In this document: one piece after another, positions 1 through 64,000 of the stretch | Layout of the letters: every line of letters starts with the position of its first letter | Position numbering within the stretch: position 1 is the stretch's first letter | DNA from: Macrostomum lignano | Lineage: Eukaryota | Assembly (NCBI GenBank): GCA_002269645.1 | Contig: NIVC01000467.1 | Location: forward strand, 362,232 to 426,231 | Reading direction: 5' to 3' | DNA: 64,000 nucleotides | Notes under the pieces: model-generated | Databases searched by the model: none | What the model saw: only the letters and a program-made list of their open reading frames with translations | What the model was told of the DNA's origin: nothing | Position numbers and translations under genes: made by a program

Positions 1-514
1 CGTCTAAAATGTCAGAATTATCAATGCAACCAGGAAAGTAGGCCTCTTTGCCTAAGTATTTTTCTTCGTATTTACGATAGCCAACATATTGTTGCCAGCG
101 GCTGAACCAAGCCATAGAAAGCACGTACCATTCTTGACCGAGGACTAAACTGGAACCCCTGCACTTTTTCACAGCATCCCTCTGCCTCTTTAGACAAGAA
201 ATCATTGGATCATCAGTCTGGGGATTCACACTTGTTGATGCATTTGACGTCGATACAGGCTTTGGTTTAGTAGAATCTACCTTGGCGCTCATAGATTGAG
301 ATGAAGAGTGACAAACTTCCATTGGCGTTTCGCCATTATTTTGAGCGACAGGTGTATTACTGCCTTCGGTATCCATGGCTACACTCTGGTCATGATTATC
401 CTGCTGACTTTTCTGTTGGTGATTACCAATGTGTTGGCTGTCTTTTACTTCAGATGATTTTGAAAGAGAAGAAATCGAGTCTTCATTGTCGCGCAGAACG
501 CTGTCAACAGTCAT
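1..514 (-). CDS. Ubiquitin carboxyl-terminal hydrolase USP4/11/15 family, N-terminus with DUSP domain; truncated by the window edge
   Basis: Manual translation from ATG at 514, open to base 1 (171 codons): MTVDSVLRD...LVLGQEWYVLSMAWFSRWQQYVGYRKYEEKYLGKEAYFPGCIDNSDILD. Matches the DUSP pattern of USP15/USP4 (G.TWYLVD..WFKQWKKYVG...PGPIDNS.LL). Not in the ORF track because it has no stop within the window. Confidence 0.88.
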   Translation of the reverse strand, partial: MTVDSVLRDNEDSISSLSKSSEVKDSQHIGNHQQKSQQDNHDQSVAMDTEGSNTPVAQNNGETPMEVCHSSSQSMSAKVDSTKPKPVSTSNASTSVNPQTDDPMISCLKRQRDAVKKCRGSSLVLGQEWYVLSMAWFSRWQQYVGYRKYEEKYLGKEAYFPGCIDNSDILD

Positions 515-1923
515 GCCTTCTTCTCTCTAACTATACCAGACACCTTAAGCAAAGCGTGTTTAAAAGCCGTTTCTCGCTGTAGATCTGCTAACGTAAACAC
601 AGCAATGTAAACAATTTTTTGAATAAGTAAAAATTTGCAGAAGTTAAAAGAGCTAACTAGTAAAACATGTTAATAGAAGCTTAAACAGCGGTGCTCTTTC
701 ACTATTGAAGATTGGTAAATTAACATACAGGCTCCTGATTAAACGGTGACTGCAATAAGGTCTGCTCTATAAGATTCGGAATGACATATCTTAGATTAAA
801 CCACTTTAAAGCTCACTTTCAGGGAGGTTATTGACATAGATTTTATTTTGCGGGATTTAATCGATCACTTTCCCGGACATATTGCAAGGATTATTGTATG
901 TATCTAAATAAGCGAGCTTCTCTCATCTCTTCCTACGTGACTCGAGAAGTTTCCTAATGAAATTTTGTCTATGGTAAGAATGTGGGGGCTTCGCCCCCAC
1001 ACTCCCAGAAGGGGCTTCGCTCCCACACCCCCATCCCCAACTTCAACCATAGACATACAAGTATGGCTCCGGGATTTATCTGAATACATCCCGCAAAATT
1101 AAAGTAGTTTAAATAAGATATTCTATGGGTTTTTCGGTCGGTATTTCACTTAAATCCCTCGAGCCGATTTAATCACATACCGACCTCAAACCCATGGAAT
1201 ATCTTATACTTATCATTAGATATGTATTTAGCCGATTAAAAATAGACTCAAGGCATTAAGAAACAAAATTCAAAGAATACTGGTTCTTGTATAGTGTATG
1301 TATTTTGTACAATAGAACGTACATTTATAAGCACTACATCATCGTGAAGACAATGAGCAACTCATGGATTACTTAGAAAATGGCTAGGATATATTACTTT
1401 TTAATAAATTTGAAAATGCATTATTACATCCAACTAGCAGTATCACAATTGAAGCAACACCTTAGCTACTACTAAATTTCGGAAGACAAACTGATGAATT
1501 CGCGCTGTTTCTATTTTCAAGTCACTGAAGGATTAAGTGGATCAGAAGTCGACATAAAAGTAGACAAGAGATACGATTGAAAAGGGGAGAGAGGATACAG
1601 AAGAGAGAAGAAAGCTGAGAAGAGACATACACACTGAGTGGGCTTTTATTGCTATTGAGCAGTTCTAAAGGACCTGAGAGCCGGGTAGAGAGGCCTCGCG
1701 GGCTGCATATGGCCTATGGCCTGGAGTTTGCCAACTCCTGAAGTAGATTACGCGTGTCTAGTAGAATCCAACTGTAAGACCCCAAAGTAAGGGATCAATA
1801 ATAATAATAATAATTGAATACACCTGCGACCTGCCCCAATTGGGCCAGATGTACAACCGTATGGTATAGTATGGACCCGGTTAAGATGTCAAATCGAAAT
1901 ATCGATCACTTTTAATCTAAGTT

Positions 1924-2403
1924 TTATGGAAGCATATCGCAGAAGCTATGCACATCGGAGGCGGCAGTGTGACGCATTACATTAGACGGATACGTAACTA
2001 ACAGGACGCCAGCAGACACGCGCACTAGTATTAATCCACCAGCTGGCGAGGACAGCTCGCTACTGGCGCAATTTAACAGGGGCGCACAATGAACTACTGA
2101 CGCAGATTTCTCCAACGGTCGATACTGATGACTGCCCAATACTAAACGAGTATTTAACACTTTGGCATCAAATTTTGGCAAGCGATTGTAGCGAAATAGA
2201 TTTAAGCACAATTGGCACAGCTCCTGGGTTGGCCAATGAGATGCCAGTGCTAAACGACCTTCAGCGTGGGCCAGCAGCCCGGATGGTTGTAGGATTAATG
2301 CGACACCGTCTATTCTACCGCGGCATAGTAGGTGTTGACGAATCTTCTGGCTCCAGGCCTCACAGTCTTCTGGTGGAGAGGTTAAACTCATTGGTGAAGG
2401 CAT
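1924..2403 (-). CDS. Divergent profilin-like protein, single exon
   Basis: 159-aa ORF with profilin-spaced motifs: N-terminal W helix (AWSQKIRQHLL), GRIDGVALI..SG..A, LVLGSHQY (cf. LTLGGQKY), GGLILVRV..GVLLVTY (cf. GGVCIVKT..AILIALY) and C-terminal helix AASDVHSFCDML (cf. A...V..LADYL). Confidence 0.7.
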   Translation of the reverse strand: MPSPMSLTSPPEDCEAWSQKIRQHLLCRGRIDGVALILQPSGLLAHAEGRLALASHWPTQELCQLCLNLFRYNRLPKFDAKVLNTRLVLGSHQYRPLEKSASVVHCAPLLNCASSELSSPAGGLILVRVSAGVLLVTYPSNVMRHTAASDVHSFCDMLP

Positions 2404-2483
2404 AAATTTTTTTTCAAATTTGACAGGTAAGTTTCACCTTGTTGTAAATCAATTCTGCGAAACAACCGTTAGGAATTAGTGTA

Positions 2484-3606
2484 TGGGCCATGGCTTACAC
2501 TGAAGGACTGCATTGGGACTAGGTCATGGACTCATGGGTCACAGTGAATGACTGGCATTGGGACTGGGTCATGGGTCACAGTGAATGACTGACATTGGGA
2601 CTTTGTCATGGGTCATAGCGTACACTGAAGGACTCACATTGGGACTGGGTCATAGGTCATCATAGTTTATACTGAAGAACTGGCCTTGGGACTTTGTCAT
2701 GGGTCATCATAGCTTATACTGAATGACTGGCATTGGGACTGAGTCATGGGTCACACTGAAGGACTGGCATTGGGAATGGGTCATGGGTCACAGTGAATGA
2801 CTGGCATTGGGACTTTGTCATGGGTCATAGCGTACACTGAAGGACTCACATTGGGACTGGGTCATAGGTCATCATAGTTTATACTGAAGAACTGGCCTTG
2901 GGACTTTGTCATGGGTCATCATAGCTTATACTGAATGACTGGCATTGGGACTGGGTCATGGGTCATAGCGTACACTGAAGGACTCACATTGGGACTGGGT
3001 AATGGGTCACAGTGAATAACTGACATTGGGACTGGTTCATAGGCCGTGGGTCATAGTGAATGACTGAAATAAGGACTGGGTCATAGGTCACAGTGAATGA
3101 CTGGCATTAAGGACTTTGTCATGGGTCATCATAGCTGATACTGAATGACTGGCATTGGGACTGGGTCATGGGTCATCATAGCTTATACTGAATGACTGGC
3201 ATTGGGACTGGGTCATGGGTCATAGCGTACACTGAAGGACTCACATTGGGACTGGGTAATGGGTCACAGTGAATAACTGACATTGGGACTGGTTCATAGG
3301 CCGCAGGTCATAGTGAATGACTGAAATAAGGACTGGGTCATAGGTCACAGTGAATGACTGGCATTAAGGACTTTGTCATGGGTCATCATAGCTGATACTG
3401 AATGACTGGCATTGGGACTGGGTCATGGGTCATCATAGCTTATACTGAATGACTGGCATTGGGACTGGGTCATGGGTCATAGCGTACACTGAAGGACTCA
3501 CATTGGGACTGGGTCATGGGTCATAGCTTATACTGAAGGACTGGCATTGGGACTGGGTCATAGGCCGTGGGTCATAGTGAATGACTGGAATTGGAAATGG
3601 GTCATG
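2484..3606. repeat. Degenerate minisatellite, ~30-40 bp units (core GGGTCA..GAATGACTGGCATTGGGACT)
   Basis: Directly visible tandem units with recurring higher-order blocks. Confidence 0.95.
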
Positions 3607-4297
3607 GGTGATGATGGGATTGTAACAGAATTGTTTTGATACAAATAAAGAAAAAACTCTACACGACAAGATCGCTAAAAGTTACATTCCAGAATAAAAC
3701 AACAACCTTTGCTTTGTTTTATTTTTCAGTATGCAGACTTTGAAAAGAGGTTATAATATAGTTTATTAGTAGGCAGTAAAAGTCAAACAGAAATATCGAT
3801 ATAACTGTTTCAGGACGTACTTTAATTGCGAGATGACACTTTTTGTTTGAAATTTTATCCAGCAGCTGAGTTTCAAATAAAACATAAATAATAATTGCAA
3901 CAATATTAATTTACACAGGGCAATTTATTTCAAGAAAGGATACAATTGAACTAACTAATTTCATTTTAATATGCTACCGGGTAGAATGTTGGTGGGTGGT
4001 TTTGAATAAATATTAATTGATTTGTCACTTTCTAACCCGGAAATTACGAGACACAGTATAAAAAATAAGTGTCCTAGTTAATGGTCGTTATTTAACACTT
4101 TGTTATGAAAATCAATGCAGAGACAATAATTTAATTAGTTCGTCGTGTTCTTTAAATAAAATCGTCAGTTGATCCTGAAGGATAATTGAGTGAATTTAGA
4201 TTATTTCTCAAGTCATATTTAGCAGAGCGACACGAATCTCGTTTGTTTTATTCAATAGAGTAGAGCGACAAAAAGTTATTCAGTATCTTCCGTGTGT

Positions 4298-5383
4298 TTA
4301 ATTAGAAGGCTTTGCATCTGCTCCTTTTTCCCCTGTGCCAGCCGCCGAAGCCGCAGTCTTGGCCGCTTGGGCATCTTTCGTTGCGCTACGATCGCCTTCA
4401 GCTTTCCAAGCCTGCCTATTGCGCGATTTGTCAATAGCCACGTCAACTAGGCCATTCACTTGGCCGCGCTCGCCCAGTATCTTCAACAGCTCCACTACCA
4501 TGGGTATGTAATTGTGTCGCCGCCTGGCGTTCTCGCGTTTGTACCGAGCGATCTTCTCCTCTTCGTGGCTAATGGCCTCGGTTAATCGGCTAATCTCGGC
4601 GGCCGCGGCTTCAGTTAATCCGCCACTTTCGTCGCCGCCTTCGTCTAGGGCGGCGGTCATCGTGTCCAACTGTTTCTGCAGTACAGTCTTCCTGTCGGAT
4701 ATTACAGCTAGCAAAGTGAATCGCAGCTCCGAACTCGCATATCTTTGCATCCGTTTCCTAATCACCGGAATAGCGTGCTGCACCCATTCCTCAGTTGGTA
4801 GGCCGTCCGGTAGTCGGCCGTGATCGATCGGACCGCGTTTCAACCCGTCCAGTTCGTACAGCCGGCCATTGATTGGCACGTAGGCAATGAAATGCGACGC
4901 TTCGTCGCGTTCTCCAGCCAGGCTATTGTCAAATTCTAGCATAGTCTGCCTACTAAAACTATTGTGCACCTGGCGTATGAGCGGCGAATTAGCCAATGCT
5001 AAGCCTTTAGTCTTCGAGTCGAAACTGGCGCTAAATGATTTCAAATTTTGCAAAGTGTCGCCCAATTCAACATCCTGATGCTGCACGTTAAGCAGCAAGT
5101 TCACAATCGCCAGGGTTGCACAAGCATTATTTACAACCTGATTAGCGAAGTAAATCTCTTCCTCTAGGCGCGAGTCCAACACGATGCTCTCATCTGTATC
5201 CGTTGGCTGCTGTTCTTTTTCGCACATAAACAAAAATATGAGTCCGTGCAACGGTTTCAATTCGATTGAATCTTCCAGACTCCAGATTTCTTCAACTTCT
5301 ACGCCTTTGCAGCCAAAGCCGCGAATTAGTTCAGTAAATACGCCAGGATCGCTTTCGATTAGGCACCAGTCACTTTCGGACAT
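4298..5383 (-). CDS. UCHL5: Ubiquitin C-terminal hydrolase L5 (UCH37), intronless
   Basis: WCLIESDPGVFTELI N-terminus, catalytic motifs Q..NNACAT (Cys), HFIAY (His), YELDGL (Asp), and C-terminal ENARRRHNYIP coiled-coil typical of UCHL5. Confidence 0.97.
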   Translation of the reverse strand: MSESDWCLIESDPGVFTELIRGFGCKGVEVEEIWSLEDSIELKPLHGLIFLFMCEKEQQPTDTDESIVLDSRLEEEIYFANQVVNNACATLAIVNLLLNVQHQDVELGDTLQNLKSFSASFDSKTKGLALANSPLIRQVHNSFSRQTMLEFDNSLAGERDEASHFIAYVPINGRLYELDGLKRGPIDHGRLPDGLPTEEWVQHAIPVIRKRMQRYASSELRFTLLAVISDRKTVLQKQLDTMTAALDEGGDESGGLTEAAAAEISRLTEAISHEEEKIARYKRENARRRHNYIPMVVELLKILGERGQVNGLVDVAIDKSRNRQAWKAEGDRSATKDAQAAKTAASAAGTGEKGADAKPSN

Positions 5384-5624
5384 TGCTAGAGTACAGTGTG
5401 CCCTTTAGGAGTTAATAGTTTCGTTGATTAAACTAGGTTTTGTTTTACTGCACTGATGGATAATGTTGTTCTCATGCATTATTTTTAAATTATTAATTAT
5501 TGTTACTAAATAAAAAAACAGTTTAAAATGGATTGAGCAGTGTCTAATGGGTCAGATGCCAACTGAACATTGAAACAGGTACTGTCTAACAGTAGTAAAG
5601 GATGTCCTTCTAACGTAACGGGGA

Positions 5625-5800
5625 ATGATGTCCTTGGTTAACGGTGAATGAGGTCATTGATTAACGGTAGATGAGGCCCTTGGTTAACGGTGAATGAGGC
5701 CCTTGGTTAACGGTGAATGAGGCCCTTGGTTAACGGTGAATGAGGTCCTTGGTTAACGGTGGTGAAAGAGGTCCTTGGTTAACGGTGAATGAGGACCTAG
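5625..5800. repeat. 23-bp minisatellite (GGTTAACGGTGAATGAGGCCCTT)
   Basis: Several tandem copies visible. Confidence 0.9.
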
Positions 5801-6157
5801 CTAATCAGTGAATGGTCCTAGCTAAATAGTGGATGAGGTTTTAATACTCAACAGCGAAATTCTAAAAAAAGATTATATTATTTGTAAGTAAAAATCTGCT
5901 ATTGATAAAATTTTATTTAATAGTTATTTGTACACATACCATATTGACAGGACATGCATTTTCCAGTATAAATACAAATCAGTATTTCATATAATTAGAG
6001 AAATCAATAATTATGCAAGAGGCTAGACATATTGGAAAGTAATTAACGGCATTAGAGTGTCCACAGGTTAGACAAAATTTAATTCTTTAGCTTAATTTCG
6101 CAAATTTCGAATTCAATAAGTTTTGTTAAGCGTGCATTATTGGTCGCATCTTCAATT

Positions 6158-7739
6158 TTAGCCAGTCAGCTCGTCCAGTTTGGCTTGAATGTCTTCCAGC
6201 TGGAATGAGTGTTTAAATCATTTTAGTCTTTCAGTTTGATGCAGGAGGCTGTGTGCAACCTGGCGCACTTTAAGCGGCATTGTCACACAACCGGCGAGAG
6301 GCATTAGTGCCCATTCCGCCGACTCCCCTGAGCAGGCACACAAGCGCGCGGATACGTACGCAGTCATACGCACAGGCACACACTCACACAGGAGTGTACA
6401 GCGGCCCTAACGTTATTCATCGCTAGGCATGTACACTTCACTGTGCCTTGGGGGTTGGCCCTCAAGCTGGGCGTTAATTGCACGAGCAGAGCCAAGCCGA
6501 GATTCCAATTTAGCCACAAATTAATGTGACTGCACTTGGAATCGAGCCTGGGCCGCTGGCACATCAAATCATAATATTTCCAGTTTTTGAAGAGAACCAT
6601 ACATTTACACTTCTACTATTACTAAGTAGCTGATCAGCTATTGTAGCAGAAAACAATTCACTCACCTTCAAATAGAACTGATACAATTCATCATGGTTAA
6701 ACTCTACGACTACATGTTCCGCGTTCGGACCTCCCAGCGTCTCATTGTCGCGCAGTACAAAGTCAAGCGTAGCAATTGGCGTTCTGGTGTTAGCCTTGGA
6801 GCTCTGCGCCAGGGTAATACCCAGCTTCCAATTGATGTCGGACAATTCTTTCGGAGCAAATGAACGCGTTTTAAAAGCTTCAACAATGTCCTTGGCCGAT
6901 TTGGACCAGACTTCGGCAATTGCTCGACAGTGAGTTTCTGCTAGACCAGATTGAGCTAATTGTTGAGCTAGCTGATTCGGCTTAGTGATCGAGTAGGCCG
7001 CCGATTTGAGCACCTTTTGTTAAAATGGGAAGATTTATATTGCATACTTTTACAGTATAATGTTATTAATAATAATTGATTACACCTGCCATAATGGCCA
7101 GATGTGCAACCGACAGCTCAGCCGCAGCTATTGCGCGGCGCATCTGAAGGCTGCGTACGGCTGTTCAGTCCAAAGACTGGGGGGGGGGGGGGGGGGGTCG
7201 CCAGGCAAACCCCCAATTACTCCAGCTAATGCTGGCACCCATTTTACAGCTGGGTGAACTGAAGCAATGCAGAATTAAGTGTCTTGGTCAATCAAGGCCT
7301 CAAATTGTTCCGAGTGAGTCGGGAATAGAACCCCCGACCTTTCAGTCGTGAGTCCAACACTCTAACCACTAGGTTACAGCCCCTGCCTTTCGAACATATA
7401 CATGTAGCAAATAATATATAATATATAATATATAATATATAATATAATACCTGGTATATTGCGTAACAAAGAAATTAAACAAAAAACAGCCACTTCAATT
7501 TGATCGAATTTCAAATAGATGTAGAAATAGTCATCGTTAAAACAATTTGCACTCACGTCAGCCAAGTAGCTAAGCAAGGAATTAAGATCGGCTCTGGTAA
7601 TGCCAAGCACAGAGATCAGCTTCTCAGCTTCATCGTCGGAGAATACGGCGTCCACCGTGTCGTCCGAGGCTAGAGTTGGCACTAGTCGCGACAAAATCGC
7701 AGTCAGTCTCTTCTCTTCTAATGCATTGACTATCTCCAT
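6158..7739 (-). CDS. COMMD10: COMM domain-containing protein 10; exons 7739(?)-7557, 7013-6666, 6199-6158
   Basis: Phase-0 GT-AG junctions join MEIVNALEEKRL...FSDDEAEKL...LLSYLAD | VLKSAAYS...INWKLGITLAQSS...VVVEFNHDELYQFYLK | LEDIQAKLDELTG*, colinear with COMMD10 ([42 protein letters not shown]). The start codon is uncertain; an upstream exon is possible. Confidence 0.9.
6278..6562 (-). mobile_element. tRNA-derived SINE family A, 5'-truncated copy in COMMD10 intron 2
   Basis: ~285 bp highly similar to 17890-18174 (inverted) and 44027-44357; B-box-like GGCTCGATTCC at the 5' end. Confidence 0.8.
7125..7375 (-). mobile_element. tRNA-derived SINE family B with CORE-like central domain, in COMMD10 intron 1
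   Basis: Minus strand reads CCTAGTGGTTAGAGTGTTGGACTC...GGTTCTATTCCCG (A and B boxes), then CAAGACACTTAA...CACCCAGCTGTAAAATGGGT, resembling CORE-type SINE cores. A tail fragment (CGGCTGTTCAGTCCAA.GACTG) recurs at ~21709-21731. Confidence 0.65.
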
Positions 7740-7852
7740 TGATGTAACAGAGGCTGCAGTGTATACTGAATGACAATTAGGTAATGATGACGCAACAGTA
7801 GGGACTAGTGAATTTACTGCAATATACTTCAATGAAATTAGTGCTACATGTA

Positions 7853-10800
7853 CCCTATAGTCATTAGGTGTCTTCTACCTTCAGATTAGTTACAGGGCCG
7901 CAATGCTACCCTATAGTCATTAGGTGTCTTCTACCTTCAGATTAGTTACAGGGCCGCAATGCTACCCTATAGTCATTAGGTGTCTTCTACCTTCAGATTA
8001 GTTACAGGGCCGCAATGCTACCCTATAGTCATTAGGTGTCTTCTACCTTCAGATTAGTTACAGGGCCGCAATGCTACCCTATAGTCATTAGGTGTCTTCT
8101 ACCTTCAGATTAGTTACAGGGCCGCAATGCTACCCTATAGTCATTAGGTGTCTTCTACCTTCAGATTAGTTACAGGGCCGCAATGCTACCCTATAGTCAT
8201 TAGGTGTCTTCTACCTTCGGATTAGTTACAGGGCCGCAATGCTACCCTATAGTCATTAGGTGTCTTCTACCTTCAGATTAGTTACAGGGCCGCAATGCTA
8301 CCCTATAGTCATTAGGTGTCTTCTACCTTCAGATTAGTTACAGGGCCGCAATGCTACCCTATAGTCATTAGGTGTCTTCTACCTTCAGATTAGTTACAGG
8401 GCCGCAATGCTACCCTATAGTCATTAGGTGTCTTCTACCTTCAGATTAGTTACAGGGCCGCAATGCTACCCTATAGTCATTAGGTGTCTTCTACCTTCAG
8501 ATTAGTTACAGGGCCGCAATGCTACCCTATACTCATTAGGTGTCTTCTACCTTCTGATAAGTTACAGGGCCGCAATGCTACCCTATAGTCATTAGGTGTC
8601 TTCTACCTTCAGATTAGTTACAGGGCCGCAATGCTACCCTATACTCAATAGGTGTCTTCTACCTTCAGATTAGTTAAATGGCCACAATGCTACCCTATAG
8701 TCATTAGGTGTCTTCTACCTTCGGATTAGTTACAGGGCCGCAATGCTACCCTATACTCAATAGGTGTCTTCTACCTTCAGATTAGTTACAGGGCCACAAT
8801 GCTACCCTATAGTCATTAGGTGTCTTCTACCTTCGGATTAGTTACAGGGCCGCAATGCTACCCTATACTCAATAGGTGTCTTCTACCTTTAGATTAGTTA
8901 CAGGGCCGCAATGCTACCCTATACTCAATAGGTGTCTTCTACCTTCAGATTAGTTACAGGGCCGCAATGCTACCCTATACTCATTAGGTGTCTTCTACCT
9001 TCGGATTAGTTACAGGGCCACAATGCTACCCTATAGTCATTAGGTGTCTTCTACCTTCGGATTAGTTACAGGGCCGCAATGCTACCCTATACTCAATAGG
9101 TGTCTTCTACCTTCAGATTAGTTACAGGGCCACAATGCTACCCTATAGTCATTAGGTGTCTTCTACCTTCGGATTAGTTACAGGGCCGCAATGCTACCCT
9201 ATACTCAATAGGTGTCTTCTACCTTTAGATTAGTTACAGGGCCGCAATGCTACCCTATACTCAATAGGTGTCTTCTACCTTCAGATTAGTTACAGGGCCG
9301 CAATGCTACCCTATACTCATTAGGTGTCTTCTACCTTCGGATTAGTTACAGGGCCACAATGCTATAGTCTTTAGGTGTCTTCTACCTTCAGATTAGTTAC
9401 AGGGCCGCAATGCTACCCTATAGTCATTAGGTGTCTTCTACCTTCGGATTAGTTACAGGGCCGCAATGCTACCCTATAGTCATTAGGTGTCTTCTACCTT
9501 CTGATAAGTTAAATGGCCTCAATGCTACCCTATACTCATTAGGTGTCTTCTACCTTCTGATAAGTTAAATGGCCACAATGCTACCCTATACTCATTAGGT
9601 GTCTTCTACCTTCTGATAAGTTAAATGGCCACAATGCTACCCTATACTCATTAGGTGTCTTCTACCTTCTGATAAGTTAAATGGCCTCAATGCTACCCTA
9701 TACTCATTAGGTGTCTTCTACCTTCTGATAAGTTAAATGGCCACAATGCTACCCTATACTCATTAGGTGTCTTCTACCTTCTGATAAGTTAAATGGCCAC
9801 AATGCTACCCTATACTCATTAGGTGTCTTCTACTTTCTGATAAGTTAAATGGCCACAATGCTACCCTATAGTCATGAGGTGTCTTCTACCTTCGGATTAG
9901 TTACAGGGCCACAATGCTACCCTATACTCATTAGGTGTCTTCTACCTTCTGATAAGTTAAATGGCCTCAATGCTACCCTATACTCATTAGGTGTCTTCTA
10001 CCTTCTGATAAGTTAAATGGCCTCAATGCTACCCTATACTCATTAGGTGTCTTCTACCTTCTGATAAGTTAAATGGCCTCAATGCTACCCTATACTCATT
10101 AGGTGTCTTCTACCTTCTGATAAGTTAAATGGCCTCAATGCTACCCTATACTCATTAGGTGTCTTCTACCTTCGGATTAGTTACAGGGCCACAATGCTAC
10201 CCTATACTCATTAGGTGTCTTCTACCTTCTGATAAGTTAAATGGCCACAATGCTACCCTATACTCATTAGGTGTCTTCTACCTTCTGATAAGTTAAATGG
10301 CCTCAATGCTACCCTATACTCATTAGGTGTCTTCTACCTTCTGATAAGTTAAATAGCCACAATGCTACCCTATACTCATTAGGTGTCTTCTACCTTCTGA
10401 TAAGTTAAATGGCCTCAATGCTACCCTATACTCATTAGGTGTCTTCTACCTTCTGATAAGTTAAATGGCCACAATGCTACCCTATACTCATTAGGTGTCT
10501 TCTACCTTCGGATTAGTTACAGGGCCACAATGCTACCCTATACTCATTAGGTGTCTTCTACCTTCTGATAAGTTAAATGGCCTCAATGCTACCCTATACT
10601 CATTAGGTGTCTTCTACCTTCTGATAAGTTAAATGGCCTCAATGCTACCCTATACTCATTAGGTGTCTTCTACCTTCGGATTAGTTACAGGGCCACAATG
10701 CTACCCTATACTCATTAGGTGTCTTCTACCTTCTGATAAGTTAAATGGCCACAATGCTACCCTATACTCATTAGGTGTCTTCTACCTTCTGATAAGTTAA

Positions 10801-12724
10801 ATGGCCTCAATGCTACCCTATACTCATTAGGTGTCTTCTACCTTCTGATAAGTTAAATGGCCTCAATGCTACCCTATACTCATTAGGTGTCTTCTACCTT
10901 CTGATAAGTTAAATGGCCACAATGCTACCCTATACTCATTAGGTGTCTTCTACCTTCTGATAAGTTAAATGGCCTCAATGCTACCCTATACTCATTAGGT
11001 GTCTTCTACCTTCTGATAAGTTAAATGGCCTCAATGCTACCCTATACTCATTAGGTGTCTTCTACCTTCTGATAAGTTAAATGGCCTCAATGCTACCCTA
11101 TACTCATTAGGTGTCTTCTACCTTCTGATAAGTTAAATGGCCACAATGCTACCCTATACTCATTAGGTGTCTTCTACCTTCTGATAAGTTAAATGGCCTC
11201 AATGCTACCCTATACTCATTAGGTGTCTTCTACCTTCGGATTAGTTACAGGGCCACAATGCTACCCTATACTCATTAGGTGTCTTCTACCTTCTGATAAG
11301 TTAAATGGCCTCAATGCTACCCTATACTCATTAGGTGTCTTCTACCTTCTGATAAGTTAAATGGCCTCAATGCTACCCTATACTCATTAGGTGTCTTCTA
11401 CCTTCGGATTAGTTACAGGGCCACAATGCTACCCTATACTCATTAGGTGTCTTCTACCTTCTGATAAGTTAAATGGCCACAATACTACCCTATACTCATT
11501 AGGTGTCTTCTACCTTCTGATAAGTTAAATGGCCTCAATGCTACCCTATACTCATTAGGTGTCTTCTACCTTCTGATAAGTTAAATGGCCTCAATGCTAC
11601 CCTATACTCATTAGGTGTCTTCTACCTTCTGATAAGTTAAATGGCCACAATGCTACCCTATACTCATTAGGTGTCTTCTACCTTCTGATAAGTTAAATGG
11701 CCTCAATGCTACCCTATACTCATTAGGTGTCTTCTACCTTCTGATAAGTTAAATGGCCACAATGCTACCCTATACTCATTAGGTGTCTTCTACCTTCTGA
11801 TAAGTTAAATGGCCTCAATGCTACCCTATACTCATTAGGTGTCTTCTACCTTCTGATAAGTTAAATGGCCTCAATGCTACCCTATACTCATTAGGTGCCT
11901 TCTACCTTCTGATAAGTTAAATGGCCTCAATGCTACCCTATACTCATTAGGTGTCTTCTACCTTCGGATTAGTTACAGGGCCACAATGCTACCCTATACT
12001 CATTAGGTGTCTTCTACCTTCTGATAAGTTAAATGGCCACAATGTTACCCTATACTCATTAGGTGTCTTCTACCTTCTGATAAGTTAAATGGCCTCAATG
12101 CTACCCTATACTCATTAGGTGTCTTCTACCTTCTGATAAGTTAAATGGCCTCAATGCTACCCTATACTCATTAGGTGTCTTCTACCTTCTGATAAGTTAA
12201 ATGGCCTCAATGCTACCCTATACTCATTAGGTGTCTTCTACCTTCTGATAAGTTAAATGGCCACAATGCTACCCTATACTCATTAGGTGTCTTCTACCTT
12301 CTGATAAGTTAAATGGCCACAATGCTACCCTATACTCATTAGGTGTCTTCTACCTTCGGATTAGTTACAGGGCCACAATGCTACCCTATACTCATTAGGT
12401 GTCTTCTACCTTCTGATAAGTTAAATGGCCTCAATGCTACCCTATACTCATTAGGTGTCTTCTACCTTCAGATTAGTTACAGGGCCGCAATGCTACCCTA
12501 TACTCATTAGGTGTCTTCTACCTTCTGATAAGTTAAATGGCCTCAATGCTACCCTATACTCATTAGGTGTCTTCTACCTTCGGATTAGTTACAGGGCCAC
12601 AATGCTACCCTATACTCATTAGGTGTCTTCTACCTTCGGATTAGTTACAGTGCCTCAATGCTACCCTATACTCAATAGGCGTCTTCTACCTTCTGATAAG
12701 TTAAATAGCCTCAATGCTACCCTA
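7853..12724. repeat. 56-bp satellite array, ~87 copies, two variant classes
   Basis: Unit ATGCTACCCTATAGTCATTAGGTGTCTTCTACCTTCAGATTAGTTACAGGGCCGCA on the left, variant ...CTGATAAGTTAAATGGCCTCA on the right. Confidence 0.99.
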
Positions 12725-13808
12725 GGTTCATTATGCGGCTTCTACCGTAATATTAGTTATATTAGATTAAGTCATTAGATTCTAAATTCAACTACTAATA
12801 GTAGCGCAATTCGAAAAAAAACTGAAACAAAAGAGAAACGCTTTGAAATCTGTCTCAAGTCAGAATATGACAACAATTTTAATTATTACACAAAACTTTG
12901 GACAAACTATTTAATGTAGTAATCAAAAAAGAAACAAATCACATGCGAAAAAAACACATTTTAATAAAGCATAAGCTAAAGCGCAACTAGCTGTACACAA
13001 AAAACCATTTAAGAACGAAATTTAAACACTTTAATAATTTTGTTTTACAGAACTATTGTAATTTTTAGCTTCCCTAAAAATATCTCAACAGATATTAATT
13101 AACACAGCAGAATTAGCAAAATAGCGAAACAACCAGAGCCATTAAGGAACACACATAAGCAAAATGACTACTTTATATAGCAGATTAATTGAAGTGGATT
13201 GAATTTATAAATTCGTTTTCTAGTTTTTTTGTTGATAATATGTTGTGAGCTTGAGCAATCCAGCCCGCTCAAGGTTTGTGTCTCTTCGTGACTTCCTTAA
13301 ATTTATTCACTCCTCTCTCCATCTTCTCTCATCTGGCTGGTAGCCAGAAGCTGGATCATGATACGCATTTTCTTAACTGAATGGCCAGATATAGCGCATG
13401 AATGTGGGCCAAAGAGAGGAGAGGAAAGAATTGCGGGAATAGAGGAAACAGAAGAGAGAATGAGAGATGCGAGAGGAGAGGGAAGATGAGGGGAGATAGT
13501 AGAGGAGAGAGGAAAGGGGAGAGAAAAGGGAGAGGAGAGGGGAATAAGGGGAGAGAAGAGAAGAGGGAGAGAAAGGAGAGCTGAGAAGAGACAACCATTG
13601 AACTATTGTGAAGTTTCACGGACCCAAGGGCCGCGGATAGAGAGATGTGGCCCGCGGGCCAAGAGCTACATTAATTATCTAGCACTGGAGGTAAAAAATG
13701 TTGCCACTCTAATGCATCAATACTATACTTGATTTTTTAGTTAGCAGCTAATAAGAATCTACAAAAAAATCAAATTCAGTCGACAGTTGTTAATTTCATA
13801 GATACATA

Positions 13809-14624
13809 TTAGGTGCCGAAAACATCCTCACTGAATATGTCATTAATAACCGGATGCACAGACGCCGAGGCCGGCTCAGCGGTTGCTTGAGTACCCGAAT
13901 GCTGAAATATCAGCGCCATCCGCTCCCGCCGCAGCTTCACCATCTCGTGACGCAGACGCGACATGTCCAGCTCAAATTTGCGTCGCATAATCTCAACCTC
14001 TTTAGTTTTGGTCTCCTCTAACACGGCCAGAGCGGTTTTCAAGCCCTGCCGAGTGCAGGCGTCTAGCTGAAGAAAATGCGGCTCCTGCTCCAGTTTAGCT
14101 ATAGACGGATAATACCGGATGATCTCGGCAACTAGAACGTATTCTAGTTCTTCAATTTTGGCCGCTTTCACTTCGCTAAAATATCTGATTACATTCTCCT
14201 CGGTGAGAAAGTTCTTTAAATAGCGCAAACATGTGGACCAGAGCAGGCCGACTTGGTACTCTTTGGACAGCGCTAGCAGAGCAACCACATTCTCCTGCGT
14301 GATAAACTGCTCAGGCGGTGTACACAACTGCACGCAATTTAACAAAGCTAGCACAGCTTCGTAGGATTTGTCCGGCAATTCGAGTTCGTCGCTGCGACTC
14401 TCTTTAAAATCGTGCGAAAACATCGAACGAAACACCGGAGACACTAACGACAACAGTCCGGTGTTTGTGTACAGATATTTGCCTTCAACTTTCAATTTGA
14501 TATGACGAAACGGTATCGAATGGAACTGCGGATCGCACGGATCGATTAGCACCGGCGACACGTCGGCTCCGGCCTCGGCGCTGCCGACATTCGACGAATT
14601 CAACCAAGCGTCGATGCCGAACAT
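13809..14624 (-). CDS. BTB/POZ (plus probable BACK-like) domain protein, single exon
   Basis: IKLKVEGKYLYTNTGLLSLVSPVFRSMFSHDFKES...ELPDKSYEAVLALL...ITQENVVALLALSKEYQV..L...C..YL is a typical BTB signature. Confidence 0.9.
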   Translation of the reverse strand: MFGIDAWLNSSNVGSAEAGADVSPVLIDPCDPQFHSIPFRHIKLKVEGKYLYTNTGLLSLVSPVFRSMFSHDFKESRSDELELPDKSYEAVLALLNCVQLCTPPEQFITQENVVALLALSKEYQVGLLWSTCLRYLKNFLTEENVIRYFSEVKAAKIEELEYVLVAEIIRYYPSIAKLEQEPHFLQLDACTRQGLKTALAVLEETKTKEVEIMRRKFELDMSRLRHEMVKLRRERMALIFQHSGTQATAEPASASVHPVINDIFSEDVFGT

Positions 14625-14889
14625 TTAGTAGGAAAGATGTTTCTATTTATAGCCCTTGTTCTCTCTCTCTTCTTGTGTGATATACTTTACATGCAATAAA
14701 TTGATTATAAGGCAATAAACTTGTATCAAAATACAACAATGAGTGTCTTGGCAGCGCAAATCAATACTAAATGATCAGCTTAATAAGTAAGTTTAGGCTG
14801 AATTATAACAAGCCTATCTGTCCCATACCCAAGAATACATTAAGAAAAATTTATGACAGGCATTATAACAGACATTATATCAAATACTG

Positions 14890-15375
14890 ACACTAAGACA
14901 AACACTAGGACAGCCACTAGGACAGACACACTAGAACGGGCACTAAGACAGCCACTAGGACGGACACTAGGACAGACACTAGGACAGACAATAAGACAGA
15001 CGATAAGACAGACACTAATACAGACACTGAGAAGACACTAGGACAAGCACCGACACTGAGGAGACACTAGGACAAGCACCGACACTGAGGAGACACTAGG
15101 ACAAGCACCGACACTGAGGAGACACTAGGACAAGCACCGACACTGAGGAGACACTAGGACAAGCACCGACACTGAGGAGACACTAGGACAAGCACCGACA
15201 CTGAGGAGACACTAGGACAAGCACCGACACTGAGGAGACACTAGGACAAGCACCGACACTGAGGAGACACTAGGACAAGCACCGACACTGAGGAGACACT
15301 AGGACAAGCACCGACACTGAGGAGACACTAGGACAAGCACCGACACTGAGGAGACACTAGGACAAGCACCGACAG
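14890..15375. repeat. 29-bp minisatellite (CACTAGGACAAGCACCGACACTGAGGAGA) with a degenerate left edge
   Basis: About 11 near-perfect tandem copies from ~15040. Confidence 0.95.
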
Positions 15376-15759
15376 ACACTAAGGCACTGGCAAACACATG
15401 CTTACAGATACTTAAGAGACACAAAGATATGCTTTGATCGATATCAATACAAAAAATAACAAAAGAGAAACTTATTTACAAATTGAAAAATCAGTAGATT
15501 ATATGTTTATTTATATAAGTAAAGAATCTATTAATACACACACAGAGCGCATTAGAACTAAGTTATGTTATGCCGTCTTTACTACAAATCATATATGCTT
15601 TGGAAATACAGCGGAAATTTAAATCAGTTATATATATGCTTAAACAATTATCAACATCTTTAAAAGCTAATTGCGGACAGATAAAATTTCAACCAGAGAT
15701 GGGAACACTTTTCTACCTCAAGGGCAGATAACAAAGAATCTAATCATCAGCTCATTGTT

Positions 15760-16282
15760 GCGGGCCCACGTGAGAGAAAAGAGAGGGATTAAAGAGAGAA
15801 GAGAAAAGAAGAGATAAGAGGTGAGATAAGAGAAAATGAGAGAAGGGACAAAGGAAAATATGAGGAGAGGGTAGAGAAGAGGGGAGAGAGCAGAGAAGAG
15901 GAGGGAATAAAGAAGAGGAGAGAAGAGAAAATAGAGTAGGGAGTAGAGAAGAATGGACGAAGGAGAGAAGAGGAGAGAGTACAGAAGAGAGGAGGGGGTA
16001 GAGAAGAAAAGAGAGGAGAGAAGAGGGGAGTAGAAAAGAGAGGACAGAGAGGAGAGTAGAGAAGGGGAGAGGAGAGAGGAGAGAAGAGATTAGAGAAGGG
16101 GGAGAGAGAAGAGAGGAGAGGAGTTTAGAAGAGGAGAGAGTAGATAGGGGAAGGAGAGAGGGAGGGGAGAAAGTTGAAGAGAGCTGAGAGGAGACATAAA
16201 CCAGAATATAAACCTTGAGCGGGCCAGATTAAGGCTTCTCGAGCTATACGTGACCCACGGGCCCGCGTTTGCCGATGTCTAA
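15760..16282. mobile_element. hAT-like MITE copy with internal purine-rich microsatellite
   Basis: Shares GAGCTGAGA..AGAC, CCTTGAGCGGGCC and GGCCC.CGGGCC motifs and a TTTGCCGA terminus with copies at ~1580-1740, ~13250-13710, ~21955-22110 and 22427-22836. Confidence 0.55.
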
Positions 16283-16455
16283 TTTAAACAATACCAAAAA
16301 ATTATACTACTACTAACTTGACTTCGCGACAATGAATCAATGAACTAGGTTTTACTGAGGCATAATAATCGATCATGAATAAATCACTCAAAGGTTTAAA
16401 CAAGCTAGCAGCCTAACATTAGTTTTTCGTAAAGCACAGAAAGAAAATCAACAAA

Positions 16456-17292
16456 CTACAGCTTAGCACTTGGATTAGGCAAATTCGACAATGGATCGCG
16501 ACAATTACTAATTATAAATTTTTCCAATGCTTTAACATACTCGTCAGGATGCTGATAGTAGTGAGCAGCGTGTATGGACTCCGGCCAACTAAGAGTGTCG
16601 ATAGTGTGACCTCTAGCTTGCATAGTTGGCAACAGGTGCTGCTCTAATAGATTCGTATCGCATAACGAATCATTGGCACTGTAAACAAACAACACAGGCG
16701 TTGGTGCCAGCCTACTCTGATAGAAATCAATACTTGTCTGATAGAACTGCAGAGTAGAAGAGTGGAATGCATTGAAATAGCCGCCAATAAGATAGTGCGA
16801 TAGGCTGCGCAGAAATCTAAGCTGGACAACATTGTCAACTAGGCCAGTAACCATGCGATCAACGCTGCCATAGACAATACTGTCCATTACCTGGCCACGC
16901 AGACAGCCGTTCAATGAAGAATCCAACACCTGCTGATTATGCTGTTCAGCTAGACGCATTTGAAATAAAGTCAACAGATAGGCGCCAACCGAGGTTCCGT
17001 GAAAGAATAAGTCCCTGCCATCAAGCCAGTTCTGACCGACAAGACATTGATGCAAGTCGGCTACAAACTTCCTACCAGACTGTGGTGCAACAAAATGCTT
17101 GGCTTGGCCCTGGGCCACGATCACGTCCAGACCTAATCTGTGATACAATTCGACAAATTTATTCACTGGACCCTCTTTGGCAAGCAGCCAGGGGAAGAAT
17201 ACAACAAGAGGCCGGCGTGAACTGGACGATATCCTGGCAGTATAGAGTCTGATATTGTTGGACAGCAATAGACTCGATGCAGTTTTTGCCAT
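16456..17292 (-). CDS. TMEM53/DUF829-like alpha/beta-hydrolase-fold protein, single exon
   Basis: RRPLVVFFPWLLAKEGPVNKFVELY..LGLDV, FHGTSVGAY, LFVYSANDSLC and HAAHYYQHPDEY motifs resemble DUF829/TMEM53. ATG at 17292 is preceded by a TTCCAG acceptor-like site. Confidence 0.75.
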   Translation of the reverse strand: MAKTASSLLLSNNIRLYTARISSSSRRPLVVFFPWLLAKEGPVNKFVELYHRLGLDVIVAQGQAKHFVAPQSGRKFVADLHQCLVGQNWLDGRDLFFHGTSVGAYLLTLFQMRLAEQHNQQVLDSSLNGCLRGQVMDSIVYGSVDRMVTGLVDNVVQLRFLRSLSHYLIGGYFNAFHSSTLQFYQTSIDFYQSRLAPTPVLFVYSANDSLCDTNLLEQHLLPTMQARGHTIDTLSWPESIHAAHYYQHPDEYVKALEKFIISNCRDPLSNLPNPSAKL

Positions 17293-17889
17293 GGTTACTA
17301 ACTGTGGCTGGAATAGTATTACTAAAAAGGTCAATTCAAAATGCGTATGGAAATCTGCTGTAACTTTCTAGCAATTCAAAATAAAGAAAACCAGAAAAAA
17401 TTCAAAAAAAAAATTTGTTAACTCATTTATTTATTTTAAGCATGACAATGCAATAGACTTGGCTCTTTAATAATGTGCTTAGAAATTTCTAATTTGATAT
17501 GCTTTGTTGAGCCTGACTGTACAAGCAAATACAATGCAACAACAATACCACAATAAAATATGAGAGATTAATTTCAGCAAATACTCATAAAAAGAGCACA
17601 CAGAGTTTTAAACTCGACACATGATTTTAGTTATGAGCACTTGTGAACAAACTTCAAATAGAATACAAGCACTCAAAAAATTGATTTCCAAATTACCAGA
17701 AAAAATTAATTACAGATGAAATCGACGGGTCACTCACAAAATCACGAGTTTTGCCCAACAATTTTTGTGTAAGTAGTGCCTTTCGCACATTTTGACACTT
17801 CATTTTTACATGTACTGGGAAATTTTCACTCGCTAACTATAACAAGTACTAACCGCAGTCAACGATGCTTAACTGAAGAACTGAAGCAG

Positions 17890-18174
17890 CACTCTAATGT
17901 GCCAGCGGCCCAGGCTCGATTCCAAGTGCAGTCGCATTAATTTGGGGCTGAATTGGAATCTCGGCTTGGCTCTGCTCGTGCAATTAACGCCCAGCTTGAG
18001 GGCCAACCCCCCAGGCACAGCAAAGTGTACATGCCTAACGATAAATAAAGTTAGGGCCGCTGTACACCTGTGAGTGTGTGCCTGTGCGTATGACTGCGTA
18101 CGTATCCGCGCGCTTGTGTGCCTGGAGTCGGCGGAATGGGGGCAGCAATGCCTCTCGCCGGTTGAGTGACAATG
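17890..18174 (+). mobile_element. tRNA-derived SINE family A copy
   Basis: Inverted copy of 6278-6562 and 44027-44357. Confidence 0.8.
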
Positions 18175-18267
18175 TCAGAAAAAACCAGTCAGAGAAAAAG
18201 GAAGACATATTCAGAAATCAAATCTTTGGCGCATAAAACAGCATGTAAGAAAAATAGTTAATTCTCA

Positions 18268-18624
18268 TCAATATCTCCGCACCAGAGACAGGCCAACATA
18301 ATAAACTAGAATAAAGCAGAACACAGCCCCGCCAACAATGTAGCACATCAGACGGCGATCAGTACCTGCTCTGCTAGCGAAGCCCTGTACTCGGCCAAAA
18401 GTATTCTCTAGTAGTCCTTGAGCCGAACCAAAATCTGAGCTCATACCGTCTAACACTGTGTTAGACCGATTCACTTCAGAGTCAATATCTTTAGCGTGAC
18501 CTCGTAATGTAGACAATTTAGCGGCCAACAACTCCGCTCTTTGATCATTCTCATTCAATAGAGTCTGCTCATCGTGCCAGTCGCGTCTGGACTGACCGGC
18601 GCCACTGGCTCCGCCATTTGACAT
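18268..18624 (-). CDS. BET1L: BET1-like Golgi Qc-SNARE (GS15), single exon
   Basis: ENDQRAELLAAKLSTLRGHAKDIDSEV..SNTVLDGMSSDFGSAQGLL...DRRLMC followed by a C-terminal TM anchor, colinear with BET1L (ENKRMADSLASKVTRLKSLALDID...LDGMDSDF). Confidence 0.88.
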   Translation of the reverse strand: MSNGGASGAGQSRRDWHDEQTLLNENDQRAELLAAKLSTLRGHAKDIDSEVNRSNTVLDGMSSDFGSAQGLLENTFGRVQGFASRAGTDRRLMCYIVGGAVFCFILVYYVGLSLVRRY

Positions 18625-19726
18625 GACTAGTGTTTTACAAGCAGAAAAGTGCACATGCCTGACGATTAGAAAGTCAAAAAAGGGCTGCTGTACACCCTGT
18701 GTGAGCGTGTGTATGAGTGTTTAAAGATTTCGCCAAAGGCGCACAACCCATATTGTAATTATTATTAAACTGTAGTCCTAACGCGTTTAAAGCTACGCTA
18801 CACTCTTAATATACTACTAGCACGTTCTAAAATCTAAGTACTAAAAAAAGAATAAAATTGAATTAGAAAGAGAAAAGAACGCTTGGTTCAAGCAAAAAAT
18901 ATCGCAGAGTATATTTATTTTAATCTAATGATTTTGTTAACTTTATAAATATGGACATATGTCTACGTTACTAATAAAAAATGTTCATAATTTTTTTAAA
19001 CTGACAGCAACTAAATAAAATATATGAAAATGAAAATGAGATATTATAAATTAACAAGCAATGACCTAACGATAAAAGTTTTTTCTGCTAGTCAACATTA
19101 CCATATAACTAATTTATCGAGGTTAGAATAGACAACAAAGTTTCCTGTGTGTTTGTGCACAATTTATTTGTTTAAACGATCAGCTTTTTTAAACAACAGG
19201 TTCCTACCACAGATATTAGAATAACTAGATGGGCCACTCCGTACATTTGCGTGTAAACTACTTAGTTTAGTAGTAAGTTAAACTGAAATATTTTAATCCG
19301 TTTGTAATTTCAAGGCTTATTCAATGGCTCATATCCACCCAGCTAAAACCCTCTCTAAAACCGCGCCTTTCCACACTAGCCCACGCCCCGCCACCCAATT
19401 TTTATTGCTTTTCTCGGAATTCCAGCCCAAAGCTGCCATGTACATTTCAGTGGACTGGCTAATGTACATTATGGCTGAACCAATTAGCATGTTTACGCCT
19501 GCAAGCTTGGGCTTCTTAAACTTATTAAAGTCATTTCAGCTGCCTTTATTTTAAAAATAGCTTACGTATTCTTCGCTACTGAAATGAAAGTAGAAAGCTG
19601 TTGTAATATATGCCTGAGTGGCCCATTTAGTTATTCTAGTATATGTGGTTTCTGCCATCTAAAACTATGTCACATCATGTGTCGCCTGGCACAGTACTTT
19701 TGACTGCCTAAAAGTACATATGCAAT

Positions 19727-22700
19727 TCAATGACCTCGAACTTGCAGTAGATACTGCACCACCGCGTCAACAACCTCCTTGGTGTTAGACGAACCGCCTA
19801 GGTCCGGCGTTCGAATGCCGCTACGCAGCACAGTTAACACAGCATTACGCAGCTTTTTAGCATCCTCGGCATCGCCTAAATACTCCAGCATATCAGCTGT
19901 CGTTAGCAACAGAGCCGATGGATTAGCAATATTTTTACCGCGGATTGATCTGCCAGAATTTCTCGTACCAGCCTCGAATACGGCGTATTTACGTCCAATA
20001 TTCATACCAGCGGCTACGCCGGGACCGCCAACTAAACCGGCGGCAATATTGCCAATTATATTGCCATAGAGATTCGGCAATACCATTATATCGAATTGTT
20101 GCGGCCTAGCAACCAGCTGCATGCAACAATTGTCAACTATAACATCGTTAAACTCAATGCTAGGATAGTCGCGAGCGACATCTCGACAGACGTCTAAGAA
20201 CAGGCCGTCGGATAGTTTCATAATATTGGCCTTGTGCACCGCCGTAACGCGATGGCGCCTAGTTTTAATAGCCGTATCGAAGGCAAACTTAGCAATCTGT
20301 CGACTCTTAGCTTCAGTGATAATTTTAAAGCTTTCAACAACGCCAGGCACGTTGAAATGCTCTAGTTGGCTGTATTCACCTTCCGTGTTCTCGCGTATAA
20401 CCAGTATGTCAATGTCGCTGTAACGAGACGGCACACCTTCGATAGATTTACAGCGCTGTACATAGGCGAACAGGTCCAGCTTAGTTCGGAGCTGAACATT
20501 CTTCGATGTCATGCCTAAGAAAAAAATTAATTGCATTATTCAATTACAAATTGGTGTTTTCAACATACTTAAAGAGCAGAATGCTGTGAAGTCAAGGCAT
20601 ATAGGGGGATTGCTGAGATGTCAAGGCTTGGGAGGGGGATTGCTTCGATGTCAAGGCTTGGGAGGGGGATTGCTTCGATGTCAAGGCTTGGGAGTGGGAA
20701 TTTTTAGATGTCAAGGCTTGAGAGTGGGAATGCTTCGATGTCAAGGCTTGGGAGGGGGAATTTCTAAGATCTCAAGGCTTGGGAGGGGGAATTGCTAAGA
20801 TGTCAAGGCTTGGGAGGGGGAATTGCTGAGATGTCAGGGCTTGGGAGGGGGAATTGCTTAGATGTCAAGGCTTGGGAGGGGGAATTGCTAAGAAGATGTC
20901 AAGGCTTGGGAGGGGGAATTGCTGAGATGTCAGGGCTTGGGAGGGGGAATTGCTTAGATGTCAAGGCTTGGGAGGGGGAATTGCTTAGATGTCAAGGCTT
21001 GGGAGGGGGAATTGCTAAGATGTCAAGGCTTGGGAGGGGGAATTGCTTAGATGTCAAGGCTTGGGAGGGGGAATTGCTTAGATGTCAAGGCTTGGGAGGG
21101 GGAATTGCTTAGATGTCAAGGCTTGGGAGGGGGAATTGCTAAGATGTCAAGGCTTGGGAGGGGGAATGCTTAGATGTCAAGGCTTGGGAGGGGGAATTGC
21201 TTAGATGTCAAGGCTTGGGGGGAATTGCTTAGATCTCAAGGCTTGGGAGGGGGAATTGCTAAGATGTCAAGGCTTGGGAGGGGGAATTGCTTAGATGTCA
21301 AGGCTTGGGAGGGGGAATTGCTTAGATGTCAAGGCTTGGGGGGAATTGCTTAGATCTCAAGGCTTGGGAGGGGGAATTGCTAAGATGTCAAGGCTTGGGA
21401 GGGGGAATTGCTAAGATGTCAAGGCTTGGGAGGGGGAATGCTTAGATGTCAAGGCTTGGGAGGGGGAATTGCTTAGATGTCAAGGCTTGGGGGGAATTGC
21501 TAAGATGTCAAGGCGAATATGATACATGCACATAAATAATTTTTGTTCCTTGCTTAGCTTGTATTCGCCGCCCCGAAGGGGGGCACTAGATTTCTATTCC
21601 TATATACTAAAAATTATATATAAATTTGCAATACAAAACAATTAACAGAACGAAAATTAATTTTAAAAGATTAGAAAATAAAATGAGGCGGTGAAAAAAT
21701 ACAAAACACGGCTGTTCAGTCCAAGGACTGAGGGGCTCAAGCATTTTGGGTACCAACTAACCTGAAGCCTCAGGACAAGCATTCAAGCTTGTCATAATTT
21801 TTTTCTAGAATATCCTTTACGTCTATCTTGATAAGTTATTACGTAAACTACTTTATCCTTTGCGGTAAGGCTTATAAAATTTGAATCTTTATCAATGGAA
21901 TGTAAAATAGAATTAAACATCTTCAATTCGTCTAGAAGTTATTACAATACTACACTGTCTGAGCTTATCCGGTCTGAGCCGGAGAGAGGAGAGGGGAGAG
22001 GAGGATGAGAGGATAGGAAAGAAAAAAAGAGAAGAGAGCTGAGATGACAAATAAGCCTTGAGCGGGGCCGGATAGAGAGGCTACGCATGCGGAGCTGGCT
22101 GACCTCTGCTATAAATGTATCAAACATTTTGTACTAACAGAAAAAATTCCAAAGCCTGCAATAACTAACAGCATCTGGTAAGATAAGTACATTTAACAAC
22201 TCACCTCCCATAACAGTGTAGTCAGTGTTAGCTGTAGGATAAGTAAAATTTAAAGTAACACAGATTTAATTGCCTTATTGAATAATTAACTACCCTCTTA
22301 CTATTATAAAGTACGACAGGTACTTTGCAACAAAAAACCATTAGCTAATAAAACACCAGAGTTAGACGAACAGTACTGAAGCAGCGAAGAGTAAATGTTG
22401 ATGCAAAAACATGATTCAATTTAGGTCAAGGGTCGGCAAACTCTGGCCACCGGGTCCTTTGAAACTTCATAATGGCAATTTGGCCTGCTCAAGGTTTGTG
22501 TCTCTTTTGAGCTCTCTTATCTTCTCTCTCCCCCCTCTACTCTGGCCGCTCTTCTCTCCTCTCGCCCTTCTTCTGTTCTCTCCTCTCTTTTCTTTATCTT
22601 TCTCATCTCTTCTCTCATTTCATCTTTCGTCCTTATCCAAAGTCCTTCTTTTCTCTTATATCAAATATCTCATCTCTCATTTTATCTCCTTTCTCGCCTT

Positions 22701-23392
22701 TCCTCTCTTCTATCATCCCTCGTCTCCTTTCCCTTTTCTCCTCTATTCCTTCTTCTTTCCTCTCTCCACTGGCCCGAGGCCATTATTAGCAAGGTTCTTC
22801 ATCTGCACATCAATGTAAAAATTTTGGCGACCCCTGATTAATTATTTCAATTGACAAGAACCAATAACCCTATATAATCAATTGACACACTTTTCACTCG
22901 CATCAGAAAGCATGCTACTCTACTAATAGTAGCTTAAGGCCTTAAACTATCAATTTATTGAAACTTACCTTCAAAAGTTTCTAAATTTCCTTTCAGCCCC
23001 ACGCCATTTCGTTTAATAGACAGTATAGCCCTGCGCATGTCCTCGTCTGTGCCTCGCTCGGCAGACAGCGGTATCTCCTCGAAATCAATGGGCGATCCGG
23101 CTACATTAACTATGGTTTTAACCGAGTCCATCAATTCCGGCCCGATCCCGTCGCCAGGAATCAGCGACACGTGGTGTCGGCCGCCATATTTGGCTGCATT
23201 TAAAATACCGCCAGCTTCAACGCCTTGATCGGCGTGTTGAAGCGAAGCACCGCTAGACCCGGCAGATTCAGTGGCAGTAGCAGCGGCGGCACTGAGTCCA
23301 CCGCCACCGGAGCAAAAGCTGCGAGCCTGATTGCAAGCGAAGCGAATGGCTCCTACGCTAGTGGCGCTGTGTAGAAATCGAACTGACGCCAT
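19727..23392 (-). CDS. IDH3G: NAD-dependent isocitrate dehydrogenase 3 gamma subunit; exons 23392-22969 and 20514-19727
   Basis: Phase-1 junction TTT GAA G|GC ATG. Motifs YGGRHHVSLIPGDGIGPE, RNGVGLKGNLET, IRENTEGEYSQLEH, VHKANIMKLSDGLF, PNLYGNI and TRNSGRSIRGKNIANP fit the gamma subunit. N-terminus looks like a mitochondrial presequence. Confidence 0.9.
20600..21513. repeat. 31-bp G-rich minisatellite in the IDH3G intron (TGCTTAGATGTCAAGGCTTGGGAGGGGGAAT)
   Basis: About 29 tandem copies visible. Confidence 0.97.
22427..22836. mobile_element. hAT-like MITE (best-defined copy) with internal CT-rich tract
   Basis: Imperfect terminal inverted repeats CAAGGGTCGGCAAA ... TTTGGCGACCCCTG, similar to Charlie/Buster-type hAT ends. 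An 8-bp TSD is not convincingly conserved. Confidence 0.6.
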
Positions 23393-23499
23393 GCATAAAA
23401 AACAGCGCAATTTTTTTTAAATTACCTTTTAGTTTTTAGTTTAGTTCTCTTGACATTAGAATCTAAGTGCCAAACGGCTAAATTGAGCTCCTCTCAATG

Positions 23500-23780
23500 C
23501 CGATCCCGAAATCCCCGCAAAAATTATGATCCTAATCTTCAAATCCCAGAAAAATTTGGAATCTTAATCCTAAAATCCCATCAAATTTGGGATCTCAATC
23601 TTAATTGTGAAATCCCAGCAAAATTGGGATCCCAATCATAATCTTGAACTCCCATCAAAATTGGGATCTCAATTTTAATTGTGAAATTCCATCAAAATTA
23701 GGATCTCAATCTCAATTGTGAAATCCCAGCAAAATTGGGATCCCAATAATAATCTTAAAGTCCCAGCAAAAATTGGGATT
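23500..23780. repeat. Degenerate tandem repeat (AAATCCCAGCAAAATTGGGATC...) upstream of IDH3G
   Basis: Recurrent units visible. Confidence 0.8.
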
Positions 23781-25538
23781 CTTCTCCCATCTAACCTCTA
23801 ATCTCTAGCCTACCCTTTACACATGCATGCCCAACACCCCACCAACCTGGCCATTTTGGCTGGGTAGTGAGAAGTCTGGCCAAGGTAAGTCACAAAATGC
23901 TAACCAGAAAACACATATATAGTACTAAGTAAATGAGGCATTTAGCCTTAATAATTTAGTGATTATTAATTCTGATGTTTACCCAAAACTTTTTCTTTGG
24001 TTTCTTTCATAGGTAAGTCAAGGGGGCCGTAGCCCAGCGGTCTAGCACAGGCTCTGGTGTTCCAAATAGTTTAAGGATGTATAGTAAATTAAATGGCTTT
24101 CATTTTAAAAACCTTGAACCTTTTTTTCCTTAAAAACTTTTTTCCATTTTGCTATTTTTCCTTTTCTTTTTGGGAGTGGTGAAAAAGAATTTACTAATAC
24201 CAATTTTAGGGCATTCTTCTATAACTAAGGCAAGTTTCCTAAAGTACTCATTGTTTATATAGTATAAATACAATTTTCTTAGTTTCATCATTTTTTTATT
24301 TATATTTATATTTATTTTATCTAAATCTACATTTAGATTTTTATTTAAAATACAGAAAAATCTGCCACACAATAGCTTAATTTTTTAAATTGCCATGTCA
24401 TAATATGTTGCTTATCTTGCTACTTTTTGCTTTGCTCCTACTTTTTGTTGATTTGTTGACTCATTATAAGTTTATAGTCAAACTCTTCTATATGTTTTCA
24501 ATTGTCTGATTTTGAAGATATTAAAGTTAATATAGAGAGAGTTGCTGCTATAATTTTGTGCAAAATGATATTAGTTAGATCATTAGAATAGGAGATATAA
24601 TGAAAAGTAGTACTACAATCAGGACAGCCTTCAAAGCTAGATGGATCAATTTTAACTTTATAATTATTAAATGCCTATCATTTAAAATAACCAGTTGACA
24701 ATTAACCAAATATTTCCTTTTTACCATAGTTCATATTGTGTATTAGTATACAATTGGTTGAATGCTAGAAAAAATATGAGACCTTGTTTGTACACTGGGA
24801 CTAAACAAATATATTATTGACAACTGTTTCCACTGTTATATATACTAGGATATGCTAATGTACACTAAAAATGGCTAATACCCTTGTTATACACTAGGAA
24901 ATCCTAGCATACATGTTGCCTTCCAAACTATGGCCTTTTAAAAAACAAAGGTTATCAAAACAACTATTTATATTTTTTACCAAAATGTCTGTCCCCAAAA
25001 CAACCTGCACTTATTCTATTAGTCTAACTATAGACCTATGCTATCTATATTGTTTTTTATTTAACTTTAGTTTCCCACTCTAAATTAGGCCTTATTTTCT
25101 AGATTTTTTGCTTTACCAGTAGGTCTAAAGAATAAAAAAATAATAAGGAAAAAAACTAAAAGTCAAAATAAAAAATCAATGAGCCATACAGCATAGTAGC
25201 CTAGTCTAAAGCAGGAAAGTGAAACAAATTGCTAAATTGTCAATCTAGAAATGCAAGAAAATAATCTAGAATGCCAAAGAAAATATGCCCAATTATAGTC
25301 TCATATCATAGTCAAGATCATAACATGCCTGCATTAGAATAAATCCTATCAAGAAAGTTTTAATAGGCTATACCACAACTTTTAGAAAAAATGCAAAAAT
25401 CAGTAATTTTCTATTTAAAAAAGACTAGTAAAACTTGTATTTGATCTGTTTCATAGAAAACACAATATAAAGGTTCATTAATTAAAAAGCCATCAATACA
25501 TCAGCAAACAAAAAGTGCTAATAAAAAGAAACTATATG

Positions 25539-26337
25539 TGAGAGAGGCCAAGTTTTGAATCCCTGCCGTTTTCTTAGTAACTGCGAAGTTTGTAGAATTT
25601 TGTTTGAATGCACCCATCCCCACCCCAATTTTCGTATAAATAGAAGGGAATTCAGCGCCCAGAGAGGCAACCGAGTTTTCAGGTTCATAGGCGATTTGCC
25701 TAACAAAATTTGAAGAATCTTTCAAAGTCTTCCTTATTTGCCAAAAGCTGAGAGCGAATGCTCATTGGACAAGAGGTAGAAATTACCAAGAGCAAAAGAC
25801 AAACAGTCTAAAAGCCAATAGCGGAACCGCGAACAGTAAAGGCGTAGAGAGCCAATTGAAGAGGGAGAAATATCCAAATAAACTGTTCGAACTGAACAAC
25901 CAATGGAAAGTCGTATATGACAAAATAAAATCTGTAAGAGAAAATTGAAATTCACTGGGCAAACTCGATCCATTGGAGGACGCTGCTTTAGGACTTAGTC
26001 ATCCCCCTCCCCCCCTAGCTGAACAGTGTCTTGCCGCTCGGGCACTGCGCGCTACCAGGGCAATCCGTGCTTACGTGAAAGCCCATAGCCTTACCTCAGT
26101 AACATCTTATTTTAGTAGTTCATAACGAATTCAATAAGCTAATATAATAAAATTCTAGAATTACAGCCAAACCCCCCCTTCAACAACTTGGTGGCACAGT
26201 GAGATAAAATTCAATAACAGTAAAGAGACCGGTAACAACTTGGTGCATCGGTGGGATAGTTATAATAATTAAATCCACCTCCCACAACTTGGTGATTGCG
26301 GTGGGATTTAGAGAATAATAAAAGGTGCCCTACCACA
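25539..26337 (+). repeat. 5' LTR
   Basis: About 98% identical to 34686-35484 (15 substitutions and 2 small indels by manual alignment). TATAAA at ~25635. Confidence 0.98.
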
Positions 26338-26340
26338 ACT

Positions 26341-26352
26341 TGGTGGCAGCGG
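26341..26352 (+). other. Primer-binding site complementary to the 3' end of tRNA-Leu (AAG/UAG type)
   Basis: TGGTGGCAGCGG, 3 nt after the LTR end, is the reverse complement of ...CCGCTGCCACCA of metazoan tRNA-Leu (from recalled tRNA sequences). Confidence 0.8.
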
Positions 26353-26436
26353 ATAGGGATCGAGATCCAGTGAAAAGACCCGATGTTGCTGAAAAAGTCG
26401 AATTGACAAAGAGAAATTATAGACTCGGAATAAGCC

Positions 26437-27402
26437 ATGGCAGCAATCAATGATACTATTGGACTATTAGCAGAAGAGTTGAGGAATAGATTAGAACTAG
26501 GGCCCATGAGACATATTAAAATTCAGAAGTATACCCCCAGCCAAGACATCTGAATCTGGCTGGTAGCCTTTGATCAGCGATGTGACGCCAAAGGAATAGA
26601 CGTAGCCAATAGGAAAACTGAGTTAGTAGCTAATTTGGACTTGTCAACTGCTTTCGCTGCAGTTCAGCGATTGAATTTGCCAGAAGAGTTGACCTATGAG
26701 GAGTTTAAGGATAGGCTTGTAGAAAGATTTGGTAGGCTAGGAAGTGCTTCCGAGTTCAATGAAGAATTTAGAGGAAGGATGCAGGGAAGAAATGAGGCGA
26801 CCGACATGTTTGCTGATGCCCTGATAGAGCTGTCAAGCCGAGCATTCCCAAACATGAATGCCGAGCAAAGAGAAGAAGAAGTGGTAGAACAATTCATAAA
26901 AGGTGTCAGAATCCCCTCAGATACAAGGGAGAAGCTGATTTTTGCGCAGCCAGCTAGCCTGCAGGAAGCTAGGCGCATGTTGAGGCGCATTGAAGCTGCT
27001 TGGCACATGTCCCACAAGAACGGAGTAAGAGTGATTAAAGACGAAGAAGGAGAGAAAGAGAGCCTGACAGAAGTCGTCAAGAAGCAGAAAGAGGAGCTGG
27101 AAAAGCAGCGAAAACTCATTCAGGAGCTACAGGCGGAGAGCCACAAAGAGAAGGTGCAGGTGTATCAGCCAATGGCTACTCAGCCAGTGCATTATCAGCC
27201 TGCTATAGTACAGCCTCAGCCTGTACGATATCAGCAAATGGCTTCTTAGCCCCAGCATGTGCGCTATCAGCCGAGGGCGTATCAGCCACGGCCACCCCCA
27301 CTAATGAACCAGCATCCCAGGTTCCCAGCGCAGTCTCAGCCATCATCAGCTAGACCCAACCAGCACCGATTTCCGCCAAGAAACCTGAATCAGGGAAACT
27401 GA
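26437..27402 (+). pseudogene. gag: Gypsy gag with two premature stops
   Basis: ATG at 26437; in-frame stops at 26551 (TGA) and 27247 (TAG). Retrotrans_gag-like segment FRGRMQGRNEATDMFADAL.EL...AFP...VVEQFIKG; natural end ...NQGN* at 27400-27402. Confidence 0.85.
27393..27402 (+). other. Probable -1 ribosomal frameshift site G GGA AAC at the gag-pol junction
   Basis: X XXY YYZ heptamer directly before the gag TGA. The pol frame is -1 relative to gag and open from 27393. Confidence 0.75.
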
Positions 27403-30400
27403 ATGGCAAGGGTCGGAAGTCGAGGCCACATCCCTCAAGCAGAACCCCAAGCGAAATGCAGGCCTCCCAAAATCCCCGCCAACCCGCTTGTGATACAGCA
27501 AACAGAGGATGGCAACTTGTAAAAAGGCGCAAGCGAAATGCTTATGCACCCAATGCGAAAATGCACCCTGTATCTATGCGAAATGCACCAACTGCGTCCA
27601 CTATGTCTGCACCAACTGCGTCTACTATGCCTGCATCATCTATGTCTACAGTATCAGCACCCGCTGCTGCAGCGCCCGCATCTGCTGCCGCAGCATCCCA
27701 ATTGCTTACTTCGCCCAATGTGTCAACCGCCGAGACCTCAGTCATCACGCCGATGACTGTCAAGCCCAAGAAGTCCCGTCGAAACCGCCGCCGCAAATCC
27801 AAGAAGACTCCAGCCAATGCCAAACTCGAGCTAATCAGCCCCAAGAGCTACGAAGCAATCGTAGTAGGCAACATCAATCGCCAAGAGATTGACTTCCTGC
27901 TAGATACTGGAGCTAGCAATAATTTCCTGAGTAAGTCAGTCTGGTCTAAAATTTTCAAGCCTGAGCAAATCAAGAATACAAGTAGAAGAGTATCTACTTT
28001 TGACGGAGCCACAGTACAGCTAGAAGGAGAAATTTCCGTTGCTGTTGAGTTTGGAGATATTCGAATTGAAATAATGTTCCTATTATGTGGCCACGAATGT
28101 GACAACATTTTGGGAATGGAATTCTTTCTTGAGCAGTGCGAAAGCATTCATCTGACAAAAGGGATGCTGATCCTAAAAGAAGGAGCCTGCATACCTATGC
28201 AGTACACGCACATGCCTGTACGAGTCTGCAGAGTGTACACTCAAGAAAAGGCAATTATCCCTGCGAATAGCGCACTGCGCATTCCAGTTAGACTGGTGGA
28301 GAATGCCGAAGCTAACTATGGCGCTCCAATGACCATAGAAACAATTGGTGATGGTGTAAGAGCCAAAGAGCTAACGATCGAAATGATCCCGACTCTGGTC
28401 ACTATGCAGCAGGGCGCCGCAGTCGTCGAAATTGTGAATCGGCACCCCGTTGAAGTCAGGTTGCCCAAATCTGCATTGGTAGGGCTCGCTAAGCCCATGA
28501 AGGCCAAAGATCTGCTCTATTGGTCAGCACCGACATCTGATCAGCAGCCATCAGCGGAAGTACAAGACTCAGCCCGTGTCAATCAGGTCCAAGCCACTGA
28601 AGAAGAGTGGGTGAGTGAAATTAGCATTGGTACTGATTTGACTACTGAACAGAGAGCAGCAGTAGTAGCATTAGTAAAAGAGCATCGAGAAGCTTTCTCT
28701 CAAAATGACCTCGATATGGGGCTAACTCATTTAGTGACCCAAGAAATTTCTTTGAAAGACGAGACCCCTTGTGAGAATCCCTACTCGCCGAATTCCTCCC
28801 CATCTCCAAAAGCAGGTCGATGCCCAGCTAGACGACATGCTAGCGAAAAATCTCATCCGTCCCTGCTATTCCACCTATTCCACCCCACTAGTCATCGTGC
28901 CAAAGAAAGATGGCACCATTCGCATTGTCAACGATTTCCGAGTGTTAAACTCGCGAGTGAACTATTTCCCCTACCCTCTCCCAAACATCCAAGAAACCTT
29001 CTCTAATCTCACAGGAAGCCAATTCTTCAGTAGCCTCGATCTTAACTCAGGCTATTGGCAGGTCCCAATTAAGGAAGAACATAAGTTCATGACAGCTTTC
29101 TCCACCCTGACTAGAGGACAGTTTGAGTACCAGGTGATGGCGCAGGGACTATCCAATGCTCCCGGTACCTTTCAGAGGCTAATGAACTTAGTACTCGCTG
29201 GAATTCAGCACAAGTTTGCTATGTCCTATATTGACGATATTGTCACTTATTCAAAACAGTTCGAAGACCATTTGTCCCATTTGAAAGAAGTTTTCCAGAG
29301 ACTAATCAATGCCGGATTAAAGCTTAGAGCGAAAAAGTGCAATTTGTTCCATAGAGAGCTGAAGTATTTAGGCCACGTGATAGGTAGAGATGGTATTCGA
29401 AGTGACGAAGCAAAGATCGAAGCGATCAAAAGCTGGCCTAAACTGAAAGAGGTGAAAGAGCTACGTAGCTTTTTAGGACTGTGTAATTATTACAGTCGAT
29501 TCGTGAAAAACTATGCTGAAGCCGCGCACCCACTGTTCCAGCTCACCCGAAAGGGAGTGCAAAATTTCTCAGCAAAATGGACAGATGTGCATGATAAGGC
29601 TTTTGAATCATTAAAACAGCGCATGATGTCAACAGAGGTGCTTGCGTATCCTGAATTCGTAGATGACGAAAATGTCAAAATGGTTCTGGATACCGATGCC
29701 AGTGAAGGACGGATTGGGGCCCGTTTAGGTCAGATCCAGTCCGATGGTATTGAAAGGCCTATTGCGTACTTTAGCCGCGCAATGAAAGAGTCGGAAAAGT
29801 GCTACCCTATCACTTGAAAGGAGTTGTTAGCACTTGTAGACGCTATGAGACACTTTCGTTTCTATTTGATCGGAAAAAGATTTCTCGCCTGAACTGACCA
29901 TAAAGCAATTCTCTGGTTGCTACGGCAGACTGAAGCCCAGGGTATCTTAGGACGTTGGATTGAGCGCCTGACTGAGTTTCAGTTTGACATTGAACACAGA
30001 AGTGGCGCCAAGCATACCAACGCGGACAGCTTGTCCAGGAGACCCGCGGAGACAGCCGAAACAGGCCAGAGTGATAAGTCAAACACTGAATTGGTGACTA
30101 AAGGCGATAATGCCAACCCAGAATTTCCCTCCCCCAACAGAGCCGAATTGGCCGAACTGAGTCAGAAGGCAAAGGCAGAGGACAGCTGTACAAGCCAGGC
30201 CCAGCTGCCAGTTGAGGACTCAATACCCGATTGTCCTGCTCCAACCCCCCTCTCGCTGAACCATTTAGCCACCCAGCCCCCGTGCCATTCAGTCCCCCAG
30301 CCCTCTCCCCCTTGTAATTGTGTTCAGGATAACAATTTGGAGCCACTGAGCTTGAGCCTTGCGCAATCGAGCCAAATCCCTGTAATGTCCAAACACGAAC

Positions 30401-32210
30401 AAGAGAGCGAGGTGCGAAGAGTCGATAAGCTCTTGACTGACTACCTCCCCGTCCCGCTGAAGCGTGACCAAATTGTTAATGCCCAGAGAGAGGACCCCTC
30501 GATCCGAACCCTCGTGCAATGGAAATGTGCGAAAGTTGAAATCCCAGTGCCCCAGAGAACCGACCCCCCGCTGTTAAAGCAAATGTGCAAAGCCTATGAG
30601 GCTATGAGAATTGAAAACGAATTGTTAATCGTGAAAGAGGACGAAAATTGGAAGGTTGTCCTGCCAGAGTCATTAGACAGGCTAGTTCTTGGCGATCTCC
30701 ACGATAGCCCACTAGCTGGACACTTAGGCAGAGACAAGACCATCCAGAAAGTCCGCGAGAGATTTTGGAGACCCGGTCTGACCACGGCAGTTGAGAAGTA
30801 CATCTCTGAATGTATACCCTGCCTGGAAAGCAAACGAGGACACAAGGTCCAAGCCCCCATCCAGTCCTTCCCTATCAGCGAGCCATTTCACCGCCTCCAT
30901 ATTGATATAATCGGGCCAATATCCAAGCAGAGTAGAAGAGGGCATTGATATGTGCTCACAGTGGTTGATAGCACCACGCGATACCCCTTTGCCTTTCCGA
31001 TCCGCAACCAGAAATCAGACACTGTCATTAAAATCCTGCAGGAGAGAATCTTCAGTGAGTATGGACAGTGCCACTGGATTCATACCGATAATGGTAAAAC
31101 ATTCCCCAGCAGACAGTTCAAGGCTTTCTGTGAACTCTATAATGTCAAGCAGACATTCACTACCCCCTACCATGCCCAGAGCAACGGCTTGGTAGAAAGG
31201 TTCAATAAGCAGATCAAGTCTATTATTACCTGCCTTATCAAGAAAGACCACAATAACTGGGATCTAATGATTCCAGCTGCGCTAGTTGCTGTCCGAACCA
31301 GTATCAATCAGACAACAGGTTTCATACCCCATTTCCTGTTATTTGGAAGGGAAGCCGTGTTACCTATGGACAATCAGATCAAGGACCCAAAGCACTACGC
31401 AGGCTATCCATCCTATGTTGCCTAACATGCCGAAAGACTAAATGTCGCCCAGAAACTCGTAAAAGAGAAATTGGAGAAGGTGATAAACCAAAGACAGACC
31501 GCTGCTGAAACTAGCAAACTGCCAAAGGAAGTACCGTTAGGAAGTTTAGTGCTTATTATTAACCCGCAGCTAGATAACGAGGAGTCGCATAAATTCCATA
31601 GACAGCGAAGATCAGCATACCGAGTTTTGAAGCAAATTTCAGAAGTAGTATTTAAGGTGCAGAAGGAGGAAGAAGGAAAGCTAGAAGGGAAAGAGTTGTT
31701 AGTGCATAGGGACAATTTAGCTGTAGTGCCAAATTCAGTTAAAGAAATTGCCGCCAGCCAGTTAGACAAAACTGCGATTGCGAGAGAACCTAAAGTTAAG
31801 GAAGCCAGCGCAGCACCGCAGAAGCGAAAGTTAAGGGAAGCCACCCCCGGAGGGAAGAGATAGAAGAATATGAAGAATCGGAAGATGAAAACCGCCTGAA
31901 TTGGCAATGCAATCTCCGAGACAATGATAATTTAGAGCCAGAAAGTGAAAGCGAGGATGAAGTATCAAGTGAGTCTGATAGTGAGATTTTTGAGGAAGAA
32001 GGCAGTGAGGTAGAAGAAGCAGAACCAATGCAAGAGGAAGAAAGAGAAGAGCTCGAACCTGAGCAAGAGGCAAACGAGATTACCGAAGAGGCGCCTAGAC
32101 CTGAGAAGAGGTACAACACTCGTAGTCAGATTAAGCCCCTGAACAGATGCTTGTGCTATCTGAAAAGGCTGATTACAGTGTGGCGCCTATTGCCCAATCT
32201 GACCTATTGA
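27393..32210 (+). pseudogene. pol: Gypsy pol (protease, RT, RNase H, integrase), disrupted
   Basis: FLLDTGAS (protease), YIDD (RT), LDTDAS (RNase H), H..HLG..KT...C..C zinc finger, and HIDIIGP / HTDNG / NGLVERFN (DDE). Frameshifts near 28770 and ~31850; stops at 29815, 29890, 30946 and 31423. Confidence 0.97.
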
Positions 32211-32289
32211 GAGACGGGAAGCAGAAGGAAGGCGCGCACAGGCGCAAAGGCGTGAGGAAGCAATCCCATTGGAAGAGAGAAGTTGGGTG

Positions 32290-32390
32290 CGGAGAGCCAA
32301 TGAGAGCACGTTGGGAAATTGGCTGTCTAAGCAAATCAGAGGCCACGATCCCTTTCCTGGGACCCCCCCGGAGAGGCCTATATAAGCGAG
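32290..32390 (+). promoter_or_regulatory. Putative internal promoter for retrotransposon ORF3 (CCAAT and TATA-like motifs)
   Basis: AGCCAAT at ~32295, reverse CCAAT (ATTGG) at ~32319 and CTATATAAG at ~32378, about 70 nt upstream of ATG 32452. Confidence 0.45.
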
Positions 32391-32451
32391 GCCCCTGATG
32401 CCCCGGAAGCCTCACATATTTGCAGAGATACCGAGAATTTCGGAAACAGCT

Positions 32452-34017
32452 ATGAGCGATCAAGAAGACGAATTTTTCTTGCTCAACGAGCTCCTGAGTT
32501 TGGACGACCCGTTCGATCTCCAGGAGGAAGTAGTGGTAGCGACTGCCGAACCTGGCACATCAGCAACCGCCGAATCTGGCACAATTGCCGAATCTGGCAC
32601 AATTGCCGAACCTGGCACATCAGCAACCGCCGAATCTGGCACAATTGCCAAACCTGGCACATCAGCAACCGCCGAACCTCGCACAGCCGCATCTGCCGAA
32701 TCTGGCACCCCTGTACTGGCCGACTCTGGCACGATTGCAACCGCCGACGCTGGCACTGTTGTGTGGGCACCAGCCAGAATGGGCACTGAAGCCGGCGCTA
32801 CTGCAGGCAAGCAGGGCGACGCGGCCAATGACAACCAGAGCACTGTTCCGAAACGCCCACCGATTTGAGGTGACCGAGACATAGAGGTGCCCGAAAGACA
32901 GCGCACACTGCTGACTAAGCCCGGAGCCCGGTTACGGTCGGTGGTCAAGCGAGTCGGGTCACCAGTGCGAGCCCCGGTACAGTCCAAGAAGACTGCTACG
33001 TCACGAATCCCGGTGTCTCAGGCTGCTGAGAATCGTGCTGCCATCCTGCAACGGCAGGCGGCCAGAGTCATTGACAGCCCTGATGTTGCCAAGAGGCACC
33101 CAGAGGCCGCGAATTCGACGGTAATGCTGCGTCTTGGCCCCGCAGTGCGGCGGATCTTGCCAAGGCCTCCACCACAGCAGCAATGACCGGTGCGAACATC
33201 ATCGCCGAAAGCGCGATCGGCTCGACAGGAGTCAACGGCATCACGGAGGAAGTCATCATCAGCGCCCCGCCGGCAGCTGGCTTGGCGACAGCCAAAGCCG
33301 CAGACGCAGCCGCAGCCGCAGCCGCAGACGCAGCCGCAACCGCAGCCGCCGCCGCAGCTGTTGACGCAGCCGCAGCCGCAGCCGCCGCAGCCGTTGACGC
33401 AGCCGCAGCCGCCGCAGCCGCCGCAACCGCAGCAGCAACCACAGCCACAACCGCTGGTATGGTCGCAACAGGCGCAGCCGCAAGCGTCGCCACCTCTGCT
33501 GCAACAACAACCGCAGGCTTCACAATCGGCCTCCTATCCGCCGCGTCAGACAATGATCTACCCGCAAGCGAATGACTGGAAGACAGGGGCTTGCGCCGTG
33601 AGCCAGCCTCAATATCAACAGCAACCGGAGCGGAGACAGTTCCCGCGCCCCATCGACGAGAACGGGCTTGGCGCCAACCTAAGCCGCATTCTGAGCGAGA
33701 TGCCGGAAGAGCGGCACGCCCATTTCAAGAAAAAGATTGCCCTGATTAAGGCATACCTCATGCGCATTGCGAACGTCAGATTGGATCGCGCTCTACCACA
33801 AAGAGCCCATGTGCGGCCGGTTCTAACTCTGCTCACCAACAGTTATTTGCAGGAGTAGGCGATTGCTGCTTGGAGGCGGGCAGTTGCCTACGCGCTGCAG
33901 GCGTTACGTGCGGCTGGCCAGCCGTACTACGCCACCCTTCTCCGAATTGAGGTGAGGTGGATGGCCGAGATTCTCGACTGGGGAGGACCGCTGCCGGAGG
34001 AGTTCGACATGGAGTGA
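32452..34017 (+). pseudogene. Retrotransposon accessory ORF3 of unknown function (~521 codons, three in-frame stops)
   Basis: ORF-track pieces 32398-32868, 32887-33186 and 33190-33858 are in one frame, which continues past TAG 33856 to TGA 34015-34017. Acidic N-terminus, AESGT and QP repeats, helical-looking C-terminus; no signal peptide or TM segment seen. Confidence 0.7.
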
Positions 34018-34685
34018 GATATGAACTATTAATGCCAGTGATGCTAGCATAGGTTTACTTACTTACAATATTACAGATCATTTCATAGACGTGTGAGCTT
34101 AATGTTTATCTATGTCAGTTTAATACTCAATTGCTTGAATTATTATTCTATGGTGCTTTGAAATAATACTTAGTTGACTTTGTGCCTGCAACGCGCTACA
34201 TTTTTATAGTTCGATTTTTATGCAAGCAATTATGCACAGTTGTTCAATTAGTATACTAGTACTCATCGACGATTTTGTCTACTTATCCGCCAGATGAGCA
34301 TAAATGCTCTCTCCTACATAAAGAAATGCACTTTCACACCTATGCTTACGAATTTTATCTTACACTCATTTTAATCCCTAAGCATGTATCAACAAATTCT
34401 AGTTTGCAACTTCATACTTAGCTTGGCGATTAATCTATCACATTTATTGCTTAATTTTCGAAACTGCGAGTACCACTTAATTTTTATATGCTTTCATATT
34501 CTGTCTACGATTACACCTACACTTTATGTGCACCTATTTCTAAACAAGTTTTATTTTTGTGTCTGTTTATCTAGCTCTATCATTAATTACTTTATTGCAC
34601 CTTTTTTACTACTGATAGTAATGAGTAGAATAATTTTCTCACTTTTATTTTTTCTTATTTGAAAATTATCCTTAGGGAAGCCAGT

Positions 34686-35484
34686 TGAGAGAGGCCAAGT
34701 TTTGAATCCCTGCCGTTTTCTTAGTAACTGCAAAGTTTGTAGAATTTTGTTTGAATGCACCCGTCCCCACCCCAATTTTCGTATAAATAGAAGGGAATTC
34801 AGCGCCCAGAGAGGCAACCGAGTTTTCAGGTTCATAGGCGATTTGCCTAACAAAATTTGAAGAATCTTTCAAAGTCTTCCTTATTTGCCAAAAGCTGAGA
34901 GCGAATGCTCATTGGACAAGAGGTAGAAATTACCAAGAGCAAAAGACAAACAGTCTAAAAGCCAATAGTGGAACTGCGAACAGTAAAGGCATAGAGAGCC
35001 AATTGAAGAGGGAGAAATATCCAAATAAACTGTTCGAACTGAACAACCAATGGAAAGTCGTATATGACAAAAGAAAATCCATAAGAGGAAATTGAAATTC
35101 ACCGGGCAAACTTGATCCATTGGAGGACGCTGCTTTAGGACTTAGTCATGCCCCTCCCCCCCTAGCTGAACAGTGTCTTGCCGCTCGGGCACTGCGCGCT
35201 ACCAGGGCAATCCGTGCTTACATGAAAGCCCATAGCCTTACCTCAGTAACATCATATTTTAGTAGTTCATAACGAATTCAATAAGCTAATATAATAAAAT
35301 TCTAGAATTACAGCCAAACCCCCCCCCTTCAACAACTTGGTGGCACAGTGAGATAAAATTCAATAACAGTAGAGACCAGTAACAACTTGGTGCATCGGTG
35401 GGATAGTTATAATAATTAAATCCACCTCCCACAACTTGGTGATTGCGGTGGGATTTAGAGAATAATAAAAGGTGCCCTACCACA
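34686..35484 (+). repeat. 3' LTR
   Basis: Direct repeat of 25539-26337, preceded by a short purine run AGGGAAG (weak PPT). Confidence 0.98.
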
Positions 35485-37021
35485 TATGCTAACTTAATTT
35501 TCTGTCAGTGAAAATATTGTCTTGTTGAAAGTTTTTGTCTTGCACCAAATTGTGCCAATTTTTTTGTCTTGCAAAGTACTGTGCCAGATTTCCTCTATTG
35601 CCTGCTATTGCGCCAAAATGCACTAGCATGGCACATGTCCAACCCCCTTTTGTGCCGGAATTTTCCATGAAAAAGGCCATCTTTCTAACTATAGGTCTTA
35701 GAGGCCTTTTTTGATGAAAATTGCCATGCGTATAGGCCTTTGTATGCAAGCAAATTGCAAGCTATTGTATTCTTTTTTATTTTTTACTATGTAGCATAAT
35801 ACACTGTCAATAGACTACTATAGGGCCTACTACAACTACAATAGCATAAAAAATGGGCAATTAGTGTGGTTAAGGGAAGTCAACAATTAGAAAAAGTCAC
35901 AACCAATTGGAAAATCCTCAAAAAAGAATTAACAGTCTTGCTTGTCTTGGTAATAAAGATATATTTTTAGTTTTCTTAAAAAAAAAAGATGTAGCAAATT
36001 TTATTAAATTAAAGTAGGCCTAATATAGAAAGGAAAAAAGTATTGTTTTGTTTTATTTTAGGTTTTGTTATTTAAAATATTTTGTGTATCGTATTTGATT
36101 TTTGCATTTGAATGGCAAAAAGGCAACCAATCAAAAGGGTGATAGTCAACAGGGCGACAGGATATTAAACCAAGAACTATTTAAGTGGCAGTAAGTAGAA
36201 CCTTGTTTTGTCGAAAATCTTAGAATCTGCCTTCTATCAAAAGCAATAACAAGATGTATTAAGACATTAGACATATTAGAATTGTACGTGTTGGTATTAT
36301 ACATGTATATATATATTAATGTACATTGAAACATAAATCAGTAGGGTTTATTTATTTCAGTTTTTAGCAGCAAACTAGGACTATGCAATTCTATTAACAT
36401 GGCAACTGCTCAGCAGATGCTTACTAAAGGCGTAAGTGAAATAAATGGACCTCATTAAATACATTTTAACATTTAATAGGCCTAGTGTGTCCAATACATG
36501 TCCAGATTTTATACATACCCCATTTTAACTGTTCATACATTTTAACAACACGTTTTAACAAATACAAGTATAATACATTTTTACTGCTTTTAACAAATAC
36601 TTCTAATGTATATGGAACTCGTAATTTCAATATAAATACACTGTAACTGTTGCCCTTTTGACTGTCAACCTTTTGACCTGTAGCCGACAAAAAAGGTTTT
36701 TTACCATTGAAATTGCAAAAAAAGGTCTTTTTTATTGTCACAATTGTAAAAAGGTCCTTTATAGGCCTATTATCCTAACACCTCAAAGGCCTAGGCATTG
36801 GGCCCTATATAGAAAGCATGATTGTTGGCCATGGGCCATGCTTCCCTGGTAGCTAAAAAATGTTTCTACATGGACTGCTGACCGCATATCTATAATACTA
36901 TATAGATGCATATTAATAGGTACTAGAAGAATCTAGAAAACAAGCCCCTTAATTTAGAGTAAGAAACTGACTTTATACCATAGGCCTATTCTATGACTCA
37001 AGACTAAAGCCTAGGCCTATT

Positions 37022-37586
37022 TGGCAATAGTGCAGTTTTGTTCGCGAAATTATTTTTTGGTTAAATTTGAAAGTTTGAAACCAGAAAACAATAATAACAA
37101 TGTTTTAAACCATTCTAATGACTATGCCAAAGCTCACTGGTCACAGAACTTTAAAGCAAATGGGCGCTCTATTAATATACTTTTTTTATTAAATCTGTGC
37201 CACGCTCGAATGCTACTTGAAATGCAATTTGTCTATGGAAAAAAGTTTAAAAAATTGAAAGGGGCTCAAGTGGGGGGGCTTGAACTGTTTCCCTTTAGCT
37301 GAGAAGCTGCTAATATCTGCTTTTTCATTTGGACAACATATTGTATCATGGCTGGACAACAACCAAGACCCTCGTAAATAATTCCGCCGAATGAAGTGCT
37401 GCTAGCGAATGCTCTACGGCAACTAGAGCTAGATGTGCGCGACCTGATGGCTGCCATGGTCTCTGCCACAATCGTTAGAATGGTTTAAAACATCAATTTT
37501 TATCGTTGTTATTGTTTTCTGGTTTCGAACTTTCAAATTTAAACAAAAATAATTTCGCAAACCCAAACGAAACTGCACTATTGCCA
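37022..37586. mobile_element. MITE with ~110-bp terminal inverted repeats and apparent 6-bp TSD CCTATT
   Basis: TGGCAATAGTGCAGTTT...AAACCATTCTAA at 37022-37119 is the inverse of ~37476-37586. CCTATT occurs at 37016-37021 and 37587-37592. Confidence 0.8.
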
Positions 37587-38809
37587 CCTATTCATATATA
37601 TGTATAAGGCCAATGCAAAAAAATCAAATGACAAATAGGCCCTATCCTATTATACAAAAAGGTAATCCACGACCACATGTAGGCCTAAAAAGGTAGGGAC
37701 TAGTAGGCCCAAAGTTTGGCATACAAAGATAATTGGCAAAGAAGGCCTAAACTAGGCCTAACAAAAAAGATCAAGAAGCAACAATATTCAACAACAACAA
37801 GGAACTCATTAGGCCTACTCAGTCTCAGGGCGGGCGACTGATAGGCCTACTCATAGCCTGCTAGGCCTACTTCCTAGTACGCTATCTTTAACTATTAACT
37901 AGGCCTTATTAAAAAATAATGCTTTTTCGGCTTGGATTCTTTAATTTTTCGTTCATTTAGAAACCATAATTTAGGTTAGGAAAGAAGCGCACAACTAAAT
38001 AATTTAAGTAAATGGCCTCGTAGCTACGCTTTATTTAATTCCCATTACATTAAGCAGATGTAGTTGACAGACAGGACAGGACCATGATATTGTTCAGTCT
38101 TGACAATTAAGTTAAAATATACGAAAAGTTAAAGCTTAAAATTGTACGTAAAATAGATAACATCGTTTAAAACGACAGAGTTTTTATTACTAGGTTACGG
38201 TTTAAAATAAGCGATTTACGTTTTTAAGGAATCAAGAAAAAAAATTGAAATTAAAACCCATCATTCACTAGCACTCATGCGTCACTTTTATTTGCGTTCA
38301 AAATATTCACATATACATGCATGTAAATATATGCACATTTTTTTGGTCGTGTTTGGAACAACAGCTTCAAACAAAAAAATTGCTGCCGGGAAATTCTTGC
38401 CTAGAACCATCGACAAAAGGATTAAGCAATCGAAGATGTTTTTAAAGCTTCGAACAAAGCAGTCAATGCCCAGAAGACCAATTGTGCACGTGGCTTTGGG
38501 AACCATACATGTACTACAAACATAAAAACGAGACTAATTGTATCGGAAGTAAGTTCTGTCGGCAACATTTAAATTTTTACTGCTGTTTTAGATTGTTACT
38601 GGAAAATTAACAAATGCTTTTAGTTACAGAAAAAATGAAACATGACAACGGCGCGAAACAACAAAAAACAACGAAGGATCGTGATAGCAAGAAAACAGCT
38701 GATTAAGAGACTTCAGCGCGTAAAAAAGTATGTTCGATCCACCCTGCTCTCAAAGAGGTGGATCTGAAAAAAGAGGTTAAACAGACATCTTTAAAGAGAT
38801 CTCACAGAC

Positions 38810-39790
38810 GCGTCCCGCCACTGAACAGCCGGAGCAGCAAACGCTCGACTCACTCATAGCGGCGCTAACTCAGCACTTTCAAGGACGCGACAATGTGGTG
38901 TTCACCCGGTACCAATTCCGCCAGTGCACGCAGCTGGACGGGGAAGCCATCGACAGCCATCCACCGACTGTGCAACGCGGCTGAGGCCTGCCAGTTCGGA
39001 GAGCTGCGCCAGTTCCTCAGCCGCGACCAGATCGTCGCCTGCTGCCGCAGTGAATCCCTCCGAAAGCGACTGCTCAACGTGCCCAACATCAGCCTCCCCG
39101 AGGCCCTCCAGCTGGCGAGAACAAACGAAGCAGCCAGCCAGCAGGCGGCCATCATGGAGCGCTCGGCAGCCGGACTAGCAGTGGCGCACCTGGCGGAGGC
39201 GGTATTCTCCAGCCTCGACCCCAGCCGCAAAAGCGCCACCTTCAAAGCGGTCATCAACGGCTCGAACTTACCCGTCCTGATCGACAGCGGCGCGAGCTGC
39301 AACGTGCTCAGCCAGCGGACCCTTCGCCAAAAGACGGGAACACCCGAGCGGGCGCTTCAGCCCACACACACAAGGGTCTATCCTCTCGGAGTAGCGAGAC
39401 CCCTGACACCCTCTGGTCAGATAACTCTGCACACGAAGATCAACGGCAACTCGGAGAGAGTGCGCTTTATCGTCATCAGAGAGGACTGCATCACCATCCT
39501 AGGCCGCGAGACAAGCACGCAGATGGGGATGCTGAGGGTCGGACCGCATAATTGATCATGATCCTTGATCATGAAGGAGTTCAGCGACAGGTTTCCAAAG
39601 AATCGACTGCATTAAGGGTGTCTCAGTCAGCATTCAGGTGAAGGAAGAAGCGGTGCCAGTTTGCCACCCTCGATCTCGAGTCCCGGTGCATCTCCGAACC
39701 GCCGTGGAAAAGAGCTGAAGGACCAACTGGCAGCCGGCATCCTGGAGCGAGTGACGGGGCCAAGCGCCTGGAGTTTAAGTATGGTGGTCG
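38810..39790 (+). mobile_element. Truncated, internally deleted Ty3/Gypsy (Mag/K02A2.6-like) gag-protease-RT fragment
   Basis: NVVFTRYQFRQCTQLDGE and RDQIVAC..SESLRKRLL..PNISLPEALQLAR..E (gag), VLIDSGASCNVL (protease) and GILERVTGPSAWSLSMVVVPK (RT start). Frameshifts present; no LTRs seen. Confidence 0.88.
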
Positions 39791-40081
39791 TTCCAAAAGC
39801 CTCGCCAGATGAGAACTGTCTTGGTAGCTTCTGCTTAATAATTATAGCATTCGTAGGAGCTAGGGCTGCGGGCCACCCTGGCACAACGCCTTCGGTGACA
39901 TCGTCACACAACCAGCACTGATGGCGATTCTCCCCATTCTGCTGACTTCTGCTGATTTTGTGCCTCACTCACATGCTGCTCTAACGACGCATTAATCGAT
40001 TTTTCATGTTAAATTGGTCTGTCACTTGAAAAAAAAGTTTAAAATAAAGAAAATACCAATTTTTTTAAAATAAAGAGTAGT

Positions 40082-40146
40082 TGGCCTAGTGGTTAACGCG
40101 TTCGCTTTTGAACGCGCACGACCTTGGTTCGAATCCTGGGAGGGGC
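40082..40146 (+). other. tRNA-like Pol III head (A and B boxes) without an acceptor stem; SINE head or tRNA pseudogene
   Basis: TGGCCTAGTGG (A box) and GGTTCGAATCC (B box) at tRNA spacing. The 5' and 3' ends do not pair, so this is not an intact tRNA. Confidence 0.6.
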
Positions 40147-41544
40147 GGAAATCCCGGGAGGAGGGGTTGGAGGAGGGGCGGGAATCCCGGGAGGAGAGGT
40201 TGGAGGAGGGGCGGGAATCCCCTTCAGGAGGTACACCCCGCAGGAGACCCTCCCCGCAGGAGGCCCACCCCTCTGAAGGTACATCCCGGGGGGGCGGTAC
40301 ACCCCAAGGGAGCACTTTGCCGCGGTGCTAGAGGCCGACATCAGCCCGACGGACCTTCGCAAAATCGACCCTTACGGAGTTGACTAGTAGTGGCAACTGA
40401 GAAAACTCGGTTGGTGGAGCAGCCGGACGTTGTCGCCTTGTCTTTTTGACCATTTTGGCTCCCGGAAGACAATGAAGTCTGCAGATCCCCAGATTTTCGA
40501 CTTTGCCATTAAAGAAGTTGGACTGTGTGGAAGTTGAAGTCGAAGTTGAACCAGCGCTGACGCGTTGCTTTCTGGATTGGAATCGTAGTGTGTTAAGCAG
40601 CCGAAAACCATGCACTGTGTCGCAATGGTAGTAAGATGCTCTCGCTAACTACTGTAGCTTTTCCAACTACAAATACACACGTACACTTCATTTCTTACTC
40701 GCTAAAACTGAGTTTCCACTCCCTCGTTTTCTATTCTATGGTAAATTTATACCGCAAAAGTCCATCGCATCGCAAAATGCCAGCAAGGCGTTGCTAAAAG
40801 TCCTTTCTCATCAGAATCCTATAGTCTATGGCCAGTCAGGGTGCGCGGGAGAATTAAAAAACAGCCTCATTGAATTCCCGCGAATCAAATTGTCTATGGC
40901 CAGAGCCAGCTGACTGAAATATACAGTCGTGTCTGTGGCTCAACCGAGCGACTATTTCAAAAAAACCCTCAGCATTTTTAACTTCGATAAGCTGAATTTG
41001 CACTTTTCACGAAACTTGACTAGACAACACTAGGAGAAACAAGAAACACTTCTTAACAAGCTTAACAAAAGGTTTCGCGGATCAGCTGATTTTACCTGGT
41101 CTACCTGAGCATGTTCCGAACGGTTTTGGTTCTGTTCTGCATGAGCGCAGCCATCTACGGCGCTCTGAGCTGCCCGTCCTCAAAGAAGAAATGTGAGTAG
41201 CTTTTTTTGCCTTTGAGTTGCGCTTTAGCTTGCTCGTGCTCATGCTCAGCTGCATTCAGGATAATCCTGCCACTTTTCAGCTGAGCCGGATGCAGCTCCA
41301 GCGGTAACCCCAGGTGAGGAGGGTATTTTACTCTGCTATGTGAACTGTTGATTAACCACTATCAACTCACTTAATGTGTCTTCCTGTCAAGATTGATCCC
41401 AATTTTAGCCATGCAGATACCCATCAGCAGCTAATCTCAAAACTCTGCATGCAAGTATTCAGTTACAATTTACGAGCGTACATACTGCAGATTTGAATAT
41501 CAACTCATTTACAACCCAGATAACTTAATGTCGATACAATACCT

Positions 41545-42142
41545 TCAGCATATCAGAACAGTTTCCTCAGCATGTCAGAACAGTTCCCTCAGCATGTCAG
41601 AACAGTTCCCTCAGCATGTCAGAACAGTTCCCTCAGCATGTCAGAACAGTTCCCTCAGCATGTCAGAACAGTTCCCTCAGCATGTCAGAACAGTTCCCTC
41701 AGCATGTCAGAACAGTTCCCTCAGCATGTCAGAACAGTTCCCTCAGCATGTCAGAACAGTTCCCTCAGCATGTCAGAACAGTTCCCTCAGCATGTCAGAA
41801 CAGTTCCCTCAGCATGTCAGAACAGTTCCCTCAGCATGTCAGAACAGTTCCCTCAGCATGTCAGAACAGTTCCCTCAGCATGTCAGAACAGTTCCCTCAG
41901 CATGTCAGAACAGTTCCCTCAGCATGTCAGAACAGTTCCCTCAGCATGTCAGAACAGTTCCCTCAGCATGTCAGAACAGTTCCCTCAGCATGTCAGAACA
42001 GTTCCCTCAGCATGTCAGAACAGTTCCCTCAGCATGTCAGAACAGTTCCCTCAGCATGTCAGAACAGTTCCCTCAGCATGTCAGAACAGTTCCCTCAGCA
42101 TGTCAGAACAGTTCCCTCAGCATGTCAGAACAGTTCCCTCAG
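41545..42142. repeat. Near-perfect 22-bp minisatellite (CAGCATGTCAGAACAGTTCCCT), ~27 copies
   Basis: Directly visible; it produces the three spurious repeat ORFs in the track. Confidence 0.99.
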
Positions 42143-43065
42143 CAAGCATGATGACAGCAAGCATTCATCAGACAGCAAGCAATCCCCTAGACAGAAAGCA
42201 TTCATCAGACAGCAAGCATCCCCCAAACAGCAAGCAATCCCCCCGACAGCAAGCATTCCTCAGACAGCAAGCATCCTCCAGACAGCAAGCATAAGCAAGC
42301 ATCCCCCAGACAGCAAGCATCCCCCAAACAGCAAGCATCCCCCAAACATCAAGCATCCCCCAAACAGCAAGCATCCCCCAGACAGAAAGCATCCCCCAAA
42401 CAGCAAGCATCCCCCAGACAGAAAGCATCTCCCAGACAGCAAGCATAAGCAATCATTTCTCAGACAGCTACGAGCTAACATCCCCCAGACAGCAAGCATT
42501 CATCAGACAGCAAGCAATCCCCTAGACAGCAAGCATTCATCAGACAGCAAGCAATCCCCTAGACAGAAAGCATTCATCAGACAGCAAGCAATCCCCTAGA
42601 CAGAAAGCATTCATCAGACAGCAAGCAATCCCCTAGACAGCAAGCATTCATCAGACAGCAAGCAATCCCCTAGACAGCAAGCATTCATCAGACAGCAAGC
42701 AATCCCCTAGACAGAAAGCATTCATCAGACAGCAAGCATCCCCCAAACAGCAAGCATCCCCCAGACAGAAAGCATCTCCCAGACAGCAAGTATCATTCAT
42801 CAGACAGCAAGCAATCCTCTAGACAGCAAGCATCCCCCAGACAGAAAGCATCTCCCAGACAGCAAGTATCATTCATCAGACAGCAAGCAATCCTCTAGAC
42901 AGCAAGCATCCCCCAGACAGAAAGCATCTCCCAGACAGCAAGCATAAGCAATCATTTCTCAGACAGAAAGCATCCCCCAGACAGCAAGCATCATTCATCA
43001 GACAGCAAGCAATCCTCTAGACAGCAAGCATCCCCCAGATAGCAAGCATTACCCAAACAGCACGC
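42143..43065. repeat. Degenerate ~19-bp minisatellite (CAGACAGCAAGCATCCCCC-like)
   Basis: Directly visible. Confidence 0.95.
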
Positions 43066-43982
43066 AGCCGCTGAGCATATTTCTATCCCTTGCATATACT
43101 ACTGTATTTAGTGGCGCCAGTCAGCAATCATCCAACAGACGTAGCAAGCACCCGAGACCCGGGGCACATAGACCATTTTTAGCATCAGCCATATATCCTT
43201 CGGCAATGCAGTCAAATACATAGCAGTGATATACACAGTAAGTGATATATAGTAGTGAGGCCTGTACACAGTTACGCAATACTTCAATACTTTTAAAGTG
43301 CAGTGGCTGATCTCTCCCTTATGCAAAGAAGCGTGTTTTCGAATACTCTATGGCCATAGACATTTAGAGCCCTCACTGCGAAAAAATACACTAATTAGAG
43401 AGGGAAAATACAGTTTTTCAAATATTTAACCATCTTCCCATTCGAATTTTTAAATTCAATTACACTCACACAATCTCACAAGAATTTGCAATTGAAGAAA
43501 GCAATTTTGGAATAAAATCGGTTCAGGCATTCAGACTGTAGACTGAAATACCGGTCGGATCTAAGAGATTTAGTTGTGATCAAATGAAAGTGTCTAATCC
43601 TTCCCTTGCAGCCTTAATTGCGAAGGCAGAAATGTCTATGGTACAATAACAGTATTAGCATTCTTATTATGAATTTACGAAGTCCCGGACAGGCTCGATG
43701 GGGTTCATGTCTGGAGAGCCTTTGATCGAATGTTAAAATGCGCGAAGTGCGTTGCGCAACACCCCCCCCCCCAGTTCCCTCATGCCGCTTTGCGCTGGCG
43801 TCTGGCTGCGCCAAAATTTGTGAATGAGTAATACACCGGTAATTCATTTTACAAAGCTATAAGGCTATGCCTAAAACAGTTCAGATCTACAGATTTTCAA
43901 AAAGATTTTCGAGACTTTCGGATGCCGAATGCCAAATATTCAAAAGGGCAACCAAGACTCTGCCGGATTCGTATTCCCTGGT

Positions 43983-43996
43983 GTAACCATGGCAAC
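43983..43996. promoter_or_regulatory. RFX X-box-like motif GTAACCATGGCAAC
   Basis: Fits the consensus GTNRCC-N(0-3)-RGYAAC; the target gene is not identified. Confidence 0.35.
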
Positions 43997-44026
43997 GCAC
44001 TTCGACCTAATAATACGTTCGTAGAT

Positions 44027-44357
44027 GCACAAAACCGGCGAGAGGCATTACTGCCCATTCAGCCGACTCCCCTGAGCAGGCACATAAGCTCGCGGATACC
44101 TCCGCAGTCATACGCACAGGCACACACTCACACACGAGTGTACAGCGGCCCTAACTGTATTTATCGTTAGGCATGTACACTTCACTGCGCCTTGGGGGGT
44201 TGGCTCTCAAGCTGGGCGTTGATTGCACGAGCAGAGCCAAGCCGAGATTCCAAATTCCAATTTAGCCACAAATTAATGCGACTGCACTTGGAATCGAGCC
44301 TGGGCCACTGGCACGTCAGAGCGCCGCGCTGGACCACTGGGGGGCTACGGCACCCCC
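44027..44357 (-). mobile_element. tRNA-derived SINE family A, most complete copy
   Basis: Minus strand begins GGGGTGCCGTAGCCCCCCAGTGGTCCAGCGCGGCGCTCTGACGTGCCAGTGGCCCAGGCTCGATTCC (A-box-like and B-box-like). The body is shared with the copies at 6.3 kb and 17.9 kb. Confidence 0.8.
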
Positions 44358-45129
44358 AAGTCTCAACCCTTGCATATGTTTCACTATCCTACATAGTGCA
44401 ACAAAATTTGACAAGTGGAAAAAGCTACAATAAATTCTAGAATTTTATCCAAAGTTACATAATTTTAAGCATTCATCACTAATGGAAGAGTAGTATATAT
44501 TGTATATACCGAATAATAACAATATTATTAATAGTATTATTATAATTAAACGTTAAATATGCAATTTCATATATCAATAAACACACAATTGTAGATTATG
44601 AATAAAATAGGCTAAATTTTTGAGTAAAATTTGAGTATGATAAATTGAATCTTTTGCACAAATGATTGGCAAGATCTCACAATACTTATGTATGAAAAAA
44701 CTGATTTAAGCAATTTAATAATATAGTAGCAAATATTAAACAAACATTACTGACAGTAGTATGAAATAAAACACAAACAATGAGAAAATTACTTTAAGTC
44801 AAACAAAATAACTCGAATAACCAAAGATAGTAGAACATTATATTCCAGAAAACATCTACACAGTAAAAGGCATGGTAATGTTCGTGTAATTAATATGACA
44901 GGCATATGGTAAGCAACTGATTTTACATTTCTTTTCTAAGTAATAGTGAATATGCCAAGCAGTACATGCAAGAATAATAGTAGTAATAGTAATAATCTAC
45001 TGTAACTCTCTGTGTAACGGCATAACAAAAATAGCAAATTTTAAATAACTGCTTCTTCGATAATTAATTTACTTAGAATGGCATGGACACTAATAGCAAT
45101 AGTACAACCAGGTTACAGAAGACAAGCGC

Positions 45130-45560
45130 GAGCTACAGAATCAGGAAAGCGGTGAAGCGCGAACTACAGAGTCAGGAATAAGAGGATAAGCGCGCACTTC
45201 AAAATCAAGAGTTTGGGATAAGCGCGCAGTTTAGAATCATGAGTTTGGATAAGCGCGCAGTTTAGAATCATGAGTTTGGGATAAGCGCGCACTTTTGAAT
45301 CATGAGTTTGGGATAAGCGCGCACTTTAGAATAAAGAGTTTGGGATAAGCGCGCACTTTAGAATCATGAGTTCGGGATAAGCGCTCACTTTAGAATCAAG
45401 AGTTTGGGATAAGCGCGAACTTTAGAATCAAGAGTTTGGATAAGCGCGCACTTTAGAATAAAGAGTTTGGGATAAGCGCGCACTTTAGAATCTAGAGTTT
45501 GGGATAAGCGCGCACTTTAGAATCATGAGTTTGGGATAAGCGCGCACTTTAGAATCATAG
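45130..45560. repeat. 32-bp minisatellite downstream of the RPTOR stop (GGGATAAGCGCGCACTTTAGAATCATGAGTTT)
   Basis: Directly visible. Confidence 0.95.
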
Positions 45561-45674
45561 AAAACAGTAATTTGCTAGTCGCTTGACCCGTAGATTGACG
45601 CAAAAAAACTGAAAATAAAAAGCTCAAGCATTATTTTAAAGAAATAAACCAACATAGCAGCAGCAGTGCTCAGC

Positions 45675-48600
45675 CTACAGACCTACAGATGAATGAGCGG
45701 AGTACAGCGACAAGCAGCTATCCGTAGTGCTCAACGCTAGCATGGGTTTCAACGGATGAAAAGCTACAGAGAATGGCCTGGCAATCTGCTGCAGCAGAGC
45801 TTCGTTAGCTCGAACAGCGGCCAGTTGAAAGCCGCCGGTAAACGATCTGACCGATAAAGTGCAGTCGGCTGTACCGACAGCGTAAACTGGACAGCGCGGA
45901 TGAGCGGCGAAGCACGTGACCTGCTGCGGCGGTTGCTGCTGCTGAGGCGGCTGGTGGCTTTCTAGGAATTGCTGACCAGCTCGGCGAAGGTCCCAAAGTC
46001 GAACCAAGCCGCTAGCTGTGCAGGTTAGCAGCTGATCAGGGTTGCTCGGGTTCAGACAGGCGCCAAGTACCAGATCGCCTGCTGGACTGCTCATTGCTGC
46101 TGCACCGCTGTTAGAGACTGTTGGGTAAAATTGCGAAAAGTAACAGTTTAAAGTGTTTACTGCGTCAATTGATATTCTCTCCTATCTACTCTCCATATCG
46201 ACTCGCCCTACCAACTCTCCCTATCTACTCTACCTACCTACTCTCTGTCTACTCTCCTACCTACCCTCCCTAACTAATCTCCCTGCCTTCTCTCCCTGCC
46301 TTCTCTCCCTACCTACTTTCCCTACCTACTCTCCCTGCCTACTCTCCCTACCTACTCTCCCTACCTACTCTCCCTACCTACTCTCCCTATCTACTCTCCC
46401 TACCTACTCTCCCTACCTACTCTCCCTACCAACTCTCCCTACCTACTCTCCCTACCAACTCTCCCTACCTACTTCCCTACCACTCTCCCTACCTACTTTC
46501 CCTACCTACTCTCCCTACCTACTCTCCCTGCCTACTCTCCCTACCTACTCTCCCTACCTACTCTCCCTACCAACTCTCCCTACCTACTCTCCCTACCAAC
46601 TCTCCCTACCTACTATCCCTACTTACTCTCCCTACTTACCCCCTCCAACGGGCACAGCGTCGGCCTGCACGCTGCAGACGCAGCACTGATTAGCCGGCGC
46701 CAACGGATCGAAGCATTTCACAATTCCATCGTCGAACCCGGCAATCAGCCGACCTCGCCCGGCCGACTCGTCCGAATAAGCCAGATGAGTGCAGGCGGCC
46801 GACTCGCACGGCAGATCGACGCACCGACGCTCGGCGTGGGCGTCAATTAATCGCAGAAATCTGGCGTGACCGCCGAACGCCAAGCCGGCCTGCTGTTGTT
46901 GATTCCAAGCCATCGCTCTAAGCCGATCTGGCAGGCCAACGAAAGCCGAGATCAACTGCGGACTGCTATTGTAGGGGCAGGCATAGTTGCGCCATAGACG
47001 AACGCAGCCGTCTGACCAGGCGCAGGCCAGTAAAGAATCTTCCGTATGCCAGTTTACTAGCTGAATATCTACTAGGAAATTGCCGCCGCTGCCGCCGCCG
47101 ACCATGCCGCCGTGGGCGCCGAACGAGTGCGAATGATGCGCCGGGGAGCTGGTCTGACGCGAATGATGCTGATGCTGCAGCGAGCCCTGGTGCTGCCTGG
47201 TGTGGCCACCGAGACTGCCGCTAGCTGTTGAAATTGAGGGAGATAATTATAGATTAGCCAATGACCAATGACCATTCTATTATAGATTAGCTAATGACCA
47301 ATGACCATTCTATTATAGATTAGCCAATGACCAATGACCATTCTATTATAGATTAGCCAATGACCAATGACCATTCTATTATAGATTAGCCAATGACCAA
47401 TGACCATTCTATTATAGATTAGCTAATGACCAATGACCATTCTATTATAGATTAGCCAATGACCAATGACCATTCTTTTATAGATTAGCCAATGACCAAT
47501 GACCATTCTATTATAGATTAGCCAATGACCAATGACCATTCTATTATAGATTAGCCAATAACTAATGACAAATCTATTATAGATTAGCCAATGACCAATC
47601 TAACTAGCTCCACAATGACCAATCTAATTAGCTCTACAATGACCAATCTAATTAGCTCCACAATGACCAATCTAACTTGCTTCACAATGACCAATCTAAC
47701 TAGCTCCACAATGACCAATCTAATTAGCTCTACAATGACCAATCTAATCAAAATCACAATGACCAATCAAATTAGCTCCACAATGATTTGACCAATCTAA
47801 TCAAAATCACAATGACCAATCAAATTAGCTCCACAATGACCAATCTAACTAGCACCACAATGACCAATCTAATCAAATTTACAATGACCAATCTAATTAG
47901 CTTTACAATGACCAATCTAACTAGCTCCACAATGACCAATCTAATTATGTCCACAATGACCAATCTAATTAAATTCACAATGACCAATCTAATTAGCTTC
48001 ACAATGACCAATCTAAACAGCTCTTCAATGACCAATTTAATTATCACCACAATGACCAATCAAATTAACTCCACAATGACCAATCTAACTAGCTCCACAA
48101 TGACCAATCTAATTATAACCACAATGACCAATCAAATTAGCTCCACAATGACCAATCTAACTAGCTTCACAATGACCAATCTAACTTGCTCCACAATGAC
48201 CAATCTAACTTGCTCCACAATGACCAATCTAACTAGCTTCACAATGACCAATCTAACTTGCTCCACAATGACCAATCTAATTAAATTTACAATGATCAAT
48301 CTAAACAGCTCCACAATGACCAATCTAATTAGCTCCACAATGACCAATCTAGTTAAATTCACTATGACTAATCTAATTAGCTCCACAATGACCAATCTAA
48401 CTAGCTCCACAATGACCAATCTAATTAGCTCCACAATGACCAATCTAAACAGCTCCGTAAGAAACTCACTTCCAGCAGTTAGGCCGCCGCTAGACCGACG
48501 ACTGCCGCCGGCGGAGCCGCCGCCAAAGGCCAGCAAGTTGACGCCTGACTCGGCATTGAAAGAGGCCAACCTACACAGATCAGGGTCCAGCACTTGTACG

Positions 48601-51600
48601 CTAGAATCGTCGCACAGCAATAACTGAGCCAACAAAGGATGGAAATGCAGGCTAACAGCCGGGGACTGCACAGTTCGGGTGCTTCGCAAAGCGAATTGTA
48701 CTGAGCGACCGCCGCTACCAGCGGTTGCCAAGGCGACAGCGTCCTGAGCGGCCAGCCGATGCAGACTATGCAATAGCAGGCAGCTGAGCTCGCGGCTTTG
48801 AAAATTAGCAGACAAAGGATCGGATTCCGTTGACAAGTCAGCTTGAGCTTGAGAAGCCATCGGCCTAGCAAATTGTGCGCAACAATATTCGAATAGTTTA
48901 GTTGTCAAGGGCTCGTTCGATACAACTGACGCAGCCGCGGCGCTTCTTGAACTCCAGTCGGCAGTTGAATAACTTGTCGTCGCCTCGTTAGCGGCCCCGG
49001 CGCTGTCGCTTTGACGACGAACTAAACCGACTAGGCCAGAGCGTCGATTGCCGCCGGTTGCCCCTGGCGACGGGGAGCGTCGTCGACTGTCTAAATTATC
49101 CATCATGCCCAGTAGTATCCGGGTAGCAAACCGATTAGTAGAAATTGCTCCGGTTAGCGGAGTTGGCGGACTCCTACTGCTCAAATGATGATGATGCTGA
49201 TGATGCTGCAGGCCTAGATGTCGCTGTAATTTAGGACTGCCAGGCACGCTGCCAGAGGTGGAATCCTCTGCTGGCCGACTCGAACTCAATACTGCTGCAG
49301 AGGATACTCTAGGAAATGTGCCATTGTTTGACAGTTTGGCATGAGTCTGCTGTTGCTGCTGCTGCTGCTGGCTCTGCTGCTGCTGTCCAGGCTTGGCGTA
49401 TTGCTCCAGAATGCGTTGATCTTTGCGCAGTTTTTCAGATACACGAGAATAGACACTCTGGACTAGAGTGCCGGCCATCGACTGTACCTGTACATTGTTT
49501 CATTCATATGGGTTGACTTTTTTATAGTTTAAGAACTAGGTACGAGTATAAGCATTATCTATAGGTAAACAGCGTGTATCCAATGTAAACAGACTGTATC
49601 TATGGGTAAACAGTGTGTATCCAATGTAAACAGACCGTATCTATGGGTAAACAGTGTGTATCCAATGTAAACAGTCTGTATCTATGGGTAAACAGCGTTT
49701 ATCCAATGTAAACAGACTGTATCTATGGGTAAACAGTGTGTATTCAATGTAAACAGAATGTATCTATGGGTTAACAGTGTGTATCCAATGTAAACAGTCT
49801 GTATCTATGGGTAAACAGTGTGTATTCAATGTAAACAGAATGTATCTATGGGTTAACAGTGTGTATTCAATGTAAACAGAATGTATCTATGGGTAAACAG
49901 TGTGTATTCAATGTAAACAGAATGTATCTATGGGTTAACAGTGTGTATTCAATGTAAACAGTCTGTATCTATGGGTAAAAAGTGTGTATCCAATGTAAAC
50001 AGTGTGTATCTAATGTAAACAGACCGCTGTATCTATGGGTTAACAGCGTGTATCCAATGTAAACAGATTGTATCTATGGGTAAACAGTGTGTATCCAATG
50101 TAAACAGACCGCTGTATCTATGGGTAAACAGTGTGTATCCAATGTAAACAGTCCGTATCTATAGGTAAACAGTCTGTATCTACAGGTAAACAGTCTGTAT
50201 CTATAGGTAAACAGTCCGTATCTATAGGTAAACAGTCCGTATCTATAGGTAAACAGTCCGTATCTATAGGTAAACAGTCCGTATCTATAGGTAGACAGGC
50301 CGTATCCAATGTAAACAAGCCGTATCTACGGGTAAAAGTCCGTATCTACGGGTAAACAGACTCGCATCCAACATAAACAGCCCGTATCCAATGTAAACAG
50401 CCAGTTGCTAAGCACCCAAGCTACAAACCTGCGGCGCCGGGTCCCGATGCAGGAAGCAGAGAGATCGCCAGACCTGCTGATAGACGTTGCCAGATTTGAG
50501 CAGGCCGGCAAACGGTTGAGCAGTGGTTGGGCGTTTCAACCTGCGCCACCGCTCCGTATCCTCAATCTGTTGGATAACCACTGCAATCATTTCGTTCTCG
50601 AATAGTCGGGTAAAAGCGGCCAAAGCGCAGACTAATTCGCAGCGAACCAAAGCCGAGCAATCTGACAGAGACCGCTGAAGCAGTCTGAGTACAATAGTCT
50701 GATCATTGCTACCGCTTAGATCCGAAGCGCGCAGACTCTGCTGTTCGGCGCTATTGCTGCCACTAGAAGCAGAAGACTGTTGTTGCGCAGAAGCATTAGC
50801 ACTGTTATTGACATTGTCCATATAAGCTGCTAAAGCGTGCACGCAAGCCGCTCGAACTTTCGGTTGTCGATCGTCTAGAAGAGGCTCGTAGCCGTAGGCG
50901 GCGCTGGACGAGTACAGAGCTTCGTAGGCCGAACTGCGGGCTCCGTGCGATCTGCCCGGCTCATAGTTGGCCCAGATCTTGGCTAGGCAGAACACTAGAA
51001 ACAGGCGATAGGTGACAGCCGGCAGGGCTTGGTCCAGCCGGACAGCTGGATCGTCAAGGTGCTCCAGTATAGTGCAGATCAGATTGCTGCGAATGCAGAT
51101 CTCCTTAGCTTCAACAGATCGATTCATTAATCTAGCTAGTACGAACGCGGCCATGCCTCTTATTGACAAAGATTTCGGCGTTGTTAAAGGAGCAGGATCT
51201 TGTAGTACGTTGATAAAATAGCGAATATTGTCCTCTTTGACTAGGTCAAGCACTAGATTAGTGGAATGCTCAACCGCTACTATCTTAGCCCAGATGAATA
51301 CTAGTTCCTCTTTCATATCTTTGCCTCCGTTCAGCAGCTTCAAGATGTAGGGAAAGGTGCCTACTGATAGGGTCTGATACACCGCATCGGGACCCAGATC
51401 CAGGTAGGAGCACAGAAGCTTCAGCGCTTTAGGCCTGTAGTACTGGGATAGCAGCACCTGCGATAGGGTTATAAAATAAAGCAGATCATGATTTCTTAGA
51501 AACAAACCAAAACTCTAAATCTAGTCAAACAGACTCTCAATCTAGCTAAACAAAGAAGTTTAATATAGCCAAATAAAGACTAGCAATCTAGCCAAACAAA

Positions 51601-54600
51601 GACAAAAATGTAGCCAAACAGACTAACAATCTAGCCAAACAAAGACTACTAATCTATCTAAACAAAGACTTTTTATATAGCCAAATTAGGACCACTAATC
51701 TATCCAAACAAAGACTCTTAATATAGCCAAACAAAGACTACCAATCTAGCCGAAACAAAGACTACTAAGATAGCCAAACAGAACCTATCAATGTACTCGA
51801 ACAAAGACTACTAATGTAGCTAAACAAACACTTTTAATACAGCCAAACAAAGACTATCGATCTGACTAAACAAAGAATTTTAATATAGCCAAACAAAGAT
51901 TAAAAATGTAGCCAAACAAAGATTAAAAATGTAGCCAAACAAAGACTACTAATCTAGCCAAACAGGAACTACCATCTACTCAAACAAAGACTACCAATAC
52001 AGCTTAACCAAAGTGATCAATCTAGCCAAACCAAGACTACCAATATAGATAAACCAAGACTATCATTCTATTGAGTTAAACAAAGGCTAAAAATCAATCT
52101 AACTCAGTTCCATATAAATACATACATCTATCTACATGAATGTACTAAACAATGCACAAACTAACCTGCAGCACAATGGGCAGATGCCAGGCGTCAGCTG
52201 GCGTCTTGCTGCCGGCAGATTTGAGCCAGACTTCAAAGCTAGCCAAATGATCGGCAAAAAACGAGCAAGTTTTGTAGGGCACCTGAAGCAGCGGGCCAGA
52301 CTCCGGATCTGGCATAGTCGATTGATGCAGATGCTGCTGATGATGATGATGATGATACTGGTGGTGATGGTGCTGCTGTTGTTGCTGCTGTTGCGCCTGA
52401 GCCTCGTGATTGCTAATCCATCGATGCACGTCCGGTAATTGGCGCATAAAATCGTCTACAACGTGATCCCAAGCCGACCACAGCGGATGCTTGTGCATGG
52501 GCGGCAGCAGCGGATGAGTCACTGGGGTGCAGCCGTAGCTGACGAGAACTCGTTCGGCTAGTAGGAAGTTGCGAAACAATGACGCCAATAGGGTGTCGTA
52601 ACGGAACAGCCGGTGGAACAGGTCTCTGTGCGGATGGATAGGGTAATTGTGAGTAAGAAGCGTTCATAAGACCCTTCGAGGGCCGATTTCTTATATAATT
52701 CAAAGCCGATTTTTTCCATATTTGAAGGCCGATTATGTCCAAATTTGAAGGCCGATTTCTTACATATTTGAAGGCTGATTTTCTTACATAATTGAAGATC
52801 GATTTTTACATAATTGAGGGCCGATTCAAAATAATTGAAGGCCGATTCTACATAATTAAAGGTCGGTTTTACATAATCGAGGGCTGATTTTTTACATAAT
52901 TTAAGGCCGATTTTTACACAATGGAAGGCCGACTTCTCACAAAATTGAAGGCCGATTTCTCACATAATTAAAGGCCGATTCTAAATAATTAAAGGCCAAT
53001 TTATTACATAATTGAAGACCGATTCTTACTTAAATGAGGGCCGATTTTTTTACCTAATTGAGAGCCGATTTTTCACATATTTAAAAGCTTATTTTTACAC
53101 AATAGAAGGCCGATTTCTTACATAATTGAATGCCAATTTCTTACATAATTGAATGCTAATTTCTTACATAATTGAATGCTAATTTCTTACATAATTGAAT
53201 GCCAATTTCTTACATAATTGAATGCCGATTTCTTACATAATTGAATGCCAATTTCTTACATAATTGAATGCTAATTTCTTACATAATTGAATGCTAATTT
53301 CTTACATAATTGAATGCCAATTTCTTACATAATTGAATGCTAATTTCTTACATAATTGAATGCTAATTTCTTACATAATTGAATGCCAATTTCATACATA
53401 ATTGAATGCCGATTTCTTACATAATTGAATGCCAATTTCATACATAATTGAATGTCAATTTCTTACATAATTGAATGCCAATTTCTTACATAATTGAATG
53501 CCGATTTCTTACATAATTGAATGCCGATTTCTTACATAATTGAATGCCGATTTCTTACATAATTGAATGCCGATTTCTTACATAATTGAATGCCGAGTTC
53601 TTACATAATTGAATGCCGATTTCTTACATAATGGAATGTCAATTTCTTACATAATTGAATGCCGATTTCTTACATAATTGAATGTCTATTTCTTACATAA
53701 TTGAAAGCTGATTTAAAAAAAGAAAATTGGTTTGTAACATTCCAACAGCCTCACCTAGGAATAGAATTATAAGCGATAGTATCCGTAACGGCAGTGAAAA
53801 TCCAATTCAATTCTCCCAGCATAGATTTTCGCTCAGACAACTTGCCGGGTATATTAGACAGCATAGCCAGAGTTAGATCTGGAGATAGCCTATTACTGTA
53901 GCGAATCCAGTACCAATGCAGAGCCGCCTTAATAGGCGTAGTCAGGCAGGCAGTAAACAAATCAGCAGGTAAGTCCGGATTCATTGGCAAAAATTCGTCA
54001 ACACCGCAAGAGCACAATAATATCGAATTTTCCATGCTAACTTCGCTACCAGTTGAATAGGCGCACGAACTGCCGCCGCTGGATTTCTGCTGCTGATATT
54101 GTTCAGATTGTTCCCAATCTTGGCGGCGTCGCTCGCAGAACGCTTCGTAGGATTTTAATACCTGCGTTTGGGGAGATTATTCGTATGAGGAACAGGTGAG
54201 ATTATTTTGATTTGCAAATGACAATATTAGCTTTATTACCCAGATGTACACGTGAGATAATTGGCTTTATTAGCCGGATGTACAAGTGAGATAATTAGCT
54301 TTATTACCCGGATGTACAAGCGAGATAATTAGCTTTATTACCCAGGTGTACAAGTGAGATAATTAGCTTTATTACCCTGATTTACAGGTGAGATAATTAG
54401 CTCTGCTATCCGGATGTACAGGTGAGATAATTAGTTTTAATCACCTGAATGTACAAGTGAGATAATTAGCTTTATTACCCGGATGTACAAGTGAGATAAT
54501 TAGCTTTATTATCCGGATGTACAAGTGAGATAATTAGCTTTATTACCCGGATGTACAAGTGAGATAATTAGCTTTATTACCGGATGTACAAGTGAGATAA

Positions 54601-56300
54601 TTAGCTTTATTACCCGGATGTACAAGTGAGATAATTAGCTTTATTACCCAGGTGTACAAGTGAGATAATTAGCTTTATTACCCTGATTTACAGGTGAGAT
54701 AATTAGCTCTGCTATCCGGATGTACAGGTGAGATAATTAGTTTTATTACCTGAATGTACAAGTGAGACAATTAACTTTATTACCCGGATGTACATATTTC
54801 AAAAAAGGTACACAGGAAGGTAAGCTAAACGCACCTGCCCTGCATTGTGACAGTCGATAACGTAGACGGAAGGCGAGCCAAGCCAGGACTGCAGGTCATA
54901 CAAGGACAACGGTATGTACTGGGTAAAGTTTCGATTAAATACCCAAGTCTCGCCATTCTTAGTAGGCCTGGGCACTCCGTGGCCATTGAAATGGAACAGT
55001 ATCCTGTCCTGTCTGGCGGTTCTACGCAAACTCAAACACTGCTTTTTCACTTCGTCGACAGTTGGATCGTTGCAAGTTTTATAACGAATTTTAGAATTCC
55101 ACCGTTTGTATTGATTAACTAATAAGGTGGAAATTTCTTCAACCGCTTTGTTAGGATTCTTGCCCGAAGGATCGTACCAACAGTGTTGAACAGCGCTTGG
55201 TACCGGCTTCTGCACGTCCGGGGGGTCCGTGTCAACGTTCAGGCACAGGACTAGCAGTACGTTGGTGATTCGAACCTGGGTCCAAATGTTTGCGACAATA
55301 GGGGAAATCAATAATATTAAGGGCCCCTGAAGATGACTCTTCCTAAATAGGGGTGTGAAGGCGATTCTTCTGGGGATTATGAAGGCGATTCCTCTGGGAT
55401 TATGAAGGCGATTCCTCTGGGGATTATGAAGGCGATTCCTCTGGGGATTATGAAGGCGATTCCTCTGGGGATTGTGAAGGCGATTCCTCTGGAGATTATG
55501 AAGGCGATTCCTCTGGGGATTGTGAAGGCGATTCCTCTGGGGTGAAGGCGATTCTTCTGGGGATTATGAAGGCGATTCTTCTGGGGATTGTGAAGGCGAT
55601 TCTTCCAGAGGGTGTGAAGATGATTCTTCTGGGGTGTGAAGATAATTCTTTTGAGGTATGAAGGCGATTCTTCTGGGGTGTGAAGATAATTCTTTTGAGG
55701 TGTGAAGGCGATTCTTCCAGAGGGTGTGAAGATGATTCTTCTGGGGTGTGAAGATAATTCTTTTGTGAAGGCGATTCTTCCAGAGGGTGTGAAGATGATT
55801 CTTCTGGTGTGAAGATAATTCTTTTGAGGTGTGAAGGCGATTCTTCCAGAGGGTGTGAAGATAATTCTTTTGAGGTGTGAAGGCGATTCTTCCAGAGGGT
55901 GTGAAGATAATTCTTCTGAGGTGTGAAGGCGATTCTTCCAGAGGGTGTGAAGATGATTCTTTCCAGAAGTTTTGAACGTGATTCCTGAGTAGAATATAGT
56001 CCAAATAATTTCCGACTGTGCTTAAGTTACAGATAATTATTATAAACGAGTCAGAAATGCCTCTAAGAAATTATCAATGTAGAAACAAACTAAAATTTCT
56101 TAAGAGTTGTAGACGCTAACCTTAGTCCCGTAACGCCAACTCTCCGCTATGCCTTCTACGCCGTTGGTTTCTTCGTGCAAATGGGGCGACGCAAAGGCTA
56201 AGGGAATATTCCACTCTGGCAGGCTGCGGGCCAAGCCAATGGGATAGCAGGCCAATTCCGCTTCGTCCACTCGTTTGGCGTCTTCTTCGTACAAGTGCAT
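45675..56300 (-). CDS. RPTOR: Regulatory-associated protein of mTOR (Raptor/KOG1), 8 exons: 56300-56121, 55275-54835, 54161-53755, 52625-52166, 51457-50429, 49487-48470, 47224-46640, 46117-45675
   Basis: All junctions are GT-AG and phase-compatible. RNC motifs WNIPLAF, LVLCLNV..DPPDV, LFHFNGHGVPRPT.NGE.WVFN.NFTQYIPLS.YDLQ.W.GSPS, LLPM.PDLPADLFT.CLTTPIK, GELNWIFTA.TDTIA, LPIVLQVLLSQ, ALSVG.FPY.LKLL, followed by HEAT and WD40 regions. Confidence 0.97.
46170..46639. repeat. 13-bp minisatellite filling RPTOR intron 7 (CTACTCTCCCTAC)
   Basis: Directly visible; starts at the splice donor. Confidence 0.95.
47245..48455. repeat. Adjacent 33-bp and 24-bp minisatellites filling RPTOR intron 6
   Basis: TTAGCCAATGACCAATGACCATTCTATTATAGA (~47245-47590), then ACAATGACCAATCTAATTAGCTCC (~47590-48455); both share the AATGACCAAT core. 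Confidence 0.95.
49555..50400. repeat. ~20/40-bp minisatellite in RPTOR intron 5 (TGTATCTATGGGTAAACAG / TGTATCCAATGTAAACAG)
   Basis: Directly visible. Confidence 0.95.
51520..52080. repeat. Degenerate ~22-bp repeat in RPTOR intron 4 (TAGCCAAACAAAGACTA core)
   Basis: Directly visible. Confidence 0.85.
52680..53710. repeat. 23-bp minisatellite in RPTOR intron 3 (TTCTTACATAATTGAATGCCGAT)
   Basis: Directly visible. Confidence 0.95.
54200..54795. repeat. 34-bp minisatellite in RPTOR intron 2 (GAGATAATTAGCTTTATTACCCGGATGTACAAGT)
   Basis: Directly visible. Confidence 0.95.
55350..55965. repeat. ~22-24-bp minisatellite in RPTOR intron 1 (GTGAAGGCGATTCTTCCAGAGGGT-like)
   Basis: Directly visible. 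Confidence 0.92.
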
Positions 56301-56459
56301 GCGGGTACTGCTCGGGGCGGGAAATGGGGATTAACTATTTGTGACGAGAATGTATTTAGACAGACCTATCACATATGACCCCAATTATTAAAATATGATG
56401 CCAACTCCCTAGAATCCCTGGCAAAGACCCAAAATCACTGGCTATGAATTAAAATACTT

Positions 56460-57348
56460 TGCTATGATCCAAACTAACTGGCTATGATCCAAACTAACTG
56501 GCTATGATGCAAACTAACTGACTATGATCCAAACTAACTGGCTATGATCCAAACTAACTGGCTATGATCTAAACTAACTGGCTATGATCCAAACTAACTG
56601 GCTATGATCCAAACTAACTGGCTATGATCCAAACTAACTGGCTATGATCCAAACTAACTGGCTATGATCCAAACTAACTGACTATGATCCAAACTAACTG
56701 GCTATGATCCAAACTAACTGGCTATGATCCAAACTAACTGGCTATGATCCAAACTAACTGGCTATGGTCCAAACTAACTGGCTATGATCCAAACTAACTG
56801 GCTATGATCCAAACTAACTGGCTATGATCCAAACTAACTGGCTATGATCCAAACTAACTGGCTATGATCCAAACTAACTGGCTATGATCCAAACTAACTA
56901 GCCATGATCCAAACTAACTGGCTATGATCCAAACTAACTGGCTATGATCCAAACTAACTGGCTATGATCCAAAGTAACTTGCTATGATCCAAACTAACTG
57001 GCTATGATCCAAACTAACTGGCTATGATCTAAACTAACTGGCTATGATCCAAACTAACTGGCTATGATCCAAACTAACTGAATATGATCCAAACTAACTG
57101 GCTATGGTCCAAACTAACTGGCTATGATCCAAACTAACTGGCTATGATCCAAACTAACTGGCTATGATCCAAACTAACTGGCTATGATCCAAACTAACTG
57201 GCTATGATCCAAACTAACTGGCTATGATCCAAACTAACTGGCTATGATCCAAACTAACTGGCTATGATCCAAACTAACTGGCTATGATCCAAACTAACTG
57301 GCTATGATCCAAACTAACTGGCTATGATCCAAACTAACTGGCTATGAA
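56460..57348. repeat. 20-bp minisatellite upstream of RPTOR (GCTATGATCCAAACTAACTG), ~44 copies
   Basis: Directly visible. Confidence 0.99.
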
Positions 57349-58171
57349 CCTAAATCAAATACTTTTGAAAGAATTTAACTTCGAAAAACAAGCCAACATA
57401 TCACGGAGAAAATACAATACAAAATATACAAAAAGTTCTTCGTTTTTCTTTACCTGAAGAAAAGGTGAAAAGGAAGTCAAGCAATAGGGTAGTGTAGGCA
57501 TTCAAAACAAAAAAAAACAAACAAACAAGTTAAACAAAGACGCACAGTCAAAACAAAAAGTTGTCAGTAAGCGTTATAAATAATAATAAAGACAAAAAAC
57601 AGGAACAGCAGTTACTGCGAGTCGAGCGGTGGCAAAATATTGAATCAAATACTACGAGTAGTTTACTGATTTTGACGAGCAGTGTCTTCAGGACCATCTG
57701 CTCATATCTATAAGCAATGCTTCAGGACCTTCTGCTCATAGCTATAAATGACGCTTAGGGATCAAGCAAATGGACACAGAATATGTTATGAAAAACAGGG
57801 GTTAGCAGTGTAGTGAATAGTGCAACTACAAAAATGGTGGATAAAGAAATAGGGTATTAAATAGAAAAGCATAGCGCATAGTTTCATAAAAAACAATCAA
57901 TAGAATCACGAAGTTAACAAATTAATTTTTAAAAAGATGTAAGCAAACAGAAGCTAATGGAAAAGATAGTGCAGTTCTAATGAAACCAAACCAATGAAAA
58001 AATACAATTAACAAAGATATTGTCCCGCGACGGTAGCAAAGTACTTTGTGCAAAATTGGCTACTGCAAGTAATACAAAAAAATCTTGTAAATATTTCATT
58101 TCATTTCGGTAAAAATTTTAAATAAAAAATAACACTGTACCAGAGCAAAAGAAAGAGAGCAATGAAACACA

Positions 58172-58373
58172 CATGCGCAACCCCTCTGATTTACACTGGC
58201 CGTGAGTCTCACTTATAAAAGAAGCAAACAAAAATTAACGTACTTAATAAAGGTAAACGGCAGGAATAACTACTACTGTAATTTGTAGGCTAAATGCCTC
58301 GTCGTCTAATTAGTGGGCATTTTTGCGACTTATCTTGGCTGGGCCCTCGCCAGCCGGCCGGGTGTTGCGCATG
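58172..58373. mobile_element. Small MITE-like element (TIR CATGCGCAAC, possible TA TSD) carrying a 28S-rRNA-like insert
   Basis: CATGCGCAAC at 58172 and GTTGCGCATG at 58364-58373. A second copy begins TA|CATGCGCAAC at 62763 and shares CTGA..TTAC.CTGGCC and the same insert. Confidence 0.55.
58252..58315 (+). other. Degenerate 28S (LSU) rRNA fragment, H69-H71 region, copy 1
   Basis: GGTAAACGGCAGGAATAACTACTAC-(15 nt)-AAATGCCTCGTCGTCTAATTAGTG aligns without gaps to the conserved eukaryotic LSU segment GGTAAACGGCGGGAGTAACTATGAC-TCTCTTAAGGTAGCC-AAATGCCTCGTCATCTAATTAGTG (recalled reference): 21/25, 6/15 and 23/24 matches. Confidence 0.85.
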
Positions 58374-58458
58374 TATGCGATGAAATGTCAATTGTAGTCC
58401 AGAATGTACTTTTCTAACGACCTTTAGTTTTATTAATTAATAATTTATTGATTGACAA

Positions 58459-61400
58459 CTAAGTGAGACGCAACTCAAAACAGCCGAGATGCGGCTCTTC
58501 AAATTGGATACACTTTTGCTGGAGAAAATTTCTAACAACAGGCCTCAATACTGGACCGCTATTAGAGTGCTTCCCGTGTCCAGTAATCACTTTAATAGTC
58601 TTTAATCCGCTGCTTGAACTACTATTCATAGTAGTCTTTAAAGCTTGTATAGCTTCGCTAGCGTTCATGCCGTGCAAATCCAACTGTTTCTCCCTGGACC
58701 CGAACAGTCGGATTCCGAGGTTATTGCCGCTGCTTCTAGTTGCCATGCCAACCAACTCAGCCCGTTCCTGTCGCTCCTGTTGAGCTAACGAGCCAGCCTG
58801 GCGCATATAATGGCCCTGAGCTCGTGGATCTTTAGCGTAGGCCGCCTTAGTTAAATAATCGCGTCTTTGAGCACGGTAATCAGCGCTAACTAGGTTCAAA
58901 TGATCGAATAGGCCTCCTAATTTAGTAGCTTCATCAGAAGACGTAGATGAGGAGGCTGCGGCTGCAATCGGTGATGGAGACTTCTTGAATACCGCGGAGC
59001 TAGCAGCAGCCGCGCCGTCAGGCTCTGTGGCCGGCTCAAGGCCGCACTCTAACAAAGTGGCAAAGGCGGCTTCATAGCTATTGCCACAGTCAGCTAGTAG
59101 AGAAGCGGCCGCGTCCTCAGATAGGCCTGGAAAAGCTCTAAACAGTCGGTCAAGATTAATCCGACTCGATAATGGATCGCTTGCTCTCCACCGGCTGTCT
59201 GATAGGGCTGGCGAAGAGTAAGACGATACGGGTTGGCGCTGCTGCTGCTGCTGCTGCGCAGACACGCCAATATGGTCAAGAAAGGCCAAATAAATCAGCG
59301 ACAAAACTTCATCTGGCGGAGTCCAATCGGCTAAGAAATCTTCGCCAACTTCAGATAATAAATTGCCAACAGTTGCATTGTTTTTGGAGTTCAATTTTTT
59401 ACCAAATCGTTCATGCAAAGCCATTAAGTTGGTCTTAGTAATAAATCCTGATAGTGCCTGCAAATGTTTTGTAGCGAAATATCCAGGTTTTTAAGCTGTC
59501 TCTAACAGCTGCTATTGACTCTCATTAGTGACCTTACCTGATGATAAGGGACAATAGCCACAAGTGAGTCACAGGTGACACAAGACACAACAGGCACAAA
59601 GCGCATTCACCAGGTAACACCAGACACAACAGTCACAAAGCACATTCATCGGGTGACTCCAGACACAACAGTCACAAAGCACCTTCACCAGGTGTTTCAA
59701 GACACAACACGTGACAACAGTCAAAGCGCATTCACCAGGTGACACCAGAGCTCAGACTAAACAGTCACAAAGCACATTCACAAACTTGGATACTTTTTGT
59801 TATTGCCGATCAGGTAGAAAATTGTTAGAGTTTTAATTAAAGCTTTTACCTGATCATCGCTATACATATCTTTAACCACCTCGGCAGCGACTGGACTTTT
59901 AGAAGCCCAATTAGCTACATACTTAGGACTTTCTTCGAGTCCTACAGAGAATTCCACACCAGATTGTTGCTGTTCCACAATTTCAGACACCAACAATGAC
60001 GGAGAGCATTCATTAGAGACTAAAAGCGGAGCCATGCCAGCACCATCATCTTCAACTGGTAGCTTAGCATCGCCTTTATAAGCCTCAGATAATTGATTCA
60101 ACTGTTCGATAGTGGCCGTCAAATCGTTCTCATTAGCTCGATACATTTCAATCAGCACTTCGGCATCAAAGTCGGGAAATATGCTAGCTAGATAAGCGGA
60201 ATTGTCGTCCTCTTCTATGGCTGCGACGCGATCCGCGACTAAACAGACCTGAGCGTCGGCAACGACCTCATTCGAGCACAATGATGAAGCAGCTAGATCA
60301 GCATCAACACCAACACTATTGCTTGGAGTCTGTTGAGGCCGAGTCTCGAACAGACTGCGCCATTCGTTGACGTGAGCAACGCTTCGAAGGCAATCGTTAA
60401 ATGATTGAACCATTTCAGGCTGACGATATTGATCCATTGGCTGGTGTCTTGCCTGCAGTGTTATTTTTTAATAGAAAATATCAGTAAATAACAAGAGCAA
60501 ACTTTTTTGATCTTCATGTTCAAATACCATCATTATATGCATGATCATGTCTTTGGTCATATGCATGATCATGTCTTTGATCATATGCATGATCATGTCC
60601 TTGATCATATGCATGATCATGTCTTTGATCATATGATATGCATGATCATGTCCTTGATCATATGCATGATCATGTCTTTGATCATATGCATGATCATGTC
60701 CTTGATCATATGCATGATCATGTCTTTGATCATATGCATGATCATGTCCTTGATCATATGCATGATCATGTCCTTGATCATATGCATGATCATGTCTTTG
60801 ATCATATGCATGATCATGTCCTTGATCATATGCATGATCATGTCTTTGATCATATGCATGATCATGTCCTTGATCATATGCATGATCATGTCTTTGATCA
60901 TATGCATGATCATGTCTTTGATCATATGCATGATTATGTCTTTGATCATATGCATGATCATGTCTTTGATCATATGCATGATTATGTCTTTGATCGTATG
61001 CATGATCATGTCTTTGATCATATGCATGATCATGTCTTTGATCATATGCATGATTATGTCTTTGATCATATGCATGATCATGTCTTTGATCATATGCATG
61101 ATCATGTCCTTGATCATATGCGTGCAATTAATATTCCTCTCCAACAAGGGGAACCCCAACTTTCTTATTTGCTAAAATTTGCCCGAATCATTAACATTGC
61201 CAAACGTATTAACTTTCTGATAAACAGGGCTAATAAAACTAATAGATATAAATAGCATAGCTTGAAATAAACCCTCTACCACACACAAACACATGGTGAC
61301 CCACCTGAGATCTAGTATGAACGCTGTTAACCTTTGGCAATTGTAAAACTTTCAGGCAATACACCGTATTACCATGGCGCGAATCGTTAACCAGCGCGTT

Positions 61401-62576
61401 GGCCAATTTAGCTCCGACATTGCAGACTTCGTTGGGCAGCTGCTCAACGCCATCTTCGTCATCAACTAAACGCAATTGTTCAAAAATTTTGCGCATTTCT
61501 TGCAGTTTCTTTTTAGGCACAGAGTGCACATTGCGTTGGGCTAATTGGACAACATCGAATTTCCAATACGTATTCGCGTTCAGTTACTATGCTTAGATAA
61601 TTATGAGTAGCGGCCAGAGGTAAATATGATACAAACTCGCTCGTTTTAACATTTGTATTGTCGATAATGACAATGGGCTTGCGATCCAACATGCAACTGC
61701 TTACTAAAATTGGTAGTAGGTGCACAATAACTTCATGTAATTGGCTGGCTTTTATAGTAAAAAACAGGTTGAAATACCTCGAAACTACTACTGGTCATCT
61801 GATGATTCGGTTAGATACTCATTGCTCATTGAACTGGATACTACTGCAATACCTTGTACCGAAATGTCACGTACAAGTCGCTAAAAAGTTGTCAAAGAGT
61901 CATCTAAGAGTTCAATTTAAGGTGTTTTGTTGTCTGCGACTCCACTCTATTTAGTCTACTTAAGTCAGTAGAAAGTTGAGCACTAGCAGAACAATTCTTG
62001 GACGACTTTTTGGCGGCCCTAGAGTCGCTAGAGTCAATGGCGAGTTGTTTGCAATGACTCTTTAGCGATTCTGGTCACGTTAACATTTTGAATGGGATGC
62101 TTATTGAACTGGATACTACTTATTGCTTAATACAAGTGAGCATATGCTCACATCAATCTATACTTAAAAATAGATAAATTAGAAACTTTTGAAAAATAAG
62201 TTGCTTACCTTTATTTCTACATTGAACATGAGCATTTGAGATTAATGTTGGTTTGTAGTCATACTCTCCTGTTGGACTATAGAAATAATCATCTGCACTA
62301 CATATGCAACATGCATTGTTGCCAAATTCAGCCAAAATAGATCTAAAATTAAATTATTATACAATTATATTAATCAAATAGAAATCAATGTCAGTGTGTT
62401 AACTAATGCAAAAAAATATAAATCTATTTTAAACTTTCTTACTTTGCAAGTGTTGATTTTCCACTACCAGGCAAGCCTCTCAAGATAATAAGTAGGTTGT
62501 AATTCTGTCCAAGATACAATTCAATGATAGGTAATATTGGATGTCTGAATTTTTCTTGCTGCCCTTTTGATTCCAT
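58459..62576 (-). CDS. N4BP2: N4BP2-like protein (P-loop polynucleotide kinase, two CUE domains, DUF1771, Smr); exons 62576-62443, 62342-62209, 61703-61305, 60452-59850, 59457-58459; apparent +1 frameshift at ~61575-61578
   Basis: LIILRGLPGSGKSTLAK, CSADDYF, PIVIIDNTN, NTYWKFD..QLAQRNVHSVP, CUE-like LASIFPDFD..VL and LFRAFPGLS, and Smr LDLHGM..SEA...VITGHGKHS..GPVLRP. Junctions are GT-AG and phase-compatible apart from the one extra base. Confidence 0.88.
59570..59780. repeat. Degenerate ~32-bp repeat in N4BP2 intron 4
   Basis: GACACAACAGTCACAAAGCACATTCACCAGGT-like units. Confidence 0.8.
60535..61122. repeat. 24-bp quasi-palindromic minisatellite in N4BP2 intron 3 (ATGCATGATCATGTCTTTGATCAT)
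   Basis: Directly visible; source of the HAYDQR/CMIMSLII/MIKD spurious ORFs. Confidence 0.98.
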
Positions 62577-62855
62577 TGTGGCTATAGCTAGACAGGAAAG
62601 GGTTTGATATTATGATTGTCTTGTCAATAGTTTAAAAAGTTATAAACTTTACTCATCTGGAATTAAATGGCAAGTATATTGTATAAAAGCCAAAAATTCA
62701 TGTTAAAGTATAAACAAGAAATGTATAAAAGAATAATTTCACTTCTAAACATGTATAACATACATGCGCAACTTCTGAAATTACGCTGGCCTTGCGACTT
62801 AGTTTTCGATCAAAAATGCGACTTACCTATGTAAAAAAGCTAAACAAAGAATTGT

Positions 62856-62920
62856 GGGTAAACGGCAGGAGTAACTATGACCATATTTTAAAGGCTAAAT
62901 GCCTCGCCAGCTAATTAGTG
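62856..62920 (+). other. Degenerate 28S (LSU) rRNA fragment, H69-H71 region, copy 2
   Basis: GGGTAAACGGCAGGAGTAACTATGAC-CATATTTTAAAGGCT-AAATGCCTCGCCAGCTAATTAGTG against the recalled conserved LSU sequence: 25/26, 5/15 and 22/24 matches, no gaps. Confidence 0.88.
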
Positions 62921-63339
62921 CAGATTTCGTGGTTCTTACTACAGCTAATCAGTATATCATAGTGGCGGCCTGAGGCAATTAGTAATGATGACAATGAGTA
63001 AAGACATGTAATGACAAAAGTCATGATTCATGAATGTCTAGAAGTAAGTGAATTGAATACAGTGTGGCCTATAGCTCAAGAATAATTTCACTTGCTAGAC
63101 GATTTGGCATGGAAGATGAGAGCCCTGATTCAGATGGCTCATCAGATGCAGAATACAAATCCAGTAGAGATACAAGCTGTGAAAACCCACAGATTTTGAA
63201 ACCACTGAATTCCAATTTCCGGAACTATTTTGCATAGATTCTTAAATTTGAAAGTCATGCTCAAACAAAAACTAGTTAACAGTTAGGAAAAAGGCAAACA
63301 AGGATGGGAGTAAATGCATGTTAAATTAAGATTTGAGGC

Positions 63340-64000
63340 CTTTGCAAATTCTCTCCTTTCCTCAATCTTCTCATCCTCTTTTTCTTTTCTCTCTCATCCC
63401 TCATCCCTTCTCTCTTTCCTCTCCTCTCTCCTCTCTTCCTCCTCTCTTATCTCTTCTGTCTCCTGTCTACATTCTTATCTCTCCTCTCGTCTCTCTCCAC
63501 TTCACTCTACTCTCTCATCTTATCTCTCTCTCGTCTCTCTCCACTCAACTCTCTCATCTCATCTCTCCTCTCTTCTCTCTCTCTTATCTCTCCTCTCTTC
63601 ACTCTCCTCTATCTCCTCCTTATCCTCTCTTCTCTCGTCTACTCTCTTATCTCCTTCTTCTCTCCTCTTTCCTCTTTCCTCTCTTTTCTGATCTCATCCA
63701 TCATCATATCTTTCCTCTTTCCTCTCATCTCTCTCATCTCTCTCCTCCCTCAGCTTTTCTCTTCATCTTCTATCTTTTCTCCCATTGCATCGCTCGCCTC
63801 TCCTCTGTTTGCTTATCTCCAATCTTCTATTCCCTCTACTTTGAAGTAAGAAAATATGCACACATTTTTGCTGAAGATAAGAGGAGAGAAGAGGGCATTG
63901 AGGAGAAAGGGTAGAGAGAAAAGGGGAGAAAGGAGAGGGGAGAAGAGAGGAGAGTAAAAATGAAAGGAGAGAGAAGAGGGAAAAGGGGAGAGAGAGAAGA
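63340..64000. repeat. CT-rich then GA-rich low-complexity tract, probably part of the hAT-like MITE family; runs off the window
   Basis: Same texture as the MITE interiors at 13.3, 15.8 and 22.5 kb. Confidence 0.75.

Follow-up and report, generated by a model that had tools for sequence, protein, structure and literature searches.

Variable arrays of primer-binding-site-like cassettes at the U5 end of a Ty3/gypsy clade in Macrostomum lignano

LTR retrotransposons are usually read by two working rules: each element has one primer-binding site (PBS), and its two LTRs are identical at birth. In the mouse endogenous retroviruses (ERVs) ETn, MusD and IAP, an imperfect PBS is the most frequent form, with perfect ones in scattered close relatives, a pattern that the accessible part of the source attributes to copying of the tRNA primer together with selection by 3' tRNA fragments (3'-tRFs); reversion of mismatched PBSs from the tRNA copy is proposed there, and PBS inheritance in Ty1 and Ty3 is described as strict (PMC7472051). 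In HIV-1, premature and aberrant second-strand transfer is documented in the available portion of a further report (PMC12657518). The flatworm elements described here resemble the mouse ERVs in that an imperfect PBS is common and a perfect one occurs in scattered relatives; as far as that source describes them, the mouse elements differ in having a single PBS with point mismatches and no array in U5 (PMC7472051).

The DNA analysed (the window, 64 kb of the M. lignano genome) contains a Ty3/gypsy element at 25539–35484, with 799-bp LTRs and a 4-bp target-site duplication (TSD; Table 1). An 11-nt junction, ACAACT followed by TGGTG (ACAACTTGGTG), has seven matches on the two strands of the window, all within the element, compared with approximately 0.03 expected by chance (128000/4^11). 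Their TGG starts, listed in Table 1, mark four sites on the 5' side (periods 52, 49 and 51 nt) and three in the 3' LTR, exactly the four-site array with three copied sites that an earlier note on this DNA had described. Cassettes A–C lie within both LTRs, which are 97.6% identical (19 differing of 801 columns), and the fourth site, the PBS, lies outside. The three cassettes are 60–75% identical overall and 50–62% in the middle, values that speak against a recent tandem duplication. The same insertion with the same flank is found on another contig (G000:C544:531767-541766; haplotype or duplicated chromosome). Just upstream of the array lies a palindrome, AATTCTAGAATT (26150–26161), which we take to resemble a heat-shock element core. 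Heat-shock elements have been described in LTRs of M. lignano in the accessible part of an LTR survey (10.1101/2024.12.18.629116). Elsewhere in the window, a 56-bp array of 87 copies occupies 7851–12746, and many other minisatellites lie in introns and intergenic stretches, between host exons (UCH, BTB, DUF829, Iso_dh, Raptor_N and Smr).

Table 1. Features of the element and its flanks, in window coordinates
Feature	Position	Strand	Remark
Left TSD, TATG	25535..25538	+	Direct repeat of right flank
5' LTR	25539..26337	+	799 bp, TG...CA
Basal U5 end (C-run ... ACA) + ACT	26170..26188	+	First junction of the array
Cassette A (cluster 21)	26189..26240	+	Decayed Leu-PBS head, body, ACA end, ACT
Cassette B (cluster 12)	26241..26289	+	Head 1 base short of common form, giving the 11-nt Gly match
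Cassette C (cluster 27)	26290..26337	+	Integrase end of the window copy
ACT spacer, LTR to PBS	26338..26340	+	Mirrors AGT after the polypurine tract; presumably trimmed at integration
Terminal PBS, tRNA-Leu(AAG/TAG)	26341..26360	+	12 nt perfect, 3-nt A-rich bulge, then 5 more nt matched (GGGAT)
gag	26437..27400	+	In-frame stops in window copy; end approximate
pol, PR-RT-RNase H-IN	27354..32200	+	Several stops and frameshifts in window copy; end approximate
Third ORF region, low-complexity	32300..34019	+	Broken in window copy; start approximate
Polypurine tract (PPT) + AGT	34674..34685	+	
3' LTR	34686..35484	+	Cassettes A, B and C from 35338, 35388 and 35437
Right TSD, TATG	35485..35488	+	

The element has the features of Ty3/gypsy (Metaviridae): direct LTRs with TG..CA ends, a TSD, a tRNA PBS, a PPT and, by Pfam, the order PR-RT-RNase H-IN (window fragments and the single ORF of a relative). 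The closest named Pol to a relative's RT region, at 89% identity, is labelled M. lignano. Elements of the Gmr1 clade have the integrase upstream of RT, an order seen neither in the window fragments nor in the relative's ORF, and membership of that clade was rejected. An env ORF, as in Errantivirus, was not found: the third ORF of five relatives gave no Pfam match at E 0.1. This ORF, after pol, spans approximately 300–650 codons from stop to stop in the clade (window 32300–34019; L171:2080-3591(-)); the one translated is of low complexity with a more ordinary C-terminal stretch of approximately 110 residues, and in the window a TATA-like motif (32379–32386) lies upstream. The CsRn1-clade elements of flatworms and insects, as described in the accessible text of PMC2582038, share with the window clade occurrence in flatworms, a 4-bp TSD, TG..CA ends and a gag/pol overlap. 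They differ in having a tRNA-Trp rather than a tRNA-Leu PBS and a CHCC Gag motif, in place of which inspection of our alignment showed a CCHC-type knuckle in two of seven sequences, a Cys-rich variant in two and neither in three; the window clade also has the third ORF and the cassette array. Because two CsRn1 features fail, we withhold that assignment.

The array is a clade-wide trait in the M. lignano genome. Cassettes were present in 32 of 33 further relatives (69–91% Gag identity; two by eye only), and the array-bearing rows formed one RT clade (28 rows, SH-aLRT 96) in a tree computed in quick mode, without bootstrap and with unlabelled outgroups. In more distant groups there is either a single broken PBS or an addition of one or two longer units. 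Among relatives with 50–56% Gag identity, four (L293 and L294, at G000:C73 and C20, L295 and L297) carry extra PBS-bearing units: one of 85 nt that lies in both LTRs and has a perfect Leu head, one of approximately 80 nt, and a doublet of 34 nt. At 110–360 nt upstream of the PBS, L293–L296 and L298 have a partial PBS motif (GGTGGCAGC ... CTACCA), which may be an older fixed U5 element. Neither the array pattern nor the Gag profile was found in metagenome and viral contigs, collections that are poor in animal DNA.

Each cassette (approximately 50 nt) consists of a tRNA-Leu-like head, an A-rich body of approximately 20 nt, a CA end and ACT. The head pattern, TGGT-RRCA-n-GTRRRAT, is that of a decayed tRNA-Leu PBS; host tRNA-Leu(AAG/TAG) genes define the 18-nt site TGGTGGCAGCGGTGGGAT, in agreement with the tRNA-Leu complementarity first noticed in the window. 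The att-like cassette-end features, CT at −8/−7 and ACA, are found in 70, 69 and 68 of 73 bodies, and each unit joins a usable LTR end to a PBS-derived head, as expected if the units mimic LTR termini. The description of every spacer as containing AATAA and ending in ACA holds for the three in the window, but AATAA occurs in only 16 of 73 bodies genome-wide; a polyadenylation-signal role was rejected, as AATAAA occurs in 2 of 73. We also rejected a hairpin or self-priming role: mean fold z-scores over 71 units were 0.11 (plus strand) and 0.08 (minus strand), and no in-register covariation was found in 145 units (one off-register cell of 96 at p = 0.002). The LTR and units gave no Rfam match, tRNA included. 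Bodies are related across families (median identity 59%), and recent exchange between distant families was not detected, the best cross-family body identity being 0.86 between sister subfamilies and otherwise at most 0.79. The same body can be found with a perfect or a decayed head (clusters 48, 63, 67 and 74).

Head decay follows a distinct pattern. Changes in the 137 imperfect head types comprised 290 G>A, 96 G>T, 45 C>T, 16 T>C and 4 A>G. The LTR background shows a mild G>A excess (0.29, versus 0.12 for A>G and 0.15 for T>C), too weak to account for the imbalance of G>A over A>G and T>C in the heads, and pure mutation bias was thus rejected. Positions with T or A in the head are conserved (match 0.91–0.97); heads mostly depart from the primer within nt 5–11, and insertions cluster at nt 8–12. 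Compared with a mutation-matched null, heads show weaker binding to the tRNA end (−19.2 versus −20.5 ± 0.4 and −21.1 ± 0.4 kcal/mol), a comparison that overstates significance because heads are related, and pairing of the head complement with the PBS does not exceed that of the null. These data bear on the proposal, made in the earlier note, that the heads act as decoys, that is, target mimics soaking up 3' tRNA-Leu fragments. Partial complementarity to the primer end is retained (mean −19.8 kcal/mol over the 137 types), the head insertions fall near the probable slicing position of an 18-nt fragment, and 3'-tRFs target PBSs in mouse ERVs, according to the accessible part of PMC7472051. However, the seed match to the 18-nt tRF, GGTGGGA, survives in just 19 of 137 head types, G14–G16 are often A, and binding falls below the null, which together make the decoy reading very improbable.

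The terminal PBS is usually bulged after 11–12 nt, with breaks at nt 11–15. A perfect site pairs with the primer end at −39 kcal/mol, compared with −24.5 to −32.5 kcal/mol for bulged terminal sites. Of the 38 paired insertions, 7 had a perfect terminal PBS, as did 11 of 60 loci when duplicates were counted; such sites occur in several subfamilies, and one perfect-PBS copy is 100% identical to a bulged copy over 500 leader nt (L195/L167). The idea that a perfect PBS is always a dead end is tempered by one subfamily in which 5 of 12 copies have it, and by distant relatives with perfect sites. In the sister group (L281–L292, 56–58% Gag identity), the single Leu PBS is also broken at nt 11–15 and arrays are absent, suggesting that the bulged PBS is older than the arrays. 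One-way conversion to the perfect form would be expected, yet the bulged PBS has long survived across families, which implies selection against the perfect site.

The 11-nt match of the second unit to host tRNA-Gly(GCC) reported from the window is real, but probably due to chance and not a record of Gly priming: its head is one base shorter than the commoner GACATCG head, and we estimate approximately 0.4 matches of this kind by chance, assuming some 50 tRNA ends. The possibility that cassettes are copies of other tRNAs was rejected, as only this Gly 11-mer and some heads of 9 nt resembling Leu(CAG) turned up against an incomplete host tRNA set (an Rfam search scored 63 of 61,948 candidates, and patterns recovered Leu, Gly, Ile, Phe and Tyr). 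Many tRNA-Ile-like genes were seen with an apparent GAT anticodon, read by eye (G000:C27:785372-785438 and approximately 20 other places); this anticodon is unusual for tRNA-Ile in eukaryotes.

To survey arrays across copies, loci were collected by a DNA search of the worm's own genome with the array (at least 66 matches, 40 of 71 candidates scored), and pattern and Gag searches widened the set to at least seven subfamilies. From the pattern searches, 63 of 69 places were taken, the other six overlapping loci already included; 40 further places were hand-picked from 150 Gag-search rows, so sampling is partial. The two-junction pattern, with 250 matches against 99 in the control and unrelated satellites among them, was used only for locus finding. 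A cassette profile gave 704 matches in the sampled loci and none in reversed loci. Parsing yielded 129 distinct arrays, 229 distinct units (196 at a period of 50–55 nt) and 91 body clusters; one subfamily also has a unit of approximately 81 nt. After removal of 14 doubtful clusters and four doubtful groups, leaving 72 clusters, 78 distinct LTR-end arrays held one to seven units, confirming that LTRs end at different unit boundaries. Sampled copies carry zero to seven cassettes of approximately 70 types. Those without a cassette at one or both ends have nevertheless inserted (C1098, C2293 and the 5' side of C1860). Two tandem elements sharing one LTR were seen at G000:C1098:205906-226000; the parser found no cassette in their LTRs. 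Shortened copies (approximately 4–6 kb, without a long pol ORF where mapped: L147, L156, L160, L170, L178, L189 and L212) carry full arrays within LTRs that are 99.8–100% identical, indicating that non-autonomous derivatives are likely to take part.

Order varies along with number. The window family alone has the arrays ABC, AB, BC, C, an A-C-C-B type and A-like-C-B. Five of 15 cassette pairs conflict in order in one family without repeated units; in three other groups, the figures are 10 of 40, 1 of 7 and 0 of 13. Some conflicts in the largest family stem from clusters repeated within one array. Joints that skip forwards or go back at the same unit boundaries were found in contigs of two DNA-like runs from different studies, and the variation is thus not peculiar to the assembly.

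Within single young insertions, too, one LTR can differ from the other by whole cassettes. Of 38 distinct insertions whose LTRs were 95% identical or more, 31 were symmetric, one was a tandem and six were asymmetric by whole cassettes, five of these with a matching TSD; four of the six were labelled by script and two were read from the flanks and then confirmed. All were read from assembly contigs, where chimeric assembly is possible, most of all for those longer on the 5' side. In C759, the 3' LTR has one extra cassette, the LTRs are otherwise identical (708/708) and the TSD GGTT follows directly; in C1860, the 3' LTR has three more and the TSD CAAG follows directly. In C391 (one extra, TSD AATA), C754 (two, TSD CAGC) and C390 (one, TSD ATCT), the additional cassettes are on the 5' side, following the LTR end and preceding the PBS, and begin with a perfect 18-nt head, so that the LTR ends exactly at an internal perfect tRNA-Leu site. 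These are three TSD-confirmed cases of an internal site serving as the LTR boundary, as had been anticipated from the window. Siblings (C723 and C269) hold such cassettes of the 5'-longer copies in both LTRs. In C221, which has two units more, the head is decayed and a matching TSD is absent.

Could such variation arise from a minisatellite, that is, an old tandem duplication of the U5/PBS junction altered at the DNA level by slippage or unequal recombination after insertion? Deletion could be mediated by the 11–15-nt repeat found at every junction, some arrays do contain identical units side by side, and the genome is rich in tandem repeats. This reading leaves unexplained the perfect 18-nt tRNA copies at break points, the 3' LTR ends that shift in step with matching TSDs, the reordering of unlike units and the asymmetry of LTRs that are otherwise 99.7–100% identical; we regard it as improbable.

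Perfect heads occupy the last, PBS-proximal position in six of nine arrays (2.8 expected, p = 0.026), in a set found with a pattern that selects such heads and numbering only nine arrays. The tendency fits the proposal of a historical record, in which successive downstream shifts of priming left former PBSs and LTR ends behind as an ordered log of different primer tRNAs, and the sibling pairs imply that an outer cassette has been trapped into both LTRs. Against it, cassette order is unstable between copies, the bodies are unlike the element's own leader (by inspection), and the heads are decayed tRNA-Leu sites, with the Gly match a minor variant. Conflicts between close copies speak against a fixed record of primer use, and the historical reading as a whole seems quite improbable. 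Backup priming, the other role suggested for the internal sites, suits the minority of heads that are perfect but not the rest.

The U5 end is a variable array of interchangeable cassettes, each a PBS-like head, a body and an integrase end. We think it likely that these are gained, lost and reordered during reverse transcription, when priming or strand transfer hits a wrong copy of the repeated junction. The evidence for the individual steps comes from inserted copies. Normally, tRNA-Leu would prime at the terminal bulged PBS and all cassettes would be copied into both LTRs. Plus-strand strong-stop DNA would sometimes carry the 18-nt tRNA copy, which in register would yield a perfect PBS; an out-of-register landing of the 18-nt tail, on a cassette in the second, co-packaged RNA, would produce a PBS-proximal gain with a perfect head. 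A perfect internal head may out-compete the bulged PBS (−39 versus about −25 to −33 kcal/mol) and thereby shorten the LTR; the same product would arise by internal priming or by out-of-register transfer. When transfer starts at an inner junction and lands on the PBS, cassettes would be lost from the 5' side, and template switching at the shared junction could reorder whole cassettes. Mis-transfers could still insert because every unit is a complete integrase end. Cassettes would persist if the integrase end works and priming ability is lost. Head damage near the primer 3' end would follow from such persistence, and weak head binding relative to the null fits the longest survival of unprimable units. 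On this account, the array would for the most part perpetuate itself, and any benefit to the element would be secondary.

The conserved T and A positions and the narrow period exceed what the strand-transfer model needs and hint at a further function. The array may be adaptive, either as a fast-diversifying U5 end or as a helper that binds the tRNA in the manner of a bipartite PBS, a reading that overlaps in part with the preferred one, as do the other alternatives. Its near-universal presence within one RT clade and the conserved head pattern speak for this, as do the complementary placing of PBS breaks (nt 11–15) and head departures (nt 5–11) and the persistence of the bulged PBS despite conversion in 7 of 38 insertions. 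Insertion of cassette-free ends, and a sister group with the same broken PBS and no arrays, speak against it, and we hold it possible but doubtful. The benefit would be escape from sequence-specific silencing (by piRNAs, 3'-tRFs or DNA-binding repressors) or completed priming at the bulged PBS. We offer tentatively, and with similar doubt, a reading of the cassettes as a built-in diversifier or as selfish elements of a second tier. As 50-nt units, they would ride the element's strand transfers, insert PBS-proximally like leader-end spacers, spread between co-packaged genomes and renew U5 and the integrase end ahead of host small-RNA recognition, with the bulged PBS defended against tRNA-templated repair.

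Both working rules of LTR biology are broken in this one clade, in which 6 of 38 young insertions differ by whole cassettes. Cassette variation affects LTR annotation and dating, and cassette differences offer a genomic read-out of the strand-transfer route taken by each insertion. The trade-off that sets priming against silencing by tRFs, so far argued from mouse ERVs, becomes testable in a flatworm model for which transgenesis has been published. In the literature searched, which left most subscription journals and Repbase notes outside its scope, no account of shuffled PBS/att arrays in U5 came to light. The accessible part of the M. lignano LTR survey does not mention arrays, and its supplements or an earlier classification paper could describe the lineage (10.1101/2024.12.18.629116). 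New here are the clade-wide cassette diversity, the reordering and the LTR asymmetry.

Several known systems share single aspects of the array. CRISPR arrays combine a short repeat with unlike spacers of near-constant length and grow preferentially at one end; cassette bodies, by contrast, are inter-related (median 59%), and nothing pointed to foreign capture or a guide function. Drosophila 412/mdg1 may have a second PBS, although the literature searched did not confirm it. Helenus/TRIMp3 elements likewise have tRNA-related sequence in their LTRs and, in animals, a 4-bp TSD, but in the accessible description they are non-autonomous and the sequence is a tRNA-derived Pol III promoter with no priming role, whereas the flatworm elements are coding and have PBS-sense repeats without an Rfam tRNA match in the LTR (PMC10886601). 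The bipartite PBS of Ty3 and Ty1 (PMC5371799) and the 5' and 3' PBS of Drosophila Gypsy (PMC1635307) share with the array more than one tRNA-complementary stretch per genome and a short 5' PBS. Unlike the cassettes, the second site in these elements is, in the available parts of both sources, single and fixed (in U3, at the 3' end or beside the PBS), lacks an integrase end and is invariant in number and order (PMC5371799, PMC1635307). In the bipartite type, the fixed second site pairs with the T arm and priming depends on it. Cassette heads keep GTRRRAT, as a bipartite site might, but their number drops to none at one or both ends. Against the strict PBS inheritance described for Ty1 and Ty3, the flatworm clade shows reversion of the tRNA type (PMC7472051, accessible part), which suggests that a gypsy element can inherit the tRNA copy in the manner of a retrovirus, in contrast to Ty3 as presented in the available text of PMC5371799. 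The proposed mechanism is like that of HIV-1 in invoking the same mis-transfers, with a tRNA copy left at the junction; in the accessible account, those of HIV-1 give defective proviruses (PMC12657518), whereas in the flatworm clade each junction carries a complete end, so that TSD-flanked insertions result and the error turns into heritable variation.
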